The translations under genes and the position numbers were made by a program. 64,000 bases of DNA from an uncultured Flavobacteriales bacterium. GTDB taxonomy: Bacteria > Bacteroidota > Bacteroidia > Flavobacteriales_G > Salibacteraceae. The stretch lies in NCBI GenBank assembly GCA_963933405.1, contig CAWVSS010000002.1, positions 13,860-77,859 of the forward strand, given 5' to 3'. Positions 1 through 64,000 of the stretch are shown here, piece after piece. Positions within the stretch are counted from its first letter, which is position 1. The number at the start of each line of letters is the position of its first letter. The notes beneath the pieces were generated by a model. The model worked only from the letters and a program-made list of their open reading frames with translations, searched no databases and was not told the DNA's origin.

Positions 1-2152
1 TGATGAACAACGCTGTGCATCATTGGATGGAAGTGCTCCTAATGGCAACCCGTTTCTAGACAATCAACTTATTATTTGTAGCACTGAATTTTTAGCAGGT
101 TCAGAAAAGCGAACTGGGCAAGCATTAGCTGCTGACTGGGATATGCTGGTTGTAGATGAAGCACATAATTTAGAATGGTCTGTTGAAACAGTAAGCAGGG
201 AGTATGGCACTGTAGAATTGTTAAGTAAAGTTGCAAAAGGATTACTGCTTCTTACAGCTACCCCAGAACAATTAGGAGTGGAAAGTCATTTTGCTCGACT
301 CCGATTACTTGACCCAAACAGATATGCAAACTTTGATGATTTTATAAATGAATCTTCTGACCATAAAAGTATTGCCAACATTGTTGAAAAACTATATTTG
401 AGAAAAGACTTGAATGCGGCGGATACAAATGTTTTAGAATCTCTTTTCTCAAAAGAAAGAATACAATCAATAATCAAAGGAAAAGATTCAGCGAAGGACA
501 ATCTTATTGAAAACCTACTCGACCAATATGGCCCAGGTAGAGTATTGTTCCGAAACACCCGTTCTGCAATGAGCGGATTTCCAAAGCGAAAAGCACATCT
601 TATTCTTTTAGAAACAACGAAAGATAAAGAGCTGTGGATGGAGCGTTTAAGCAATGAGTTTGCTTATGATATGGAGCAAAACGAAACAATAAAACAACAA
701 TTTTGGTTTGATAAAGATCCACGTGTTCAATGGCTGTTATCCAAAATGAAGGAAATCCATCCTGCAAAAGTATTGCTCATTTGCAAGAGCAAAGAAAAAG
801 TTCATGCACTGGAAGAAGTGTTAGCTAAGCGGTCTACTTTTAAAGTAGGCGTATTTCATGAAGATCTAACCATTGTTCAGCGCGATAGAAATGCAGCTTG
901 GTTCTCAGAATTAGATGGTGCTCAAATACTGCTTTGCTCTGAAATTGGAAGCGAAGGGCGAAATTTTCAATTCGCACATCACCTCATTCTATTTGACTTG
1001 CCTTTACATCCTGAATTGTTGGAGCAGCGAATAGGTCGCCTGGATAGGATTGGTCAAACTGACGATATAAACATTCATATCCCTTACCTAGCTGATAGTC
1101 CTCAGCATATGCTTGTAAAGTGGTTTCATAAAGGGTTAAATGCTTTTGAAAACAACATTGAAGGGGGAAATAAAATTTCTAAATTATTTAGTGATCGACT
1201 ACTTTATCTTTCAAAATCAGCCTTGGTTGGAGACAGTAATTCAGAATTGGAAGCATTGATAACCGAAACTTCAACCTTTCAAAAAGATCTTCAAGAAAGG
1301 CTAGCTAGCGGACGTGATAGGTTACTCGAAATGAATTCTTTTCGCCCTAAAACAGCAGCAAAACTGGTGAAACAAATTCAAGCAGAAGACAACGATAAGG
1401 GCCTTGAAAAGTACATGACGAAAGTCTTTGGGCATTTTGATATTGAAATGGAAGACCTTTCTTCCCGAACTTACTATCTGAATCCTACTTTAATAAACAC
1501 CGACATTTTTCCTTCGATTCCGCAAGATGGCATAGGTGTTACTTTTGACAGAAAACATGCTCTTAGCAGGGAAGAAATAAGTTTCCTTAGTTGGGATCAT
1601 CCAATGACAACCGATTCAATAGATATGGTTTTAAGTTCAGGAACGGGTAGTGCTAGTTATGGAGTTCTTAGAGCAACCGAAAGCCCAGGTCTTATACTTG
1701 AAATACTTTTTGTTCTAGAAACACCAGCTGGTGAAAATATTTATGTTGATCGTTTCCTTCCTAACACACCACTGCGAGTTATAGTAGATCATACTGGTAA
1801 CGAAGTAACCGATAAGTATCCTGTTGAAATACTCGACAAGAAATTGATTACTGGTCAAATAGACACTTTACTTGACAATGAAATATTAGTAGAAACACTT
1901 TTGCCTAAGATGATTACAGTAGCCACAAAAATAGCTAATGAAAAAAGTACTTTAGAAATAGCAAATGGGCTAAAGCGAATGAACCTTGCTTTAAATCATG
2001 AAATAGATCGACTCACAATATTACAAGAGAAAAATAACAACATCAGATCAGAAGAAATTTTAATAGCACTTGAAGAACAGATAGCATTAACATCGCTCAT
2101 TAAAAATGCAAGAGTACGGATGGATGCAATTCAACTTGTCAGAAAAGAGTAA
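1..2152 (+). CDS. rapA: RNA polymerase-associated SNF2-family ATPase RapA (HepA), 5'-truncated by window edge
   Basis: The frame is open from nt 2. It has the DEAH box (LVVDEAHNLEW), LLLTATPEQLGVESHFARLRLLDPNRY, CSEIGSEGRNFQF and LEQRIGRLDRIGQ. It is colinear, from memory, with E. coli RapA through the C-terminal domain. Confidence 0.85.
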   Translation, partial: DEQRCASLDGSAPNGNPFLDNQLIICSTEFLAGSEKRTGQALAADWDMLVVDEAHNLEWSVETVSREYGTVELLSKVAKGLLLLTATPEQLGVESHFARLRLLDPNRYANFDDFINESSDHKSIANIVEKLYLRKDLNAADTNVLESLFSKERIQSIIKGKDSAKDNLIENLLDQYGPGRVLFRNTRSAMSGFPKRKAHLILLETTKDKELWMERLSNEFAYDMEQNETIKQQFWFDKDPRVQWLLSKMKEIHPAKVLLICKSKEKVHALEEVLAKRSTFKVGVFHEDLTIVQRDRNAAWFSELDGAQILLCSEIGSEGRNFQFAHHLILFDLPLHPELLEQRIGRLDRIGQTDDINIHIPYLADSPQHMLVKWFHKGLNAFENNIEGGNKISKLFSDRLLYLSKSALVGDSNSELEALITETSTFQKDLQERLASGRDRLLEMNSFRPKTAAKLVKQIQAEDNDKGLEKYMTKVFGHFDIEMEDLSSRTYYLNPTLINTDIFPSIPQDGIGVTFDRKHALSREEISFLSWDHPMTTDSIDMVLSSGTGSASYGVLRATESPGLILEILFVLETPAGENIYVDRFLPNTPLRVIVDHTGNEVTDKYPVEILDKKLITGQIDTLLDNEILVETLLPKMITVATKIANEKSTLEIANGLKRMNLALNHEIDRLTILQEKNNNIRSEEILIALEEQIALTSLIKNARVRMDAIQLVRKE

Positions 2153-2280
2153 TTTATCACCCTGACAGCCTACACTTTAAAAATCCTGGTAGCTGAATTT
2201 ACTAAAAGTTAGACACATTGCAACAAAACGTATTGTAATACTTTTAAAATAAATATAATTAATGCATATTACCGACTTCT

Positions 2281-4140
2281 ATGAAGGTGAAAATTATGCA
2301 AGATATTAAAATGCTAAACTATATTAAAGATGTATTGGAAACCATGCCAAAGGCATGGTTCAATTTAACCACACATCGCTTAGATATTTATGATGAAAAA
2401 TTGGCCAAAACTCAATTCTTAGAGCAGTTTGAACTATTATTTAAGGCCAATAATTCTGCAGCATTGGCACTAAGTAAATTACCTACTGCATATGATTATA
2501 TTCGATTAGGTCATCCATTATCTTCCATACTAGAATGGGTTATTGCTGGATTTAACAATCTAGATTCAAAAAATGTAATCAGTTTTTCATCTAAGACAGT
2601 TCCTGTTTTGGCCATTCTAAGAAAAAATTTATTAGACAATAAAAACACTCAAATCCTTTATGCCGATGAATTACCAGAGTGTTTTGATGCTGAAGTATTG
2701 AGGAGTGTCTATGGCTATAAATTTGAGTTAAAGAAAGTAGAGAAAGTAGAGGATGCACCTGAATTTAACGGCAGTAACATTTTCGTTTCACACCAAGATG
2801 AAATAAATTCTCTTGATCTCACGCCCAACATTGACTTTTTTATAGGGCTTCATTCTCATCTTGGAAGTATTCTTCTAGTAAATGGGGTGAAAAACGAAAG
2901 CTATGTATCAGAAATTCAACACGTAAGGAGAAGAGAGACCATCGCTATGACGCCAGCCAATTCTCTGGATGCCTTAAAACTCCTAATAAGCAAGTCCTCT
3001 GTCTACACTATTAAAAGTAATGCTGAGGCAAATAAAACGCTTGTTTTAGGCTCAATAAAGGCAATTACCGGTTCAAATACAAAGGCACTTGTTGGTTCTA
3101 GTGGACTATCCATTCAATATGCAATTATAATGGGACTAATTGATGTTGCACTAGAAGAGCATAAAGGAAAAGCTATTAAAATAATTGTTCCTACAAATTG
3201 TTATGGCGGAACAAACGACCAAGCAAGACGTGTTGCTGCTTGTATTGATGCGGTTGAAGTAGTTGATTTAGCTGTTGATGGTGATCATGATATGGTTCAA
3301 AGCATTGATATTGTATTGGCTAAAATGGCGGATGAAGATGCTGTTCCTTACATCATCGCTGAAATTCCAACAAATCCTAGAGTTGAAGTTCCAGATCTTA
3401 TAAAATTAAAGAATGCTTTAAGCAAAGTGCGTAAAACTGCAAAAGGTGAAATGGCTATCGATCCAGTATTTATTTTAGATCAAACATTTTGTCCTAATGT
3501 GCACTTTTTAGGAGAGCATGATATACTATCAACAGTTAGGACCATTTCATACGTTAGTGGGTCTAAATTTCCGAGTGGCGGGCGATGTACTGCGGGTTAT
3601 TGTGTAGGAAATACAAAAACAGAAGCTTTGATGGAAAAAATAGAAAAGCATCTAATACTTTGCGATAATGAGGCAACAAATCTTCAAATGAAAATACTAG
3701 CCAAGCAATTACCTTCAATGAATCAACGAATAATTGATGCTTATAAAAACACACGTGAATTTGTAAACTTTATCAACGCTACTTTACCATCCGCTAAAAT
3801 AAATTTTGTTTCAGAAGAATTGGCTAATCAAGGATTTACCCCATCAGTTTTTTCATTAGATCTTCCTTCAAAAGGAAATACAGACGAAGAAAAAGAAGTC
3901 TATAAACGAGCGCTAAATCATAAATTAATCAATTTAATGATTACCGAAATCCCTAAGGAGAGCAAGTACTGCGTAAGTTATGGGCAGTTAAAGGGCTGTT
4001 ATTGGACCATACCCGCTACATCTACTCAAGGGACTACCAAAGAAGGCGACAAAGATTACATTGCCCGAGTAGCGCTTTCTCCTAATATGGATCTTGAACT
4101 TCATAAAAAAGTTTTTTTAAATTTTGTGGAAAATATTTGA
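2281..4140 (+). CDS. PLP-dependent enzyme of the Cys/Met-metabolism (cystathionine lyase/synthase) fold with about 250-aa N-terminal extension
   Basis: The C-terminal half carries family-like motifs: SSGLSIQYA, CYGGT, EIPTNPRVEVPD, LDQTF, a candidate PLP lysine in YVSGSKFPSGG, and IPATSTQG. The N-terminal part (YDYIRLGHPLSSILEWVIA) looks like a degenerate copy of the same fold. Confidence 0.5.
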   Translation: MKVKIMQDIKMLNYIKDVLETMPKAWFNLTTHRLDIYDEKLAKTQFLEQFELLFKANNSAALALSKLPTAYDYIRLGHPLSSILEWVIAGFNNLDSKNVISFSSKTVPVLAILRKNLLDNKNTQILYADELPECFDAEVLRSVYGYKFELKKVEKVEDAPEFNGSNIFVSHQDEINSLDLTPNIDFFIGLHSHLGSILLVNGVKNESYVSEIQHVRRRETIAMTPANSLDALKLLISKSSVYTIKSNAEANKTLVLGSIKAITGSNTKALVGSSGLSIQYAIIMGLIDVALEEHKGKAIKIIVPTNCYGGTNDQARRVAACIDAVEVVDLAVDGDHDMVQSIDIVLAKMADEDAVPYIIAEIPTNPRVEVPDLIKLKNALSKVRKTAKGEMAIDPVFILDQTFCPNVHFLGEHDILSTVRTISYVSGSKFPSGGRCTAGYCVGNTKTEALMEKIEKHLILCDNEATNLQMKILAKQLPSMNQRIIDAYKNTREFVNFINATLPSAKINFVSEELANQGFTPSVFSLDLPSKGNTDEEKEVYKRALNHKLINLMITEIPKESKYCVSYGQLKGCYWTIPATSTQGTTKEGDKDYIARVALSPNMDLELHKKVFLNFVENI

Positions 4141-4303
4141 GCCACCCGTATTGTTGACAGAGCATTTAACATGTTTGCCTGAGTCTATCGAGGGCTTCAC
4201 GTCCGAAAACATGTCTGCGCAAGGCAATCAAAAAGGAAACAACTAATTTCATTTTTAGTATGGCTCATTTTGTTGCTTACTTTAGTACTTTAACAACCCG
4301 TAA

Positions 4304-5101
4304 ATGAACACGATATCAAGGATAGCATCAATAGTAGAAGCGAATACTCTAGACTACTCAATTACTGGCTTTCCAACTTTTAATTTATCAGAATTAAACT
4401 TAGTAGCTGATCTTGAATTTCAATTGCCAACCAATTTAAGGTTGGGCCAATTGGCAGAAAAAATTGTGTCTGAATTAATTAAAGCATCTACCAACTACAA
4501 AGTGCTATATGAAAATATTCAGGTCATTGAGGCAAAAAAAACCATCGGTGAAATTGATTTCATTATTGAACAGATCAATACAAAAAAGCTAATCCATGTG
4601 GAATTAGCCTATAAGTTTTATCTGTTTGACCCAAGCCTTTCTTCAATGCCATTAAACAACTGGATTGGCCCGAATAGAAATGATTCTTTGAAAGAGAAAT
4701 TAGAAAAATTAAAAAGAAAACAATTTCCGTTACTGCACCATAACGCTACTAAATCAAAGTTTAATACTATACAAATTGACGAAGTTTCGCAAGCGCTGTG
4801 TTTGTTGGTGTCCTTGTTTGTTCCATACGAATGCAAAGCAAATTATAACCTCATTTATCAACAAGCCATAAAAGGCTATTATTTGAATTTTGAGACGTTC
4901 ATTAAACTTGATAATCCGGCAAAAACCTATTATTTACCTCCAAAAGTGGAATGGGGAATGGATTCCTCTGAAAATGAAAATTGGACAAACGTTAAGGGAG
5001 TAGAAAAGTACATTAGTGCAAGTATTAAAGAAAAACAAACCCCATTGTGTTGGCAGAAAGACAACGATTCATACTCAGCTTTTTTTATTATTTGGTGGTA
5101 A
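4304..5101 (+). CDS. DUF1853-like protein (PD-(D/E)xK nuclease-like core)
   Basis: GEIDFIIEQ ... IHVELAYKFYL resembles the D...E.K core I associate with DUF1853. The family assignment is from memory only. Confidence 0.45.
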   Translation: MNTISRIASIVEANTLDYSITGFPTFNLSELNLVADLEFQLPTNLRLGQLAEKIVSELIKASTNYKVLYENIQVIEAKKTIGEIDFIIEQINTKKLIHVELAYKFYLFDPSLSSMPLNNWIGPNRNDSLKEKLEKLKRKQFPLLHHNATKSKFNTIQIDEVSQALCLLVSLFVPYECKANYNLIYQQAIKGYYLNFETFIKLDNPAKTYYLPPKVEWGMDSSENENWTNVKGVEKYISASIKEKQTPLCWQKDNDSYSAFFIIWW

Positions 5102-5191
5102 GTTTCCTTACTTTACAAAAAAAGGGCTTTTATAATTAATGTTCCATTTTAGATTCATTAAAACTAGGACTATTATTTCTTTAATTTACAG

Positions 5192-5986
5192 ATGCGTTAT
5201 TTTTTACACATAGGATTCGATGGGAGCAACTACAGCGGTTGGCAGAGGCAGAAGAATACGCTAAACACGGTTCAAGAAATTTTAGAGCAAAAGCTCTCTC
5301 AACTCTTCAAGGAAAAAATGTCCGCATACGGTTGCGGCCGAACTGATGCTGGTGTTCACGCAAGTCAATACGTTATTCAAATTAACCTTGATGAAGCTCC
5401 AACATTCGACTTAAAATTTCGACTTAACAAAAACTTACCTGATGGCATTGCCATTTTTGAAATCTTCGAAGTTGATGAAAATCAACATTGCAGGTACGAT
5501 GCTGCGGCACGCACCTACGATTATTTCATTCATTGGAAAAAAGACCCAGTACTGATTGGTTACAGTTCTTTTTATGACGGCTTAATATTAGATTTCGACC
5601 TAATGAGAAAAGCTGCAGTTCTTATTTTTGAAACGAAAGATTTTAAACCGCTGTGCAAGCAACCAGATTTGTACACCAATACGTTGTGTGAGATAAGTGA
5701 AAGTGAATTGTTTGTCAATGAAGAACAGCAGCGACTGCGGTTTACCATTACTAGTAACCGCTTTCTTCGAGGAATGGTAAGGATTTGCATTTTCTTTTTA
5801 TTGGAAGTAGGGCGTGGTAAAATGACTTTAGAGGAGTTTCAGCAAATATTGAATCAGGAAAAAGAGATGAAAGAGAAAACTCCAGCATTTCCGAATGGCC
5901 TATACCTTAGCAAAGTGGAGTATCCGTTTTTGGAATTAAAAGATTCACATCACTTGATTAGGATGTTGAAGGTTGGGTTGGAGTAG
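5192..5986 (+). CDS. truA: tRNA pseudouridine(38-40) synthase TruA
   Basis: N-terminus MRYFLHIGFDGSNYSGWQRQ and the catalytic Asp motif GCGRTDAGVHA. Confidence 0.9.
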   Translation: MRYFLHIGFDGSNYSGWQRQKNTLNTVQEILEQKLSQLFKEKMSAYGCGRTDAGVHASQYVIQINLDEAPTFDLKFRLNKNLPDGIAIFEIFEVDENQHCRYDAAARTYDYFIHWKKDPVLIGYSSFYDGLILDFDLMRKAAVLIFETKDFKPLCKQPDLYTNTLCEISESELFVNEEQQRLRFTITSNRFLRGMVRICIFFLLEVGRGKMTLEEFQQILNQEKEMKEKTPAFPNGLYLSKVEYPFLELKDSHHLIRMLKVGLE

Positions 5987-6155
5987 AGGTAGTATCGAAT
6001 TTTATTTTTTGCTAAACCAAGGCCAATAGCTATCTAAATAGTTTGGGTAACCGAAGCGTTACTGTTAATTTAAAACAAGGATATAATTAAACATTACAAT
6101 CTGAGCACAATCCAGTAGCCTGAATTTATAATTGCTCAATTTTGTAGTCAGATAG

Positions 6156-6389
6156 TTATATTGAAGGAAATTTATCTACTTCAACACAAAAAATAATGCC
6201 ACACTTTTTACACTTAAAATGAATGTGCTGATGATGATGTGTGGTTGTATCATATTCTTCTTTGCAAATAGCATAATTAGATTTCTCTCCACTTACGGTA
6301 ATTTCATGAATAATACCCTTTTCTAATAAGACTTGTATCGTTCTATATAAATTGATACAGGTGTATTTTTTTAATTTTTTTTCAACTAT
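6156..6389 (-). pseudogene. Fur-family regulator remnant (C-terminal about 75 codons, no start codon)
   Basis: My manual minus-strand translation gives ..KKYTCINLYRTIQVLLEKGIIHEITVSGEKSNYAICKEEYDTTTHHHQHIHFKCKKCGIIFCVEVDKFPSI*. It contains the YRT recognition-helix motif, an HHH patch and a CxxC. An in-frame TAA lies at 6392-6390, and there is no ATG/GTG/TTG before the motif. Confidence 0.55.
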
Positions 6390-6658
6390 TTATAACGGAA
6401 TTAACAGTTTTGATTATAATTTACTTGGACAAGAAAACAACAAGGGAGCGTTAAAAATATTTAAATTTAACACCGAAATATCCTGATGGGTTTAACACGT
6501 GGTACAGCTATAGTGAGTACCTTTTGATGTTAGGAGAAAAAGCGGCAGCAGTAAAAGCATATCGAAAGTCATTGTGCCCAAATCCTAAAAACAAAGGAGC
6601 GGAAACAATAATTGAAAAAAATAAATATGAAAGTTCAACGAGGTATAGAATAATATGA
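6379..6658 (+). pseudogene. Remnant of a TPR-like C-terminal tail (as on serine hydrolases), frameshifted
   Basis: Frame A reads ..YNGINSFDYNLLGQENNKGALKIFKFNTEIS and stops at 6484. Shifted by one nucleotide, the reading continues YPDGFNTWYSYSEYLLMLGEKAAAVKAYRKSLCPNPKNKGAETIIEK..., stopping at 6656-6658. There is no upstream catalytic domain. Confidence 0.4.
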
Positions 6659-6735
6659 TTTCCTTGCCACGCAAAAGTTGGTGTATCTTATCCTTTCTTA
6701 AATAAACCATACAAAAATTACCTATCCCTAAGTAA

Positions 6736-7116
6736 ATGGAGCTAGACTATATAGAAAGCATAAATGCATTTGACGACAATGTTGTTAGATTATACAATTT
6801 TAATAAATCTCAAGCTATAAAATTTAGAGATTTAATCAACGATACCGTTATAATCAGAAAACAGAAATTAGATCTTTCGCAAGTTGAATTTATAGAAAGC
6901 CGCAATTGCAACTTAATTCTTGGCTTATTTAGAGAAGATGAAGGAATACTTAGTGATGATAATAAAACGTTTTATTGCCTATTAACATTAGAAAGCTATA
7001 AAACTATGTTGGAGCTTTTAGAGCCATTCTGTAATAAAGAAACCATAGGTTATCAGTATTTGTATGACGTTGATAATCCAACGGATTTATTATTTTCTCC
7101 AGCCGGTACTTGGTAA
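6736..7116 (+). CDS. hypothetical protein (126 aa)
   Basis: ORF only, with no recognisable motif. It lies next to the decayed region. Confidence 0.35.
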   Translation: MELDYIESINAFDDNVVRLYNFNKSQAIKFRDLINDTVIIRKQKLDLSQVEFIESRNCNLILGLFREDEGILSDDNKTFYCLLTLESYKTMLELLEPFCNKETIGYQYLYDVDNPTDLLFSPAGTW

Positions 7117-7538
7117 GAAGTTTTACAAAAAAAAACTACTACCGTTTATGCGAATCATTAAGCATTTCTAAACTAAAGTGTTATGAGTTATGACTGATTT
7201 TGAACCTATTATAAAAAACTTTAAAAAAAAGGAGTCATTTTTTCCGATTCCGAAATACAAGAATTCTGCAAGCTATTCAAGATGTTCTTTCTTAATAAGA
7301 ATCAATTTATTATTCAACCCGGTTTCGCAAATAAAAGCAGACCCATACGTTGTTAAAGTTACTTTTAGGGGTTATGTAATAGATAGAGGAGAGCAAAAAC
7401 ATATGAGTTAGCTATCAGAATAAGGTGATTTTCTCCACTTTAGTGAAATAAATGTTGGGTTTAGAACAATCCTTTATACGAAATTTAGGCGCAATCATAA
7501 TAAACCCTTACATTTGTATTCAAATAAATATTTTAATT

Positions 7539-7730
7539 ATGAATAACGGAACAGTAAAATTTTTCAACAACGACAAAGGATTTGGATTTATAACTCCAGA
7601 TGCAGGTGGCAAAGATGTATTTGTACATGTAAGTGGACTAATTGATGAAATTAACGAAGGGGACAAAGTAAGCTACGATGAAGAAGAAGGTCCTAAAGGA
7701 AAAAGTGCAGTAAATGTTAAATTAGTTTAA
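7539..7730 (+). CDS. cold-shock protein (CspA family)
   Basis: [18 protein letters not shown] (RNP1) and VFVHVSGL (RNP2). I trimmed the ORF-track N-terminal extension to the ATG at 7539. Confidence 0.9.
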
Positions 7731-7760
7731 GCAATTACTTAATACAATTTTCAAAAAAAA

Positions 7761-7787
7761 GCCCGTCAGTAATGATGGGCTTTTTTG
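7761..7787 (+). terminator. rho-independent terminator after csp
   Basis: Imperfect hairpin gcccgtcagtaatgatgggc followed by tttttt. Confidence 0.6.
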
Positions 7788-7935
7788 TTTGTTATAACAC
7801 TTGTAATACAATCTCAATAACAAATGGTGTTTGTAGTTAATAAAGTTCTTTTACCTCCATCTAGCTTGGTTTACCAACGATTCCTAGTTAACGTACAAAA
7901 AGCACTTTTGTGAATAGCAAAAGGGCTTTTGTATT

Positions 7936-7943
7936 TATATTTG
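7936..7943 (+). promoter_or_regulatory. Bacteroidota-type -7 promoter element (TAnnTTTG)
   Basis: TATATTTG lies 17 nt upstream of the cyclophilin ATG at 7961. This is a motif match only. Confidence 0.3.
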
Positions 7944-7960
7944 CATCAAAATATAATACA

Positions 7961-8395
7961 ATGCAAAAAGTAGAAATACACACAGATAAAGGAGTGATGA
8001 AAATTGAGCTTTATCAAAAAGATGCTCCAAAAACAGTTGCCAATTTTATTAAACTGGCTGAATCAGGTTTTTACAACGGATTAACCTTTCATAGAGTTAT
8101 ACCAAATTTTGTTGTTCAAGGTGGTTGCCCAGATGGAACAGGTGCAGGTGGGCCAGGTTACTCAATTGATTGTGAATTAGATGGTGAAAATCAACATCAT
8201 GATAAGGGAGTTTTAAGTATGGCGCATGCTGGTAGAAACACAGGTGGATCACAGTTTTTCATTTGCCACAGTAGAGAAAATACAGCTCACTTAGATAGAA
8301 ACCATACTTGTTTTGGTAAAGTAGTAGAAGGAGTTGAAATTATTGACCAAATTGTTGGTGGTGATGTAATGAACAAAGTAGTTGCTATAGATTAA
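7961..8395 (+). CDS. cyclophilin-type peptidyl-prolyl cis-trans isomerase
   Basis: [19 protein letters not shown] and [12 protein letters not shown]. Start trimmed to [11 protein letters not shown]. Confidence 0.9.
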
Positions 8396-8627
8396 CGTTT
8401 CTTAGCACTTTGTTTTAATGTTCAACCAAACATTATTGAAGTGGAGACTTAGCGGGTTTCCGGAAATGGTCCTTTTTTAAGGGCCATTTTTGTTTTATAA
8501 CTGATTTTTATTTTGAATACATTGGTTCCCCTTAACCCAAAGGTGTTCATTTATAAACCTACTATTCAAAGTAGAATAAATGAAACTCAGGTTTTAAGTT
8601 TACCCTATATTTGAGCAAATTTTTAGT

Positions 8628-9374
8628 ATGAAAATGTTAGAAGGAAAAACCGTGTTGATTACGGGAGCATCAAGAGGAATAGGAAAAGGAATTGCCGAAG
8701 TTTGTGCAGCCCAAGGGGCTAATATTGCATTCACCTATTTGTCGTCAGAACAAAAAGCCAATGATTTGGCAAAACACCTTTCAAATAATTCAAATAAAGT
8801 AATAGGTTATAAAAGTAACGCCGCAAAATTTGATGAATCTGAAAAGTTAGCTACTGAAGTGATAGCTGAGTTTGGAGGAATTGATGTTTTGGTGAACAAC
8901 GCTGGTATTACAAGAGATAACTTATTAATGCGAATGACTGAAGATGCATGGGATGAGGTAATGGAGATAAATTTAAAATCGGTATTTAATTTGACCAAAG
9001 CTGTTCAACGAACCATGTTAAAGAAAAGAAGCGGTTCAATAATTAATATTACTTCTATAGTTGGTGTTCGCGGTAATGCAGGACAATCTAATTATGCTGC
9101 ATCTAAAGCAGGAATTATAGGGTTCACTAAATCTATCGCCATAGAATTAGGTTCAAGAAACATAAGATGCAATGCCATTGCACCTGGTTTTATCGAAACC
9201 GAAATGACGGAACAATTGGATGAGAAAACCATGACAGATTGGAAAGCTAGCATTCCTCTTAAAAGAGGAGGTAAGCCAGAAGATATTGCTAATGCTGTTG
9301 TGTTCTTAGGATCTGACCAATCAACATATATTACAGGACAAGTGTTAAATGTTTGTGGCGGATTAGTAACCTAG
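8628..9374 (+). CDS. fabG: 3-oxoacyl-[ACP] reductase FabG (SDR family)
   Basis: TGASRGIGKGIA cofactor-binding motif, NNAG, catalytic YAASK, and a length of 248 aa. Confidence 0.85.
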   Translation: MKMLEGKTVLITGASRGIGKGIAEVCAAQGANIAFTYLSSEQKANDLAKHLSNNSNKVIGYKSNAAKFDESEKLATEVIAEFGGIDVLVNNAGITRDNLLMRMTEDAWDEVMEINLKSVFNLTKAVQRTMLKKRSGSIINITSIVGVRGNAGQSNYAASKAGIIGFTKSIAIELGSRNIRCNAIAPGFIETEMTEQLDEKTMTDWKASIPLKRGGKPEDIANAVVFLGSDQSTYITGQVLNVCGGLVT

Positions 9375-9391
9375 TATTTTAACCTAAACAT

Positions 9392-11467
9392 ATGGGAATT
9401 TCGTTTAGCTATCCGCTTGGATGGCTTTTTGTTTGTTTATTGGCCTCGTTTGCAGCCACATTTTTACTTTATCACAACGATTCAAAACTGAGCGAAATAA
9501 AAGTATCAGTAAAGCGGTTGTTGTTTGGTTTAAGATGGCTTGCCTTGTTTATGCTTGCGGGCCTTGTGTTAAAACCTTTTGTGAAAACAGAAATAACCAC
9601 CATTGAGAAGCCAATTCTTGCTATAGCAGTTGACAATTCTGAATCTATGGCGCTTCAGAATGATTCTACTCAACTTTCAAACTTGGTTAATGAAATAAAA
9701 ACGCTTTCTGCCAAGGTTTCGGATAAATACGATGTTCACCAATTTGCATTTGGTTCTTCGGTTAAGCTATCTGAAAATGTTCAGTTCAATCAAAAATTAT
9801 CAAATGTTTCGCAACTAAGAGATGAGCTGAATGTGGTATACAGCAACCGGAATTTAGCGGGAATAATATTGGTATCTGATGGAATTGTAAATAGAGGGCA
9901 GAGCTTGAAATACGCTTTCGAAAATTTTGATGTACCTGTTCATACTATTGGGGTTGGGGACTCTTCAGTTCAAAAAGATGCGAAAATTGCAAATATAAAA
10001 TCAAATGAAATCGCCTATCTAGGCAATGATTTTTTAGTTGAGGTTTCGATCGAGGCATCTGCTTTAAAAGATAAAGAAACAGAAATTTCTATTTCAAAAG
10101 ATTCGAAGATTATTGAGTCGAAAATGGTATTAATAGACAAGCAGCAACATTTTTCAAAATATCAATTTAAGTTATCAGCTGACGCAGCTGAAACTTCAAA
10201 ATATAGTGTTAAGTTAAAACCACTTAATGAAGAAGAGCAGTTGCAAAACAACAGCGCAGTGTTCTATGTTGATATAATTGACGCAAAGCAAAGAATCTTA
10301 ATTCTTGGTTCTGCTCCCCATCCTGATATAGCGGCATTAAATAGGTCTTTGTCTATTAAGGAAACCAATCAAATTGAACTTAATTTTTTAGGTGATGAGT
10401 TGGCTGATCTTGAATCTTACAATCTGGTAATTTTACATAACATCCCTTCAAAAAAGAAAAAAGTGGATACTAAAGAATTGTTCAATTCAATTAAGAATAA
10501 ATGGATAATTGGAGGCAACGATCTTGATTGGGGATTGTTAAGGTCAATGGATGTAGGTTTTAATCTAAAATCATTTGGAGGAGGTATTCAAGAGGCAACA
10601 GCTTATGTGAACGATGACTTTTTGATGTTTAATATTTCAGATAAAAGTAAATCTACTTTTGATAAAATGCCACCGTTAGTTATGCCATTTATGGAGTTTA
10701 ACTTGTCAAGTTCAGCTAAGGCAGTTCTAAACCAAAAAATTGGACCTGTTAAAACCAACAAACCATTAATGTACTTTGTTGAATCTGCCTCGAGCAAGAC
10801 CGCAATAACTTTTGGTGAAGGCATTTGGAGATGGCGAATAAAGGATTATCAACTCAATAAATCGCATGACAACTTCGATTCGTTTATTCAAAACGCAGCG
10901 CAGTACTTGGCTTCAAAAGAAGACAAAAGCCGACTAAGAATTAAATTTGAGAAGAGTATTTACGAAAATGAAAACTTTACTCTAACTGCTGAATTGTACG
11001 ATGAGCTTTTTGAGTTAACAACTAAAGGTGAAGTTTCAGTTCAATTTTTCCAAGACCAAAAAGAGATTCATAATTACAAGCTTTCGGCTTCCACCAAATC
11101 GTTCCAATTGTTACCCGTAAACTTTCCTGTAGGGAGTTATACTTTCGTTGTTAAAGCTCAATTAGGAGATCAAACGTATTCTAAAAATGGGGGTATGGTG
11201 ATTAAAAAATTAGAACTTGAAAAGCTTGATACTCGAGCAAATTTCACGGATTTGCAAAATGTTTCAATGGCAACAGGAGGCCAATTTTTTACAAGTAATA
11301 ATTTTAAATCAATTGAAGAAATGTTTCTTAAAAAAAATCAATCAAAGAACATATTGTATGTTGAATCAAAGTTTTTTGAGCTAATAAACATCAAATGGAT
11401 TTTTGCTATTGTTCTATTAATTATTGGATTAGAATGGTTTATTAGAAAAAGGAAAGGAGCCTATTAA
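9392..11467 (+). CDS. membrane-anchored VWA-domain protein (BatA-like N-terminal TM region)
   Basis: N-terminal and C-terminal TM helices, a MIDAS-like DNSES in ILAIAVDNSESM, and GIILVSDGIVNRG. Confidence 0.55.
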   Translation: MGISFSYPLGWLFVCLLASFAATFLLYHNDSKLSEIKVSVKRLLFGLRWLALFMLAGLVLKPFVKTEITTIEKPILAIAVDNSESMALQNDSTQLSNLVNEIKTLSAKVSDKYDVHQFAFGSSVKLSENVQFNQKLSNVSQLRDELNVVYSNRNLAGIILVSDGIVNRGQSLKYAFENFDVPVHTIGVGDSSVQKDAKIANIKSNEIAYLGNDFLVEVSIEASALKDKETEISISKDSKIIESKMVLIDKQQHFSKYQFKLSADAAETSKYSVKLKPLNEEEQLQNNSAVFYVDIIDAKQRILILGSAPHPDIAALNRSLSIKETNQIELNFLGDELADLESYNLVILHNIPSKKKKVDTKELFNSIKNKWIIGGNDLDWGLLRSMDVGFNLKSFGGGIQEATAYVNDDFLMFNISDKSKSTFDKMPPLVMPFMEFNLSSSAKAVLNQKIGPVKTNKPLMYFVESASSKTAITFGEGIWRWRIKDYQLNKSHDNFDSFIQNAAQYLASKEDKSRLRIKFEKSIYENENFTLTAELYDELFELTTKGEVSVQFFQDQKEIHNYKLSASTKSFQLLPVNFPVGSYTFVVKAQLGDQTYSKNGGMVIKKLELEKLDTRANFTDLQNVSMATGGQFFTSNNFKSIEEMFLKKNQSKNILYVESKFFELINIKWIFAIVLLIIGLEWFIRKRKGAY

Positions 11468-11468
11468 T

Positions 11469-12704
11469 ATGACAGCCGAGCTCGTTTTATTAATAATTCT
11501 GTCAATTTTCACTTTAGATTTTATACTGGAAAGAATTCTAGATGTTTTAAACAATAGAACGCTAAAAACCGAACTACCTGAATCAGGTAAAGACATCTAT
11601 AACAAGGATGAATATTCTCAAATGTTGTCCTATGAAAAGGAAACAGGCCGGTTTTCTCTGATATTAAGTGTAATAGGCTTTATTGTTACTTTTCTATTGT
11701 TATTTTATGGGTTTTTCGGTTGGTTCGACTCAATCATAAGACAATTTGGTTTTACCAATCAAATTGTTGTTGGTCTTTTGTTTTTTGGGGTTCTTGGTTT
11801 TGTTTCAGATATACTTACAACGCCATTTTCTATTTACAGCACTTTCGTGATTGAAGAGAAATTTGGATTCAACAAATCCAGTTATTCAACCTTTTTTGCT
11901 GATAAAATTAAAGGGTGGCTTCTTGGAGGGCTTTTGGGTGGAGGAATGTATTCTGTAATGGTGTTATTATTCAATTATTTTGGAACTTATTTTTGGATTT
12001 TCGCCTGGTTGGTAATCGTAGGTTTTAGTATCATAATGAACATGTTTTATGCATCTTTTATAATGCCGTTGTTTAATAAACTTAAACCTTTGGAGGAAGG
12101 AGAATTGAGGCAAAAAATTCAGCTGTATTGCAATTCAGTAAACTTTCCATTAACTAATGTATTTGTTATTGATGGATCCAAAAGATCGAGTAAAGCCAAT
12201 GCATTTTTTAGCGGATTGGGCAAACAAAAAAAGATTGTTCTTTACGATACACTTATTGAAAAACTAAGTCAAGAGGAAATAGTAGCCGTTCTTGCACATG
12301 AAGTAGGGCACTATAAAAAGAAACATATTGTATTCTCAACCATTTTAACCATGCTTTTAATGGGCTTAATGTTGTTTTTATTATCGCTTACGCTGAACAA
12401 TGAAACCTTGGCCGAAGCAATAGGAGCATCAACAACTTCTTTTCATATTAGCTTAATTCTATTTGGGTTTTTATACACACCAATATCATTAATTACAGGC
12501 GTAATAATGAATATTCTGTCAAGAAAAAATGAATTTGAAGCAGATGATTTTGCTAAGAACACATATCAATCTGTCCATCTTCAATCTTCATTGAAAAAAC
12601 TAGCTGTTGATTCTTTAAGCAATTTAACGCCACACAAAGGGTATGTTTTCTTTCATTATTCTCATCCACCATTGTTGCAAAGAATAGAGAATCTAAAGAA
12701 CTAA
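11469..12704 (+). CDS. M48-family (Ste24/HtpX-like) zinc metallopeptidase
   Basis: A multi-TM N-terminal half, the HEVGH zinc motif and a downstream EFEAD. Confidence 0.8.
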   Translation: MTAELVLLIILSIFTLDFILERILDVLNNRTLKTELPESGKDIYNKDEYSQMLSYEKETGRFSLILSVIGFIVTFLLLFYGFFGWFDSIIRQFGFTNQIVVGLLFFGVLGFVSDILTTPFSIYSTFVIEEKFGFNKSSYSTFFADKIKGWLLGGLLGGGMYSVMVLLFNYFGTYFWIFAWLVIVGFSIIMNMFYASFIMPLFNKLKPLEEGELRQKIQLYCNSVNFPLTNVFVIDGSKRSSKANAFFSGLGKQKKIVLYDTLIEKLSQEEIVAVLAHEVGHYKKKHIVFSTILTMLLMGLMLFLLSLTLNNETLAEAIGASTTSFHISLILFGFLYTPISLITGVIMNILSRKNEFEADDFAKNTYQSVHLQSSLKKLAVDSLSNLTPHKGYVFFHYSHPPLLQRIENLKN

Positions 12705-13414
12705 AGGTTATTTATCCAATTAACTACGTCGGTTAAACTTTCATTTGAAATTCCATGTGCCAAAGGATATTCCTTAAATGAGTAATTCGTGAAATGCGAT
12801 TCTAAGTTTTTGTAAGATTCCTTAGCTCTTGTAACTGGAATAACATCATCTTGGATGCCATGCACAGCAAAAAATGGTATTTTCTTAGCTAATAAATTGT
12901 TTGGGTCAACCGCAACAATATCACCGTTGTAATATCCACTCATAGCAACTACAGCTTTAATTTTTTCAGGATATTTTAAAGCAGTTGCAATACTCATTAT
13001 TGCACCTTGGCTAAAACCCATCAGAATTACCTTTGGCTCTGTGCTATATTGATTTATAGCGTATTCAATAAATTGGTCAATCTTTTCAACTGAAGCTTTA
13101 GCTTGAGGAATATCTGACCAATATCCGTCGTTGGATACTTGAAGGTTGTACCAAGCAAAACCCATATAATACTCATTAGGAGCTTGAGCGCTCACCACTA
13201 TAAAATTTGAAGATAATTCATTAGCAAAACTGAACAAATCATCTTTATTGCTACCTACGCCATGCAATTGAACGATAAGTGTTGGGTTATTGATTTCCGC
13301 GTTTGCTTTTTTAACATTGTATTCTAATATTGACTTCATTTTCATTGAACTTTGAGCGTCCGCAAAAATAGCTACTATTAAAGCAAAAATTAAACTTAAA
13401 GTATATTTTAGCAC
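12701..13414 (-). CDS. alpha/beta hydrolase (phospholipase/carboxylesterase family), secreted
   Basis: Signal peptide, nucleophile elbow GFSQGA, and late HG/D motifs. Confidence 0.7.
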   Translation of the reverse strand: MLKYTLSLIFALIVAIFADAQSSMKMKSILEYNVKKANAEINNPTLIVQLHGVGSNKDDLFSFANELSSNFIVVSAQAPNEYYMGFAWYNLQVSNDGYWSDIPQAKASVEKIDQFIEYAINQYSTEPKVILMGFSQGAIMSIATALKYPEKIKAVVAMSGYYNGDIVAVDPNNLLAKKIPFFAVHGIQDDVIPVTRAKESYKNLESHFTNYSFKEYPLAHGISNESLTDVVNWINNL

Positions 13415-13430
13415 AGGTTAAATTTAGAAT

Positions 13431-14084
13431 TTGAATAAAACGTTTAAAACAGAAATAAAGGTATCAAAAACTGCTAGAATATTTTATACAGTTAACGATA
13501 ATGATGTGAAAGTTAAATGGATGTGTATTCATGGCTACGGTCAGTTAGCTTTATTTTTTATAAAAAAATTCGAATACCTGAACAAGGGTCATGTATTTTA
13601 TTCGCCTGAAGGACTTCACCGTTTTTATACTTTAGGATTTTATGGCAGAGTAGGTGCCAGTTGGATGACCAAAGAAGATAGGCTTGTAGATATCAAGGAT
13701 AATATTGAATTCCTTGACCAGGTCAATGATTTAATGAAGAAAAATCATAGTAAGGCCAAACTTGGGCTTTTTAGTTTTTCGCAAGGTACTGCAACTCTAA
13801 TTCGGTTTATTTACAATAAAAAAATAAAACCAGATTATTTGATTATTTGGGCCGGTAGCTTGCCTCCTGAATTAGAGGCAAGCGAAGGGTTGATAAATTT
13901 ATTAATAAAAACTAAAGTGTTTTTTGTTGCTTGTGATCAAGATGAATTTATAGATGAAGAAAATTACAAGATAAATACACGATTAATGTCAACTATAGCA
14001 CCCCATTTTAAATTGGTCAATTATAAAGGTAAACATGCCATTGACGTTGAAATACTACAAGGCTTGCTTAATAAAATCGATTAG
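13431..14084 (+). CDS. alpha/beta hydrolase (esterase-like)
   Basis: IHGYGQ oxyanion region and SFSQGT nucleophile elbow. The start is a TTG, so the 5' end is uncertain. Confidence 0.6.
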   Translation: MNKTFKTEIKVSKTARIFYTVNDNDVKVKWMCIHGYGQLALFFIKKFEYLNKGHVFYSPEGLHRFYTLGFYGRVGASWMTKEDRLVDIKDNIEFLDQVNDLMKKNHSKAKLGLFSFSQGTATLIRFIYNKKIKPDYLIIWAGSLPPELEASEGLINLLIKTKVFFVACDQDEFIDEENYKINTRLMSTIAPHFKLVNYKGKHAIDVEILQGLLNKID

Positions 14085-14210
14085 CTAAGAATACTAGCTT
14101 TTATATCGTTCAATTTTTCCATTGGCTGAATCTTTAACAAATATCGATTTCATTGGAATGTCGGTAAAAAAATCTTTTTTATTCGACACTTAGTTTTATT
14201 ATTGCACCAA

Positions 14211-14365
14211 TAAAGGTTTTTAAGATTTTTTCAATCTGAAAATTAAAAGGGAATCAAGTGTAAATCTTGAACTGTTCCCGCAGCTGTAAGGTTGTTGTGC
14301 TTTTGTATCTCACGCCACTCTATTTATAGGGGAAGGCAACAAAAGATAAACCGAGTCAGAAGACC
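14211..14365 (+). promoter_or_regulatory. cobalamin (B12) riboswitch
   Basis: Conserved blocks are in the canonical order: AAAAGGGAA, GTGTAAATC, CTGTTCCCGCAGCTGTAAG, the B12 box CACGCCACT, GGGAAGGC and AGTCAGAAGACCTGCC. A P1-like AAAGG/CCTTT pairing closes the element. It sits directly upstream of a TonB-dependent receptor. Confidence 0.8.
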
Positions 14366-14428
14366 TGCCTTTTGAAATTGAGTTACATGAACCTCGGGAA
14401 AAGGGGATTAAAACTAAAGACTGTTTAA

Positions 14429-16270
14429 TTGAAAATAAATCTTTTATTAGCGATATTATTCGTGAAGCTCCTTTGTTACCATGAAGTTGTTAAAGCACAG
14501 GTGGTTGAACTTGATTCGTTTAGATTAACTAATGCAGGTATTTCTAATATTGATCAACATGCTACTTATCGATTTGATCTTGAAACAAATTCTAGCGATA
14601 ATTTAATTGATGCTGTAAATAAAAATTCACCTGTTTTTGTGAAATCAAATGGTTTATCTGGACTTAGTTCTATAAACATTAGAGGAGCAGCATCACATCA
14701 CACAAAAATATTTTGGAACGGCATTAATGTTTCTTCACCAATGTTAGGTGTCACTGATTTTAATACCTTAAACTCTCCAATTTTAAGTAATTTTGAAATA
14801 ATGCCAGGATCTGGTGGTCATTTTAATGGATTAAGTGGAATTGGAGGAAACGTAATCTTAACAACTAATAATTTAAGTGATTATTCTTTTGTTCAGAATT
14901 TTAGCACAAATACTTTTGGAGCCATTTCATCGTCTACGAAAGTGGCTAGAAAAATAAATAGTAAGTTTTTTAAAGTAGGAACCCTAGTCTCAAGATCACC
15001 AAATAGCTATAGCTACTTTAAAGACGGAATAACAGATACATTAAAAAATGTAACACCATCTTCTCAAAATGTTCTTGAATTTAGCTTTGGCGACAAAACT
15101 TCATCACAAACCGAATATGATTTATCGTTTAAAACTTCAGATCAAAGCAGAACCCTGCCTTCACCAATAGGTGTTTCTACAAACGATTATCAAGATGATG
15201 AAATGCATGTTATCTCCCTTAATTTGAAGCATAATTTTGAAAAGTCAATATTCAAGTTAACCATGGGCGGATTAAGTCAAAGTATTTTATATGTTAATCC
15301 GCTGTCGAAAATCAATTCTTTTGCAAATACAAAATCAGCTCAAATTAATTCCGAATTTCATCATTATTCAAACTGGTTTCGTTCTGATTTTTCATTGTAT
15401 TCAGAGTATTCATCCAACAAGAATTATGGCTATTTGGATAGAAAGAAACAACTTCATAGCAGGGTTGCAATAGGTTTAAGACTTATTAAATATAGTAAAC
15501 TTTCAATTTCAGTATTGAATAGAATTGATGTTTCTGAGAATAGTATCATTCCTTTCATTCCAAGCTTTTCAAGTCTGTTTTTTGTCACTAAAAATAAGAA
15601 GCTTTCTATTAATTTAAACGCGTCTAGAAATATTCAAAGACCTAGCTTAAATGATAGGTATTGGTCGGTAGGCGGTAATCCTGATTTAAATTATGAAGAT
15701 TCGAAGGAAATAGAAACAGGATTACAATACAATTCAAAATCATTTGAAGTTGGATTTGTATTGTATAATAGAATAATTGATAACTGGATATTATGGGCGC
15801 CGAATCAATTAGGGATTTGGACACCTCAAAACTTAAAAGCTGTTCAAAGTAAAGGTATTGAGTTAAAGTTAAATCTGGAACACAAGGTTAAGAAATTAAA
15901 TATTTCATTGAATACTATCTCTTCAATCAATTCGTCAACCAATTATGAGGTCGTTGAGGGGAATGAAAATCAAATAGGGAAGCAGTTAATTTACATCCCT
16001 TTAATAAACTCCAAAAGCAATTTAGCTATTAAATATGGAAATGCTGGGTTTAGGTATAATTACCAATTCACTGATAAAAGGTTTTACACCACTTCTAATT
16101 CTTTGTTTTTAGATTCGTATCATTTGCATGGAGCAAGTATTATATATCACTATAAAGAGTCAATGATAGCAGTTAGTGTCAACAATATTTTTAATGCTGA
16201 CTTTCAAGAAATATTAAATATTCCAACACCAAAAATTAATTATTCAATATCAATAACAATTAAATTATGA
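14429..16270 (+). CDS. btuB: TonB-dependent outer-membrane receptor, BtuB-like (vitamin B12)
   Basis: Signal peptide, plug-domain motif SINIRGAASHHTKIFWNGINV, a beta-barrel-like repetitive C-terminal part, and riboswitch context. The start is a TTG, so the 5' end is uncertain. Confidence 0.8.
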   Translation: MKINLLLAILFVKLLCYHEVVKAQVVELDSFRLTNAGISNIDQHATYRFDLETNSSDNLIDAVNKNSPVFVKSNGLSGLSSINIRGAASHHTKIFWNGINVSSPMLGVTDFNTLNSPILSNFEIMPGSGGHFNGLSGIGGNVILTTNNLSDYSFVQNFSTNTFGAISSSTKVARKINSKFFKVGTLVSRSPNSYSYFKDGITDTLKNVTPSSQNVLEFSFGDKTSSQTEYDLSFKTSDQSRTLPSPIGVSTNDYQDDEMHVISLNLKHNFEKSIFKLTMGGLSQSILYVNPLSKINSFANTKSAQINSEFHHYSNWFRSDFSLYSEYSSNKNYGYLDRKKQLHSRVAIGLRLIKYSKLSISVLNRIDVSENSIIPFIPSFSSLFFVTKNKKLSINLNASRNIQRPSLNDRYWSVGGNPDLNYEDSKEIETGLQYNSKSFEVGFVLYNRIIDNWILWAPNQLGIWTPQNLKAVQSKGIELKLNLEHKVKKLNISLNTISSINSSTNYEVVEGNENQIGKQLIYIPLINSKSNLAIKYGNAGFRYNYQFTDKRFYTTSNSLFLDSYHLHGASIIYHYKESMIAVSVNNIFNADFQEILNIPTPKINYSISITIKL

Positions 16271-17331
16271 AAAAACTAAACTTATTTATTATTACACTTC
16301 TAGTCTCAGGCCTTATGTCATGTAAAGACGATTTAGAGACAGATCCTGTTATTCCGGTAACACCTGTAACAATAGTTACTCAACCAACCGCAGTGGATAG
16401 CAATTATGTTATCGTGGTTAACGAAGGAGGATTTAACTCATCAAATGCTTCCATTTCAAGATACAATGAAGATAGCAAAACACTTTTAAATAATGTTTAT
16501 GCTTCAGCAAACTCAACAGGATTAGGCGATATTGGTTATACCATTTCAACCGACGGTAATTTGGCCTTTATTGTTGTCAACAACTCAGGTAAAATAGTGA
16601 AAGTTAGCTTACCTGATTTAACTCTACAAAATACTATTTCTGGTTTTACATCACCTCGTGAAATGGTCTGTATTAACGATCAAATAGCTTATGTAACTGA
16701 TTTGTTTTCAAATACAATCAGCAAAGTATCTTTAACCTCAAATTCGATTACATCTACAATTGCTGTTCAAGGCCATACCGAAAGTATCCTTTATTATGAA
16801 GATTACCTATATATAGGCGTAATGGGCAGGAATAAAATTCTGAAATTAGATCCTACTACTGATACCTTTATAGATAGTGCAGAAGTAAACCAATCTCCAA
16901 ACTCAATGCGATTTGATAATAATGGTAAACTTTGGGTTATGTGTGATGGTGGCTGGCAAGGAAATGATGTAGGAGGATTATTTAAAATTAATCCAAACGA
17001 TATGTCAATTGAACTAGAAATGGACTTTTCTGCAGGCGTATCTCCAAAAAAACTAACAAGTAACTCAACCAATACGGAGTTGTATTATTTAAACGGAGAT
17101 ATTTTTAAAGTGTCGAGTTCAATTACAGCACTTCCAAGTTCTGCATTTATTTCATCGGGATCTTCAACATTTTATGGACTTGCTGTAAATCCTTACACAG
17201 GTATCATATATACTTCAGATGCAAAAGACTTTCAGCAAGAAGGAGAAGTTGTTGTGTATTCAGCAAGTGGGGTAGAGTTAGATAAGGTAATGACTGGGAT
17301 TATTCCAGGTAATTTTGGGTTTTATAAATAA
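16267..17331 (+). CDS. surface lipoprotein, YncE/DUF5074-like beta-propeller (candidate corrinoid-binding accessory)
   Basis: Lipobox LVSGLMSC, a VVNEGGFNSSNASISRYN motif, repeated beta-strand-rich blades, and an ATGA overlap with the btuB-like gene. Confidence 0.55.
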   Translation: MKKLNLFIITLLVSGLMSCKDDLETDPVIPVTPVTIVTQPTAVDSNYVIVVNEGGFNSSNASISRYNEDSKTLLNNVYASANSTGLGDIGYTISTDGNLAFIVVNNSGKIVKVSLPDLTLQNTISGFTSPREMVCINDQIAYVTDLFSNTISKVSLTSNSITSTIAVQGHTESILYYEDYLYIGVMGRNKILKLDPTTDTFIDSAEVNQSPNSMRFDNNGKLWVMCDGGWQGNDVGGLFKINPNDMSIELEMDFSAGVSPKKLTSNSTNTELYYLNGDIFKVSSSITALPSSAFISSGSSTFYGLAVNPYTGIIYTSDAKDFQQEGEVVVYSASGVELDKVMTGIIPGNFGFYK

Positions 17332-17334
17332 AAA

Positions 17335-17366
17335 AAAGGCGGTTTTGAATATTCAAAACCGCCTTT
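17335..17366. terminator. bidirectional rho-independent terminator between the convergent lipoprotein gene and ndk
   Basis: Perfect palindrome aaaggcggttttgaat/attcaaaaccgccttt flanked by an A-run on one side and a T-rich stretch on the other. Confidence 0.7.
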
Positions 17367-17388
17367 CAATAATTTTGAAAAGTATTAT

Positions 17389-17808
17389 TTAAAACATTTC
17401 TCTTGAGCTAAAGTAAAATGCTCCTTCAATAGCTGCATTATCATTAGAATCAGAACCATGAACTGCATTTTTTGCTTTTGATTCAGCAAATTCTACTCTA
17501 ATTGTTCCTTCAGCAGCTTCAGTAGGATCAGTTGAACCAATAAGTTCTCTGAAATCAGCAACTGCATTGTCTTTTTCAAGAATAGCAGCAACTATAGGGC
17601 CACCGCTCATGTAATCTACTAATTCACCATAAAATGGACGTTCGCTATGAACTTCATAAAACTTACCTGCTTCAGCTTTGCTCAGCATAGTTTTTTTTGT
17701 TGCTACGATTCTAAATCCCGCTTTTTCGATTTTGGCTAATATTGCTCCAGCGAATCCTTTTTCAACTGCTTCAGGCTTAACCATTGTAAATGTTCTATTT
17801 GTTGCCAT
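17389..17808 (-). CDS. ndk: nucleoside-diphosphate kinase
   Basis: [11 protein letters not shown] and the active-site NAVHGSDS; 139 aa. Confidence 0.95.
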
Positions 17809-17894
17809 ACTTTATATTTTTCACTTTAATTTGGTGACAAAAGTAGAAAACTCATTAAGCAATTAAAAATATTCTTCGCTTAGTTTAGATATTA

Positions 17895-18938
17895 TTGCAA
17901 TTAAATTGCATCAATTTGAATTATACCGAAATAAAAAAGTATTTATCTCCTGAATACAAAATTGTAATTACATCTCATATGTCACCCGATGCCGACGCAG
18001 TAGGATCATCAGTGGCGCTAAGAAATACTATTTTAGACTTTGGCGGAACAGCAACCATAGTTTTACCAGATGAATATCCTGAATTTATTTCATGGATGAG
18101 CCCTGATATAGAAATTTTGAAGGCCAATACTGATATAGAAAAGGTTGAAAAAGTAGTATCAGAAGCAGATGTTATATTTCTATTAGATTACAACAACTTA
18201 TCAAGAGTAGGTGTAGTGTTAGGATCGTTAATTGAAAAAAGTTATGCTGTTAAGATATTGATAGATCATCATCAACAACCGGATGAGTTCGATTATGTAT
18301 TCAGCGATACGAGGGCCTCTTCAACGTGCGAAATGATTTTTGACCTTATTGAAAAAGTAAATTATCTAAATCATTTAGATACACTTGGCGCTGAAGCAAT
18401 ATACGCTGGTATTATGACTGATACTGGTAATTTTAGATTCAATTCAACATCACAACGCACGCATGAAGTTGCAGCAAAACTGCTAAACCATGGGGTAGTA
18501 CCTGATAAAATTTACCATTTAATTCACGATCAAAACTCTGTAGACAGATTGAAACTATTGGGTTTTGTGATTGAAAACAGAATGAAGTACTACAAGGCAT
18601 TAAATACCATTTGTTTTTATTTAACCCTTCAGGATAAGAAAGATTTTAACTTTAAGAAAGGTGACTCTGAGGGATTCGTGAATTATGGTTTATCAGTTAG
18701 AGGAGTCGTTTTTTCAGTATTTTTTAGTGAAGATGAAAAATTGGTTAAAATGTCTTTCCGTTCAAAAGGCAATTTTAACGTAAATCAATTTGCTCGAACA
18801 CATTTTAGCGGAGGAGGACATTTTAATGCTGCCGGAGGAAGGTCTTTAGATTCGATTGATGATACTGTTTTTAATTTCAGTAAACTAATTACAACATATA
18901 AAGAACCGCTTACTAATGTCAAAATTTACAATAAATAG
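17895..18938 (+). CDS. DHH/DHHA1 phosphoesterase (NrnA-like oligoribonuclease/pAp phosphatase)
   Basis: SPDADAVGSS, LIDHHQ (DHH motif) and SGGGHFNAAG (DHHA1). The start codon is uncertain: TTG at 17895, or the in-frame TTG at 17925. Confidence 0.8.
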   Translation: MQLNCINLNYTEIKKYLSPEYKIVITSHMSPDADAVGSSVALRNTILDFGGTATIVLPDEYPEFISWMSPDIEILKANTDIEKVEKVVSEADVIFLLDYNNLSRVGVVLGSLIEKSYAVKILIDHHQQPDEFDYVFSDTRASSTCEMIFDLIEKVNYLNHLDTLGAEAIYAGIMTDTGNFRFNSTSQRTHEVAAKLLNHGVVPDKIYHLIHDQNSVDRLKLLGFVIENRMKYYKALNTICFYLTLQDKKDFNFKKGDSEGFVNYGLSVRGVVFSVFFSEDEKLVKMSFRSKGNFNVNQFARTHFSGGGHFNAAGGRSLDSIDDTVFNFSKLITTYKEPLTNVKIYNK

Positions 18939-19590
18939 GGCTATAGTTTCATTGATAATTGTGGTTTCTGCTTTTACTTTAAAAGGGCAGGATTTTGAAT
19001 TGACCAACGGAGATTTACTTTTTCAAGATCTTGATTGTGGACCTTTTTGTGATGCCATTGAAAAAGTAACTGAAGGTTACAGAGGAGCACAATTATCACA
19101 TGTTGGAATTGCTTATTTTAATGAAAATCAATGGAAGGTAATTGAAGCTGGATCAAATGGGGTCGTTATCACTGCTTTATCCGACTTTTTAATTCGATCT
19201 AAGGATGATCAAATGAAACCTAAAGTACTCGTAGGAAGAATTAAAAATCTTGAGGCATCTGTTGCCGGTGAATCTAGCAAAAACGCGTTGGCTTTTTTGG
19301 GTTCTGCTTACGATGATGGTTTCGATATTGAGAATAAAAAATACTATTGCTCTGAATTGGTTTATTACAGTTTTTTGAATCAAAAAAAACCAATTTTCAT
19401 TATCAATCCAATGACTTTTGTGAATCCTGAAACCAAGGTTACTTTTAATCTTTGGGTTGATTATTTTAACGATTTAAAAATGGAAATACCTGAAGGTAAA
19501 TTAGGGTTAAATCCCGGTGGTTTATCTCGTTCGGAGTATGTTGAAATTGTTCACTTTTATGGCAACCCTGATGGGTTTAACGCATTATGA
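18916..19590 (+). CDS. YiiX/YaeF-like permuted papain-fold (NlpC/P60 superfamily) protein, secreted
   Basis: Signal peptide, GDLLF, SHVGIA and YYCSELVYYSF with a candidate catalytic Cys. Confidence 0.5.
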   Translation: MSKFTINRAIVSLIIVVSAFTLKGQDFELTNGDLLFQDLDCGPFCDAIEKVTEGYRGAQLSHVGIAYFNENQWKVIEAGSNGVVITALSDFLIRSKDDQMKPKVLVGRIKNLEASVAGESSKNALAFLGSAYDDGFDIENKKYYCSELVYYSFLNQKKPIFIINPMTFVNPETKVTFNLWVDYFNDLKMEIPEGKLGLNPGGLSRSEYVEIVHFYGNPDGFNAL

Positions 19591-20126
19591 AAATAATAAA
19601 AAGTAGTTTATTTGTTTTTGGTTTAGCAATGCTGATGTACTCATGCACCAATTGTGAGAGTCAGAAAAACGTACCAATCTCACAACCTTCGGAAAATGAA
19701 ATCAGAGAGCAATTAATTAATGCGAACCGGTCTAGAGTAGAGGTTGAATCTGATAGAATTGACGGATATGTAAAACGTAGGAAATGGGATATGCAAAAAT
19801 CCGGAACGGGGTTAAGGTATATTATTTACAGGAAAGGAAACGGACCGTTGGTTAAGGAAGGAAACTTGGTTAAAGTAAATTTTGAAGTAAGTTTAATAAA
19901 CGGAGATATTTGTTATTCATCAGATTCAACTGGTGCAGATCAGTTTCAAGTTGGAATGGATCATGTTGAAACCGGTTTGCATGAAGCAATGCTTTTAATG
20001 AACAAAGGAGCAAAGGCTAAATTTATTTTACCATCGCATATAGCCCATGGATTGTTAGGAGATGAGAACAAAATACCGTCGAACGCCACTGTAATTTACG
20101 ATATTGAATTATTAGATTTTAAATGA
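19587..20126 (+). CDS. FKBP-type peptidyl-prolyl isomerase lipoprotein
   Basis: Lipobox LMYSC and an FKBP domain (VKVNFEVSLINGDICYSSD ... AKFILPSHIAHG). Confidence 0.85.
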   Translation: MKIIKSSLFVFGLAMLMYSCTNCESQKNVPISQPSENEIREQLINANRSRVEVESDRIDGYVKRRKWDMQKSGTGLRYIIYRKGNGPLVKEGNLVKVNFEVSLINGDICYSSDSTGADQFQVGMDHVETGLHEAMLLMNKGAKAKFILPSHIAHGLLGDENKIPSNATVIYDIELLDFK

Positions 20127-20998
20127 TTAAAAAAGGTTTCTTTTTTATATTAATTATAATCGCAACTTATGCTTGCAATTGGAGCGATTATGAAGGATAC
20201 TCAAAAACCATTTCTGGTTTACATTATCAGTTAAACTATATTGGTGATGGAGGAAACAGTCCAGTTGACGATGATTTCATTCAGTACAATTTGATTGTAA
20301 CAACTTTAAATGATTCCATTTTATATACGAACAATAATTCATTGACCGGTGGGTTGCAATGGGAAGCGTTTCATTTAGGCTCTCAGGGAGGAATAAATGA
20401 AGGTATTAGCATGATGCAAGTTGGCGATAGTGTAACATTTATAATAAATCTAGAAAGCTTAAGTTTTGAAGGCTCAAAAGCAGTTCCGTTTGTACCAGCC
20501 AGTCAAATAAAAGTAAAGGCTCAAATCAAGCTTCTAAAATTACATTCATCTGAAGAGCATAAAAGTTTTTTAACTAAACAAACTTGGAAAGAAGATGATG
20601 AAATGAATGAGATTATTGTACTCAATGAATTTTTGGAATTACAGAATATTGGTAATGAGAGTTTAAAAGATGGAATATACTTTATAGAGCATGAAATAGG
20701 TAAAGGGGCTTATCCTGAAAATGGAAAAGTGCTTTACGTTCATTATAAAGCTGGCTTTACTGACGGAACATTTTTAGATGATACTTATTTTATCGGACAT
20801 CCTTTAGAAGTAAGGCTCGGAGATCCTGGTCAAATGTTACCAGGGTTTGAGGTTGGTGTAAGAAGAATGAGAGTGGGAGGGCATGCAACTTTTATAATTC
20901 CCTCAATAAAGGGATTTGCCGAGCGGGGCTCTTCAAGCGGGTTAGTTAAACCTTTTCAAACCTTAATTTATGAGGTTGAATTGGTTGGCGTAAAGTAA
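20123..20998 (+). CDS. FKBP-type peptidyl-prolyl isomerase lipoprotein (two-domain)
   Basis: Lipobox ATYAC and a C-terminal FKBP domain (VLYVHYKAGFTDGTFLDDT, GFEVGVRRMRVGGHATFIIPS). Confidence 0.8.
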   Translation: MIKKGFFFILIIIATYACNWSDYEGYSKTISGLHYQLNYIGDGGNSPVDDDFIQYNLIVTTLNDSILYTNNNSLTGGLQWEAFHLGSQGGINEGISMMQVGDSVTFIINLESLSFEGSKAVPFVPASQIKVKAQIKLLKLHSSEEHKSFLTKQTWKEDDEMNEIIVLNEFLELQNIGNESLKDGIYFIEHEIGKGAYPENGKVLYVHYKAGFTDGTFLDDTYFIGHPLEVRLGDPGQMLPGFEVGVRRMRVGGHATFIIPSIKGFAERGSSSGLVKPFQTLIYEVELVGVK

Positions 20999-21187
20999 AA
21001 TTGACTTTATGTACTTAAATTGAAAGAGGTGAAACAAAGTTCCGCCTCTTTACCCAAACCAACCATCAAAAAATCTGCAGCTGTATGCTACATTATGAAA
21101 TTTTAACTTTTCAAAGTAACAATCAATTTCAATGTTTTAATTTAATATAAGTTACCTTGTAAAGGTTATTCATCGATTCATAAGTGT

Positions 21188-24007
21188 TTATTTACTAAGT
21201 TTAGTTTTTAAAAATTCACCTGTATATGACACTGTACATTCAGCCAATCCTTCCGGAGTTCCTTCGTAAACTAAACTACCTCCTTTTTGACCTCCTTCAG
21301 GTCCAAGATCAATTATCCAATCCGCGGTTTTAATTACATCAATATTGTGTTCAATTATTACAATTGAATGTCCATTATTTAACAACCTATTCAAGGAGTT
21401 TAGAAGCTTTTTTATATCGTCAAAGTGTAAGCCTGTAGTTGGTTCATCAAAAATAAACATAACCCTATCACTTTGTGCTCCTTTACTTAAAAAAGACGCA
21501 AGTTTGATTCTTTGAGCTTCACCACCGGATAAAGTATTTGAAGACTGCCCCATTTTAACATACCCTAAACCTACGTCTTGCAAAGGCTGTAATTTGTCGC
21601 TAATTCTTTTTAGAATAGCCTGATTCTCGTTTTGACCAAAAAACACAATCGCCTCATCAATGGTCATGTTTAATAAATCAGAAATGTTTTTATCGCGGTA
21701 TCTTATTTCTAAAATTTCGTCATTAAAACGATGACCATCGCAAGTTTCACAGTTTAGCTGAATATCAGCCATAAATTGCATTTCTACAGTTATAGTGCCT
21801 TCACCTTTACAGGTTTCGCACCTTCCTCCATCAACATTAAAACTGAAATGTGATGATCTGAAACCTCTTAGTTTTGACAGTTGAAGATCAGCATAAAAGC
21901 TTCTTATGTCGTCATAAGCTTTTATATAGGTAACAGGGTTTGACCTAGATGATTTTCCAATTGGGTGTTGATTTATAAATTCAACATGTTGAATAGAATT
22001 TAGGTTGCCTTCCAATCTATCAAAATCACCCATAACTGCGCCATAACCTCCAAAATGTCGTTGTAAAGCAGGGTATAAAACATTACCAATTAATGAACTT
22101 TTACCTGAGCCGCTTACACCTGTAACACAAACCAAACTTTTTAACGGAATCTTGATTGTTAAATTTTTAAGGTTGTTTTGGCGAGCACCGTGAATTGTAA
22201 TCCATTTTTGAGCAATCCTTCTTTGTTCAGGGATATCAATTTTTTTTACTCCAGACAAATATTGAAGTGTTAAGCTTTTCGAATCGCTGTTTGAAGTTGT
22301 GTAAGGTCCTTGATAAACCAATTCACCGCCGTTTGATCCTGCCTCAGGTCCAAGATCGATAAGTTGATCTGCCGCTTCCATTATTTCTTCGTCGTGCTCA
22401 ACTACAAGAACCGTGTTTCCTTGGTATTTTAATTTGTTTAGAACCTCAATAAGTCTTAATGTATCACGAGAGTGTAACCCAATACTTGGTTCATCAAGAA
22501 TGTAAGTAGAACCAACTAAGCTACTGCCTAATGAAGTAGCTAAGTTTATTCTTTGTGATTCCCCGCCTGATAGAGTAGAGGATAGTCGGTTTAGAGTTAA
22601 GTATCCTAATCCGACATCAATTAAATATTGTATTCTATTGTTGATTTCAATTAGCAGCCGTTTAGATACATTTTTTTCATAGTCTGTTAATTCTACACTA
22701 TTAAAAAAGTATGTTAATTCATTTACCGGAAGTAATACAAGTTCAGAAATGCTTTTACCTTGAATCAAAACATAGCTAGCATCTTTTCTTAATCGGGTAC
22801 CATTGCAATCAGGACATGAAGTTTTACCACGGTATCTTGACAACATAACCCTGAACTGTATTTTAAAAGAGTTTTCTTCAAGAAACTTGAAAAAAGAATG
22901 AAGTCCATCGAAATACTTATTACCTGACCACAGCAATTTATAATGCTCACTAGTTAATTCGTTTATTGGCTTATGAATAGGAAAATCAAATTTGTGAGAA
23001 TTAATAACCAACTGGTCTTTCCATTTACTCATTGATTCGCCTTTCCAGCAGGCTATTGCACCTTCATAAATTGATTTTGTTTTATTAGGTATTACTAATT
23101 TATCGTCAATGCCTATGACCGATCCAAAACCTTCACATGTTTTACAGGCTCCAAACGGATTATTAAAACTAAAGAAATGCGCAGATGGCTCCTCAAATAA
23201 TTCTCCGTCTAATTCAAACTTGTTGTTGAAAGTTGTTTTAATCCAGCTTCCTTTTTGATCTATTAAAATATTACACGACCCATTTCCTTCATAAAATGCG
23301 GTTTGAACGGAATCACTAATTCGATTTAAATTCTCTTCTGAATTCTCAGCTTTTACACGGTCAATTACAATATTTAAGTCTTCAACTTTAGGAAGCGGTT
23401 CTAATTTTTCAATTTCCTCGATTCTAAAAGTGGTATTATTAAGCAAAATCCGCGAAAACCCTTGCTTTTTAATTACTTCAAGCGTTTCTAATATAGGCTT
23501 TTTAATTTCGAATAGAGGCGAGGAGATTAATATTCGAGCTCCAAGTTCTTGACTTTCAATGAATTTAACAACATCCGAAACAGAATGCTTTTTTACCTCG
23601 TTTCCACTGATTGGGCTAATAGTTTTACCTATTCGGGTATAAAGTAGTTTTAAATAATCGTAGATTTCGGTAGTAGTACCAACTGTTGATCTGGGGTTTC
23701 TGGTATTTACCTTTTGTTCAATAGCAATGGCAGGTGAAATTCCATGAATTGCATCAACATCGGGCTTATCAAACCTACCTAAGAACTGTCGAGCATAAGA
23801 CGAAAGGCTTTCAACATATCTTCTTTGTCCTTCAGCATAAAGCGTATCGAAAGCTAGTGAAGACTTACCAGAGCCTGATAAACCTGTTATTACTACGAAA
23901 TTATTGCGAGGAATAGAAACATTAACATTTTTTAAGTTATGAACTCTTGCACCAATAATTTCTATGTTTTTGGTCTGCTTTAGCTTGTTAGATGAGGTTT
24001 TTGCCAT
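21188..24007 (-). CDS. uvrA: excinuclease ABC subunit UvrA
   Basis: Two ABC modules ([18 protein letters not shown]; [16 protein letters not shown]) and Zn-finger CxxC pairs. Start trimmed to MAKTSSNK (ATG at 24007). Confidence 0.95.
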
Positions 24008-24197
24008 GTTAATTTTTGAAATCGGGCAAAGGTACATGTAATAGTTTCAGAAACTTTAATTTGTTTATTCCAATTTTATTCCCACATTTGCTTCTCACTT
24101 GAACAAATCAAGTAATAAACTAAAAGAATTCGCCTATAGCATAATAGTTACTTTAACCAGTTAGTCCTTTATTAAACTAGCACAAATAGTAAGTATT

Positions 24198-24785
24198 ATG
24201 CAATTCACTCAATTAACAGACACTGAATTAGTTCGTAAATACCAAAGTGGTAGCGAACATGCCTTAGAAGAAATCATTGGTCGTCATAAAGACCGACTGT
24301 TCGGTTATATACGAATGATGGTGAAAGACTCAGCATTAGCTGAAGATATTTTTCAGGATACTTTTATTAAGGTAATTAAAACATTAAAAGCCGGAAATTA
24401 TAGCGAAGAGGGAAAGTTTTTACCTTGGGTTATGCGTATCGCTCATAATTTAATTATTGATCATTTCAGAAAGGAAAAAAGAATGCCTACCTATAGTGGT
24501 ACTGACACCTTCGATATTTTTGATGTTATTAAAAGCGAGGATAAAAATGTAGATCAAGAAATGTTTTGGGGGCAAGTTTACGAGGATGTAAAAAAACTAG
24601 TTGATTTTTTACCTGAAGAGCAAAAACAGGTTTTGAATATGCGTCTTTACAATGAGATGAGTTTTAAAGATATAGCTGAAGAAACGAATGTTAGTATCAA
24701 TACAGCGCTAGGTAGAATGAGGTATGCTTTAATCAACATGCGAAAGATGATTGCTGAAAACAATATGGTGATGACAGAAGAGTAA
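24198..24785 (+). CDS. ECF-type RNA polymerase sigma-70 family factor
   Basis: Region 2 (DIFQDTFIKV, WVMRIAHNLIIDHFR) and a region 4 HTH (SFKDIAEETNVSINTALGRMRYA). Confidence 0.85.
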   Translation: MQFTQLTDTELVRKYQSGSEHALEEIIGRHKDRLFGYIRMMVKDSALAEDIFQDTFIKVIKTLKAGNYSEEGKFLPWVMRIAHNLIIDHFRKEKRMPTYSGTDTFDIFDVIKSEDKNVDQEMFWGQVYEDVKKLVDFLPEEQKQVLNMRLYNEMSFKDIAEETNVSINTALGRMRYALINMRKMIAENNMVMTEE

Positions 24786-24837
24786 ACAATAAAGTAATTG
24801 TAGTTGCGTTTGATGCTCATGTTTAATCGTTTAAAGA

Positions 24838-25041
24838 TTGTGTATGAATAAAACTACTACCTTAGAAGAGCTGACTTCTTTTACTCAAACAGAACAAGTT
24901 TTACTAAAAAACTTAAACTTAGTAAATGAGGTCGAAGTAAAACCAAGCAAAAAATCTGTTGAATTTATTTTGAATTACTCAAAATGTTATTCATCAAGAA
25001 AATCAAAATTGATAAAATCAATAAACACTGTTCTAAACTAA
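24838..25041 (+). CDS. small hypothetical protein downstream of the ECF sigma
   Basis: ORF only. There is no TM helix and no zinc-binding anti-sigma motif. The real start may be the ATG at 24844. Confidence 0.3.
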   Translation: MCMNKTTTLEELTSFTQTEQVLLKNLNLVNEVEVKPSKKSVEFILNYSKCYSSRKSKLIKSINTVLN

Positions 25042-25065
25042 AAGAAAACCCGACTTGTTCTTTTT

Positions 25066-25704
25066 TTATGGCCAAAGACTTTTTCGTAAAAGTAACTTGT
25101 CTATTGGACTAGTTTCAGGTTTTAAACCTCTAGAAGGACTATATTCACGGCCGTAGTAAATTATTTGAAGATGCAATTTGTTCCACAAATTTTCAGGAAA
25201 TAAACGTTTAGCGTCTTTTTCTGTTTGAGTAACATTTTTACCATTTGTTAAGCCCCAACGGTACATTAATCTATGTATATGGGTATCAACCGGAAAGGCA
25301 GGAACACCGAATGCTTGAGACATTACTACAGAAGCAGTTTTATGTCCCACGCCTGGAAGTTGTTCTAAATCGTCAAATGACTGAGGGACGACGCCATTAA
25401 ACTTATCTACTAAAATATTAGAAAGGGTATAAATCGCTTTTGATTTTTGTGGAGACAGGCCACAAGGACGAATAATAGCTTTAATATCTTCTACTTCTTG
25501 TTTTGCCATATCAAAAGGGTTGTTTGATAATGTAAACAAAGCTGGCGTTACTTTATTTACTCGCACGTCAGTGCACTGTGCAGAAAGTAAAACAGCAATT
25601 AATAAAGTATAAGGATCAGAATGGTCTAATGGAATAGGAGTAGTTGGGTAAAGATTCTCTAAAGTTTTGATTACAAATTGAACCTTTTTTTGCTTGGTCA
25701 TCAA
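25066..25704 (-). CDS. nth: endonuclease III (Nth) family DNA glycosylase, variant without Fe-S cysteine ligands
   Basis: HhH-GPD motifs (LPGVGHKTASVV, VDTHIHR). The C-terminal tail YYGREYSPSRGLKPETSPIDKL lacks all Cys residues. Confidence 0.85.
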   Translation of the reverse strand: MMTKQKKVQFVIKTLENLYPTTPIPLDHSDPYTLLIAVLLSAQCTDVRVNKVTPALFTLSNNPFDMAKQEVEDIKAIIRPCGLSPQKSKAIYTLSNILVDKFNGVVPQSFDDLEQLPGVGHKTASVVMSQAFGVPAFPVDTHIHRLMYRWGLTNGKNVTQTEKDAKRLFPENLWNKLHLQIIYYGREYSPSRGLKPETSPIDKLLLRKSLWP

Positions 25705-25725
25705 TTTTAAAAGTTCTAATCGAAA

Positions 25726-26100
25726 CTAATTTGGAAAAAACGTGAAATTTATCCCAGTAATATCACAGTAATCTTTACCTGTATCATATAAATCTTCATC
25801 ATCTTCATCGTAATACCACTCAACACTGGTTTTTTTACCTTTTAGATTTAACTCTTTTAGTCTACACAATATATCAAGCATGAGTTTGGAAGATGCGGTG
25901 TTTATGTATTCCATTTTGCAGATAACTCTTGTATCTAAACCTGGGTTTTCAAGATATTCATTTATCCAATTAATGATTGGTTTGAAAAAACCGTGAACAT
26001 CTTCAGGGAGAGACTTACCGTAAAATTCAATTTTCCCGGTTGACCCATTAAGGTAAACACCTGGTGTGCTTGACGTTTGTTTAATTGTTAAATCTTGCAT
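25726..26100 (-). CDS. DUF1987 (SiaC-like) protein
   Basis: N-terminus TPGVYLNGSTGKIEFYGKSLPEDVHGFFKPIINWI and a size of 124 aa match my memory of DUF1987. Confidence 0.55.
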   Translation of the reverse strand: MQDLTIKQTSSTPGVYLNGSTGKIEFYGKSLPEDVHGFFKPIINWINEYLENPGLDTRVICKMEYINTASSKLMLDILCRLKELNLKGKKTSVEWYYDEDDEDLYDTGKDYCDITGINFTFFPN

Positions 26101-26319
26101 TGTATTTTAAAGACAATAAGCACAAATGTACAAATGAAATTTATGTTATAATTAAATATTCAGCTTTTCTTGTCTAAGAAGTTTACTGAAAATATCAGCT
26201 GTATCTTGTATGTTTGTACAAAGAATTCAATAGGTACTGTTTAACGGCATATAGTAAAGTTGTTGCAGTTAACTTGGGTTTAGAATCTCATACGAGGAAA
26301 TCTATAAATTGTTTGAATA

Positions 26320-26772
26320 ATGTTAAAAGTAGGTGATAAAATTCCGATTTTAAAAGGAATTAATCAAGACGGGAAAGAATTATTAATTAACGACTTTGAA
26401 GGTGATAAATTAATAGTATTTATTTACCCGAAAGATAGCACTCCAGGCTGCACCATGGAAGCGTGTAATTTACGTGATAACTATGAGTTGCTTATGAGTA
26501 AAGGTTTTAGTATTATAGGTATAAGTGCTGATAGTGCAAAGAGACATCAAAATTTCATCATAAAAAATCAGTTGCCATTTAATCTAATTGCTGATGAATC
26601 GAAAGACATATTAAATTCTTTCGGAGTATGGGGACCTAAAAAATTTATGGGAAAAGAGTATGAGGGTATTCATAGAACGACCTTTGTTGTTGATAAAGGC
26701 GGAGTTGTTGAAAGAGTTTTTGAAAAAGTAAAAACGAAAGATCACACCAATCAAATTTTAAAATCGTATTAA
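26320..26772 (+). CDS. bcp: thiol peroxidase / peroxiredoxin Bcp
   Basis: FIYPKDSTPGCTMEAC peroxidatic Cys motif; 150 aa. Confidence 0.9.
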   Translation: MLKVGDKIPILKGINQDGKELLINDFEGDKLIVFIYPKDSTPGCTMEACNLRDNYELLMSKGFSIIGISADSAKRHQNFIIKNQLPFNLIADESKDILNSFGVWGPKKFMGKEYEGIHRTTFVVDKGGVVERVFEKVKTKDHTNQILKSY

Positions 26773-26841
26773 AAAATTCACGCAATTTTTAAAACGTAAA
26801 TAGATTACGTTTAAGGTATGTAACATTGTAAAAAATATAAA

Positions 26842-27846
26842 ATGGCAAAAGAAGTAAGTAAAGAAAAATTAAAGGCCCTACAGTTGGCCATGGATAAACT
26901 AGAAAAAAATTATGGTAAAGGAACCATAATGAGAATGGGTGATAACCCAGTTGAAACGAATATAGAAGTTATTCCTTCAGGCTCATTAACTTTAGATCTT
27001 GCTTTGGGCATAAGTGGCTATCCTAAAGGTCGAGTAGTTGAGATTTATGGCCCTGAATCATCAGGTAAGACAACTTTGGCAATACATGCTATTGCAGAAG
27101 TACAAAAACAAGGAGGGGTTGCTGCTTTCATTGATGCTGAACATGCTTTTGATCGTTTTTATGCTGAAAACTTAGGAGTTGATACTGAAAACCTATTGAT
27201 TTCTCAACCTGACAATGGTGAGCAAGCGCTTGAAATTACTGAAAATTTGATAAGATCAGGAGCAATTGATTTAGTTGTTATTGATTCAGTAGCGGCATTG
27301 ACGCCTAAAGCAGAGATTGAAGGTGAAATGGGTGATTCTATTATTGGTCTACAAGCTAGGTTGATGTCGCAAGCGTTGAGAAAATTAACAGGCACCATTA
27401 GCAGAACCGGATGTTGCTGTATTTTCATCAATCAATTGAGAGAGAAAATAGGTGTAATGTTCGGCAACCCTGAAACTACTACAGGTGGAAATGCACTTAA
27501 ATTTTATTCTTCAATTAGGATTGATATTAGACGTTCAACGCAAATTAAAAATGGCGACGATGTTATCGGTAATAGGGTTAAAGTTAAAATTGTTAAAAAT
27601 AAAGTAGCACCTCCTTTTAGAAGAGCTGAATTTGATATGATGTATGGTTTAGGTATATCAAAAACAGGTGAAATATTGGATTTAGCGGTTGACCATGAAA
27701 TTGTTAAGAAAAGTGGATCATGGTTTAGTTATGGTGAAACCAGATTAGGTCAAGGAAGAGATTCTGTTAAACAACTAATTGGCGATAACCCTGAGTTAGC
27801 TGAGGAGCTAGAATTAAAAATTAAAGAAGTTCTCACTGCTAAATGA
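26842..27846 (+). CDS. recA: recombinase RecA
   Basis: GPESSGKTT Walker A, FIDAEHA and [27 protein letters not shown]. Confidence 0.97.
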
Positions 27847-28859
27847 TAAACAGATTTTTTTTAGGATTTATTGGCATTGTTTTCTTGATATCGTGCAATA
27901 ACTATGCAGGTTCAGAGAACTTAGCCACCAAACCAGATGTTCAGCAAGTTACTGCACCTAGTGAAATAGACTCAATAAACGGTGAAATAAAAAAACAACC
28001 AAACAACGATTTGCTCTATCAAAATAGGGCAAAATTGTTGGTTGTTGAAGAACGTTTTGAAGAGGCCCAGAATGATCTTGAAAGAGCAATTGCTATTGAC
28101 AGTTTAAATGCAGATCATTATGTATTGTTGTCCACCTTAAAGTTTAGAGAGTTTAAATCAGAGGATGCGAAAGAGCTGTTGGAAAAGGCATTGAAATTTT
28201 CTCCTGAACACGTATTAGCTAATTTAAAACTAGGGGAGCTTTATTTGTTTGTGGACGAGTTTGGTTTGGCTTTAGATTATGTGAATGGTGCATTGAAAGC
28301 GGATAAATACAACGCCGATGGTTATTTTCTTAAAGGAATGATTTATAAAATGGCAGGTGATACAGCTAAGGCTGTTAGTACATTTCAAACCTGTGTAGAA
28401 CAAAATCCAGATCATTATAATGGGTTTATTCAGCTAGGTCTTATCTATGCCTCAATTAATGATGATATTGCTATTGCATATTACAACAATGCACTTCAAA
28501 TATATCCTCTATCTACAGAGGCTTTGTACAATATGGCATTGTATTATCAAAACACGGAAAGAATAGCTTTAGCGGATAAAACTTACGACAAAATAATTGA
28601 AACCAATCCTGAGTATTTTATTGCTTATTACAACAAGGCTTTTTTAAGATTGGTTTATTCTACAGATTACGATTCGGCAATATATTTCTTTGATAAAACT
28701 TTAGATTACGATGAAACGTACTTTGAAGCCTTTTACAACAAGGGTTATGCTTATGAATTAAAAGGTGATAATAAAAATGCTGCTGCAGGTTATAAAAGTG
28801 CTTTGGCTTTAAAACCTGACTTTACACTTGCGGCAAAAGGGTTAAATAGAGTTCAGTAG
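27843..28859 (+). CDS. TPR-repeat lipoprotein
   Basis: Lipobox FLISC and repeated TPR-like 34-aa units ([29 protein letters not shown]). ATGA overlap with recA. Confidence 0.7.
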
Positions 28860-28868
28860 ACCACTGGT

Positions 28869-30287
28869 CTATTTTAGCTTGATCCTTCTTTTATATTCTG
28901 TCTCAGAATTGACTTCCATAATAAACTGTGACTTACTAAAAGTAACTAACACCTGGTTATTATATAGGTTTAAACTTACAGGAAATTGATGTGATTTCAC
29001 ACTTTCAAAAATTAATTCTTTAGTTAATGTAAGTGATGTTAAGTCAATGATTGATAACTTTTTAAGATAACTATCTAGTATCCAAATAGTATTGTTTAGA
29101 ACAATAATATCTGAGGAATTGATATGATTTAAATCCCAATTGAAAGCAGGAGTATTTAATTTTCCTTTTTGAAGCTTCCGAATCAAATTGTATCCTTCAT
29201 CTAAAGTAAATAGATGGTCTTGATGCGTGACTATTTTCGTTGGGTACAAGCAACCCGCTTCATACCTAAATCCATCTCTAAAAAAGGTACTAACCATACC
29301 ATCGCCAACATAATAATCCCCATCCTCAGATGATAAATTATAATTCCAAATTTGATGTGAACCAGTACAACTTACATACAAATCATTTCTATTAATCCTT
29401 AATCCTGTTGGGTATGCAATGGTCTCGTTGAACGATTTTCTTGCAATCCTAATTTCTTCTCTTTTCTGATTTCCAATTAATGAAAGTATCGAATCAGAAG
29501 TTAGGTTGAATGCACTAACCATGTGCTTGTTTGGTTGGGTGAAAAATAAAACATTATGTTCTGCATCATATACTTGATCGTAAACTTTTTCATTTAGCTT
29601 ATAACTTGTATTTGAAGTCTCTTTAAATTGATTATCATAAGTTTTAAAAGCCATATCAGTATTGTCAGAAATCACAAAATGATCGTTCTTTAATTTGGTT
29701 AACCTTTGATAATTCTTCTTCTTTTCTTTAAACCTATAAATCAGCTTATAAAGTTCATTAGAATCGGTAGCAACATTTGCTTCAGCCAAAATATCTTTTG
29801 AATAAGGAATAAGTCCATTTATAAAATCATCCATCATGGAGGATGCATAGATCTTTCCAGTAGGATAAATAACCACAATACTAGGTGTTTCTTCCACTTG
29901 CATTAGTTTAATCAGCGTACTGTCCTTATCAAGAATAATAGGAAAGGTTGGCTTTGATTTACTTAGCAGTACTTTGTAGTAATTCAGATTAAAATCTGAT
30001 GGGCTGGGAGTAGGGCTGACTAAATATACTTGAAAGTTTTTTAATTCAGCGGTAACCTTCTTAAGTTCATTAATTATGAGTTCACCTTCATAGCTATGTA
30101 GTTTGCAGAAAACAAACAGGTTTATTTTCTTTTCTAGGTTTTCCTGCGTGATTTTTTTTGAATTGATCGGATTGATTCCGACAAGGTTGTCCCAATTAAT
30201 TTTAGACTCACTTGTGAATTCATTTTGCTGAGCAAACAATATTGCAGTAAAATAACAGAACAGTAAAGTGGCAATAACTTTTTTCAT
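28869..30287 (-). CDS. secreted protein: thioredoxin-like N-terminal domain lacking CxxC + putative beta-propeller
   Basis: Signal peptide MKKVIATLLFCYFTAILFAQ. A Trx-fold-like INLFVFCKLHSYEG sits where W-C-x-x-C would be. The C-terminal half is repetitive and beta-rich. Start trimmed to the ATG at 30287. Confidence 0.4.
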   Translation of the reverse strand: MKKVIATLLFCYFTAILFAQQNEFTSESKINWDNLVGINPINSKKITQENLEKKINLFVFCKLHSYEGELIINELKKVTAELKNFQVYLVSPTPSPSDFNLNYYKVLLSKSKPTFPIILDKDSTLIKLMQVEETPSIVVIYPTGKIYASSMMDDFINGLIPYSKDILAEANVATDSNELYKLIYRFKEKKKNYQRLTKLKNDHFVISDNTDMAFKTYDNQFKETSNTSYKLNEKVYDQVYDAEHNVLFFTQPNKHMVSAFNLTSDSILSLIGNQKREEIRIARKSFNETIAYPTGLRINRNDLYVSCTGSHQIWNYNLSSEDGDYYVGDGMVSTFFRDGFRYEAGCLYPTKIVTHQDHLFTLDEGYNLIRKLQKGKLNTPAFNWDLNHINSSDIIVLNNTIWILDSYLKKLSIIDLTSLTLTKELIFESVKSHQFPVSLNLYNNQVLVTFSKSQFIMEVNSETEYKRRIKLK

Positions 30288-30344
30288 AAAACAAAAAAAG
30301 GGAGCATTATGCTCCCCTTTTAACACCCAAAAAATAAGGTTAAC

Positions 30345-30689
30345 TTATTTAATTTTATTTACGACAGCTTTAAATGCATCAGGATGATTAAGAGCTAAAT
30401 CAGCTAAAACCTTACGATTAAGTTTGATGTTTGCTGCATTTAATTTACCCATAAATACTGAATAAGACATATCATACTCTCTTGAGGCAGCGTTAATACG
30501 TGCAATCCAAAGTGCTCTGAAATTTCTTTTTTTCTTTTTTCTATCGCTGTACGCGTATGTTAAACCTTTTTCAACCGCGTTTTTTGCAACGGTCCATACA
30601 TTTTTTCTTCTTCCAAAGTAACCTTTGGCTTGCTTCATTACCTTTTTTCTTCTGGCTTTTGAAGCTACTGAATTTACTGATCTTGGCAT
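30345..30689 (-). CDS. rplT: 50S ribosomal protein L20
   Basis: [30 protein letters not shown]. Confidence 0.95.
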
Positions 30690-30784
30690 AATTTTAAGTT
30701 TTTTTGGTAGGAAGCGATTCTAAATTAGAATTCTTTAAGGCTCAATACCTGGTTAAACAATTTTTAATAAACCTAATTATTCGG

Positions 30785-30979
30785 TTACTTTACTAGCAAT
30801 CTTTTGATGTTCTTCAAATCTGCTTTGTGAACCAATCCATCTTTTGCTAATCTTTCCTTACGTTTCTTTTCTTTCTTCGTAAGAATGTGATTTTTAAAAG
30901 CATGCTTTCTTTTTATTTTTCCGGAGCCGGTCACTTTGAACCTTTTTTTGGCACTAGAATTTGTTTTCATTTTTGGCAT
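30785..30979 (-). CDS. rpmI: 50S ribosomal protein L35
   Basis: [36 protein letters not shown]. Confidence 0.95.
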
Positions 30980-30985
30980 TTTCTA

Positions 30986-31528
30986 CTATTTATTTTGTTT
31001 TTTGGGTGCAATCATCATAATCATACGTTTTCCTTCAAGCTTGGGCATGCTTTCAACAATTCCGTATTCTTCTAGTTCGGTGGCTAGCTTAAGTAACAAA
31101 ACTTCGCCTTGTTCTTTAAACATAATCGAACGACCTTTAAAAAACACATAAGATTTCAACTTAGCGCCTTCTCCAAGGAATTTTTTAGCATGTTTCAGTT
31201 TAAACTCAAAATCATGCTCATCTGTATTAGGACCAAACCTTAGTTCTTTAAGAACAACTTTCGAAGTTTTAGATTTAATTTCCTTTTGTTTTCTTTTTTG
31301 CTCATACAAGAATTTCTTGTAGTCAATAATCTTAACAACAGGCGGTACTGCATTTGGCGATATTTCAACCAAATCAAGTCCTTTATCTCGAGCAATTACT
31401 AATGCTTCAGCAACGCTACAAACTTGTTGACCCATATCATCAGATACAAGTCTTACTTCTTTCGCAGTTATTTCCTCATTCGTTTTATGAGGGTTTCTTT
31501 TAACTACTCGTGTTATTCTTTTTCTAAT
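30986..31528 (-). CDS. infC: translation initiation factor IF-3, predicted ATT start
   Basis: The ORF-track ORF starts at an internal Met. The frame stays open upstream and encodes [31 protein letters not shown]. The in-frame ATT at 31528 is preceded by AAGGAGG (31543-31537), giving 180 aa, a typical IF-3 length. Confidence 0.8.
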
Positions 31529-31547
31529 GAGTTGTTCCTCCTTTACT

Positions 31548-33488
31548 TTAGTTAATACTTAATTCTTTTTCTATCTCTTCTTTTACCAACTTGGCAAAAT
31601 CTTCAGTGTCGAATGACCCAATATCTCCTGCTCCTTGTCTTCTAACTGAAACTTTTTTCGATTCAATTTCTTTTTCTCCTAAGACTATCATATAAGGAAC
31701 TTTCTGTATTTCAGTATCTCTAATCTTTCTTCCCACTTTCTCTGACCTCTCGTCAACGAAGCCGCGAATATCGTAATTATTTAGCAATTCCAAAAGCTTT
31801 TGACCATCTTCATTGTATTTGTCACTTACGGGCAATATTGCAACTTGATTTTCAGTTAACCAGAGTGGAAATTTACCTTCACAATGTTCTATTAAAACAG
31901 CCACAAAACGTTCCATAGAGCCAAAAGGAGCACGATGTATCATAACAGGACGATGCTTAGCATTGTCACTCCCGGTATACTCCAATTCGAATCGTTCAGG
32001 TAGGTTGTAATCTACTTGAATGGTACCTAATTGCCAGGATCTACCTAATGCATCCTTAACCATGAAGTCTAATTTTGGACCATAGAAGGCGGCTTCACCA
32101 TATTCAACAACGGTATTTAACCCTTTTTCTGCAGCAGCTTCAATTATTGCATTCTCCGCTTTTTCCCAGTTTTCATCACTACCAATGTACTTTGTTCTGT
32201 CTTCTTTATCTCTTAAAGATATTTGAGCCACAAAATCATTAAAGCTTAAAGTTTTAAAGATGTACAGGACTAAATCAATAACATCTTTAAACTCTTTTTT
32301 TACTTGATCATGTGTGCAAAAAATATGAGCATCGTCTTGAGTAAAACCTCTTACCCGGGTTAACCCATGTAACTCTCCACTTTGTTCGTATCTGTAAACA
32401 GTTCCAAATTCAGCAAGTCTTAGTGGTAAGTCTTTGTATGATTTTGGCGATGCTTTGTAAATTTCACAATGATGCGGGCAATTCATTGGTTTCAACAAAA
32501 ACTCCTCGTTATCGTTTGGTGTATTTATTGGTTGAAAAGAATCTTTACCATACTTTTCATAGTGGCCTGACAAAACATAAAGTTCCTTGTTGCCAATATG
32601 AGGTGTAATCACCTGTGAGTAACCAGCTTTTTTTTGTGCTACTTTTAAAAAGTTTTCAAGTCGCTCTCGAAGTGCTGCACCTTTTGGTAACCAAAGGGGT
32701 AAGCCTTGACCAACTTTTTGCGAAAACGTAAATAACTCTAATTCTTTACCTAATTTTCTGTGGTCTCTCTTTTTTGCTTCTTCAAGGAAAACCAAATGCT
32801 CTTCAAGGTATTTTTGTTTCGGAAAACTAATTCCGTAAACTCTTGTTAATTGTGGATTGTTTTCGTTTCCTCTCCAATAAGCGCCTGCCACCGACGATAT
32901 TTTAATTGCCTTAATTAATCCGGTATTAGGTAAATGACCTCCTCTACATAAATCTGTAAAATTAGAATGATCACAAAAAGTAATATCACCGTCAGTTAGA
33001 TTTTCAATCAGCTCAACTTTGTATTCATTGTTTTGCGATTTATATAAATCAAGTGCATCTTTTTTAGAAACACTACGGATAGTGAATTTTGCTTTTTCCC
33101 GAGCGAACTCAATAAACTTTTCTTCAATTTTAGGAAGATCATTTTCAGACAACGCTTCTTCACCTAAATCTACATCATAGTAAAATCCACTATCAATGGC
33201 AGGACCAATAGTCAGTTTAACGTTTGGATAGAAAAACTCCAAGGTTTGAGCCAATACGTGAGCGGATGAATGCCAAAAAGCTTTTTTACCAGCTTTATCT
33301 TCCCAAGTAAGAAGTTTTAACGTTGCGTCATTATTTATAGGATCATGCAGTTCTGCAGTTGCACCATTCACCTCAGCAGATAGTACTTCTTTGGCTAGTC
33401 TATTTGATATGCCGCGAGCTATATTAAATGATGAAACGCCTTTTTCGTATTCTCTTTCATTTCCATCAGGAAAGGTAATCTTTATCAT
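31548..33488 (-). CDS. thrS: threonine--tRNA ligase
   Basis: TGS-domain start [24 protein letters not shown], and class II motifs ([20 protein letters not shown]). Start trimmed to the ATG at 33488. Confidence 0.95.
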
Positions 33489-33688
33489 TTTCGCCTTTAT
33501 TTTGGGCGGCAAATATAAGTTATTGAGTCAGCTTAATTATGCCTTTTAAAAGCTTGAGCTTAGCAGAGTAAAAAAGATGGAAGCGTTCCAAAACATTTTA
33601 TGTTAATAAATCATGGATTAAATAATCTTAAAATTTAGTTGAACGTATCAACTAATAGTTTTCATTTGCAATCGAAAAAATAATTTAA

Positions 33689-34144
33689 GTGAATAAAGAT
33701 AGAATAATGATTGGTAAATCAATGCATCAGGCCATGAGGTCGATGTTTAATGTTCTGAGCTCGGAATTTTTAAAAAACAGCATTCCTTTGTCTTCAGAGC
33801 AATATTTAATATTGAAAATAATTTCAAAAAACAAAAGAGTAATTCAACAAGAATTAGCTTGTATTCTAGATAAAGATAAATCAACCATATTGCGGCAAAT
33901 CAACCATTTACAAGATAATTTGATGCTTGCTAGAATTGTTGATAAAACAGATAAAAGAAAAAATTTGGTCATGCTTACTCAAAAAGGAATGAACGTTTTA
34001 AACGATGCAGGAGCTATTCATAAAAATGCCGTTGAAATTTTATTAAAAGGTGTGTCAAAAGAGCAATTAGAATCTTTCAACGGAGTACTTGAAAGACTTT
34101 ATCAAAATGGGATTAATTATAAAGTTGATGTTGTCAACCAATAA
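33689..34144 (+). CDS. MarR-family transcriptional regulator
   Basis: Winged HTH QQELACILDKDKSTILRQINHLQDNLMLARIVDKTDKRKNLVMLT. GTG start; an ATG alternative lies at 33707. Confidence 0.8.
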   Translation: MNKDRIMIGKSMHQAMRSMFNVLSSEFLKNSIPLSSEQYLILKIISKNKRVIQQELACILDKDKSTILRQINHLQDNLMLARIVDKTDKRKNLVMLTQKGMNVLNDAGAIHKNAVEILLKGVSKEQLESFNGVLERLYQNGINYKVDVVNQ

Positions 34145-34153
34145 ATTAAAAAT

Positions 34154-35278
34154 ATGAGTAATATACTAAAAATAAGAAGATCTGTGCTACTTGCAATATT
34201 GCTAGTTGTTGGTGGAATGATGTTAAATAGTTTTTTATCTGGATTAAAAAAGGCTCCAAAAGTAAAAGAGCAAATCGAAGTTTTTCCCTTGGTCAATACA
34301 GTTAAAGTTGAAGAAGGAGATTTTGTTGCAGAACTAGTTTATACAGGTAGATTAATTGCAACCAATAAAATTGACGTGTTTACTGAAGTTACAGGAATAT
34401 TGAACCCTAATCCAAAGTCTTTTAAAGACGGTGTATTCTTTTCAAAAGGAGAAGTGCTGGTTGATGTGAATAATCAAGATACCGAAATGAATTTGATTGC
34501 AACCAGGGCAAATTTTCATAGTGTTTTAGCAAAACTTCAGGCTGACTTATCAACCGATTACCCCGATAATTTTATAAACTGGAAAAAGTATATCAGTTCA
34601 TATAATCCTGAAAAAAGATTGGATTCGTTGCCTGAGGTGCTTAATGATCAAGAACGGAATTTTTTAATATCACGGAACGTTTATAATCTATATTATTTGC
34701 TTAAAAGCCAAGAATTAAAGCTTGACAAATTTACCATATATGCTCCTTTTGATGGGGTTATTCACAATGCCAATCTTTCACCAAAATCTCTGGTGAGAGC
34801 GGGTCAATCTATTGGTCAGTTTATTGGAATAGGTGAATTTGAGCTTGAGATTGGCGTGCCATTAGAGGACATATCCAAAGTTTCATTAAACGATACAGTA
34901 ATACTTATTGCTGATAATTTGGATTTCGATTTAAGGGGTAAAGTTAATCGCATCGGTAAGTCCGTTAATCAAAACACTCAAACTTACAATGTGTATATAG
35001 AAGTTAATGATAAACGACTATCGGAAGGCCTTTACATGACATCAAATATTAAAGGAAAAAAGCAATCCAATACTTTTAAGGTTAGCCCAAACCTGATTAT
35101 AGATGGACAATATGTTTATGTTCTTGATCAAGAAGAAAAGCTGCGAAAGGCTAAAATTAAAATAGTCCATGAATCTGTAAATACTGTTTTAGTAGAAGGG
35201 TTAAAGCAAGGAGATATATTGTTAAATCAAACAATAACAGAGGCTAAAGATGGATTACAAGTTAAGGTTGCTAAATAA
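34154..35278 (+). CDS. RND efflux periplasmic adaptor (membrane fusion protein)
   Basis: N-terminal TM anchor, a coiled-coil middle, a beta-barrel C-terminal part, and a position ahead of the RND pump. Confidence 0.8.
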   Translation: MSNILKIRRSVLLAILLVVGGMMLNSFLSGLKKAPKVKEQIEVFPLVNTVKVEEGDFVAELVYTGRLIATNKIDVFTEVTGILNPNPKSFKDGVFFSKGEVLVDVNNQDTEMNLIATRANFHSVLAKLQADLSTDYPDNFINWKKYISSYNPEKRLDSLPEVLNDQERNFLISRNVYNLYYLLKSQELKLDKFTIYAPFDGVIHNANLSPKSLVRAGQSIGQFIGIGEFELEIGVPLEDISKVSLNDTVILIADNLDFDLRGKVNRIGKSVNQNTQTYNVYIEVNDKRLSEGLYMTSNIKGKKQSNTFKVSPNLIIDGQYVYVLDQEEKLRKAKIKIVHESVNTVLVEGLKQGDILLNQTITEAKDGLQVKVAK

Positions 35279-35287
35279 AATTTAGAG

Positions 35288-38200
35288 ATGAAAAGCTTAA
35301 TAAATTATTTTATAAAATATCCCATTTCTGGCAATTTATTGATGATGCTAATATTAATATTTGGCATTGTTGGAATGATGAATATGCAGAGTACATTTTT
35401 TCCGCAAACTCCGGTTCGGAATATTATGATTCAAACCATTTATCCTGGTGCGTCTGCTGAAGAAATTGAAGAATCTGTTGTTCTGAAAATTGAAGATCAA
35501 CTAACTGGTGTTACCGGAGTAGAAAGAGTTACGTCTACATCGAAAGAAAATTCTGCATCTGTAAACGTTGAGATTAAAAAACAGGCGGATATTGATGAGG
35601 TTCTTCAAAATGTAAAGAATGCAGTAGATCAAATTAGTTCGTTTCCTACAAGCCTTGAGTCAGTTGATATATTTAAAATAGAACCAAAAAATGGAGCCAT
35701 TAGCTTTTCAATTACTGGTAGCGACGATTTGTATATTTTGAAAAAATATGCACGTAAAATTGAACGTGATTTATTAGAAACCGAAGGAATAAGTAAAATC
35801 AATATTGCTGGTTTTCCTGACGAGGAAATTTCAATTGAGTTTAAAGAAAGTAAGCTTAAGGCATATGATATAACAATGCAAGAAGTTCTTGAAAAAGTTA
35901 AATCGAGTAACATTGATATAACTGGAGGGACTATTAAAGGTGAAAATGAAGAGTTTAAAATACGGTTAAAAAATAAATCATACACCGCTGAAGGTTTGCA
36001 GAATTTGACAGTTTTGGCAAATTCCAACGGAAAATTAGTACGATTAAAAGATGTGGCAGAGATAAATGACAAGTGGGCTGAAGCACCTGACCGTAACTTT
36101 TTAAATGGCAAACCTGCAGTAACCATCGATATTTCATATACCAATGACGAAGATTTAATTGGAATCGTGGAAGATGTTAAGTTATATATCGCAGATTTAA
36201 ACGAAAGTCAAAACACCGTTCAGATAGGAATCATAAGCGACCGTTCGGATGTAGTTCAACAACGTATAGATATGTTGGTTGATAATGGGGTAAAAGGTTT
36301 CGTTATAGTATTAATTCTATTGGCCATGTTTCTTCATTGGAGGCTAGCTCTTTGGGTTGCATTATCTATTCCAATCGCCTTTGCAGGTATGTTTTTATTA
36401 GCTTCATTCTTTGACGTTACGATCAATGTAATATCGCTTTTTGGGATGATAACCGTAATTGGAATTTTGGTGGATGATGGCGTAGTAATAAGTGAAAATA
36501 TTTACAGGCACTTTGAAATGGGAAAGTCAAGAACTCAAGCTGCTATTGATGGTACTACCGAAGTTATGCCGGCGGTATTTTCTGCTATTCTTACTACTAT
36601 AATCGTTTTTTCAACCTTCTTTTTTGTTGAAGGTAGGTTGGGTGATTTTTTTGGCGAAATGGCATTTATTGTAATTGCCACGTTGATTTTCTCGTTGGTT
36701 GAAGGTTTGTTTATTCTTCCAGCCCATGTTGCACATTCAAAAGCATTAAATCGTGACAACAGCGACAATGCATTAATGAGGTCGTTAACAAGGTTTATGG
36801 ATTGGCTAAAAAACAAATTGTACAGACCAGTTTTAGAGTTCAGTTTAAAAAACACTGCATTATCGATAGCAATTCCATTGTCTCTATTTATAATTACCCT
36901 TGGCGCTATGAAAGGCGGAATAATTCGATCAACGTTTTTTCCATCCATCGAAAGAGAGAACGTAAGCATATCGCTTAAAATGCCAGCAGGTGTTCAGGAA
37001 AATATTACGAAACATTATCTTGATCGAATAGAAAATGGTGTTTGGGAAGTAAACGAATTCTACAAAGAGTCATTGAGTCACCATACAGATATAGTACTTA
37101 CCGTTGACAAAAGAATTGGGCCAGGTACAGGGAACTTAGGTTCGATGACAATAAACTTGCTTCCAGGTGAAATTCGAGAGGTAAGGCAAGCAGATGTTAT
37201 CGTTAAACTTCGGGAAGTAATTGGTGAAATTCCTGGAGCTGAAGAATTTAGTTTTGGCTCTGGTAGCCCTTTTGGAAAGCAAGTCTCAGTGGCTTTGCAT
37301 GGCGACAATATGATCGAGTTACGTGAAGTTGCAGAAAAATTAAAAGGTCAATTGAAAGAACTTACGGATTTAAAAGATGTTGGTGACAACGACCTTTCTG
37401 GCACCAAAGAAGTGATTATTAAATTAAAAGAAAAGGCTTACCTGCTGGGTGTTACTGATCAACAAATTATGCTTCAAGTACGCCAAGGATTTTTTGGTGG
37501 TGAAGTGCAAAGAATTCAACGTGGACTTGATGAAGTTAAAATTTGGGTACGCTACAACCTGGAGGAAAGAGCTACCTTAAAGCAGCTAAAACAAATGGAA
37601 ATAAAGACAACCACCGGTGGTAAATATCTATTATCCGAATTGGTTGATTTTGATATTCAAAGAGGAGTAGTTTCTATAAGTCATACCGATGGGAAAAGAG
37701 AAATCATAGTTGATGCCGATATAGCCAATCCAAAAACATCGTCAATTGATTTAAACAATTTAATTGAGTCGGATTTATTGCCAGGATTATTGGCAAATTA
37801 CCCTGACATTACCTATAATCTCGAAGGTCAGAGTAGGGAACAGGCAAAATCTACCAACTCAATGAAAAAAGTAGTTCCTATTGTTCTACTTCTGATGATT
37901 TCAGTAATAATATTAACCTTTAGGTCAGTATCGCAAACCTTAGTTGTAGTGCTTTTAATTCCGTTTGGGTTCATAGGAGTTGCTTGGGGGCATTACATTC
38001 ACGATATGCAGATAAGTTTGTTTAGTGTTTTAGGAGGCATAGCTTTAATAGGTATTCTGATTAACGACGCTCTCGTATTTGTTAGCGCCTTCAACATAAA
38101 TATAAAGCAAGGTATGAATTTCGATACAGCCTTAAAAGAAGCTGCCTTGAGCAGGTTTAGACCTATTGTTCTAACATCAATAACCACAATTGCAGGATTG

Positions 38201-38443
38201 GCGCCTTTAATTTTTGAGAAAAGTTTTCAAGCGCAATTCCTTATTCCAATGGCATTGTCAATTGCTTATGGGTTAGCGGTATCAACATTAATTGTTCTTA
38301 TTATACTACCAATATTATTAATTTTTTCAAATCAGTTAAAGCGATTTATTCATTGGTATTGGTACGATGAAAAACTAACTACCGAACAAGTTGAGCCTGC
38401 TTTTAAAGAACTTAAATATGAAACGGAAGATGAAGATATTTAA
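35288..38443 (+). CDS. RND efflux transporter permease (AcrB/HAE family)
   Basis: 1051 aa, 12-TM AcrB-like layout with two large periplasmic loops, and conserved GILVDDGVVISENI. Confidence 0.9.
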   Translation: MKSLINYFIKYPISGNLLMMLILIFGIVGMMNMQSTFFPQTPVRNIMIQTIYPGASAEEIEESVVLKIEDQLTGVTGVERVTSTSKENSASVNVEIKKQADIDEVLQNVKNAVDQISSFPTSLESVDIFKIEPKNGAISFSITGSDDLYILKKYARKIERDLLETEGISKINIAGFPDEEISIEFKESKLKAYDITMQEVLEKVKSSNIDITGGTIKGENEEFKIRLKNKSYTAEGLQNLTVLANSNGKLVRLKDVAEINDKWAEAPDRNFLNGKPAVTIDISYTNDEDLIGIVEDVKLYIADLNESQNTVQIGIISDRSDVVQQRIDMLVDNGVKGFVIVLILLAMFLHWRLALWVALSIPIAFAGMFLLASFFDVTINVISLFGMITVIGILVDDGVVISENIYRHFEMGKSRTQAAIDGTTEVMPAVFSAILTTIIVFSTFFFVEGRLGDFFGEMAFIVIATLIFSLVEGLFILPAHVAHSKALNRDNSDNALMRSLTRFMDWLKNKLYRPVLEFSLKNTALSIAIPLSLFIITLGAMKGGIIRSTFFPSIERENVSISLKMPAGVQENITKHYLDRIENGVWEVNEFYKESLSHHTDIVLTVDKRIGPGTGNLGSMTINLLPGEIREVRQADVIVKLREVIGEIPGAEEFSFGSGSPFGKQVSVALHGDNMIELREVAEKLKGQLKELTDLKDVGDNDLSGTKEVIIKLKEKAYLLGVTDQQIMLQVRQGFFGGEVQRIQRGLDEVKIWVRYNLEERATLKQLKQMEIKTTTGGKYLLSELVDFDIQRGVVSISHTDGKREIIVDADIANPKTSSIDLNNLIESDLLPGLLANYPDITYNLEGQSREQAKSTNSMKKVVPIVLLLMISVIILTFRSVSQTLVVVLLIPFGFIGVAWGHYIHDMQISLFSVLGGIALIGILINDALVFVSAFNINIKQGMNFDTALKEAALSRFRPIVLTSITTIAGLAPLIFEKSFQAQFLIPMALSIAYGLAVSTLIVLIILPILLIFSNQLKRFIHWYWYDEKLTTEQVEPAFKELKYETEDEDI

Positions 38444-39743
38444 ATTAATTATTGTATGTATACTACTCATACAGTCGGCTGCAGCCCAACAGCAACTTTC
38501 CTTACAGGATGCTATAAATACAGCTATTGATAAAAATTATGCTGTTCAAATTTCGAAAAACAATGTTGAGATAATTGAAAATTTAGCTAATAAAGGGCAG
38601 GCAGGTTTACTTCCTATAGTTTCTGCAACAGGTACGGTTGATTACACAAACAACAACACCAAGTTGCAAATTGTAAATGCTCCTGATATTACAGAAATTG
38701 ATGGTGCGGAGTCGTTTGCAACCAGAGCAACTGTTAAGGCAGTATATACCGTTTTTTCAGGTGGAGTAAATTCAAATAATTTCGATAAGCTTGTTCTAAA
38801 CGCAGGGGTTTCAAATGCTGTGGGAAACCTTGAAGTTGAAACTATCGTTATGCAAGTAATCAGTTCTTTTTATAATGTTTTAAGAACTAAAAATAATTTA
38901 AAGGCACTTCAAGAAACAAAAAAAATATCGACTGAAAGATTACAAAAAGCAGAAAAAAGGAAACAATTAAGTGGTGGAACCAAGACCGAACTATTTTCTT
39001 CGCAAGTTGATTTTAATAAGGACAGTGTAAATATGATGAACGCTTCTCTGGCTTACCAGTCTGCGCAGATTTCGTTAAACCAACTTTTGGGTGTTGAGTT
39101 AAGTCAGGAGTTCAATTATCAATCATCAAACCTTGTTAACAGTATTCCTCCTTATGAAGAATTGAAAACAAACCTTGACAAAATGAATTCAAGTTTGATT
39201 TCTGCTAGATTAAAAGAACAAGCATCAATGCTTGATTATAAAATCGCAAAATCAGCCTATTCACCAAGACTCGACCTTAATGCATCATATGCTTATAGCA
39301 GATCAGAGGCAGAGGGAAGCATATTGGTATTTAATCAAAATACAGGGCCAGGTATTGGTTTGTCTTTAAGCATTCCCATTTACAGCGGTGGTAAAAAATC
39401 TAATGCTGTAAAAAATGCCCAAATTCAGTTAAAAAATAGCGAGTTACAAGTTAAGAACAACTTGCAATATCTAAATGCAAGTCTACTCATCGCTTTTCAC
39501 GATTACACAAATTCTAAATCTTTAGTAGAGCTAGAAACAAAGAATTTTACTATTAATAAAGAAAATTTTGAGTATTCAAAAAAGCTTCATGATTTAGGAC
39601 AGATAACGGGAATTGAATTTAGACAAGCACAGATAAACCTAATGCTAAATCAAAATAGTCTAAACAATTTAACCTACAACCTAAAACTATCCGAACTCGA
39701 AATATTAAGATTAACAGGATCTTTACTTTCAGATATTAAATAG
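38418..39743 (+). CDS. TolC-family outer-membrane efflux protein
   Basis: Signal peptide KIFKLIIVCILLIQSAAAQ and two TolC-like repeat halves. The start overlaps the end of the RND gene (ATG at 38418 or 38430). Confidence 0.8.
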   Translation: MKRKMKIFKLIIVCILLIQSAAAQQQLSLQDAINTAIDKNYAVQISKNNVEIIENLANKGQAGLLPIVSATGTVDYTNNNTKLQIVNAPDITEIDGAESFATRATVKAVYTVFSGGVNSNNFDKLVLNAGVSNAVGNLEVETIVMQVISSFYNVLRTKNNLKALQETKKISTERLQKAEKRKQLSGGTKTELFSSQVDFNKDSVNMMNASLAYQSAQISLNQLLGVELSQEFNYQSSNLVNSIPPYEELKTNLDKMNSSLISARLKEQASMLDYKIAKSAYSPRLDLNASYAYSRSEAEGSILVFNQNTGPGIGLSLSIPIYSGGKKSNAVKNAQIQLKNSELQVKNNLQYLNASLLIAFHDYTNSKSLVELETKNFTINKENFEYSKKLHDLGQITGIEFRQAQINLMLNQNSLNNLTYNLKLSELEILRLTGSLLSDIK

Positions 39744-39834
39744 GATCAAAACAGATTATAATATTCGATAGTCGATTTATTTTTCGGAGTTTAAAGGTTT
39801 TTATACATTTACAAAAACCTCCAAAGAAACCGGT

Positions 39835-40860
39835 ATGAGTTTGTTAAAGAAAATTGGATATGGGCTTTTGGTACTGTTCGTTATTGTAATGGTATTGCCA
39901 TTGTTGGCTCCAACCGATGTAGTATTTACCCGTTCAGTTACAATTGAATCGTCACCCAAATTTGTTTGGAACAATGTAAATACGCTTGAAGCGATGGACA
40001 GATGGTCTCCTTGGAACGAACTAGACCCTGAAATGACCAAAACCTTTAAAGGAGAACCAGGTTCGATTGGTTCTGTATCAAGATGGGAAGGCAACGATGA
40101 TGTTGGAACAGGAGAGCAAGAAATTAAAGAGGTAGTAGAAGGAGTTAAAGTTACCACCGAACTTAGATTTATAAAACCATTTGAGGCAACTAACAAAGCT
40201 TTTGTGATGCTTGAAAAAGCTGACGGAAAAGTTAAAGTAACTTGGCAACTAGAGGCACATTCAGATTATCCAATGAATGTTATTAACTTGTTTATGGATA
40301 TGGAAAAAATGATTGGATCTGACTTTGAAAAAGGACTCGGTTATTTAAAAAACATAGTAGAAGCTGAATTATGGTCAGCCACTTATTTAGGTTTTGAAAT
40401 TAAGGCAGTTGATGCTGAAGAAACATATTATATTAATACCCATGATACCGTTCTTTGGTCAGAAATGGATCAATATTTCCCTGATAATATTCCACAAGTT
40501 TATAGTGCTGTTATGCAAGCAGGAGTGCCTGATGCAATAATAGGAATGCCAAGAGGATTCTATTTTTATTGGGATGACGAAAATGAAAGAACCGATATGG
40601 GAGTAGGAGTGCAAGTTACAAGTTCAAACATGACGTTGGAAGGATATGAAACCACAACGGTTAAAGCTGGCAAGACTTTAGTTTTGGATTATTATGGGTC
40701 ATATAATGATTCAGAAAAAGCACATTTTGCTGTGGATGAGTTTATGACTGATCGAGGATTGGAAATGGGAGATATGGCTATAGAAGAATATGTTACAGAT
40801 CCAACAACAGTTGAAAACGAATCGGAAATTCTAACTAGAATTACCTACTACGTTAAATAA
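39835..40860 (+). CDS. membrane-anchored SRPBCC-like + GyrI-like (small-molecule binding) two-domain protein
   Basis: N-terminal TM helix and an SRPBCC-like SPKFVWNNVNTLEAMDRWSPW. The C-terminal half resembles a GyrI/AraC-effector-binding domain (MPRGFYFYWDDENERTDMGVGVQV, LVLDYYGSYNDSEKAHFAVDEFM). Confidence 0.5.
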   Translation: MSLLKKIGYGLLVLFVIVMVLPLLAPTDVVFTRSVTIESSPKFVWNNVNTLEAMDRWSPWNELDPEMTKTFKGEPGSIGSVSRWEGNDDVGTGEQEIKEVVEGVKVTTELRFIKPFEATNKAFVMLEKADGKVKVTWQLEAHSDYPMNVINLFMDMEKMIGSDFEKGLGYLKNIVEAELWSATYLGFEIKAVDAEETYYINTHDTVLWSEMDQYFPDNIPQVYSAVMQAGVPDAIIGMPRGFYFYWDDENERTDMGVGVQVTSSNMTLEGYETTTVKAGKTLVLDYYGSYNDSEKAHFAVDEFMTDRGLEMGDMAIEEYVTDPTTVENESEILTRITYYVK

Positions 40861-40894
40861 AAGTTTGCAAAACAGAATGTTTAGCTGCAGGTCA

Positions 40895-40913
40895 AAAGCC
40901 TGGGGCTTTTTTT
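40895..40913 (+). terminator. rho-independent terminator
   Basis: Hairpin aaagcc-tgg-ggcttt followed by a T-run. Confidence 0.5.
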
Positions 40914-41324
40914 AGTATAATATGCAACATCACTTAACTTTTTTAATCATGATTAAACCACGTTTAGGTTGCTTCACTGCTCTCACAATTAAGTTGATAC
41001 CTATAAAATATCATTGAGAGGAGGAACGACTTACCTTAAATCCTCTGTTTGTTCAAGTGTTTAATTTGAATAAATATTCACCTTGAAAAGATAGTAGAAA
41101 GATTAAGACTAATAGTTTTTATTTGTCTAAAACACCATTCCTACCTCTGCTTAAAGGTTGAACGGTTCCTGAGGTAGGATACCTGTATTTAAGATAGATC
41201 TGCCAGTATTTTTCCCCTTTTTAATCTTCTTTTCATTTTTAAATTATACCCCAAATCTATAGGGTTATCTAAATTCTGAAATGATGCAGGTCAATTCTGT
41301 GGGTGAGAAAACTATACCAGTAGG

Positions 41325-41609
41325 CTAGGGGAGGAGTTTTTCAACAACAGTTAATCTTTGTTCTAGCAATTCAATTCGCTCTTCAATGAATAGAGAGTTA
41401 ACCCCAACCAAATTTTTATCGAAAAAAGTAGTAACAGGAACATTGAAATATTTTGAAATAACAATCAATTCCTTGCTGTTAATATCGGCTCTTTTAATAG
41501 TGTCGTAATAAGTCTGTTTGTTTTTTTTGCCAAGTGCTAAAGCAAAACCAGCAGGCGAGAAGTTGGAATTGTCAGCCATCAGTTCTTTTATTTTTTCACC
41601 AATATTCAT
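41325..41609 (-). CDS. small XRE-like helix-turn-helix protein
   Basis: IGEKIKELMADNSNFSPAGFALALGKKNKQTYYDTIKRADINSKELIVISKYFNVP resembles a Cro/C1 HTH. The gene is isolated within about 1 kb of noncoding DNA. Confidence 0.45.
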   Translation of the reverse strand: MNIGEKIKELMADNSNFSPAGFALALGKKNKQTYYDTIKRADINSKELIVISKYFNVPVTTFFDKNLVGVNSLFIEERIELLEQRLTVVEKLLP

Positions 41610-41886
41610 AAGTATTGTTCTTTTTGTAATACGCTAATAATTAGTATATTGTAGTTATGTTAATGCTTTAATAAGATTAATTCTTTACTATAAGAGAAAT
41701 TCTTAACAAAGGTAGTTAAGAAATATCCTTACTACAAGAAAGTCTCTTAATGTTTCTTGTAATCACTTGTTAATTAGGTATTTGATTGTGTATTTTTCTA
41801 GTTATTTAGAGGTTATCTTTATGAAATATTTCAATTACATCTAATCTCTGATAATCACAGATTACCTTTGTAAAAACAAGTTTCCA

Positions 41887-43773
41887 ATGAAGATTACCCG
41901 TTTATATTTATCGCTGTTACTGTTGGTTGTAGCATCCTCTTGTGCTAAATCACAAGTCATACCTCTGAGTCATTCTAACCTTAGTAAAAACGCTGAGGGT
42001 AAATTAGTGTTAACAATGCCCATAACAAACCAAGAGGTCGTTCTATCTGAACCTGAATCAAAATATACATTAGCTCAGATGCAGGGAAACCCAGTGGGAA
42101 CCGATACAAGTATTACTTTTAATTTTGGTGAAGGATTTAAGGGGAAAATGTTTTTCGGGTTGATTGATTACGAAAAAGCAATTCATGCCTTACCTGTTTT
42201 TAAAGGTGAGGTTATTTGGATTAAAAACGGACGTGCATCAATTAATATGGACAGGCTGCGCGGTAAATACGACATGACAGGCTGGGAACAAAAAGGAAAC
42301 GGAGTTTTAGGGTACCGAGTGCTTGATCATCAAGGAAACTTCATCTTCGATGGGAAACTATATTTTGCTGGTACAGGGCCTTTCAAAGTAATCGAGTCTA
42401 TTGTATTAGGACCCTTTGCTAACAAGATAACATCAACAAGCGCTGTAATTAGTTTTAAAACATTAACGCCCATTAAAGCTAGCGTTGAGTGTAATGGTAA
42501 GGTCTTTAAATTAGCCAAAGAATCGCTGAGTCATGAATTTCTTATTGAGAGTTTAAAACCAGAAACTAATTACACGGCAACCGTCTTTTTCGGCAAATTA
42601 AACACCCAAATTGATTTTGAAACAAGTCCTGTTATTGGCGCTAGAAAACCTTTTTCGTTTGCTTATGCTTCAGATTCAAGATCTGGAGCAGGTGGCGGAG
42701 AGCGTGCTATTTTTGGGGCAAACGCCTATACTATAAGCAGAATAATGGCCTTAAACGTTCAGCAAAAGGTAAAGTTCATGCAGTTCTCTGGCGATTTGAT
42801 TAATGGATATTTAACCGATGCGCAAGAACAAAGTTTGCAGTATTTTAATTGGTATAAAGCTATTGAGCCTTACTCACAGGTGCCTGTGAATGTATCTATG
42901 GGGAATCATGAAGCTTTAATTTTTAAGTTTAAAACAAAAGAAAATCCTTACGGATATACCATCGATAAATTTCCTTTTGAAACCCACTCTGCAGAAAAAT
43001 TATTCGCTGATTATGTGGTGAATTTTGAAAATGGACCTAAATCTGAAGATGGTTCAAAGTACGATCCATCAGATAAATCAACTGATTTTCCACCGTATAA
43101 AGAAACTGTGTTTAGTTATGAGTACGATAACGTTGGGGTAATTGTATTGAACAGCGACTATTGGTATTCGCCAAGTTTAAAAAGCTTTACAGCTATAAGT
43201 GGCGGTTTACATGGTTACATTATGGACAATCAAATTGAATGGCTTAAAACTGAGCTTATGCGATATGAGAATGATGCAAATATTGATCACGTTTTTGTAA
43301 CGCAGCATACGCCTTGTTTTCCTAATGGTGGCCATACCAGAGACGATATGTGGTACAAAGGCAACAACGATTTTCGTCCGTTTGTTGCTGGTAAGCCAGT
43401 TGAGAAAGGCATTCTTGAACGTCGAGATGAGTATCTTGATTTGGTTGTAAATAAAAGTTCAAAAGTTAAGGCCATACTTACTGGCGACGAGCATAATTAC
43501 GCAAAAACCGAAGTAGGACCAAATACCAACATTTATCCTGAGGATTATAAATTGCCAAAGCTTACTTTATCAAGAACCATTTATCAGATTAACAATGGTA
43601 GCGCAGGTGCACCATATTACGCTCAAGAAGAAACTCCTTGGACCCCTTTTGTGTCAGGTTTTAGTACTCAAAATGTTGTTGTGTTTTTCGATGTAGAGGG
43701 CAAGTTACTATTCATGCGCGTTTTAAATCCAATTACGCTTGAAAAAGTAGATAATTTGAATTTTAACAAATAG
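41887..43773 (+). CDS. calcineurin-like metallophosphoesterase lipoprotein with N-terminal beta-sandwich (purple-acid-phosphatase-like) domains
   Basis: Lipobox VASSC and metallophosphoesterase motifs FSGDLING, MGNHE, VTQHTP and LTGDEHNY. Confidence 0.7.
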   Translation: MKITRLYLSLLLLVVASSCAKSQVIPLSHSNLSKNAEGKLVLTMPITNQEVVLSEPESKYTLAQMQGNPVGTDTSITFNFGEGFKGKMFFGLIDYEKAIHALPVFKGEVIWIKNGRASINMDRLRGKYDMTGWEQKGNGVLGYRVLDHQGNFIFDGKLYFAGTGPFKVIESIVLGPFANKITSTSAVISFKTLTPIKASVECNGKVFKLAKESLSHEFLIESLKPETNYTATVFFGKLNTQIDFETSPVIGARKPFSFAYASDSRSGAGGGERAIFGANAYTISRIMALNVQQKVKFMQFSGDLINGYLTDAQEQSLQYFNWYKAIEPYSQVPVNVSMGNHEALIFKFKTKENPYGYTIDKFPFETHSAEKLFADYVVNFENGPKSEDGSKYDPSDKSTDFPPYKETVFSYEYDNVGVIVLNSDYWYSPSLKSFTAISGGLHGYIMDNQIEWLKTELMRYENDANIDHVFVTQHTPCFPNGGHTRDDMWYKGNNDFRPFVAGKPVEKGILERRDEYLDLVVNKSSKVKAILTGDEHNYAKTEVGPNTNIYPEDYKLPKLTLSRTIYQINNGSAGAPYYAQEETPWTPFVSGFSTQNVVVFFDVEGKLLFMRVLNPITLEKVDNLNFNK

Positions 43774-43775
43774 AA

Positions 43776-44153
43776 ATGAACCTCAATCAAGTAACAGTTC
43801 CGTCTTCCAATATTCCTAAATCAGTTGAGTTTTATAAAACATTAGGGTTGAAAATTATTGTTTCGTCGCAGCATTATGCCCGTTTTGAAGTACCAAACGG
43901 AGGGGCTACATTTTCGGTTCACTTAACTGAGCGTTTTGAAAACGAAAATGGGGTAGTCGTTTATTTTGAATTTGATGATGTTGATGAGGCATTGGAGAGG
44001 CTTCAAAGTAAAGGATTAGTATTCGAGGAAATGCCTGAAGATAAGCGGTGGCTGTGGCGTAAAGCATTAATCTTTGATCCAGATGGAAACAGAATTATTT
44101 TTTATCACGAAGGTGAAAACCGCTTGAATCCACCATGGCGGGTAAAAGAGTGA
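43776..44153 (+). CDS. VOC-family (glyoxalase/bleomycin-resistance fold) protein
   Basis: LNQVTVPSSNIPKSVEFYKTLGL and DPDGNRIIFY; 125 aa. Confidence 0.75.
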   Translation: MNLNQVTVPSSNIPKSVEFYKTLGLKIIVSSQHYARFEVPNGGATFSVHLTERFENENGVVVYFEFDDVDEALERLQSKGLVFEEMPEDKRWLWRKALIFDPDGNRIIFYHEGENRLNPPWRVKE

Positions 44154-44252
44154 CCATTAATTCCATTTTCATTTAAAACAGTGAATTTTAATTCACTGTT
44201 AAAGCTCTTAATTACTAAAGTTTCAATCATTAGATTTGGCAAAATTTTAAGT

Positions 44253-47192
44253 ATGGCTAACAATCTTGTAGCATTTGTACTAGACTCAAATTCACCTTCA
44301 AAAGAATTTTCGCAAGTTATAGGCGGGTTTAGTAAACAAAAATCATCGTTTAAGCTTGCTTTAATTGGTGATAATCCATCTATTGTTGATTCGAAAGGAC
44401 TTCAGCAGATAATTCAAGATAACAGGGCTCTTATTTTTAAAAACTTTTCAGATTTTCAGAATTGGTCCTCAAACACAACAGAATTTGATTCGCTGTATTT
44501 TGCATCAGCTAAGAATATTGCTAACTTAAATGCTGCTTCTGAACTAATTGAAAATTCATCTCTGAATTCTTTCGAAGCCATTAAACTAATACCCGAATTT
44601 ACTTCAAAAACTAAGATTCCATTCATTAATAAACTAGTTAACCTTACAACCCAATTGTTTTCAGGAGTACAAACTTCTGATCACAACAATTTGTTTATAG
44701 GCTTGTCATCCGAAGCTTTTAACTCAATATCAAGTTCAACCTTTTTTAATCGACTTAAACTTGATGAGTTGCTTTTTATGCTTGAAAAAGCAGCTTCGTG
44801 TAAAGGTTTTGAAATCAACGAAAAAGCAATTGGTTTTTCAAAAATTCACAAAACCGAAAATGTTTTAAAATCAATAGTTAATACCAAAACTGTAGGACTT
44901 AAAAGTAGAGTTACTTATATGGTTGGCGAAAGCTTGGCTGAAATTAAACGGAACGGGATTGAGTGGAACAATGGCAACAGCGGAATTTACAGGTTGCTGT
45001 TTTTTGCTCTGTCCTTATTAATGGTTGTGTTACTTCCAATAATAAGCTTAGGCTTTGGTATGACATGGGATGAGCCTGATAACGTGCGCTACGCTGAAGA
45101 TATTTTAAAGTACTTTTTTAGCTTTGGAGAGGATAAAAATGTTTTGGATATCACCAATCCAAAAAATCGAGTTTATAGTCATTTGGTGAATTACGGTTTG
45201 TTTTTCGATTCGTTTTCAGCCCTTGTAAATAAGATTACCCCATTTGGATTGTATGAAACCCGACACATGTTAAATGCTTTATCTGGTTTTGTAGGAATGT
45301 TCTTTGTTGGATTGCTTGCCAGGGTAGCCGGTAATTGGAGAATGGGGTTGATCGGTTTGGTAATTATGCTTTTTTCACCCTACTTTTTTGGTCATTCAAT
45401 GAACAACCCAAAAGATATTCCTTTTGCATCGGGGTTTATTATGTCGTTGTATTTTATTGTGAAATACCTTAAGCAATTACCAAAACCTAAAACGAGCACG
45501 CTGTTGCTGTTAACCCTTTCTATTGGCTTGGTAAACAGCATAAGAATCGGTGGTTTGCTGTTGGTTGCTTTTATGGGTTTATTTACTGGAATAATGTGGC
45601 TGTATCAAGCAAAACATAAAGGCTTAAAAACAGCGGTTGCAAGAATTTTGCCCTATGCTAAGTATGTAATTGGAGTAGCCACCGGAAGTTACCTTTTAGG
45701 TATTTTACCTTGGCCTTATGCTTTGCAAGCGCCTTTCGAAAACCCTTTTTTAGCCTTACAAAGTTTTACCAAATTTAGTAATGTAACTATTTACGAAGTT
45801 TTTGAAGGTAAGAGGATGTTTATGAATGAAGTGCCTTGGTATTATATTCCTAAATTGATGATTATCGGTAATCCTTTGTATTCAATATTTGGAGCTGCCT
45901 TATGTCTAGTGCCGTTGTTTATCAAAAATGGACATCAATTAAAGCTACCAATATTATGGTTTGCTGTATTTTCCTTAGTGTTCCCAATATTTTATGCGGT
46001 TCAAGGCGACTCTACTTTATACAATGGTTGGAGACATTTTCTTTTTGTTTATCCTGCCATGGTTGTTTTGGCTGCTGCCGGATGGGAGTATTTATTACAA
46101 ATATTTAAAGCCAAATTTGTTCAAATTGCGGTGACGCTCGTTTTTACAGGGTTGGTTGTTAATACGGCGGTTTGGATGGTTAAATACCACCCAAACGAAT
46201 ACGTTTATTTTAATGAGTTTGTAGGAGGCTATTCAGGTGCTTATGGCAACTATGAGCTCGACACCTACGGCAATGGAATAAGGCAAGGTTTTAAAACGCT
46301 AGTTGAAGAGTTTCCTGAGGTAACTGAAAAGAAGTCTCTAATTGCTTTTAATATGACTGGTTGGGATTGGCAACATGAAGATACTAAAAACTATTTTGAT
46401 GATTCAGTGCGAGGTACATGGGTAAGAGAATATGAAAGATTGAAAAAGCCTTTTGATTATGCCGTATTTTTTCCAAGAACCTATACTAAATCTGAGTTAG
46501 AAAAAGAATCATACCCCCCAAAAGGTACAGTTTATATAGAAGAAGTGGAAGGGAAGCCTTTGTTTGCAATCGTTAAAAGAGAAAACGATTACATGATGAA
46601 TGGCCATAAGTTCACGGCTAAATCAAATTTTCCTGCGGCAATACCTGAATGGTTAAAGGCTATTGAGTATGACCCATTGAGTGAAGAAGCTTGGAGGAAT
46701 TTAGGAATGTGTTATTTAAATATGGGACAAAACGATCAGGCTAAGAATGCACTTAAAAAAGCAATTGACATTCGACCTGAGAGTCATATTGCCCATGGGT
46801 ATTTAGGTGTTTTGAATTCAAGAATAAATAACCTTGAAGAGGCTAGAAAAGAGTATCTTAAGGCAATTGAGTTAAAGCATAACTATACTTTCCCTTACAT
46901 GCAATTGGCAAACCTTTACATACAAAATGGTTTGTACAGCGATGCATTAAAATACTATAAAAAAGGACAAGAAAAATTAGGGAGAAATGATGCTAATGTG
47001 CTGAATCAAATGGGAATTTGTTATTCTAAATTAGGCAGTTTAGATCAAGCCATTATCTATTACAACTATTCAATTCAAGTAAATCCACAGTTTTCAGATG
47101 CCTACCTTAATCTAGGTTATGCTTATCAACAAAAAGGGGATGAGGTAAAAGCACAAGAGTATTTTGCAAAGGGTCAACAATTTAAAAAATAA
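44253..47192 (+). CDS. GT-C-fold (ArnT/PMT-like) glycosyltransferase with unassigned about 270-aa cytoplasmic N-domain and C-terminal TPR repeats
   Basis: The first periplasmic loop carries the acidic motif GMTWDEPDN. Many TM helices span about aa 270-690, and the C-terminus has 5-6 TPR units (AWRNLGMCYLNMGQNDQAKNALKKAIDIRPE ...). Start trimmed to the ATG at 44253. Confidence 0.7.
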   Translation: MANNLVAFVLDSNSPSKEFSQVIGGFSKQKSSFKLALIGDNPSIVDSKGLQQIIQDNRALIFKNFSDFQNWSSNTTEFDSLYFASAKNIANLNAASELIENSSLNSFEAIKLIPEFTSKTKIPFINKLVNLTTQLFSGVQTSDHNNLFIGLSSEAFNSISSSTFFNRLKLDELLFMLEKAASCKGFEINEKAIGFSKIHKTENVLKSIVNTKTVGLKSRVTYMVGESLAEIKRNGIEWNNGNSGIYRLLFFALSLLMVVLLPIISLGFGMTWDEPDNVRYAEDILKYFFSFGEDKNVLDITNPKNRVYSHLVNYGLFFDSFSALVNKITPFGLYETRHMLNALSGFVGMFFVGLLARVAGNWRMGLIGLVIMLFSPYFFGHSMNNPKDIPFASGFIMSLYFIVKYLKQLPKPKTSTLLLLTLSIGLVNSIRIGGLLLVAFMGLFTGIMWLYQAKHKGLKTAVARILPYAKYVIGVATGSYLLGILPWPYALQAPFENPFLALQSFTKFSNVTIYEVFEGKRMFMNEVPWYYIPKLMIIGNPLYSIFGAALCLVPLFIKNGHQLKLPILWFAVFSLVFPIFYAVQGDSTLYNGWRHFLFVYPAMVVLAAAGWEYLLQIFKAKFVQIAVTLVFTGLVVNTAVWMVKYHPNEYVYFNEFVGGYSGAYGNYELDTYGNGIRQGFKTLVEEFPEVTEKKSLIAFNMTGWDWQHEDTKNYFDDSVRGTWVREYERLKKPFDYAVFFPRTYTKSELEKESYPPKGTVYIEEVEGKPLFAIVKRENDYMMNGHKFTAKSNFPAAIPEWLKAIEYDPLSEEAWRNLGMCYLNMGQNDQAKNALKKAIDIRPESHIAHGYLGVLNSRINNLEEARKEYLKAIELKHNYTFPYMQLANLYIQNGLYSDALKYYKKGQEKLGRNDANVLNQMGICYSKLGSLDQAIIYYNYSIQVNPQFSDAYLNLGYAYQQKGDEVKAQEYFAKGQQFKK

Positions 47193-47194
47193 AA

Positions 47195-48535
47195 ATGAAT
47201 ATTACCATAATTGGTGGCGGTATAACAGGGCTTGCTTCAGCATATATAGCTGCTAAACAAGGAGCAAAAGTTACAGTGCTTGAAGGAGCTGATAAGCCGG
47301 GTGGTTTGCTTAATACGTTTAAAATTGGTGAAACTGATTTGGAGTTTTTTTACCATCATTTCTTCACGCATGATGCTGAAATTAATTGGTTAATAAAAGA
47401 ATTAGGAATAGAGCAGGAGCTGATGTTCGTTAAAACATCAATGGGGGTTTACCGCAACAATAAAATCTACGACTTTAATTCTCCTCTTGATCTTTTTAAA
47501 TTTTCGCCTATTAAGTTTTTTGACAAATTTAAGTTTGGCTTAAGCTCCATGTATTTGGGCAAGATTGCCGATTGGGAAAAGTTTGAAAATGTGTCTGCAC
47601 TTGACTGGTTTTATAAATACGCTGGTAAAACATCTACAGACTCGCTTTGGAAACCAATGTTGGATATTAAGTTTGGACCTTATGCTAAAGATGTTCCTTT
47701 AGCTTGGATGGTTGGTAGAATGAAGCAGAGGCTTAGTTCACGTAAAAGTGGGGACGAACGTTTGGGGTATTTGAGGGGATCGCTTAAAACACTTCTTACG
47801 GCATTGTTAGGTAAGCTTGATGAATTAGGTGTTGAAATAAAAACCAATTGCAAGATTGAATCCATTAACGTCGATAACAATAAAGTAATATCCGTTTCAA
47901 CAAACAATACAACGTTTGATAAAGGTCCGTTTTTGTTTACCATTCCAACCTTGTTTTTAGCTCCATTGGTTAAGAATATTGCACCTGAATTACATAAAGA
48001 ACTTGAAAATATTGAATATTTCGGGGCTGTTTGTACTGTGCTTGAAATGAACAAGCCTTTATCTGAAATCTATTGGTTAAACGTCGCTGATGAAGGATTC
48101 CCATTTGGTGGTGTAATTGAGCACACCAATTTTATAGATAAAGAAAACTATCAAGGTAAAAACGTAGCTTATTTATCAAGGTACTTTGCCCATTCAGAGC
48201 CTATTGCTAAAATGAGTGACGATGAAATTAAAGAAGTAATGCTTGCTCCATTAGCCAAGATTTATCCTGATTTTAAAATGGAGGATGTTATAAAAGTTCA
48301 TGTGTTTAAAACCATGACAGCAGCAACTGTTTGCGATTTAAATTTCTCAACAAAGGTTCCCAATAGTAAAACCTCAATAGAGGGGATGCATATTGCTTCA
48401 ATGCCTCATATTTATCCTGACGAAAGGTCGGTAAACAATAGCATCAGAGTAGCAGCAGAAGTAACCAAACAAATGGGATTTGATTCTGGGTTTGTTCCCA
48501 AAGGACAATCTATGTCAGGGATGTTAGGATTTTAG
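47195..48535 (+). CDS. NAD(P)/FAD-dependent oxidoreductase (amine-oxidase/phytoene-desaturase-like fold)
   Basis: ITIIGGGITGLASAYIAAKQGAKVTVLEGADKPGGL dinucleotide-binding motif. The gene starts 3 nt after the GT-C gene ends. Confidence 0.75.
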   Translation: MNITIIGGGITGLASAYIAAKQGAKVTVLEGADKPGGLLNTFKIGETDLEFFYHHFFTHDAEINWLIKELGIEQELMFVKTSMGVYRNNKIYDFNSPLDLFKFSPIKFFDKFKFGLSSMYLGKIADWEKFENVSALDWFYKYAGKTSTDSLWKPMLDIKFGPYAKDVPLAWMVGRMKQRLSSRKSGDERLGYLRGSLKTLLTALLGKLDELGVEIKTNCKIESINVDNNKVISVSTNNTTFDKGPFLFTIPTLFLAPLVKNIAPELHKELENIEYFGAVCTVLEMNKPLSEIYWLNVADEGFPFGGVIEHTNFIDKENYQGKNVAYLSRYFAHSEPIAKMSDDEIKEVMLAPLAKIYPDFKMEDVIKVHVFKTMTAATVCDLNFSTKVPNSKTSIEGMHIASMPHIYPDERSVNNSIRVAAEVTKQMGFDSGFVPKGQSMSGMLGF

Positions 48536-48748
48536 ATTGATTAATCTAAATAAGAATTAAGGAAATCGAATTTTATATAAAATTGGCAACGAAAAATTTT
48601 AAGATACCTATTTTTTTAACAAAAGATTAAAAACTGAACTTTATGATCTCAAAGGTGTTATTACAACGATAAGGTGTTTATAAAAGTAACCAGTAGAGAA
48701 AAATAGCACATCACAATAACTTATTATTGTAAAATTAAAAACTAAAGA

Positions 48749-49828
48749 ATGCAGCAAAACCACTTAAGATTCGTAGATCCAAACAAATCAACATTTCAAA
48801 AAGTACTTCGACAAAGAGTAAATAACTATTTTAAAGAGAATAATATTAGTAAATATGCTAACAATCAAATGATTCTTAAAACGGTAGTTCTTCTGTCGTT
48901 GTACATTCTTCCGATTGTGTATCTTATATTATTTCCGGTATCTTGGCCAGCCGGCCTTTTTTTATGGGCAATAAGTGGTTTCGCAATGGCAGGGGTAGGT
49001 ATGTCGGTTATGCACGATGCTAATCACGAATCATATTCAAAATCAAAATCAACGAACAATTTGGTTTCTTTTTCATTGAATTTGTTGGGTGGATATCGTC
49101 CTAATTGGAAATTGCAGCACAATGTATTGCACCATACTTATACTAATATTGATGGGTTTGATGATGATATTGAGGATAAATTAATTTTAAGATTTAGCCC
49201 TCATACAACAAGCAAGTGGTATCATAAAATTCAACACACTTATGTGTTTCTGTTTTACGGAATTATGACTTTGTATTGGGTTACAGCAAAAGATTTCATT
49301 CAGTACGCAAAGTATTACAGAAGTAATTTAAACACCAATAAAGGCATTGATAATGTATATGCAATAGCACGAATCACATTGTTAAAGATTCTGTATTTTA
49401 TTGGTTTTGTTGGATTACCAATTATGTATGCGGAAATTCCTTTTTATCAAGTAATGACAGGGTTTATGTTAATGCATTTCATTTCAGGTGTGACCTTAAC
49501 AACCACTTTTCAGTTGGCTCACACAGTTGACGGTACTCAACATCCTCTTCCTAATAAAGAAGGAGTAATTGAAGATAATTGGGCAATTCATCAAATGAAA
49601 ACAACCATGAATTTCTCTAAGAAAAGTGCATTTTTAACTTGGTATGTAGGTGGATTGAATTATCAAGTTGAACATCATTTGTTTCCAAATATTTGCCACA
49701 TACATTATCCTAAAATTGCTCCAATTGTAAGATCAGTAGCAAAAGAGTTTAAAGTTCCTTATTTGGAGCATGAAACTTTTGCCCAAGCCTTATCATCGCA
49801 CATTGGTTTGATGCGAAATATAGCCTAG
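48749..49828 (+). CDS. membrane fatty-acid desaturase, front-end-type histidine boxes
   Basis: His boxes HDANH, HNVLHH and QVEHH (Gln in the third box), plus TM helices before the first box. There is no cytochrome b5 domain. Confidence 0.85.
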   Translation: MQQNHLRFVDPNKSTFQKVLRQRVNNYFKENNISKYANNQMILKTVVLLSLYILPIVYLILFPVSWPAGLFLWAISGFAMAGVGMSVMHDANHESYSKSKSTNNLVSFSLNLLGGYRPNWKLQHNVLHHTYTNIDGFDDDIEDKLILRFSPHTTSKWYHKIQHTYVFLFYGIMTLYWVTAKDFIQYAKYYRSNLNTNKGIDNVYAIARITLLKILYFIGFVGLPIMYAEIPFYQVMTGFMLMHFISGVTLTTTFQLAHTVDGTQHPLPNKEGVIEDNWAIHQMKTTMNFSKKSAFLTWYVGGLNYQVEHHLFPNICHIHYPKIAPIVRSVAKEFKVPYLEHETFAQALSSHIGLMRNIA

Positions 49829-49852
49829 TAAAAGAGTTATTTGATGTTTTAA

Positions 49853-51379
49853 TTGTTGTTCCTGGTGATTACTCAATTAAATAAAAAGCTGGGTTCAGGT
49901 TGGTGGTTGTTTCTTGCCATTCCAATCTTATCTATATCATATCTATTAGCACCTTTAACAGGAGACGTAATCGTATCAATCGGTGCCTCTGTTCAGGCCG
50001 ATTACTTGGAAGGTAACTGGTTTCAGAAAATATATAACTCCTGGAACTTAAGAGGAATAGGTTACAAATTCGTTATTTTCTTCCTTTATAAAATTTCGCA
50101 AGTTTTCCAATATCCATGGCAAGACAATAGCCAATTTCAATTCGTATTCAAATTCATTTATATGCTTTTTATGGGAACAATTTTATTTTGTTCTTATAAA
50201 ATATTGAAACCAGTATACAATGCAGATTCAATATTAAAAAAGTATTCTTTGGCAACCCTTTTAGTAATACTATGCGGAGCCTATAATGTTATTGGAGAAC
50301 CTGAAGAAATAGCATTTGTCCTTTCTTGCTTAATGATTTCGTTTGGCCTGTCTCACAACAAATGGTTAAACTCTCTTACGGGTCTTTTTCTTGTCATTTT
50401 ATTTTCATTAAAAGCGGTAACCATAGTGTTTGCTTCAGCACCTACATTAATTTTTATTTTGTTGTTAGGTAAACAAAAACTTAAAACAATAGCTATTAGT
50501 TATGCTGGCTTTACTCTTTTAGGAGTTGGAGTTTACTTTCAATTTCTAGGAAAAGAGCTTAACGATTTATACGAGGCAACTAAATATCAAACTTCGTTTA
50601 CTTTAACAAAAGCTGTTTATTACAATGCCAAAGGAACACTACAAAATTTAATAGCTTATCAACCAATGGTGTTGTTTTCATTAATTCTATTTCCATTTAT
50701 TAAGTATTCGAAAATAGATAAAAAGGAAGTCGCAGCTGTGGTTTTGGTATTCATTACAATGCTATTGGTGATGACATTACAGGGGCGTTTTTTTAATTAT
50801 CATTTCATTGTTCTGTATCCTATTGCCGTATGGACATGGTATCAAATAGTAATGAAAAACAACCATTATTTTAAAAAATTGAGTTTCAAATGGCTGCTTG
50901 TATTTCCTATTGGGTGCTATTTCTTTTTTAGTTGGGTTTACAACGATAAACTACCAGCAAACGGTCCAACATCAAACAATCAATTGTATATTAAACAAAA
51001 TTTTGAAGTTCGTGATTCCATATATTCAGCTGTTTCTAGTACTATTAGTGATCCAACATCAAATGTTTTGTATTTAACCGATGGAGCTGCAAATTACTTT
51101 ATGCCAAACCCATCCCATCTAAGGCATTTTTATCCATTGCCTTTGCAACGAATTGTAATAAATAATCAATTGCCACAATTGAAAGCTCATCAGAACGATT
51201 TAAACTCAATACTAACCTATCAAGGAGACTTTGTACTTGTAAATCACGCATGGTTTAAACTTAGCTTTTACCCTAATTTTATAGAGAAGCTCGAAACCGA
51301 GTATGAATTGGTGTTAGAGCACAACAGAAGAAAATTTACGGCGAAACCTGTACAGCTCTATAAAAGAAAGAACATTTGA
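49853..51379 (+). CDS. polytopic membrane protein, possible second GT-C-type glycosyltransferase
   Basis: About 10 or more predicted TM helices followed by a soluble C-terminal domain. No diagnostic motif. TTG start, so the 5' end is uncertain. Confidence 0.4.
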   Translation: MLFLVITQLNKKLGSGWWLFLAIPILSISYLLAPLTGDVIVSIGASVQADYLEGNWFQKIYNSWNLRGIGYKFVIFFLYKISQVFQYPWQDNSQFQFVFKFIYMLFMGTILFCSYKILKPVYNADSILKKYSLATLLVILCGAYNVIGEPEEIAFVLSCLMISFGLSHNKWLNSLTGLFLVILFSLKAVTIVFASAPTLIFILLLGKQKLKTIAISYAGFTLLGVGVYFQFLGKELNDLYEATKYQTSFTLTKAVYYNAKGTLQNLIAYQPMVLFSLILFPFIKYSKIDKKEVAAVVLVFITMLLVMTLQGRFFNYHFIVLYPIAVWTWYQIVMKNNHYFKKLSFKWLLVFPIGCYFFFSWVYNDKLPANGPTSNNQLYIKQNFEVRDSIYSAVSSTISDPTSNVLYLTDGAANYFMPNPSHLRHFYPLPLQRIVINNQLPQLKAHQNDLNSILTYQGDFVLVNHAWFKLSFYPNFIEKLETEYELVLEHNRRKFTAKPVQLYKRKNI

Positions 51380-51401
51380 GTAAATAACTTAATATTGCGG
51401 C

Positions 51402-52346
51402 ATGATTTCAGTAGTAATACCATTATATAATGAAGAAGAAAATATACCTCAGTTAAGCAGACGGCTTAATGAAGCTACCAAAAACTGGAAAGATGACGTT
51501 GAGGTTGTTCTTGTAAACGATGGTTCGTCAGATAGGACTGAAGTTATGCTAAACGAAATAGCATTAGCTGACGATAAATACCAAATCATCCACTTTTCAA
51601 GAAACTTTGGACATCAGCCTGCAATTTCTGCTGGTATTAAACATGCGAAAGGTGATGCCATAATTATAATGGATGGTGATTTACAAGACCCACCTGAAAT
51701 TTTAGAAGACTTTATAGCCAAATGGAAAGAAGGTTACGATGTAGTTTATGCAATCCGTACAAAACGAAAAGAAGGATTTTTTAAAAAGGTTGCCTATTCT
51801 ACATTTTATAGAATTTTACATGCCATTTCAGATATTGATATTCCTTTAGATTCTGGTGATTTTTGCTTAATGGACCGCAAGGTTGTTGATGCAATGAATG
51901 ATCAGATGCCGGAGCATTTAAGGTTTGTTCGAGGCTTGAGGGCTTACGCAGGGTTTAAGCAAATAGGATTGAGCTATGAACGCCATGAAAGAGCAGCAGG
52001 TGAGATTAAATTTACCTTTACAAAGCTGGTTCAACTTGCTTTAGATGGACTGTTTGGATTTTCGACATTTCCCCTTAGAATGGCAACCTATTTCGGCTTT
52101 TTGGTTGCAATTCCTTCGTTTTTAGCTGGTATCTTTTTCATAGTACACAGAATATTCGATTTTAAACTCTTAGGTTATTCGCCACAAGATACTCCAGGTA
52201 TCGCAACTTTAGCGGTAGCCATCTTTTTCTTGAGTGGCGTAATGCTAATTATCCTTGGTATTATTGGTGAGTACATTGGTCGTATTTACATTGAAGTTAA
52301 AAAACGTCCGTTTTACATCGTTTCCAACACGGTTTCTAAAAAGTAA
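51402..52346 (+). CDS. GT2 polyprenyl-phosphate glycosyltransferase (GtrB/ArnC/DPM1-like)
   Basis: ISVVIPLYNEEENI, LVNDGSSDRT, IIMDGDLQDPPE and two C-terminal TM helices. Confidence 0.85.
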   Translation: MISVVIPLYNEEENIPQLSRRLNEATKNWKDDVEVVLVNDGSSDRTEVMLNEIALADDKYQIIHFSRNFGHQPAISAGIKHAKGDAIIIMDGDLQDPPEILEDFIAKWKEGYDVVYAIRTKRKEGFFKKVAYSTFYRILHAISDIDIPLDSGDFCLMDRKVVDAMNDQMPEHLRFVRGLRAYAGFKQIGLSYERHERAAGEIKFTFTKLVQLALDGLFGFSTFPLRMATYFGFLVAIPSFLAGIFFIVHRIFDFKLLGYSPQDTPGIATLAVAIFFLSGVMLIILGIIGEYIGRIYIEVKKRPFYIVSNTVSKK

Positions 52347-52351
52347 TTTCC

Positions 52352-53323
52352 TTGAAAAAGATTGTTTCAATTACCTTAGGTATAGCGGTAAGCATTATTG
52401 CTATTTATTTGATATTTAGAAATATAGATGTTTCTACTTCAATCGATAATTTAAAGGTTGTCCCGGTTTATTCTGTACTTGTTTTAATGGCCATTTATTT
52501 GTCAGGCTTTGTGCTAAGAGCTTTGCGGTGGCGGTTGATGTTGGTTAATCTAGAATCGCTTTCATTCAAAGTATGGTTGAATAGTATTGTTGTTGGCTAT
52601 GCAGGTAATAATGTTATTCCTGCTAGAGGAGGAGAACTGCTAAGAATGGAACATTTTAGTAGAACTTCTGGGGTTTCTAGAACCATTAGTTTGTCGTCGG
52701 TGTTAACCGAAAAAATATTGGACGGATTAAGCTTGTTATTAATCTTATTGTTGGTCGTTTGGCTTTATCCAGGTGACTTACTATCTATTGTATGGTTTAA
52801 GTCACTTTTTGTATTGGCTAATTTAATATTTGTAGGTGCAATCAGTTTCTTAATTGTATTAAAAGCATTCGGAAATCACATTATTGGATGGCTTAAACAG
52901 AAACAAGGCGTTTTTTTTAAGCTAGGGGATCTGTTTGGTAAAATTGTAGAATCTCTTGGTTTTATTCAGCCAAACTTAAAGTCTTTAGTCATACTGCTTA
53001 TTGGAGCTAGCATTTGGGTGGTAGAAGGAGGAATGTTTGTTTATGCATTTTCATTACTAATGCCTGATCAATCAGTTTTTATACTTGGTTATTTGACTTT
53101 GGTTGTTGTCAATTTTGGGATTTTGATTCCTTCGTCACCAGGCTATGTAGGTGTATTTCAAGCAATGACCGTTTTGGCATGTTCAATAGTTGGTATAGCT
53201 GAAGAGCAAGCGCTATCTGTATCGTTGTTAATTCACGGAAGTCAATTTATTCCTATAACCTTATGGGGATTACTAATTCTAGGAAAAGGGCTTTTCTCTA
53301 AAGTAAAGCAAGAAGCTAATTAG
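52352..53323 (+). CDS. flippase-like membrane protein (UPF0104 / lysyl-PG synthase TM-region family)
   Basis: Eight TM-like segments and the signature-like YAGNNVIPARGGELLR. TTG start. Confidence 0.65.
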   Translation: MKKIVSITLGIAVSIIAIYLIFRNIDVSTSIDNLKVVPVYSVLVLMAIYLSGFVLRALRWRLMLVNLESLSFKVWLNSIVVGYAGNNVIPARGGELLRMEHFSRTSGVSRTISLSSVLTEKILDGLSLLLILLLVVWLYPGDLLSIVWFKSLFVLANLIFVGAISFLIVLKAFGNHIIGWLKQKQGVFFKLGDLFGKIVESLGFIQPNLKSLVILLIGASIWVVEGGMFVYAFSLLMPDQSVFILGYLTLVVVNFGILIPSSPGYVGVFQAMTVLACSIVGIAEEQALSVSLLIHGSQFIPITLWGLLILGKGLFSKVKQEAN

Positions 53324-53326
53324 CGT

Positions 53327-54673
53327 TTATTTCTTTTTAAATCTTCTGTTGAAATTTTTATCACCTCGAGTTTGAGGTTTCTTGTATTTCTTGGCAATTG
53401 TACGTCGGTATGAGCCACCCTGGTTCGTTTTTTGATTCTTCTCACTTTTCTCATGGTATTTAGAATCATCATCTTTTAGCTTAACATGAATGTTTAATTC
53501 ACGAACATCAGGTTGCTCATCAGGAGTAAGGCTTTTAGAGATTTCAACTTCTTCAGGAAACTCAATCATCGGCATTTCGTAATTCATTAATTCCTCAATA
53601 TCCTCTTTTCTTCGATTCTCTTTAGCGGTAGTAAACAATAACGATTTACCAGTTTGCTCAGCTCTACCAGTTCTACCAATACGGTGCATGTAATTTTCAG
53701 GAAACATAGGTGTATCCATATTGATTACGTGGCTAATTCTGTCCAAATCCATTCCACGAGCCATAACATCGGTAGCAACCATAATGCGGTTTTCACCTTC
53801 GTCAAATTGCTTTATAGAACGCATTCTATAGTTCTGTGTCTTATTCGAATGAATAACACAAAGCTCGTTTTCAAATTTTTCTTTTAATCCTTCAAACAAT
53901 CTATCTGCAGTTCGTTTGTGCGATACAAAAACAAGTACTTTTTTGTACTCTTCTTTGTCCTCTAAAAGATGATTAAGCAGATTTACTTTAGTGTAAAAAT
54001 TGTCAACCATATAGCCTGTTTGGCTAATGTTATCAAGTGGAGTACCACTTACAGCAATTGATACTTTGACGGGGGTGACGAAGTAGTCTTCAATCATTTT
54101 TTCCACATCCTCAGTCATGGTTGCTGAAAACATGATGTTTTGTCTTTTTTCAGGTAATAATTCAAAGATGTTTGTCAATTGAAACCTAAAACCCAAATCA
54201 AGCATTACATCAACTTCATCAATAACCACTTTTTGGATGGCTTTAAGTTGTAAGGCCCTGCTTAAAGCTAAATCATAAAACCTTCCAGGAGTTGCAACAA
54301 CTATATCGCAACCATCATCAAGCGCACGTCTTTGTCTGTTTATATTTACACCACCAAAAACTCCAACTACTCGAATATCCATGTATTTGGAATAACTCTC
54401 TATGTTTTGAACTACCTGCTGCACCAATTCGCGAGTAGGTACTATTACTAAAACCCGAGGAGTTATTTGAAGTGAATATTTCAATTCTTTTAGAATAGGA
54501 AGCATGTAAGCAAAAGTCTTTCCTGTTCCAGTTTGAGCAATCCCAACCATATCTCTTCCAGATAATACAACTTTGTATGAGTCCGCCTGAATAGGGGTAG
54601 GAGTGCTAAAGCCTAAGTCATCAATTGCATTTAACAATTGATTTGACAGTTTTAATTCTTGAAAAGAGTTCAT
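53327..54673 (-). CDS. DEAD-box ATP-dependent RNA helicase (RhlE-like) with basic C-terminal tail
   Basis: Q-motif region, AQTGTGKT, DEVD, SAT, HRIGRTGR and a Lys/Arg-rich tail. Confidence 0.9.
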   Translation of the reverse strand: MNSFQELKLSNQLLNAIDDLGFSTPTPIQADSYKVVLSGRDMVGIAQTGTGKTFAYMLPILKELKYSLQITPRVLVIVPTRELVQQVVQNIESYSKYMDIRVVGVFGGVNINRQRRALDDGCDIVVATPGRFYDLALSRALQLKAIQKVVIDEVDVMLDLGFRFQLTNIFELLPEKRQNIMFSATMTEDVEKMIEDYFVTPVKVSIAVSGTPLDNISQTGYMVDNFYTKVNLLNHLLEDKEEYKKVLVFVSHKRTADRLFEGLKEKFENELCVIHSNKTQNYRMRSIKQFDEGENRIMVATDVMARGMDLDRISHVINMDTPMFPENYMHRIGRTGRAEQTGKSLLFTTAKENRRKEDIEELMNYEMPMIEFPEEVEISKSLTPDEQPDVRELNIHVKLKDDDSKYHEKSEKNQKTNQGGSYRRTIAKKYKKPQTRGDKNFNRRFKKK

Positions 54674-54736
54674 CTAAAGGGTTTCGCCAAAAGTAAAGGT
54701 TCTTTATAACCTAAAGCAGCATTGTTTCATTGAAGT

Positions 54737-55183
54737 CTAACATTCCCAGAAATAGAAATTATTAGTTTGGTTTAACTCAAATCCTATTGAAGGATATAAT
54801 TGATTACCTATTGTATTTGATTTTTCAGTTTCTAACATTAACCCAGAGCTGCTCGTAGCCTTGGCTATCTGTTTCGCATTTTCAATCAATAATTTTGAAA
54901 TTCCATTACTTCTGTAATTTGAATTTACAAACAGGTCATTAAGAATCAATAAAGGTTTCATTTGGGTGGATGAAAAACTTGGATAAAGTTGTGTGAAACC
55001 AACTAGTACTTTAGCAGTTTCTGCAACTAGAATTGTAGAATCATTTAACGTTAATCGAGATGTTAAAAATAATTTTGCTTCGTTAACATTAGATTGTTTT
55101 TTATAGAAAACCCTGTAAGAATCAAAGAGAGTTGATAATTGGTCAAGATCTTCGATTGTTGCTTTTCGTATTTGAGTTGTCAT
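54737..55183 (-). CDS. GNAT-family N-acetyltransferase
   Basis: Acetyl-CoA motif-A-like NYRSNGISKLLIENA; 148 aa. ATGA overlap with the upstream ABC ATPase gene. Confidence 0.75.
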   Translation of the reverse strand: MTTQIRKATIEDLDQLSTLFDSYRVFYKKQSNVNEAKLFLTSRLTLNDSTILVAETAKVLVGFTQLYPSFSSTQMKPLLILNDLFVNSNYRSNGISKLLIENAKQIAKATSSSGLMLETEKSNTIGNQLYPSIGFELNQTNNFYFWEC

Positions 55184-55857
55184 AGTTTTAGATTTTCAAT
55201 GCTTTTGGATTGAGTTAAACTTTTTAGTTCATCTTCAAGTTCTGTGAACTGACCTGACTTTGCTGATTTCACAATTGTTCCATTATCAATAACATGAATT
55301 TCATCACAAGTATCAGCTAACGTTGAATATATGTGAGAGGAGATTAATACAATTTTATTCAATTCTTTCAATTTCTTAATAATCTCAGTAATGATAATAT
55401 TACTCTGAAAATCAACGCCATTGAATGGTTCATCTAAAACAAACACTTTATTTTTTTGGAGAAGACACCCCGTCAAAGCGAGCTTCTTTTTCATCCCGGT
55501 TGAATAAGTACTGGCATATTGATTAAGTGGCAAATCAAAAATATTCTGATCTTCAAAGTTTTCAATTTTAATGAATCGAGCGTTGCAAACAAGTTGTAAA
55601 TACTCTTTTCCTGTTATTTTTTCAAATAGGAAAGGGTTGGTTGCTAAATAACCCAAACTCGTACTTAGTTCTGTTTCTGATCTTATAATATTGCCTCTAT
55701 ATGACTCTAAACCAGTTATACATCTAAACAAAGTGGTTTTACCAGCGCCATTTTGGCCTACAATACCATAAACTTTACCTTTTTGTAGGGTTAATGATAC
55801 TCCTTTTAAAACTTGATTACTGCCAAACGATTTAGTAATATTTTTAATTTCAATCAT
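55180..55857 (-). CDS. ABC transporter ATP-binding protein
   Basis: Walker A GQNGAGKTT, signature YSTGMKKKL and Walker B VFVLDEPFNGVD. Confidence 0.85.
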   Translation of the reverse strand: MIEIKNITKSFGSNQVLKGVSLTLQKGKVYGIVGQNGAGKTTLFRCITGLESYRGNIIRSETELSTSLGYLATNPFLFEKITGKEYLQLVCNARFIKIENFEDQNIFDLPLNQYASTYSTGMKKKLALTGCLLQKNKVFVLDEPFNGVDFQSNIIITEIIKKLKELNKIVLISSHIYSTLADTCDEIHVIDNGTIVKSAKSGQFTELEDELKSLTQSKSIENLKL

Positions 55858-56770
55858 GCAAATAAGGCGTTAATGAATCAATTGACTTTGAGTAAAAATA
55901 TGGAATAAGTAACAGTAATAAAGGGGGAAGCAACATGCAAACTCCTAAACCAATGGCTTGATTAATATTCAACCCTGTTGGGTAGTATGCGTATTTCCCC
56001 AAAATAGAAGTTATTACATATAGTAATCCCAACAGAAGACCTCCTAAAATGATATGAACTTGGGTAATGTTAAATACTAGTAACAATAAAACCAGCGGTG
56101 ATGAAAGAAGTAATGCGTATTTAATGCTTATGATAGTCTTGTATTGTAAAAATTGTTTTGAGGAGTGTTGGTGCACCCAAACATAAAATTCAGGCTCTGA
56201 AACACTGTAATACGAGATAATAGTGAACATAATTAATGCTAACCCGAACATACCAAGATTGAAATTACCTACAACCGCTGAAATGATTACCAGAGCTACT
56301 GATACAATGTAAACCAATAGTGATCGCCTGAAGCCAACCGTAAACTCAAAAGGGAACATGTAGAATGGAGTAGGAATAGATTTGTTTAGCTTTAATTTGG
56401 TTGAATGATAGGACAGTAAAATTACTGTAACTAGCAGAGCAATTGACATTGCAAAGTGTTGGAAAACCATTAGAATTAATGCAAATAGCAATGACAGGCT
56501 AAGATTTTCAATAATTCTAATTTGCAAAAACTGTTGGTTTGAAAAATTGAATTTTAAAAAGTCATTTTTTTCTTTTTGAGAAGTTAACATCACGGCACCA
56601 ATGCCGGCACTAGAAACAATCAATGAACCAAAATCCAAATTTTTACAAATAAATACTGAAGTTCCTATAATAAAAAGTAGTAAAGCTAAAACACCTATTA
56701 GAGGATGAATTCCAAACTCTGCAATGGTTCTAAGAATCATTTTATAACGTAAATAGAAGTACAATTTCAT
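55850..56770 (-). CDS. polytopic membrane protein (putative permease partner of the ABC ATPase)
   Basis: About 8 hydrophobic segments, an 8-nt overlap with the ATPase gene, and no recognisable family motif. Confidence 0.5.
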   Translation of the reverse strand: MKLYFYLRYKMILRTIAEFGIHPLIGVLALLLFIIGTSVFICKNLDFGSLIVSSAGIGAVMLTSQKEKNDFLKFNFSNQQFLQIRIIENLSLSLLFALILMVFQHFAMSIALLVTVILLSYHSTKLKLNKSIPTPFYMFPFEFTVGFRRSLLVYIVSVALVIISAVVGNFNLGMFGLALIMFTIISYYSVSEPEFYVWVHQHSSKQFLQYKTIISIKYALLLSSPLVLLLLVFNITQVHIILGGLLLGLLYVITSILGKYAYYPTGLNINQAIGLGVCMLLPPLLLLLIPYFYSKSIDSLTPYLHD

Positions 56771-57183
56771 CGTTTGGCAATTTTAAACTTTATGTTCTAA
56801 TACCATGTAATTTAGAAATGTTAATAAAAGTTACATTTCTAAAGAACCAACTGAAATAATTAGATTGAGTCGCCGTTAGAAATGCCTATGAAAACCAATT
56901 CTATTCTTCTTTTTTAATTATTAACCTTAGTTTATTTAGGATGTGAAAAGAATCAAAAAAATGAATTCAAATTTTTAGAAAACTTATGGAGATGTTTATG
57001 AAGACAAAACAAAGCTTAACCTAATACATCGACAACATAATATATTGTTGGGGGTATTTATTTGAGTTTCGACTTTAGCTAACAATAGCTATTTCTTATC
57101 AAAACTTAAATTAATTCATTATTTTTCTTTGCTATGTAAATAAAAAAATCTATTTTCGACTTGAATTTAAAAACTATACAATT

Positions 57184-57378
57184 ATGTCAAAGGAAAAATT
57201 AGACGAAAAAGACTTAGAGAACGTAAGCGGTGGAGCAGGAATGAGATCTGTATCAAGAGAAAGCACAGATGAAAGAGCAGATGAAAACCATGAGGAAGAA
57301 GAAAGAGAAGATAGGGATGAACGAAATGACGGAATGGGTGACATGGGAAGAGTAGATCGTGAAGAGAGAAGAAGGTAG
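57184..57378 (+). CDS. double-glycine-leader precursor peptide with hyper-charged acidic core
   Basis: The leader MSKEKLDEKDLENVSGG has hydrophobic residues at -4/-7/-12. The 47-aa core contains 11 E, 7 D and 11 R. A strong terminator follows, and a C39-ABC export operon lies immediately downstream. Confidence 0.65.
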   Translation: MSKEKLDEKDLENVSGGAGMRSVSRESTDERADENHEEEEREDRDERNDGMGDMGRVDREERRR

Positions 57379-57395
57379 ATAATGTTAATTTAAAA

Positions 57396-57427
57396 AAACC
57401 GCTTTCATAAAAAGCGGTTTTTTTTTG
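57396..57427 (+). terminator. rho-independent terminator after the precursor peptide gene
   Basis: Perfect 10-bp stem aaaccgcttt / aaagcggttt with a 5-nt loop, running into a T-run of about 10 nt. Confidence 0.8.
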
Positions 57428-57472
57428 TTCATTTATTAGATTAATACCTTTAAATTATGTAATCTCGTGAAG

Positions 57473-59044
57473 ATGAATAGGCTATTTCTTTTTATTGCAC
57501 TTTTTGTTTTTTCTTCGGGAATTTATTCACAAAGCTCTTCGGAAATTGAATTTTTAATAGAGGCAGGTTTAAAAGATCAACCAAGCATTAAAATATCAAA
57601 AGATCAAATAATCTTGTCAAATGGATTGTTACAAGAGCTTAAGGGCGATTTTAATCCAACTTTAAATTTCTCGCTACAACGATCTCAAGATATTTATCCT
57701 GAAACTAAAATTTATCGTGAAGGTTACGTTGATGATCCTTCAGCTTCATATAGGTCTGATCTCTTTTCTTATAATCTTGAGGTAACCAAGCTATTTAAAA
57801 ATGGACTATACTTATCGCCAGGCGTAACACTTATAAATAATGGCAAGGATGCTTCGTATAGGCTATTAAAATCATTAGGAGAGGGGGAATATTTGACCAA
57901 TCGGTCTAACGTTTATTTAAAAGCTACACAACCTCTACTTAGAGGTAGAGGTAAAGATTATTATTCTGCTCAAATAGAAACTCAACAATTAAATGTTTCA
58001 GCAACTGAATGGGATTTTTACTACAATGTATCCTTTCAAGTTTATAACATTCTGAGTTCATATTTAGAATTTGTTGGAAACGCAAACAACTTAAAAATAC
58101 AAACCTCTGTAAAGGATAACTTGATGAAATTCAGAGAACAATTATCCCAATTAGCAGACAAGGATATAATTCCACAATCAGAATTGGTTTTGATAAACGC
58201 CAATGTTTCATCGCAAACGGCAGCGGTAAGACAAAGTAACTACTTTAAAGCCTTATACTTAAATAGATTGACTGAATCAATTGGCTGGCATAATGAAGAA
58301 GGGATAAGGTTACCTTTAAGTCCTGACACCTTTAGCTTTCCTGCATTGAATCTTTACGACTCTTCGAGCTATGTGGCTTACTGGATTTCAGAAGCAACGA
58401 AAAACAGGGGAGATATTATTGCCTCAACTAAAAGGTTAGAGGCAGCTAAAAGAAACATTCAATTTGCCGAAAGAAATAATCTTCCAACTTTAGATTTAAC
58501 TGCTTCAATTGGATATAATGGCATATATGAATCAAACTCTGTAGAACAATATTTATCGCCAATTTATTCAAACATACCTGGTATGAGCTATACAATTGGC
58601 GTCACATTTTCAAGACCCTTTGGAATGGACAACATGAAAGGTAATTTAGCAAGAACAGTTGCCACTAAAGACATAAATGAACAATATTTAAATCAAAGTA
58701 TTTTAAATCTTGAACAATCAATTTCGAGTGCATACACCGAAGTTATTAATTACCATGGAGCAGCAGCAGAAAGCAAAAAAGCCGTGCAATTCCACAAAAA
58801 AGCTCTTGACAATGAATACATTAAGTTAAAACTAGGAAGTTCAACTGTTGTTAATTTAATACAGGTTCAAAGAAATTATACACTATCGCAAAGCTCTTAC
58901 AACAACTATTTGAAGTTTTTGTATCAAGCAATTATAAAATTCAGATTACAGGTTGGTGAGATTGCAAAATTCACAAACTCTAAAGAAATAGAGATCAACC
59001 CTAATCAAATTTTAACCCTACCAAATCCGCTAAGTAATGAGTAA
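57473..59044 (+). CDS. TolC-family outer-membrane channel of the peptide export system
   Basis: Signal peptide MNRLFLFIALFVFSSGIYSQ and two TolC-like repeats. ATG at 57473, with a GTG alternative at 57467. Confidence 0.8.
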   Translation: MNRLFLFIALFVFSSGIYSQSSSEIEFLIEAGLKDQPSIKISKDQIILSNGLLQELKGDFNPTLNFSLQRSQDIYPETKIYREGYVDDPSASYRSDLFSYNLEVTKLFKNGLYLSPGVTLINNGKDASYRLLKSLGEGEYLTNRSNVYLKATQPLLRGRGKDYYSAQIETQQLNVSATEWDFYYNVSFQVYNILSSYLEFVGNANNLKIQTSVKDNLMKFREQLSQLADKDIIPQSELVLINANVSSQTAAVRQSNYFKALYLNRLTESIGWHNEEGIRLPLSPDTFSFPALNLYDSSSYVAYWISEATKNRGDIIASTKRLEAAKRNIQFAERNNLPTLDLTASIGYNGIYESNSVEQYLSPIYSNIPGMSYTIGVTFSRPFGMDNMKGNLARTVATKDINEQYLNQSILNLEQSISSAYTEVINYHGAAAESKKAVQFHKKALDNEYIKLKLGSSTVVNLIQVQRNYTLSQSSYNNYLKFLYQAIIKFRLQVGEIAKFTNSKEIEINPNQILTLPNPLSNE

Positions 59045-60278
59045 GGTATTTAGAGAAAAAGCTTTAGACAAGCTACAATCACCAGACCGACTAAATGAAA
59101 TGGTAACTATTATTTCAAGCCATACTTGGCTAGTTTTACTCGGAGCATCTATAGTAATTGGTTTTTTTATAAGCTGGACGATTATAGGTAAGCTACCAAC
59201 TCAAATTGGTGGTAACGGAATTTTACTGATGTCAGGTGGGGTCATGGATGTTTCTGCTATATCTCAAGGACAAATCAGTGAGGTTTATATAAAACCTGGT
59301 GATGCGGTAACAGAAGGTGATATTTTAGCAGAGATTAAGCAACCAGATTTGGAATTAAAGTATCTAAATTCTAAAGAACATGTTAGGTTACTGAAAGAAA
59401 GGTTCGAATCTATTAAAAATTATAATGACAAGGATTTGGCACAGAAGCGAAATCTGTTGGAACTAGACGCAAATAACAAGAATAAAAGAATAGAAAAAAA
59501 TATTGAAAGGATAGAGTTTGTAAATAACCAAATAAAATCGCGTACTGAATTATTAGATCAAGGATTAATAACAAATGAAAATTTAAATCAAACCAAAGAA
59601 ATGCTTTTCGAAATTGAACAGCAGAACCTAGTATTAAAGAATGAACTGGAACAAATTGAATTAAATCTTTTTGAGCAGGAAAAACAAACCGAATTTGAAC
59701 TGAGTAACTTAAGTGGCCAAATAATTGATGAAGAAGCAAACCTTAGAGAAATTAAATCTAAATTGGATATAAATTCTAAAATAAGGAGCCCTTACACAGG
59801 AAGAGTTGTAGAGCTAAAAGTGAACGCTGGTAAAATAATAGGTTCTGGAGCAGTAATATTATCGATTGAACGTACATTTTCAAATGAAGAATTAGAAGCG
59901 ATAATTTATGTCCCAGCCAATCAAGGAAAAAAAATTCGTTCTAAAATGGAAGTCAAAATTTCCCCTAGTACTGTGGAAGTTGAAAAATATGGTTTTATAA
60001 AAGGGGTAGTAATACAAGTATCTGAATATCCTGCAAGTTTTGAAGGTATGCTGAATACTTTAGGTAATAAGGAACTAGCATCTACTTTCTTTCAAGGAGG
60101 ATTGCCACCATTGGCTGTTCGGGTTAAACTAAAAAAGAACTTAGATGTACCTAGTGGCTATAATTGGACGTCAGGTGAAGGCCCTCACACTCAAATAAAA
60201 TCTGGTACGCTATGTTCTGCGAAAATTGTAGTAAAAAATAGAAGGCCTATCAGCTTAATATTTCCAGCTTTTGAATAA
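59037..60278 (+). CDS. HlyD-family membrane fusion protein (bacteriocin-export type)
   Basis: N-terminus FREKALDKLQSPDRLNEMV followed by a single TM helix, a long coiled coil, and a lipoyl/beta-barrel region. 8-nt overlap with the TolC gene. Confidence 0.8.
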   Translation: MSKVFREKALDKLQSPDRLNEMVTIISSHTWLVLLGASIVIGFFISWTIIGKLPTQIGGNGILLMSGGVMDVSAISQGQISEVYIKPGDAVTEGDILAEIKQPDLELKYLNSKEHVRLLKERFESIKNYNDKDLAQKRNLLELDANNKNKRIEKNIERIEFVNNQIKSRTELLDQGLITNENLNQTKEMLFEIEQQNLVLKNELEQIELNLFEQEKQTEFELSNLSGQIIDEEANLREIKSKLDINSKIRSPYTGRVVELKVNAGKIIGSGAVILSIERTFSNEELEAIIYVPANQGKKIRSKMEVKISPSTVEVEKYGFIKGVVIQVSEYPASFEGMLNTLGNKELASTFFQGGLPPLAVRVKLKKNLDVPSGYNWTSGEGPHTQIKSGTLCSAKIVVKNRRPISLIFPAFE

Positions 60279-60281
60279 ACT

Positions 60282-62474
60282 ATGACCAAAGAAGAAATCA
60301 AAAATCTTTCTGCCGTAAATCCAAATACGGTTACCACTACTGTTATACAAATGGAAGCAGTTGAATGCGGTGCGGCAAGTTTAAAAATGGTCTTAGGGTA
60401 TTTCGGGAAACACATATCTCTTGAAATGTTAAGAGAAGAATGCGGTGTAAACCGAGATGGTAGTAAAGCAATAAACATAATCAAGGCCGCGCGGAAATTT
60501 AATCTAGAGCCAGAGGGTTATAAAGTAGAGGAAGTTACGGGCCTTAAAGACATTGAGTTTCCTGCCATAATACATTGGAATTTCAACCACTTTGTTGTCT
60601 TAGAAGGGTTTAAAAAAGGGGTATTCTACCTTAATGACCCGGCAATGGGGCACAGGAAAGTTTCTTTTGATGATTTTAACGGTTCTTTCACAGGTGTAGT
60701 GTTAACATTCAAAAAAGGTGAGAGTTTTATTAAGTCAGGAAATAAAAGTAATTTACTTAATGCTTTAAAAGAAAGAACTAAAGGATACGAAAATGTTATT
60801 CTTGTGCTCTTTTTAGTAGGTTTATTACTAGTTATTCCTGGGCTAATTATCCCGATTTTTTCGAGAATATTTGTTGATGAAATTTTAATTTCACATGCCA
60901 CGGATTGGATATGGCCTTTGGTAGCAGGTATGGCTTTAACTGCCATTTTCAGAGCGTTACTTCAGTACTTTCAATTTAATTTATTAATGAAAGCCAAAAA
61001 CAAGCTAGACATTGTTTCTTCAGCTCAATATTTTTGGCATGTATTGAAGCTTCCAATTCAATTTTTTCACCAAAGAGATAACGGAGAAATTGGAAGTAGA
61101 ATCGTACTCAACAGTAAAATATCACATTTAATTACAGGTCAGATTGCTAGAAACCTTCTGGATTTAATTGTAGTTGTTTTCTATTTCATTTTAATGCTCC
61201 AATATGATTTAACATTATCTCTTTTAGCATTGTTTTTTGCCTTAATGAATATTATGTCAGTCAAGCTAATTGGTTCAAAACGTATTGAAAAATATTTTTC
61301 TCTTTCTGTTTCAAGTGGAAAATTGTATGGTATTACATTAGGTGGAATTAAAACGATTGAAACTTTAAAGGCGATGGGTCGTGAAAACGATTTTTTCGTT
61401 AAATGGAATGGAAGTTTTGCCAAAGTAATTAATCAAAAACAAAAACTTGCAGCATTTGAGGCGTATTTTAGATTAATACCGAGATTTATAGCACAATTTC
61501 AAACCTTAATTATTTTGATTTTAGGGTCTAGTAAAATTATGGATGGAGAACTTTCAGTTGGTATGTTAGTAGCCTTTCAAAGTTTAGTGTCTAGTTTTTC
61601 TGCTCCTATAAGTAGTTTAGTTGGACTAGGATCTAGTCTCCAAAAGCTTGAGGGTGACATGAATCGTATTGATGACGTAATGCGAGCTGAACCTGATCCT
61701 TCCATTGAGCAAAAGGTTATCATCCATGATGACAACTATCAAAAAATATCCAAAAAACTAGAGGGTTATATTGAGCTTAAGAACGTATCGTTTGGTTATA
61801 GTAAGGTCTCAGAACCTTTAATTTCTGATTTCTCACTTAAAATAAATCCTGGAGAAAGAATTGCTTTAGTTGGTGGTTCTGGTAGTGGTAAATCGACGGT
61901 AGCAAAACTTTTAATGGGATTTTATGAACCTTGGTCCGGCGAAATATTATTTGATGGAGTAAACCGCAAAGACCTTCCAAGGCAAGTTATAAATAATTCG
62001 ATTTCTATGGTTTCACAAGAAATTTATTTATTCCCTGGCCCAATACGAGACGTTTTGACTCTACATGACACAACTATAACTGACCACATGTTAGTAAATG
62101 CTTGTAAAGATGCTAACATCCATGAAATTATTGCTTCCAAGCCAAAGGCCTACGATTATGAATTAAATGAGGGTGGTAAAAACTTTTCAGGTGGCCAAAG
62201 ACAACGTTTAGAAATTGCTCGTGCAATGGTCACCAACCCAACTATGTTAGTTTTAGATGAGGCGACAAGTGCGCTAGATCCAACAACTGAGAAATTCATT
62301 GACGAAAATATTAAAAAACGAAAATGCAGTGTTGTCGTAGTCGCTCACAGGTTAAGCACTATTCGAGACAGTGATGAAATAATTGTTCTTGATAAAGGTA
62401 AAATTATTGAACGTGGGACTCACGAACAACTGGTTTCAAATAAAGGGCGTTACTATAATCTCATTAAAAGTTAA
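60282..62474 (+). CDS. C39-peptidase-domain ABC transporter (leader-cleaving peptide exporter)
   Basis: C39 catalytic elements are QMEAVECGAASL (Gln/Cys), NHFVVLEG (His) and LNDPA (Asp). It also has a six-TM domain, Walker A GGSGSGKST, signature FSGGQRQRL and Walker B LVLDEATSALD. Confidence 0.9.
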   Translation: MTKEEIKNLSAVNPNTVTTTVIQMEAVECGAASLKMVLGYFGKHISLEMLREECGVNRDGSKAINIIKAARKFNLEPEGYKVEEVTGLKDIEFPAIIHWNFNHFVVLEGFKKGVFYLNDPAMGHRKVSFDDFNGSFTGVVLTFKKGESFIKSGNKSNLLNALKERTKGYENVILVLFLVGLLLVIPGLIIPIFSRIFVDEILISHATDWIWPLVAGMALTAIFRALLQYFQFNLLMKAKNKLDIVSSAQYFWHVLKLPIQFFHQRDNGEIGSRIVLNSKISHLITGQIARNLLDLIVVVFYFILMLQYDLTLSLLALFFALMNIMSVKLIGSKRIEKYFSLSVSSGKLYGITLGGIKTIETLKAMGRENDFFVKWNGSFAKVINQKQKLAAFEAYFRLIPRFIAQFQTLIILILGSSKIMDGELSVGMLVAFQSLVSSFSAPISSLVGLGSSLQKLEGDMNRIDDVMRAEPDPSIEQKVIIHDDNYQKISKKLEGYIELKNVSFGYSKVSEPLISDFSLKINPGERIALVGGSGSGKSTVAKLLMGFYEPWSGEILFDGVNRKDLPRQVINNSISMVSQEIYLFPGPIRDVLTLHDTTITDHMLVNACKDANIHEIIASKPKAYDYELNEGGKNFSGGQRQRLEIARAMVTNPTMLVLDEATSALDPTTEKFIDENIKKRKCSVVVVAHRLSTIRDSDEIIVLDKGKIIERGTHEQLVSNKGRYYNLIKS

Positions 62475-64000
62475 TGGAGAATTTTATTAAACATATAAAA
62501 TCAATAGGCAAAGAATTTACTGTTCCTGTTATTGATCCTTTCATAGCTAATGATCCGAATAAAGTATGGTTTTTATTGGAAGGTGAGCTAAATTTATCTT
62601 CTACTATAGTAAAAGATGGTAAGCCTTATGGCAGGTTAAATAATTTTTTAAATATTCAACCCGGTGAGCTATTATTTGGGATTAAAGAAGAAGATTCAAA
62701 TGGATTAAGCTTTTTAGTTGATGCTAATGTTGAGAGTAAATTGGTTGAAATTCAATTATCCTCCATAAAAATTCATGCACAAAAAGATGAATTTTTTACA
62801 ATTTATTTAGAAAAAATAAATCATTGGGTTTGCAGATTATATGAGGGCGTTAAAGACGATACTTCTATTTCCCTTCCGGTTGTTACTGATTCATTGCATT
62901 TAAATTCTTCAGTCTTCACTTCTGAATCTAGGCCATTTGATTCAAATCAATCTGTGGTAATAATGTCTGATTTCGGTAAAAAAATCCTCTTTAATAACCA
63001 CATTCCTCTTCAAACAAACAATTGTTGTTTTCCTGTTGCAAAAAATCATTTTATTACCTTCAAAGAAGACTTTAAAGGTGAGGTGATTTCATTTGAAGAC
63101 GCTTTGTTTAATGATCTAATTTGGGAAGGCATCGAACAGTTGAGCGCATGTGTCTTATCAAGTGATTTGTACGAAAAGAACATTGAAGAATCTCGCGAAG
63201 CAAAAAGACTAGAGGCCAAGTACCGTAACCAAGATAAACAGTTTATATCTTCACTTTCACAAATTAAAAGTGTTTTTAAGCCCACTGAAGATTTTAAATT
63301 AGATTTCAAAACCAAAGATCACTTTTTTAACGCCTGTCAGTTGGTTGCTTCGAGCGATAATATAGAATTAAAACAACCTAATATCTATAGTAAGAATTCT
63401 GATAAAATAGCAGAAATTTGTCGTTATTCAGGAATTAGATACAGAGAAGTTCTTCTAGAGGGTGACTGGCTCAACGAAAACAATGAAGATGCCTTTCTTG
63501 GTTTATACGGACCAAACAAAACTCCAGTAGCCGTTGTTCAAAAAAACGGTAAACTTCATTGTGTCAACCCAGAATCAGAAGAGGTATTTGAAATCACTAA
63601 AGAGCATATTACTCAATTTCAACAAGAAGTATATAATTTTTTCAAACCTTTTGATGACAACAAAAAACTTTCGATAAAAGACATCTTTCTTTTTTCCTTT
63701 TCAAAAAACAAAAAAGATCTAATAACTCTATTGTTTATGGGTTTTTTAGGTAGTACACTTGGTCTCTTGACTCCGATTTTAAGTGCTCAAATTTTTGACT
63801 CTGTAATTCCAAATGCGGACAAATACCAGCTTTATTTTATTGCAATTGCTCTTTTCTCAATGGCCTTGGGCGCTATGAGTTTCGATATGGTAAAAGGGTT
63901 TGCTCTATTAAGAGTGCAAGGTAGAATGGATTTTAAACTGCAATCAGCTCTATGGGATAGATTATTAAATCTCCCAAGTGATTTTTTCAAAAAATATAGT
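62474..64000 (+). CDS. second ABC transporter subunit (3'-truncated by window end) with cNMP-binding-like and C39-like (possibly degenerate) N-terminal domains
   Basis: This ORF is not in the ORF track because it has no stop in the window. I translated it manually from the ATG in the TAATG overlap: MENFIKHIKSIGKEF...VWFLLEGELNLSS...IQPGELLFG, then DHFFNACQLVASSDNIELKQP...RYREVLLEGDWLNE, then TM helices (LLFMGFLGSTLGLLTPILSAQIFD). The frame is open to nt 64000. Confidence 0.75.
   Translation, partial: MENFIKHIKSIGKEFTVPVIDPFIANDPNKVWFLLEGELNLSSTIVKDGKPYGRLNNFLNIQPGELLFGIKEEDSNGLSFLVDANVESKLVEIQLSSIKIHAQKDEFFTIYLEKINHWVCRLYEGVKDDTSISLPVVTDSLHLNSSVFTSESRPFDSNQSVVIMSDFGKKILFNNHIPLQTNNCCFPVAKNHFITFKEDFKGEVISFEDALFNDLIWEGIEQLSACVLSSDLYEKNIEESREAKRLEAKYRNQDKQFISSLSQIKSVFKPTEDFKLDFKTKDHFFNACQLVASSDNIELKQPNIYSKNSDKIAEICRYSGIRYREVLLEGDWLNENNEDAFLGLYGPNKTPVAVVQKNGKLHCVNPESEEVFEITKEHITQFQQEVYNFFKPFDDNKKLSIKDIFLFSFSKNKKDLITLLFMGFLGSTLGLLTPILSAQIFDSVIPNADKYQLYFIAIALFSMALGAMSFDMVKGFALLRVQGRMDFKLQSALWDRLLNLPSDFFKKYS

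Follow-up and report, generated by a model that had tools for sequence, protein, structure and literature searches.

Peptides that leave the cell through ABC transporters that carry a C39 peptidase domain (C39-ABC) are usually regarded as bacteriocins, natural-product precursors or pheromones. Class II microcins such as MccV (CvaC with CvaB, CvaA and TolC) combine a double-glycine signal, a C39-ABC carrying the catalytic triad, an HlyD-type adaptor and a TolC-type channel, and their unmodified, non-cationic cargo crosses both membranes in one step; microcins are mostly neutral or anionic and average ~61% hydrophobic residues (PMC10233263). In the cassette defined for NHLP and Nif11 precursors, the export genes TIGR03794, TIGR03796 and TIGR03797 adjoin the precursor gene, and these precursors may be encoded a long way from the enzymes that modify them (Haft et al. 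2010, PMC2887384). Bacteroidetocins are Bacteroidetes double-glycine toxins that are able to lack immunity genes; they have a leader of 15-17 aa, a mature peptide of ~42-47 aa with four Cys, and a C39-ABC, and they depend on a linked thiol oxidoreductase together with a 5-TM protein (PMC6671954). The pneumococcal VP1, BriC and Rtg peptides are leader-cleaved, exported by C39-ABC and present as multiple alleles, and are not bacteriocins (PMC7595303, PMC7018657).

We analysed a locus of marine Flavobacteriales in a 64-kb stretch of DNA (64,000 nucleotides; hereafter the window) that resembles each of these systems in part. It has the export architecture of the class II microcins and, as predicted from its genes, an unmodified, non-cationic cargo exported in one step; it differs in lacking an immunity gene, in having the outer-membrane factor and a second ABC gene in the operon, in its marine rather than enterobacterial host, and in a core that is 62% charged with 4 Gly, predicted disorder and no hydrophobic segments, whereas the microcin core is hydrophobic and Gly-rich. 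It shares the three export genes next to the precursor with the NHLP/Nif11 cassette; its leader, however, is only 17 aa long and has no NHLP or N11P match (TIGR03793/TIGR03798) even at E <= 1, its core is not Cys/Ser/Thr-rich, no cyclodehydratase or LanM lies nearby, and an outer-membrane factor gene is added. Bacteroidetocins come from the same phylum and agree in leader type, mature length, C39-ABC and absence of an immunity gene, but the window has neither their Cys residues nor the two accessory proteins, and the export cassettes are unlike. The pneumococcal peptides are Gram-positive, short and not acidic low-complexity sequences, and they are linked to Rgg or competence circuits, none of which is linked here. 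Our literature searches on Bacteroidota class II microcins, NHLP/NHLM export and acidic double-glycine peptides turned up no description of such cargoes.

Results

A small precursor gene with an extreme core composition

The peptide ORF (57184-57378, + strand) encodes a 64-aa product made up of a 17-aa double-glycine leader, MSKEKLDEKDLENVSGG (57184..57234, + strand), with a predicted cut after Gly17, and a 47-aa core, AGMRSVSRESTDERADENHEEEEREDRDERNDGMGDMGRVDREERRR (57235..57378 with the stop, + strand), which begins AGMR and ends ERRR. Translation of the core gives E11, D7, R11, H1, G4, M3, S3, A2, N2, V2 and T1, with C, F, I, K, L, P, Q, W and Y missing; the count in the first-pass annotation (11 Glu, 7 Asp, 11 Arg, 1 His, net charge -7, and the absences that it listed) is exact on retranslation. 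D, E, K and R together account for 61.7% of the residues (63.8% with His). The predicted mature peptide has a computed monoisotopic mass of 5648.49 Da, a pI of 4.6 and a GRAVY of -2.33. Of the 20,716 stop-free 47-residue segments that a six-frame translation of the 64 kb yields, the core has the highest charged fraction, and the runner-up among distinct regions reaches 0.47. AlphaFold2 models the whole core as coil (pLDDT 53-64), and we predict that the core is disordered.

The core DNA is 79% purine, and the first-pass annotation had named an accident of a purine-rich tract among the ways in which its reading could fail. This is countered by several results: mononucleotide shuffles of the core DNA are open in frame in just 4% of cases; they carry a mean of 7.3 Lys, with P(no Lys) = 4e-5; and the reading frame, whose conservation the annotation had set as a test, is kept in four close alleles, among which every indel is a multiple of 3. 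Lys makes up 71% of the basic residues in the window's long ORFs, which gives 11 Arg with 0 Lys a probability of ~1e-6. Among the core codons, G clusters at position 1 (26/16/7; chi-square p = 0.003). A frameshift origin of the core was considered and rejected: no other frame is open, and aligning the DNA to the L007 locus reveals no frame-shifted homology. Rfam found no RNA family at the locus.

A promoter-like site of Bacteroidetes type (57128..57158, + strand; TTTG, 19 nt, TATTTTCG) precedes the ORF, and we take it to represent the -33 TTTG/-7 TAnnTTTG consensus; a sigma-70 scan found nothing at the same position. Part of this site lies within a conserved upstream block, TCTATTTTCGACTTGAA (57149-57165, + strand), which is invariant in the window, L001 and L007, though the L007 locus has a different genomic neighbourhood. 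An intrinsic terminator, hairpin AAAAAAACCGCTTTCATAAAAAGCGGTTTTTTT followed by a T-run (57392..57432, + strand), lies downstream; the terminator scan returned 1 site against 0.2 expected, and the stem in L001 carries a compensatory change (CCAC...GTGG). Of 17 further peptide genes examined in related loci, 15 have a hairpin and T-run of their own, different in sequence (the exceptions are L017:5932 and L018:5705). Since the alleles differ only by indels in multiples of 3 nt within a conserved frame, shuffled core DNA is seldom open and would carry ~7 Lys, the leader and upstream block are conserved, and the change in the terminator stem is compensatory, the ORF is a genuine small precursor gene with a promoter-like site and a terminator of its own.

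The leader and its recognition pattern

Relative to G16-G17, the leader places hydrophobic residues at -4 (V14), -7 (L11) and -12 (L6), just as the first-pass annotation had read them, and has Asp, not Glu, at -8. In the LahT/ComA recognition pattern, residues at these three hydrophobic positions are buried in the groove of LahT (PMC6363468). The NHLP/N11P cleavage motif (PMC2887384) is matched at most positions of the last 13 leader residues, which have L at 2 and 7, V at 10 and GG at 12-13, with acidic residues at 4 and 6. With the TIGR01847 model (bacteriocin_sig) the leader reaches 15.6 bits, where the cut-off is 15.7, and the L007 orthologue passes at 16.0. A leader HMM built from relatives has the peptide ORF as its sole match in the whole window (E = 1.9e-10), and around the cassette in L001 the peptide ORF is likewise the sole match. 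Among the four full-length alleles the leader has zero amino-acid changes, all nucleotide changes being synonymous. By its residues, we assign the leader to the double-glycine type.

A four-gene export cassette inherited with the peptide

The peptide ORF lies directly upstream of four genes on the + strand: a TolC-like outer-membrane factor (57473..59044; 523 aa from ATG; PF02321 OEP 7e-24), an HlyD-type membrane-fusion protein of NHLP bacteriocin export (59037..60278; TIGR03794, 328 bits vs cut-off 156), a C39-peptidase ABC exporter (60282..62474; TIGR03796, 1000.6 bits vs cut-off 853; PF03412 1.9e-34) and a second ABC subunit with no recognisable peptidase domain (62474..64000; TIGR03797 1.9e-52, partial protein). 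The ORF list puts the start of the outer-membrane factor at GTG 57467; P0005, 100% identical, has 523 aa. The ABC exporter aligns over its full length with PCAT1 (4ry2, 4e-106) and ComA and carries Cys29, His103 and Asp119, with the same spacing as the CvaB triad C32/H105/D121 (PMC10233263), which identifies it at the level of sequence as a C39-ABC with an intact catalytic triad. The N-terminus of the second ABC subunit has no BLASTP similarity to the C39 domain. This gene runs past the window end (964 aa in relatives); in L001-L004 it is full-length and is followed by an unrelated gene on the opposite strand, and the syntenic contigs hold none of the alternative precursors that the first-pass annotation had envisaged beyond that end. 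Exporter dN/dS values of 0.03-0.17 indicate purifying selection.

The unit of peptide gene and four exporter genes occurs in three neighbourhoods: a GNAT/ABC side (window, L001), a YjeF/Por-tail side (L007) and a UvrD side (L012, L017, L018, L020, L021). Because it recurs in such different settings, peptide and exporter are co-inherited as one unit. The annotation had suggested a search for similar leader-bearing ORFs beside such exporters elsewhere: they precede the orthologous cassette even where the outer-membrane gene is only 37-46% identical. Apart from the unit, the flanks differ among loci, and no small membrane ORF of immunity type is conserved with it. In every locus the surrounding ~10 kb lacks a modifying enzyme; a GNAT acetyltransferase gene 2 kb upstream on the other strand is absent from L007-type and UvrD-side loci. 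In no locus is a histidine kinase, a response regulator or any other receptor gene linked to the unit, and the peptide ORF has no uptake receptor or sensor gene next to it. Other cargoes, modifying enzymes or receptors may sit outside the 64-kb window.

A divergence hotspot between close strains

Among the alleles, the first 20 core residues are near-invariant and the tail is hypervariable. Near-identical strains concentrate their divergence here: over 10 kb, 26 of 39 differences fall in the peptide gene and its terminator. One variant, P0003, is frameshifted; its source is a 545-bp contig of coverage 1. The tail has dN/dS of 0.4-1.1 (~1 in some pairs), which is also compatible with relaxed constraint, and a dS far above that of the flanks; we dropped tail dN/dS as a clean test of selection, since the low-complexity alignment is ambiguous and recombination is likely. 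So sharp a hotspot is easier to reconcile with antagonism or pherotype-like diversification than with a bulk physico-chemical role.

Sister loci carry acidic cargoes of unrelated sequence

Leader-matched peptides also stand before this cassette in other marine Flavobacteriales; their cores are unrelated in sequence, being E/R-rich, His/Asp-rich or a small helical domain, and are always acidic and Cys-free (net charge -2 to -13 and 0 Cys in 14 of 14 tabulated cores). The cores of L018, L021 and L022 are acidic and low in complexity and cannot be aligned to the window core; the His/Asp-rich cargo (L021-type) is conserved in 15 alleles as well as in numerous Tara Oceans contigs. Three independent lineages hold a single acidic cargo, and some sister loci carry 3-5 tandem peptide paralogues.

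The helical-core peptides (LPDYMxGMSKEEIGQVMxDPDFVGTPEWQEIMDLN...; P0012-P0045) are present in 1-5 copies per locus. They resemble the window peptide in leader subtype (..DLENVSGG|AG.), in their place before the orthologous cassette, in having their own terminators, and in being acidic and Cys-free and, for the most part, ending in a basic C-terminus; they differ in a conserved small helical domain with aromatic residues, to which the window core has no homology (hhalign probability 0.2%). Their family model reaches a pLDDT of 68 overall and about 80 in the core, and it has no PDB fold match at E <= 10, which left it without a pointer to function; the peptides also fall in no Pfam or NCBIfam family. 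The helical-family profile scores window-type peptides weakly (E = 5e-7 to 1e-5, and 1.4e-4, against 1e-35 to 1e-14 for true members), presumably through the shared leader.

An exhaustive profile search of 1.84 billion representative proteins gave 11 matches, of which 6 are the window peptide set, and missed the L018, L021 and L022 types. We rejected the remaining matches, which are large proteins aligned over several stretches; P0052, the one examined more closely, is a kinesin-like protein of a eukaryote and contains tandem repeats. A metagenome scan with the outer-membrane protein profile added 5 further loci, mostly duplicates. Two Bacteroidales loci (L023, L024; outer-membrane protein 34-35% identical) have no upstream double-glycine ORF and were left out of the comparison.

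The NCBI and JGI pipelines label relatives 'bacteriocin', a name that stems from the leader model only. Against Pfam and NCBIfam, the window peptide and the sister peptides give leader-level matches and no family for any core. The view of the first-pass annotation that the core lies outside known cargo classes is borne out by this result and by a hydrophilicity far beyond that of microcins; its statement that known double-glycine cargoes are cationic was too strong, given that microcins are mostly neutral or anionic, and its conclusion that the window core is unlike them stands.

Discussion

The matches to TIGR03794, TIGR03796, TIGR03797 and OEP, the C39 triad, the fit of the leader and its status as sole leader match point to the peptide as cargo of the adjoining exporter, which is where the first-pass annotation had placed it. 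We propose that the C39 domain would grip the leader helix via V-4, L-7 and L-12 and cut after Gly17; that the 47-residue core (AGMR...ERRR, 5648.5 Da) would then be threaded out of the cell in one step; and that the core would exit unmodified, since in every locus the unit travels without a modifying enzyme. We hold cleavage, one-step export and unmodified exit to be likely. The overall reading, in which the C39-ABC pump would process and export an anionic peptide that is unmodified and disordered, a novel type of cargo for a known system, is probable.

As to function, the likeliest single option, which we put forward tentatively, is that the mature peptide is a disordered, strongly acidic polyampholyte acting extracellularly by its composition (charge, carboxylates, guanidinium groups) and not by a fold or as a sequence-specific ligand; it might bind cations or charged surfaces or polymers. 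This proposal follows from the sister lineages, which keep acidity, hydrophilicity, the absence of Cys and, in most of them, a basic C-terminus while the core sequence is wholly replaced, and from the His/Asp-rich nature of one sister cargo. For the metal or mineral binding that the first-pass annotation had suggested as one alternative, that sister cargo is the sole hint, and an indirect one. Counting against it, an E/R mixture is largely self-neutralising, unlike classical Ca-binding or metal-binding peptides, and the window core has only 1 His.

The peptide could instead be a toxin akin to class II microcins, an unmodified antibacterial that leaves via the C39-ABC, adaptor and channel and enters competitors by way of a receptor. 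The export architecture is that of the MccV CvaAB-TolC scheme, and an anionic charge is no obstacle among microcins (PMC10233263); the conserved leader with a hypervariable core, the concentration of strain differences in the peptide gene and terminator, and the tandem paralogues of sister loci, as in bacteriocin loci, all accord with a toxin, and the lack of an immunity gene has its precedent in Bacteroidetocins (PMC6671954). We nevertheless consider a microcin-like toxin unlikely: no immunity-like small membrane ORF accompanies the unit; the core, at a GRAVY of -2.33 and with neither a hydrophobic segment nor Cys, is far from the hydrophobic make-up of microcins; composition is kept between lineages while sequence is lost, which is unexpected for a receptor-targeted toxin; and the database names that suggest a bacteriocin derive from the leader.

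A pheromone-type signalling role, with the alleles as strain-specific groups, is less likely still. Hypervariation of alleles on a near-identical background recalls the CSP, BIP, BriC and VP1 alleles (PMC7595303), and the peptide gene forms a separate small transcription unit upstream of the exporter, but no kinase, response regulator or receptor gene is linked in any locus, a 47-residue low-complexity polyampholyte would make a poor specific ligand, and it is the 20 N-terminal core residues that are invariant, whereas the tail varies.

We attach little probability to the idea that the ORF encodes a ribosomal natural-product precursor and that, as with many NHLP/Nif11 substrates of the cassette, genes elsewhere supply the enzymes that modify its core. 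The cassette is indeed the one defined for NHLP/N11P precursors, which tolerate distance from their enzymes, and a GNAT acetyltransferase gene lies close by in the window; however, the leader is short and has no NHLP or Nif11 domain match, the core offers 0 Cys, just 4 Ser/Thr and no Lys to acylate, and the ~10 kb around every locus is free of modifying enzymes, and the L007-type and UvrD-side loci lack the GNAT gene itself.

A decaying or accidental ORF, the purine-rich low-complexity remnant of a lost functional cargo, would be in keeping with the purine bias, the tail dN/dS of ~1 in some pairs, a core without detectable homology to the helical sister cores and the frameshifted P0003, yet it is very improbable in view of the shuffling results, the in-frame state of all real indels, the invariance of the leader and first 20 core residues, the retained promoter block and terminator, the strong purifying selection on an exporter that would be purposeless without cargo, the single acidic cargoes of three independent lineages (one conserved across 15 alleles), and the origin of P0003 in a short contig of coverage 1. 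Equally improbable is the reading, prompted by a likeness that the first-pass annotation had noted, that the E/R blocks form an ER/K-type single alpha-helix, a rigid rod: local runs such as HEEEEREDRDER and DREERRR invite it, but i,i+4 opposite-charge pairs are not enriched (8 vs 7.9 +/- 2.2 in shuffles), the longest run without G/P/S/N/T is 12 residues, the core has 0 Lys, 7 Asp and 4 Gly, and the AlphaFold2 model is coil throughout.

The preferred reading of an unmodified, disordered, anionic cargo can be extended, with more reserve than the role proposed for the single peptide, to the family: marine Flavobacteriales may secrete an undescribed class of unmodified, disordered, anionic peptides via an NHLP-type C39-ABC/TolC exporter, with E/R-rich, His/Asp-rich or acidic-helical cores, with an activity that resides in composition (such as binding metal or other cations, or charged polymers and surfaces, outside the cell), and with fast diversification between otherwise identical strains. 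Acidic, Cys-free and hydrophilic cargoes are carried by one exporter lineage that is common in ocean metagenomes. Some of these cargoes are low-complexity polyampholytes throughout, in which Lys is avoided and turnover is fast. Should the peptides be toxins, the range of what microcins look like would widen; if they are secreted and act by charge or metal binding, they would constitute a new functional class for the C39-ABC route and an overlooked kind of extracellular peptide in seawater.

Results

Translation of 57184–57378 (+) yields MSKEKLDEKDLENVSGGAGMRSVSRESTDERADENHEEEEREDRDERNDGMGDMGRVDREERRR. By script count, the core after Gly17 comprises 47 residues, 61.7% of them Asp, Glu, Lys or Arg, and is devoid of Cys, Phe, Ile, Lys, Leu, Pro, Gln, Trp and Tyr; the script reproduced the hand count of the first-pass annotation (11 Glu, 7 Asp, 11 Arg and 1 His; net charge −7). 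The predicted mature peptide has a computed mass of 5648.49 Da and a pI of 4.6. Of the 20,716 windows of 47 stop-free residues in the 64 kb, taken over all six frames, none is as highly charged as this core, and the region ranked next reaches 0.47. All four alleles (window 57235–57375, P0001, P0002 and P0004) have 0 Lys and 8–11 Arg in the core, in contrast to 4 Lys in the leader and a strong genome preference for Lys; a single transition separates the Lys codons AAA/AAG from the GAA/AGA codons of the core.

The first-pass annotation had allowed for a chance ORF in a purine-rich tract. Purines do make up 79% of the core DNA, but the tests point against chance: only 4% of shuffles of this DNA stay open in frame; the shuffles encode a mean of 7.3 Lys, with P(no Lys) = 4e-5; Lys accounts for 71% of basic residues in the window’s long ORFs, giving P ~1e-6 for 11 Arg and 0 Lys; G is distributed 26/16/7 over the codon positions, concentrated at position 1 (p = 0.003); and both other sense frames are closed at the core. 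Because of these shuffle, Lys, codon-position and frame tests, neither DNA bias nor genome amino-acid usage would give the core composition, and the core DNA points to a selected coding sequence. An antisense ORF (57174–57344, − strand; 56 aa, Ser/Leu-rich) was rejected as a shadow ORF, the mirror image of the purine-rich core, and is no gene.

Protein search recovered four close relatives. Together with the window peptide, residues 1–27 are invariant in 5/5 sequences, position 28 is T or E, the sequence is otherwise near-invariant up to ~residue 37, and the tail is variable, with indels. The reading frame is conserved, a check that the first-pass annotation had proposed: indels among the four full-length alleles are all multiples of three, and nucleotide changes in their leaders are synonymous only. 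One frameshifted variant, P0003 (L032:200–382), is affected at its C-terminus; its source contig is 545 bp long with a coverage of 1, and sequencing error is the likeliest cause. The peptide gene is real, and it is unlikely to be a relic ORF.

Over 10 kb, 39 positions distinguish the window from contig L030, the two strains being otherwise near-identical, and 26/39 fall in a sharp hotspot within 57179–57431, i.e. the peptide gene and its terminator. Three exporter genes carry 6 synonymous and 0 non-synonymous changes (dS 0.002–0.012), whereas the peptide gene has a dS of 0.16–0.23 plus a codon indel. Because the L030 allele is similar in its 5′ part to a third strain, L001, its divergence suggests a small recombination patch, beyond point mutation alone. 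The dN/dS of the exporter genes vs. L001 is 0.03–0.17. In the L007 lineage, the leader half diverges by 1.8% vs. a background of ~4–6%, while divergence in the core half is roughly doubled. The tail dN/dS of 0.4–1.1 is unreliable, as the low-complexity alignment is ambiguous and recombination likely.

The peptide has a double-glycine leader: the hydrophobic residues described earlier (V at −4, L at −7 and L at −12) are present, and the sequence features expected of a double-glycine substrate were found, save that the leader-model score falls short of the cut-off by 0.1 bit. Most positions of the NHLP/Nif11 cleavage motif are matched by the C-terminal 13 residues of the leader (KLDEKDLENVSGG), which also contain the Val-4/Leu-7/Leu-12 pattern that LahT accommodates in its groove; LahT needs no more than 13 leader residues and tolerates very diverse cores (PMC6363468). 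The peptide has no NHLP or Nif11 domain and was rejected as a member of either family.

Downstream of the peptide gene lie a TolC-like outer-membrane factor (PF02321), an NHLP-system HlyD protein (TIGR03794, 328 bits vs. a cut-off of 156), a peptidase/permease/ATPase subunit (TIGR03796, 1000.6 bits vs. a cut-off of 853; PF03412, 1.9e-34) and the start of a peptidase-less ABC subunit (TIGR03797; 62474–64000). Haft et al. linked a three-gene export cassette to NHLP and Nif11-type precursors (PMC2887384); the same three export genes occur here, plus their own outer-membrane factor, and by curated cut-offs the exporter is classed as an NHLP-type export system. Its C39 domain keeps Cys29, His103 and Asp119, with a spacing that agrees with that of the CvaB triad (Cys32/His105/Asp121; PMC10233263), and alignments with PCAT1 and ComA span the full C39-ABC protein; judged from these residues, the peptidase domain is intact. 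In the second ABC subunit (full length at L001:15290–18184), ~280 N-terminal residues precede the start of the TIGR03797 model; we found no Pfam domain ahead of its membrane domain at residue 417, and no BLASTP similarity between this N-terminal region and the partner’s C39 domain.

Syntenic contigs (L001–L006 and L030) share the order peptide, outer-membrane protein, HlyD, C39-ABC and 964-aa second ABC, and then, on the opposite strand, a DUF6580 gene that is unrelated. No further leader-bearing ORF was found in or after the cassette of these contigs, which speaks against a different precursor gene past the window end, a possibility raised in the first-pass annotation; the leader HMM matches no ORF of the window but this one (E = 1.9e-10). 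A divergent operon (54737–56770, − strand) encodes a multi-pass membrane protein (306 aa, no Pfam match) together with an ABC ATPase and a GNAT acetyltransferase, and adjoins the cassette solely in the window lineage (window, L001 and L030), and not in L007 or the UvrD-side loci. Elsewhere, the window contains a cobalamin riboswitch at 14197–14386 (+) (RF00174, 109.7 bits).

The layout is that of a strongly terminated small gene ahead of its exporter. A hairpin plus T-run terminator follows the stop codon at 57392–57432 (1 site in the scan vs. 0.2 expected), and its hairpin shows a compensatory stem change in L001. We examined 17 further peptide genes in related loci: 15 carry a terminator of their own that differs from this one, and two (L017:5932 and L018:5705) have no clear hairpin plus T-run. 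Upstream, TTTG-N19-TATTTTCG at 57128–57158 resembles the Bacteroidetes −33/−7 promoter consensus; the block around it shows no change even in L007, despite the different neighborhood of the cassette there. Most leader-bearing ORFs, in lineages that cannot otherwise be aligned, are preceded by a short (T)TAAA(A)C motif at ~−10 to −20 relative to the ATG.

Searching with the outer-membrane protein, we found the orthologous cassette in metagenome-assembled genomes of marine Flavobacteriales and Salibacteraceae, where its neighborhoods are of three kinds; the peptide and the four exporter genes are therefore inherited as one unit, and peptide and exporter are co-inherited. Each of these Flavobacteriales/Salibacteraceae loci with upstream sequence available has 1–5 ORFs with the same leader subtype (..[DE]LENVSGG|AG.) ahead of the outer-membrane gene; no such ORF was found upstream in the more distant Bacteroidales loci L023 and L024.

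The cores are of two kinds. The first (L007, L012, L013, L017, L020 and L027) is a conserved helical core, LPDYMxGMSKEEIGQVMxDPDFVGTPEWQEIMDLN followed by a charged tail, modelled by AlphaFold2 as a small helical domain (pLDDT ~80) with no fold match in the PDB. The second is a single low-complexity acidic core, comprising the window type, itself single, and those of L018 (AGVEARREEESFDEGGREEERREGDSGMSDEARLEKFKRENESRD), L022 (ASMGRNDGRDAGVDGSMDEMRKEDEHKDPHAGEQELGHEGGNPHEMDSGRGAAR) and L021 (AGMGIHPSSGDDGSQPLMEGDENSSELNRPDHGQDQDDHHDHDADQQHGLHDHGI); L018 and L021 lie beside UvrD, in the position that the multi-copy helical type occupies in other loci. All 14/14 tabulated cores are net acidic (−2 to −13) with 0 Cys, and most have a basic cluster at the end. 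Homology between the window and helical cores was not detectable (hhalign probability 0.2%); the window core lacks the defining features of the helical family and was rejected as a member.

A His/Asp-rich sister cargo (...DHHDHDADQQHGLHDHGI; L021:5463–5678, L028:1–120 and P0058–P0072) is conserved in 15 alleles and dozens of Tara Oceans contigs. It varies in a modular and seemingly combinatorial way (GQDQD / GQDQG / DHGHD; HD / EN / HN), and its sequence looks like a metal-binding motif. NCBI and JGI name this type “bacteriocin”, a name that rests on the leader model alone because no core matches any curated family. When 1.84 billion representative proteins were searched exhaustively with a profile, only 11 matches came back, and by that search the peptide set is rare and narrow; it is abundant in ocean data. 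One protein from the representative search, P0054 (240 aa), has four tandem double-glycine-leader-like segments (ELSAQALEEVAGG, ELSAQELENVAGG, ELSPQDLEDVRGG and ELSDQELDNVAGG) with short cores between them, and may be a concatenated multi-cargo precursor.

The E/R-rich blocks had earlier been likened to an ER/K single alpha-helix, a reading that did not hold up: AlphaFold2, run on the five-sequence alignment, predicts only a short leader helix (residues 8–11) and an entirely coil core (pLDDT 53–64); the core has 8 i,i+4 opposite-charge pairs vs. 7.9 ± 2.2 in shuffles; and its longest run free of G/P/S/N/T is 12 residues.

Discussion

We propose, with good confidence, that the C39 domain binds the leader and cuts after Gly17, and that the unmodified 47-mer would leave in one step via the two ABC proteins, the adaptor (HlyD) and the outer-membrane factor. 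The peptide unit would work like class II microcin and NHLP-type export systems; the peptide, however, lacks the defining features of NHLP/N11P precursors, as well as the immunity gene and hydrophobic core of class II microcins.

Function is the weak step of the proposed mechanism. Acidity, hydrophilicity, lack of Cys, a mostly basic C-terminus and Arg over Lys are kept across lineages, while sequence is replaced; because of this, and because one sister cargo is His/Asp-rich, we tentatively favor a composition-driven extracellular role, e.g. binding cations or charged surfaces/polymers. The allelic divergence hotspot argues instead for a toxin or a signal; the lack of linked immunity or receptor genes and of sequence conservation between lineages argues against both. 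A microcin-like toxin seems rather unlikely, even if the Bacteroidetocins illustrate that such a toxin can do without an immunity gene (PMC6671954); a pherotype-like signal is more doubtful still. As the pneumococcal VP1, BriC and Rtg peptides show, not every cargo exported by C39-ABC pumps is a toxin (PMC7595303). In the loci compared, the peptide unit has no linked gene for modification or immunity, and a RiPP modified by enzymes encoded elsewhere is unlikely.

We found no description of such cargoes in the literature. Among the readings considered, we would class the peptide as a new type of cargo on a known secretion route. Its composition is odd and selected, and the export logic itself is conventional.

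What the first reader, a model, noticed from the sequence alone, without database searches (positions are those of the whole stretch)
57184..64000. Candidate undescribed secreted-peptide system: acidic GG-peptide + TolC/HlyD/C39-ABC/second-ABC (locus runs off the window)
Seen: the gene order on one strand is precursor, terminator, TolC-like OMP, HlyD-like adaptor (8-nt overlap), an ABC with intact C39 Gln/Cys/His/Asp elements, and a second ABC in a TAATG overlap. Established: the HlyD + peptidase-ABC + second-ABC trio is the architecture Haft and co-workers defined for NHLM-type bacteriocin export (TIGR03794/03796/03797, from memory). A TolC in the operon completes a Gram-negative type-I-like route. 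Inference: the machinery is known, but the cargo is neither NHLP/Nif11-like nor bacteriocin-like, and no maturase (radical SAM, cyclodehydratase, LanM, etc.) is present in the about 7 kb visible. The system may therefore export an unmodified, highly acidic polyampholyte peptide whose biology is, to my knowledge, undescribed. Possible roles include signalling, cation or biomineral interaction, matrix formation or interference with competitors. Additional precursors or tailoring genes may lie downstream of nt 64000.
Basis: partly seen in the sequence, partly recalled or inferred. Interest (0 to 1): 0.85.

Follow-up and report, generated by a model that had tools for sequence, protein, structure and literature searches.

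The report
Secreted acidic peptide with dedicated exporter
An uncultured marine flavobacterium has a small gene for a very acidic peptide with a standard "double-glycine" export tag, next to a well-known four-protein export pump; the pump is ordinary, but the cargo belongs to an unnamed, fast-evolving peptide family of unknown role.

Summary
On the + strand lie a 64-codon ORF with a textbook double-glycine leader, a terminator, a TolC-like gene, HlyD, a C39-peptidase ABC transporter and a second ABC transporter. The three transporter proteins score above NCBIfam's curated cut-offs for TIGR03794, TIGR03796 and TIGR03797.

Near-identical metagenome contigs extend the locus past nt 64000. The second ABC gene ends at 964 aa and housekeeping genes follow. 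No maturase or further precursor lies within 10 kb on either side.

The small ORF is a real gene. Orthologous cassettes in at least ten other Bacteroidota lineages have one to seven short GG-leader genes in the same position. Most share the leader (D/E)L(E/D)NV(S/T)GG. The cores are divergent but always acidic, hydrophilic and Cys-free. The exception is two Bacteroidales loci with Gly-rich cores.

The best reading is a PCAT-type type-I secretion operon that cleaves and exports an apparently unmodified 47-residue anionic polyampholyte. The machinery is known and already auto-annotated. The cargo family matches no Pfam or NCBIfam model, and I found no paper on it. Its function is unresolved.

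The parts
57128..57158 (+). Promoter-like region of the precursor gene. It has a -33-like TTTG (57128-57131), a 19-nt spacer, and a -7-like TATTTTCG (57151-57158) about 25 nt upstream of the ATG.
   Evidence: Read from the sequence. A TAnnTTTG-like box is conserved at the same distance upstream of the precursor genes in L097, L099 (three copies), L102 and L105 (alignment A8). The Bacteroidota -33/-7 consensus is from my own knowledge. The sigma-70 scan found nothing, as expected for this phylum. Function is inferred.
57184..57378 (+). Precursor peptide gene (64 aa).
   Evidence: ORF. It is called as a gene on 24 or more independent metagenome contigs. The variants P0001, P0002 and P0004 keep the frame through in-frame indels. 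Orthologous GG-leader genes sit at the same position in other lineages.
57184..57234 (+). Double-glycine leader MSKEKLDEKDLENVSGG (17 aa), with predicted cleavage after Gly17.
   Evidence: TIGR01847 bacteriocin-type signal scores 15.6 bits against a cut-off of 15.7. V-4, L-7 and L-12 match the leader residues that dock into the hydrophobic groove of LahT150 (PMC6363468). The leader is invariant in all variants, with 0 nonsynonymous and 2 synonymous changes against strain L013.
57235..57375 (+). Core peptide AGMRSV...REERRR (47 aa). It has 18 D/E, 11 R, no K and no Cys. 62% of residues are charged, net charge is about -7, pI 4.6, GRAVY -2.3. The unmodified monoisotopic mass is 5648.49 Da.
   Evidence: Core residues 18-37 are nearly invariant. 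Residues 38-64 are hypervariable, with dN 0.22 against 0.002-0.013 in the transporter genes and an in-frame 3-nt indel. No Pfam or NCBIfam family matches. An exhaustive HMMER search found no relatives outside its own cluster.
57392..57424 (+). Intrinsic terminator between the precursor gene and the transporter genes. It is presumably leaky, which would set a high ratio of precursor to pump.
   Evidence: 14-pair stem plus a T run. Compensatory stem changes in L013. Equivalent hairpin-plus-T-run sequences follow the precursor genes in L097, L100 and L102. Leakiness is inferred.
57473..59044 (+). TolC-like outer-membrane factor (523 aa) with a signal-peptide-like N-terminus MNRLFLFIALFVFSSGIYSQ.
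   Evidence: Pfam PF02321 OEP, 85 bits in two stretches. NCBIfam TolC and NodT subfamily models score below cut-off. ATG 57473 is used by the gene callers, and the upstream GTG is not conserved.
59037..60278 (+). HlyD-type periplasmic adaptor (413 aa) with one N-terminal transmembrane segment.
   Evidence: TIGR03794 scores 328.4 bits against a cut-off of 156.2 over the full length. It overlaps the TolC gene by 8 nt.
60282..62474 (+). Peptidase-containing ABC transporter (PCAT, 730 aa). The C39 domain is about residues 20-147 (nt 60339-60722), followed by the membrane domain and the ATPase.
   Evidence: TIGR03796 scores 1000.6 bits against a cut-off of 853.3. PF03412 scores 118.8 bits. Full-length match to PCAT1 4ry2, E 4e-106. 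The C39 domain matches LahT150 6mpz at E 3e-45, with Q23/C29/H103/D119 aligned to its catalytic residues.
62474..64000 (+). Second ABC transporter. The window holds the first 509 of 964 aa. It has an N-terminal extension of about 410 aa of unknown fold, then the membrane domain. The ATPase domain lies beyond the window.
   Evidence: TAATG overlap with ABC1. The full-length protein from L001 (6 mismatches to the window in 57100-64000) scores 810 bits on TIGR03797 against a cut-off of 709.4. Residues 1-410 have no Pfam or PDB match.

Best explanation
This is a self-contained five-gene secretion locus of an uncultured marine Flavobacteriales bacterium.

- Transcription (inferred): the 64-aa precursor is transcribed from its own Bacteroidota-type promoter. 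Most transcripts stop at the hairpin terminator, and read-through supplies the four transporter genes.
[quoted passage not shown] That domain cuts after Gly16-Gly17.
- Export (inferred): the 47-residue core is pushed through an ABC1/ABC2 membrane complex, the HlyD adaptor and the TolC-like channel straight to the outside. This is a PCAT-type type I secretion route. Whether ABC1 and ABC2 form a heterodimer is inferred only from their translational coupling and strict co-occurrence.
- Product (inferred, about 60%): an apparently unmodified, Cys-free, highly charged anionic polyampholyte.
- Role (my commitment): the peptide acts outside the cell and is more likely a non-lytic agent (a peptide signal, or a bulk cation- or surface-binding peptide) than a classical membrane-active bacteriocin. 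I put this at about 55-60% against about 30%.

I rate processing and export of this ORF's product at about 0.85.
For: **Machinery**
- TIGR03794, TIGR03796 and TIGR03797 all score above their curated cut-offs.
- The C39 catalytic residues are intact and align to LahT150 and PCAT1.
- An OEP-family outer-membrane protein gene overlaps HlyD by 8 nt.

**The ORF is the cargo**
- The leader has exactly the V-4/L-7/L-12/GG pattern shown structurally to bind a 65%-identical C39 domain.
- The leader is under purifying selection while the core diverges.
- Short GG-leader genes with the same leader sit just upstream of the TolC gene in L013, L097, L099 (x3), L100, L102 (x4), L103 (x7), L104, L020 and L021. 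This holds although the flanking genes differ, so the peptide gene and the pump travel together.
- Each copy has its own promoter-like box and terminator.

**No maturase**
- None lies within 10 kb either side in the window's own population, nor in the related loci.
- The cores have no Cys and few Ser/Thr.

**Arguments against a classical bacteriocin**
- All 19 Flavobacteriales-type cores examined have net charge -3 to -13, pI 4.1-5.0 and GRAVY -0.4 to -2.3.
- They differ sharply from the cores beside the same cassette in other phyla (Mann-Whitney p = 8e-6, sequences not independent).
- No conserved immunity-like gene is present.
- The locus holds a syntenic chromosomal position (UvrD ... rpsL) across several species.
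- Up to four identical tandem copies suggest a dosage effect.
Against: - Nothing here shows expression, cleavage or secretion. All steps rest on homology and conservation.
- A modifying enzyme could be encoded elsewhere in the genome, as for many prochlorosin precursors. I could not scan whole genomes.
- Fast-evolving cores with conserved leaders and multi-copy paralogues are also the hallmark of bacteriocins.
- In the window's lineage a divergently transcribed ABC ATPase gene (best hit: lantibiotic-protection ABC, far below cut-off) and a polytopic membrane protein gene sit next to the precursor gene. They could be an immunity pump.
- One core class (LPDYMQGM...DPDFVGTPEWQEI) is well conserved and predicted to be helical (pLDDT about 84). 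That points to a specific partner rather than a bulk role.
- The window's own core has only 1 His and 3 Met, so a metal-binding role is not specifically supported.
Confidence: 0.6

Rival explanations
1. The mature peptide is an antibacterial toxin: a class II microcin- or bacteroidetocin-like unmodified bacteriocin used against close relatives. The pump exports it, and the divergent ABC ATPase plus 306-aa membrane protein (55180-56770, minus strand) act as the immunity pump.
For: - A GG leader with PCAT, adaptor and TolC is the class II microcin export route (PMC12219008). Bacteroidetocins show the same route in Bacteroidota (PMC6671954).
- The core is hypervariable, with dN 0.22 between strains whose pump genes are 97-98% identical.
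- Paralogous precursor arrays occur in related loci.
- Relatives are annotated 'bacteriocin-like'.
- The neighbouring ABC ATPase's best NCBIfam hit is TIGR03740, lantibiotic protection.
Against: - The cores are strongly anionic and hydrophilic with no amphipathic or hydrophobic stretch, unlike known microcins and bacteroidetocins.
- The putative immunity pair is absent from L097, L099, L100 and L102-L105, and no other conserved small membrane-protein gene accompanies the locus.
- The TIGR03740 score is 127 against a cut-off of 310.
- The locus is syntenic and core-genome-like rather than strain-variable.
Confidence: 0.3
2. The peptide is a RiPP precursor whose tailoring enzyme is encoded elsewhere in the genome. 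The NHLP-type pump exports a modified product, as in the systems through which the cassette was first defined.
For: - The cassette was discovered through its association with modified NHLP/Nif11 peptides, and precursors can lie far from their enzymes (Haft 2010, PMC2887384).
- In other phyla the same cassette sits beside Cys-rich and NHLP/Nif11-type precursors.
Against: - The peptide has a short 17-aa leader with no NHLP or Nif11 domain.
- Leaders this short give little surface for a separate maturase. This point is an inference.
- There is no Cys and only 4 Ser/Thr in the core, which excludes lanthionine, thiazole and sactionine chemistry.
- No candidate enzyme lies within 10 kb in any of six different genomic contexts.
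Confidence: 0.15
3. The small ORF is not the cargo (it is spurious or a cis-regulatory uORF), and the pump exports something encoded elsewhere.
For: - The core is low-complexity and has no family match.
- Its antisense strand also carries an ORF (57174-57344).
Against: - The leader is invariant with only synonymous changes, and the frame is kept through in-frame indels.
- The leader matches the structural requirements of the adjacent C39 domain.
- Equivalent genes sit at the same position in ten or more lineages with unrelated core sequences.
- The antisense ORF is simply the Ser/Leu-rich complement of the Glu/Arg codons.
Confidence: 0.03

Closest known systems
NHLP/Nif11-type bacteriocin export cassette (TIGR03794 HlyD-like, TIGR03796 peptidase-ABC, TIGR03797 ABC; Haft et al. 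2010, PMC2887384)
   Same: All three proteins score above the curated cut-offs. The gene order HlyD-ABC1-ABC2 is the same, and the cargo has a Gly-Gly cleavage motif. Haft et al. noted that the cassette is more widely distributed than NHLP/Nif11 precursors and should lead to further peptide families.
   Different: The cargo has a 17-aa leader, not the 70-83-aa NHLP or Nif11 leader domain. No cyclodehydratase or LanM is nearby. A TolC-like gene is fused into the operon, which is in fact common in Gram-negative examples.
Class II microcins (for example MccV with CvaA/CvaB/TolC) and bacteroidetocins
   Same: Both are unmodified short GG-leader peptides of Gram-negatives that are cut and exported by a PCAT with an adaptor and TolC (PMC12219008, PMC6671954).
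   Different: Those systems use one PCAT rather than a PCAT plus a second ABC with a 410-aa N-terminal extension. They have linked immunity genes and hydrophobic, Gly-rich or disulfide-containing antibacterial cores. Here the cores are anionic, hydrophilic and Cys-free, with no conserved immunity gene.
RaxX with RaxB (PCAT), RaxA (adaptor) and RaxC (TolC) of Xanthomonas
   Same: A hydrophilic, non-bactericidal precursor of about 60 aa is processed and secreted by a PCAT-based type I system in a Gram-negative (abstracts of PMC6637879 and bioRxiv 10.1101/442517). This sets a precedent for a signalling role.
   Different: RaxX needs the linked sulfotransferase RaxST and has a known receptor. No modifying enzyme or receptor is linked here.
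Prochlorosins of marine picocyanobacteria
   Same: Both are multi-copy precursor genes with a conserved leader and hypervariable cores in abundant marine bacteria, still without a known function (own knowledge; mentioned in PMC2887384 and PMC3140520).
   Different: Prochlorosins have Nif11-type long leaders and Cys/Ser/Thr-rich cores cyclised by ProcM.
LahT (AMS/PCAT) protease domain, PDB 6mpz
   Same: It is the closest solved relative of the C39 domain (E 3e-45, gap-free alignment). It has the same catalytic Gln/Cys/His/Asp, and the leader has the same V-4/L-7/L-12 recognition residues.
   Different: LahT comes from a Gram-positive lanthipeptide cluster. There is no adaptor, TolC or second ABC.

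Membership tests
TIGR03794 NHLP bacteriocin system secretion protein (HlyD-like) | Score at or above the curated cut-off of 156.2 bits over the full length | tested here: met
   328.4 bits, residues 12-413 on profile positions 1-420 of 421.
TIGR03796 NHLP-family export ABC transporter, peptidase/permease/ATPase subunit | Score at or above the cut-off of 853.3 bits | tested here: met
   1000.6 bits, residues 18-729 on profile positions 2-710 of 710.
TIGR03796 / peptidase C39 | Catalytic Cys, His and Asp plus the oxyanion Gln are present | tested here: met
   Q23, C29, H103 and D119 align without gaps to LahT150 Q21, C27, H101 and D117. PF03412 scores 118.8 bits. Enzymatic activity was not tested.
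TIGR03797 NHLP bacteriocin export ABC transporter permease/ATPase (no active peptidase) | Score at or above the cut-off of 709.4 bits | tested here: met
   810 bits for the 964-aa protein taken from contig L001, which is 99.9% identical to the window. The window fragment alone scores 180 bits.
NHLP (TIGR03793) or Nif11-type (TIGR03798) precursor | Long leader domain homologous to the nitrile hydratase alpha subunit or to Nif11, upstream of the GG | tested here: not met
   The window peptide has no hit to either model at E<=10, and its leader is only 17 aa.
Bacteriocin-type double-glycine signal sequence (TIGR01847) | Score at or above the cut-off of 15.7 bits | tested here: inconclusive
   15.6 bits for the window peptide. 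The relatives from L099 and L100 score 16.9 and 18.5. The V-4/L-7/L-12/GG pattern is present.
Type I secretion TolC (TIGR01844) or NodT (TIGR01845) subfamilies | Score at or above the cut-offs of 225 and 210 bits | tested here: not met
   40.7 and 50.1 bits. It is a member only of the broad Pfam OEP family (85 bits against 22).
Class II microcin / bacteroidetocin locus | Linked immunity gene and antibacterial activity of the core | not testable with these tools
   No conserved immunity-like gene was seen across loci. Activity needs an experiment.
RiPP biosynthetic gene cluster | A tailoring enzyme genetically linked to the precursor | tested here: not met
   None lies within 10 kb either side in the window's population or in L097, L099, L100, L102 and L103. 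Distal enzymes were not testable.

The most novel reading that the evidence does not exclude
Abundant marine Flavobacteriales, with relatives in Vicingaceae and Sphingobacteriaceae, keep a core-genome operon for mass export of unmodified, anionic, largely disordered or small helical peptides that are not antibiotics. The peptides would act either as Gram-negative peptide pheromones with lineage-specific 'pherotypes', or as bulk extracellular agents that bind divalent or trace-metal cations or condition surfaces in seawater. That would be a new functional class of double-glycine peptide.
Probability: 0.3. Interest if true: 0.75.

Novelty: new member of a known kind. Interest (0 to 1): 0.45.

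Why it matters
Double-glycine peptides exported by peptidase-ABC transporters are known as bacteriocins, pheromones or RiPPs. Nearly all characterised ones are cationic, hydrophobic or Cys-rich.

Here a whole clade of the NHLP-type exporter is paired with Cys-free, strongly anionic cores and has no linked maturase or immunity gene. The clade includes a very abundant marine lineage: peptide P0095 is listed in 203 blocks of the assembly collection (161 contigs counted in its protein cluster), some over 1 Mb.

If these peptides are secreted as predicted, they are a cheap, genetically tractable handle on an unknown extracellular activity of marine bacterioplankton, and another test case for what PCAT systems do in Gram-negatives. 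If they turn out to be ordinary narrow-spectrum bacteriocins, the finding adds only a new precursor family to a known system.

Tried and rejected
- **ABC2 N-terminal extension (residues 1-410).** Pfam gave nothing, even at E<=10, for the window protein or for six homologues from other phyla. PDB sequence search gave nothing. Single-sequence AlphaFold gave pLDDT 32, which is unusable. BLASTP against ABC1's C39 domain found no similarity. I therefore make no claim that it is a C39-like or cyclic-nucleotide-binding domain.\n- **Homology between core classes.** hhalign of the window-type core against the LPDYM-type core gave probability 0.1%. Only the leaders are demonstrably related.\n- **Exhaustive HMMER search** of 1.84 billion representatives with the window-type profile found only its own cluster plus one leader-only hit.\n- **Fold search** of the LPDYM-type model against the PDB found no match.\n- **Metagenome scan** with the peptide alignment returned only 3 loci. 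It was too few for co-occurrence statistics.\n- **Rfam** at a permissive threshold over the locus found no credible RNA element.\n- **The sigma-70 promoter scan** found nothing, as expected for Bacteroidota.\n- **Downstream gap** of 580 nt after ABC2 (L001 15088-15665) has no GG-leader ORF.\n- **Tyr sulfation, as in RaxX**, was considered for the 'PDY' motif of the LPDYM class. I rejected it because the Tyr is not conserved.\n- **Literature searches** for acidic GG peptides in Flavobacteriia or Cryomorphaceae found nothing relevant.

Full report
**1. The observation**

- The 64-codon ORF at 57184-57378 encodes MSKEKLDEKDLENVSGG|AGMRSVSRESTDERADENHEEEEREDRDERNDGMGDMGRVDREERRR.
- One terminator-like hairpin lies at 57392-57424, against 0.2 expected in shuffles.
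- A TolC-like gene follows (Pfam OEP, 85 bits). HlyD (59037-60278) overlaps it by 8 nt, read as AGTAATGAGTAAGG.
- The C39-ABC transporter is at 60282-62474. A second ABC transporter starts in a TAATG overlap at 62474 and runs off the window.
- One correction: the GTG at 57467 is not conserved. It reads GTA in strain L013, and base 57469 differs in L001, L004 and L006. The TolC-like gene therefore starts at ATG 57473 and encodes 523 aa, as the gene callers have it.

**2. Identity of the machinery**

| Protein | NCBIfam model | Score (bits) | Cut-off (bits) |
|---|---|---|---|
| HlyD | TIGR03794 | 328.4 | 156.2 |
| ABC1 | TIGR03796 | 1000.6 | 853.3 |
| ABC2 (full length) | TIGR03797 | 810 | 709.4 |

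- ABC1 aligns over its whole length to the solved transporter PCAT1 (4ry2, E 4e-106).
- Its first 150 residues align without gaps to the LahT150 protease (6mpz, E 3e-45). Q23, C29, H103 and D119 fall on LahT's Gln21, Cys27, His101 and Asp117 (residue roles from PMC6363468).
[quoted passage not shown] The window's leader has V14 (-4), L11 (-7) and L6 (-12) before G16-G17.
- The TolC-like protein belongs only to the broad OEP family. It fails the TolC and NodT subfamily cut-offs.

**3. What lies beyond the window**

The ABC1 protein and the peptide are each encoded exactly on 24 or more marine metagenome contigs, including Delaware coast, Tara and others. L001 differs from the window at 6 of 6901 positions in 57100-64000, so it can stand in for the missing sequence.
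- ABC2 is 964 aa and ends there.
- After a 580-nt gap with no GG-leader ORF come DUF6580, a KpsF-like SIS/CBS gene, RecQ and ClpB.
- Upstream, on the minus strand, lie a 306-aa polytopic membrane protein gene, an ABC ATPase gene, a GNAT gene and a DEAD-box helicase gene.
- No radical-SAM enzyme, cyclodehydratase, LanM/LanB/LanC, ATP-grasp or other tailoring enzyme is within 10 kb on either side.

The suggestion that more genes of the system lie downstream is wrong.

**4. Is the small ORF a gene, and is it the cargo?**

*Within the species complex*
- Four variant clusters (73-87% identity) keep residues 1-37 invariant and vary the C-terminal half through substitutions and in-frame indels.
- I compared the window with strain L013. 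The TolC, HlyD and ABC1 genes are 97-98% identical in DNA. The leader has two changes, both synonymous. Core codons 38-64 are 77% identical with a 3-nt indel.
- By Nei-Gojobori counting, dN is 0.22 in that segment against 0.002-0.013 in the pump genes (the counts are small).
- The terminator stem shows compensatory changes.

*Across lineages*
- HlyD homologues at 85, 60, 57, 43 and 41% identity all have one to seven short GG-leader genes directly upstream of the TolC gene. These are L097, L099 (three copies), L100, L102 (four), L103 (seven, interrupted by an IS element), L104, L020 and L021.
- Ten peptide clusters have the same longest-contig length as a HlyD cluster. Examples are 580928, 244978, 77733, 45131 and 17658 nt, which indicates that each pair lies on the same contig.
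- The flanks differ between lineages. The window has DUF6580 and KpsF, L097 has YjeF and DUF4230, and L099, L100 and L102-L105 have UvrD and rpsL. The peptide gene and the pump therefore move as one unit.
- Each precursor copy has a TAnnTTTG-like box about 25 nt upstream of the ATG and its own hairpin terminator.

**5. The cargo family**

- A profile of seven such peptides retrieved about 35 significant clusters. Nearly all come from marine metagenomes or Flavobacteriales, Salibacteraceae and Vicingaceae MAGs. They are unnamed or called 'bacteriocin-like protein', 'bacteriocin' or 'hypothetical'.
- Their leaders converge on (D/E)L(E/D)NV(S/T)GG.
- Their cores fall into several classes with no detectable mutual homology:
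  - the window's E/R/D-rich class;
  - an E/R-rich class (L100, P0102, P0103);
  - a conserved class, LPDYMQGMS..E(V/I)..(V/L)M.DPDFVG(T/S)PEWQEI(M/I)DLN. It includes P0095, which is listed in 203 blocks of the collection (161 contigs counted in its cluster), the longest 1.37 Mb;
  - a His/Asp/Gly/Pro-rich class (P0106, P0108, P0111, P0118);
  - a further class (P0115, P0166).
- hhalign finds no relation between the window core and the LPDYM core. An exhaustive HMMER search finds no relative of the window core outside its own cluster. No Pfam or NCBIfam model matches any core.
- The LPDYM class is predicted to be a small helical domain (pLDDT about 84 over residues 20-60) with no PDB fold match.
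- What unites the classes is composition. All 19 cores examined are Cys-free, with net charge -3 to -13, pI 4.1-5.0 and GRAVY -0.4 to -2.3.
- GG-leader cores beside the same cassette in other phyla are on average neutral. About half contain Cys, and many are NHLP or Nif11 type. The difference in charge per residue gives p = 8e-6. This is only indicative, because the sequences are not independent.
- Exception: the two Bacteroidales loci (L018, L019) have Lys-rich long leaders and short Gly-rich GGFAV(G/S)G cores.

**6. How it most likely works**

*Shown*
- Family membership of the pump.
- An intact catalytic set in the C39 domain.
- A leader that fits the structurally defined recognition pattern.
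- Co-inheritance of peptide gene and pump.
- Purifying selection on the leader and rapid change in the core.
- Absence of linked tailoring genes.

*Inferred*
- The precursor is made in excess from its own promoter, and the terminator is leaky.
- ABC1 cuts after Gly17.
- ABC1 and ABC2 (translationally coupled, both with canonical Walker A, signature and Walker B motifs) work with HlyD and the TolC-like channel to release a 47-residue unmodified anionic polyampholyte (5648.49 Da).
- I rate processing and export at about 0.85 and 'unmodified' at about 0.6.

*Role outside the cell*
- I lean towards a non-lytic role (signal, or bulk cation- or surface-binding peptide; about 55-60%) over a classical bacteriocin (about 30%).
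- The reasons are the anionic hydrophilic composition, the lack of a conserved immunity gene, the syntenic core-genome position, and the identical tandem copies that suggest dosage.
- The hypervariable core and the window-lineage-specific ABC pair keep the bacteriocin reading alive. That pair's ATPase has TIGR03740 'lantibiotic protection' as its best hit, at 127 bits against a cut-off of 310.

**7. Comparison with what is known**

- Haft et al. defined the three-gene cassette by phylogenetic profiling with NHLP precursors. They stated that its broader distribution should reveal further peptide families (PMC2887384). This locus is such a case.
- It works like a class II microcin or bacteroidetocin export system (PMC12219008, PMC6671954) and like RaxX secretion by RaxB, RaxA and RaxC.
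- It differs in three ways: the second ABC protein with a 410-aa N-terminal extension of unknown fold, the cargo chemistry, and the missing immunity or tailoring genes.
- I found no paper on acidic GG peptides of marine Flavobacteriales. The library does not cover all journals.

**8. Verdict**

- The system is a new member of a known kind: a PCAT / NHLP-type export operon.
- Its interesting part is an unnamed, clade-wide family of anionic cargo peptides.
- Interest is 0.45.
- The most novel reading not excluded is a non-antibiotic functional class of secreted anionic peptides in abundant marine bacteria. I give it a probability of about 0.3.

Noticed in passing
window 14197-14386 (+): Cobalamin riboswitch (RF00174, 109.7 bits against a gathering score of 31.5). 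It is the only Rfam hit at gathering threshold in the window, and no tRNA genes were found.
   Followed up: no
window 54737-55183 (-): The GNAT acetyltransferase gene is only 71% identical in DNA (dS about 2.4) between the window and strain L013, whose TolC, HlyD and ABC1 genes are 97-98% identical (dS 0.07-0.09). The neighbouring ABC ATPase and membrane protein genes are intermediate (dS 0.24-0.54). The flank is mosaic, or the exporter operon was recently homogenised.
   Followed up: partly
window 55180-56770 (-): An ABC ATPase gene (225 aa; best NCBIfam hit TIGR03740 lantibiotic-protection ABC, 127 bits against a cut-off of 310) and a 306-aa polytopic membrane protein gene with no family hit are transcribed divergently from the precursor gene. 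The pair is present only in the window's lineage and is absent from L097, L099, L100 and L102. It could be an immunity-type pump.
   Followed up: partly
window 62474-63700 (+) and homologues in L018-L095: The N-terminal extension of about 410 aa in the second ABC transporter aligns to homologues from most phyla sampled, but it has no Pfam or PDB sequence match. Single-sequence AlphaFold failed with pLDDT 32.
   Followed up: partly
L103 11299-12455: An IS element (rve integrase plus HTH_Tnp_1) is inserted inside a tandem array of seven precursor genes. Four of those genes are identical.
   Followed up: no
L018 16763-17328; L019 92-839: Bacteroidales relatives of the cassette carry 2-3 tandem precursors with Lys-rich 27-28-aa leaders and short Gly-rich cores (GGFAVSG or GGFAVGG). 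This cargo type differs from the acidic one.
   Followed up: no
L102 10001-11517; proteins P0074, P0082, P0092-P0095, P0100, P0101, P0104: A conserved core family, LPDYMQGMS...DPDFVG(T/S)PEWQEI(M/I)DLN followed by a charged tail, is predicted to form a small helical domain (pLDDT about 84). It has no PDB fold match and no Pfam family, and it is very frequent in marine metagenomes.
   Followed up: partly
L001 15088-15665 (beyond the window's end): The 580-nt stretch downstream of ABC2 has no credible ORF. JGI records list two odd 'genes' there with products of 2 and 6 residues. It may be a decayed gene remnant.
   Followed up: no
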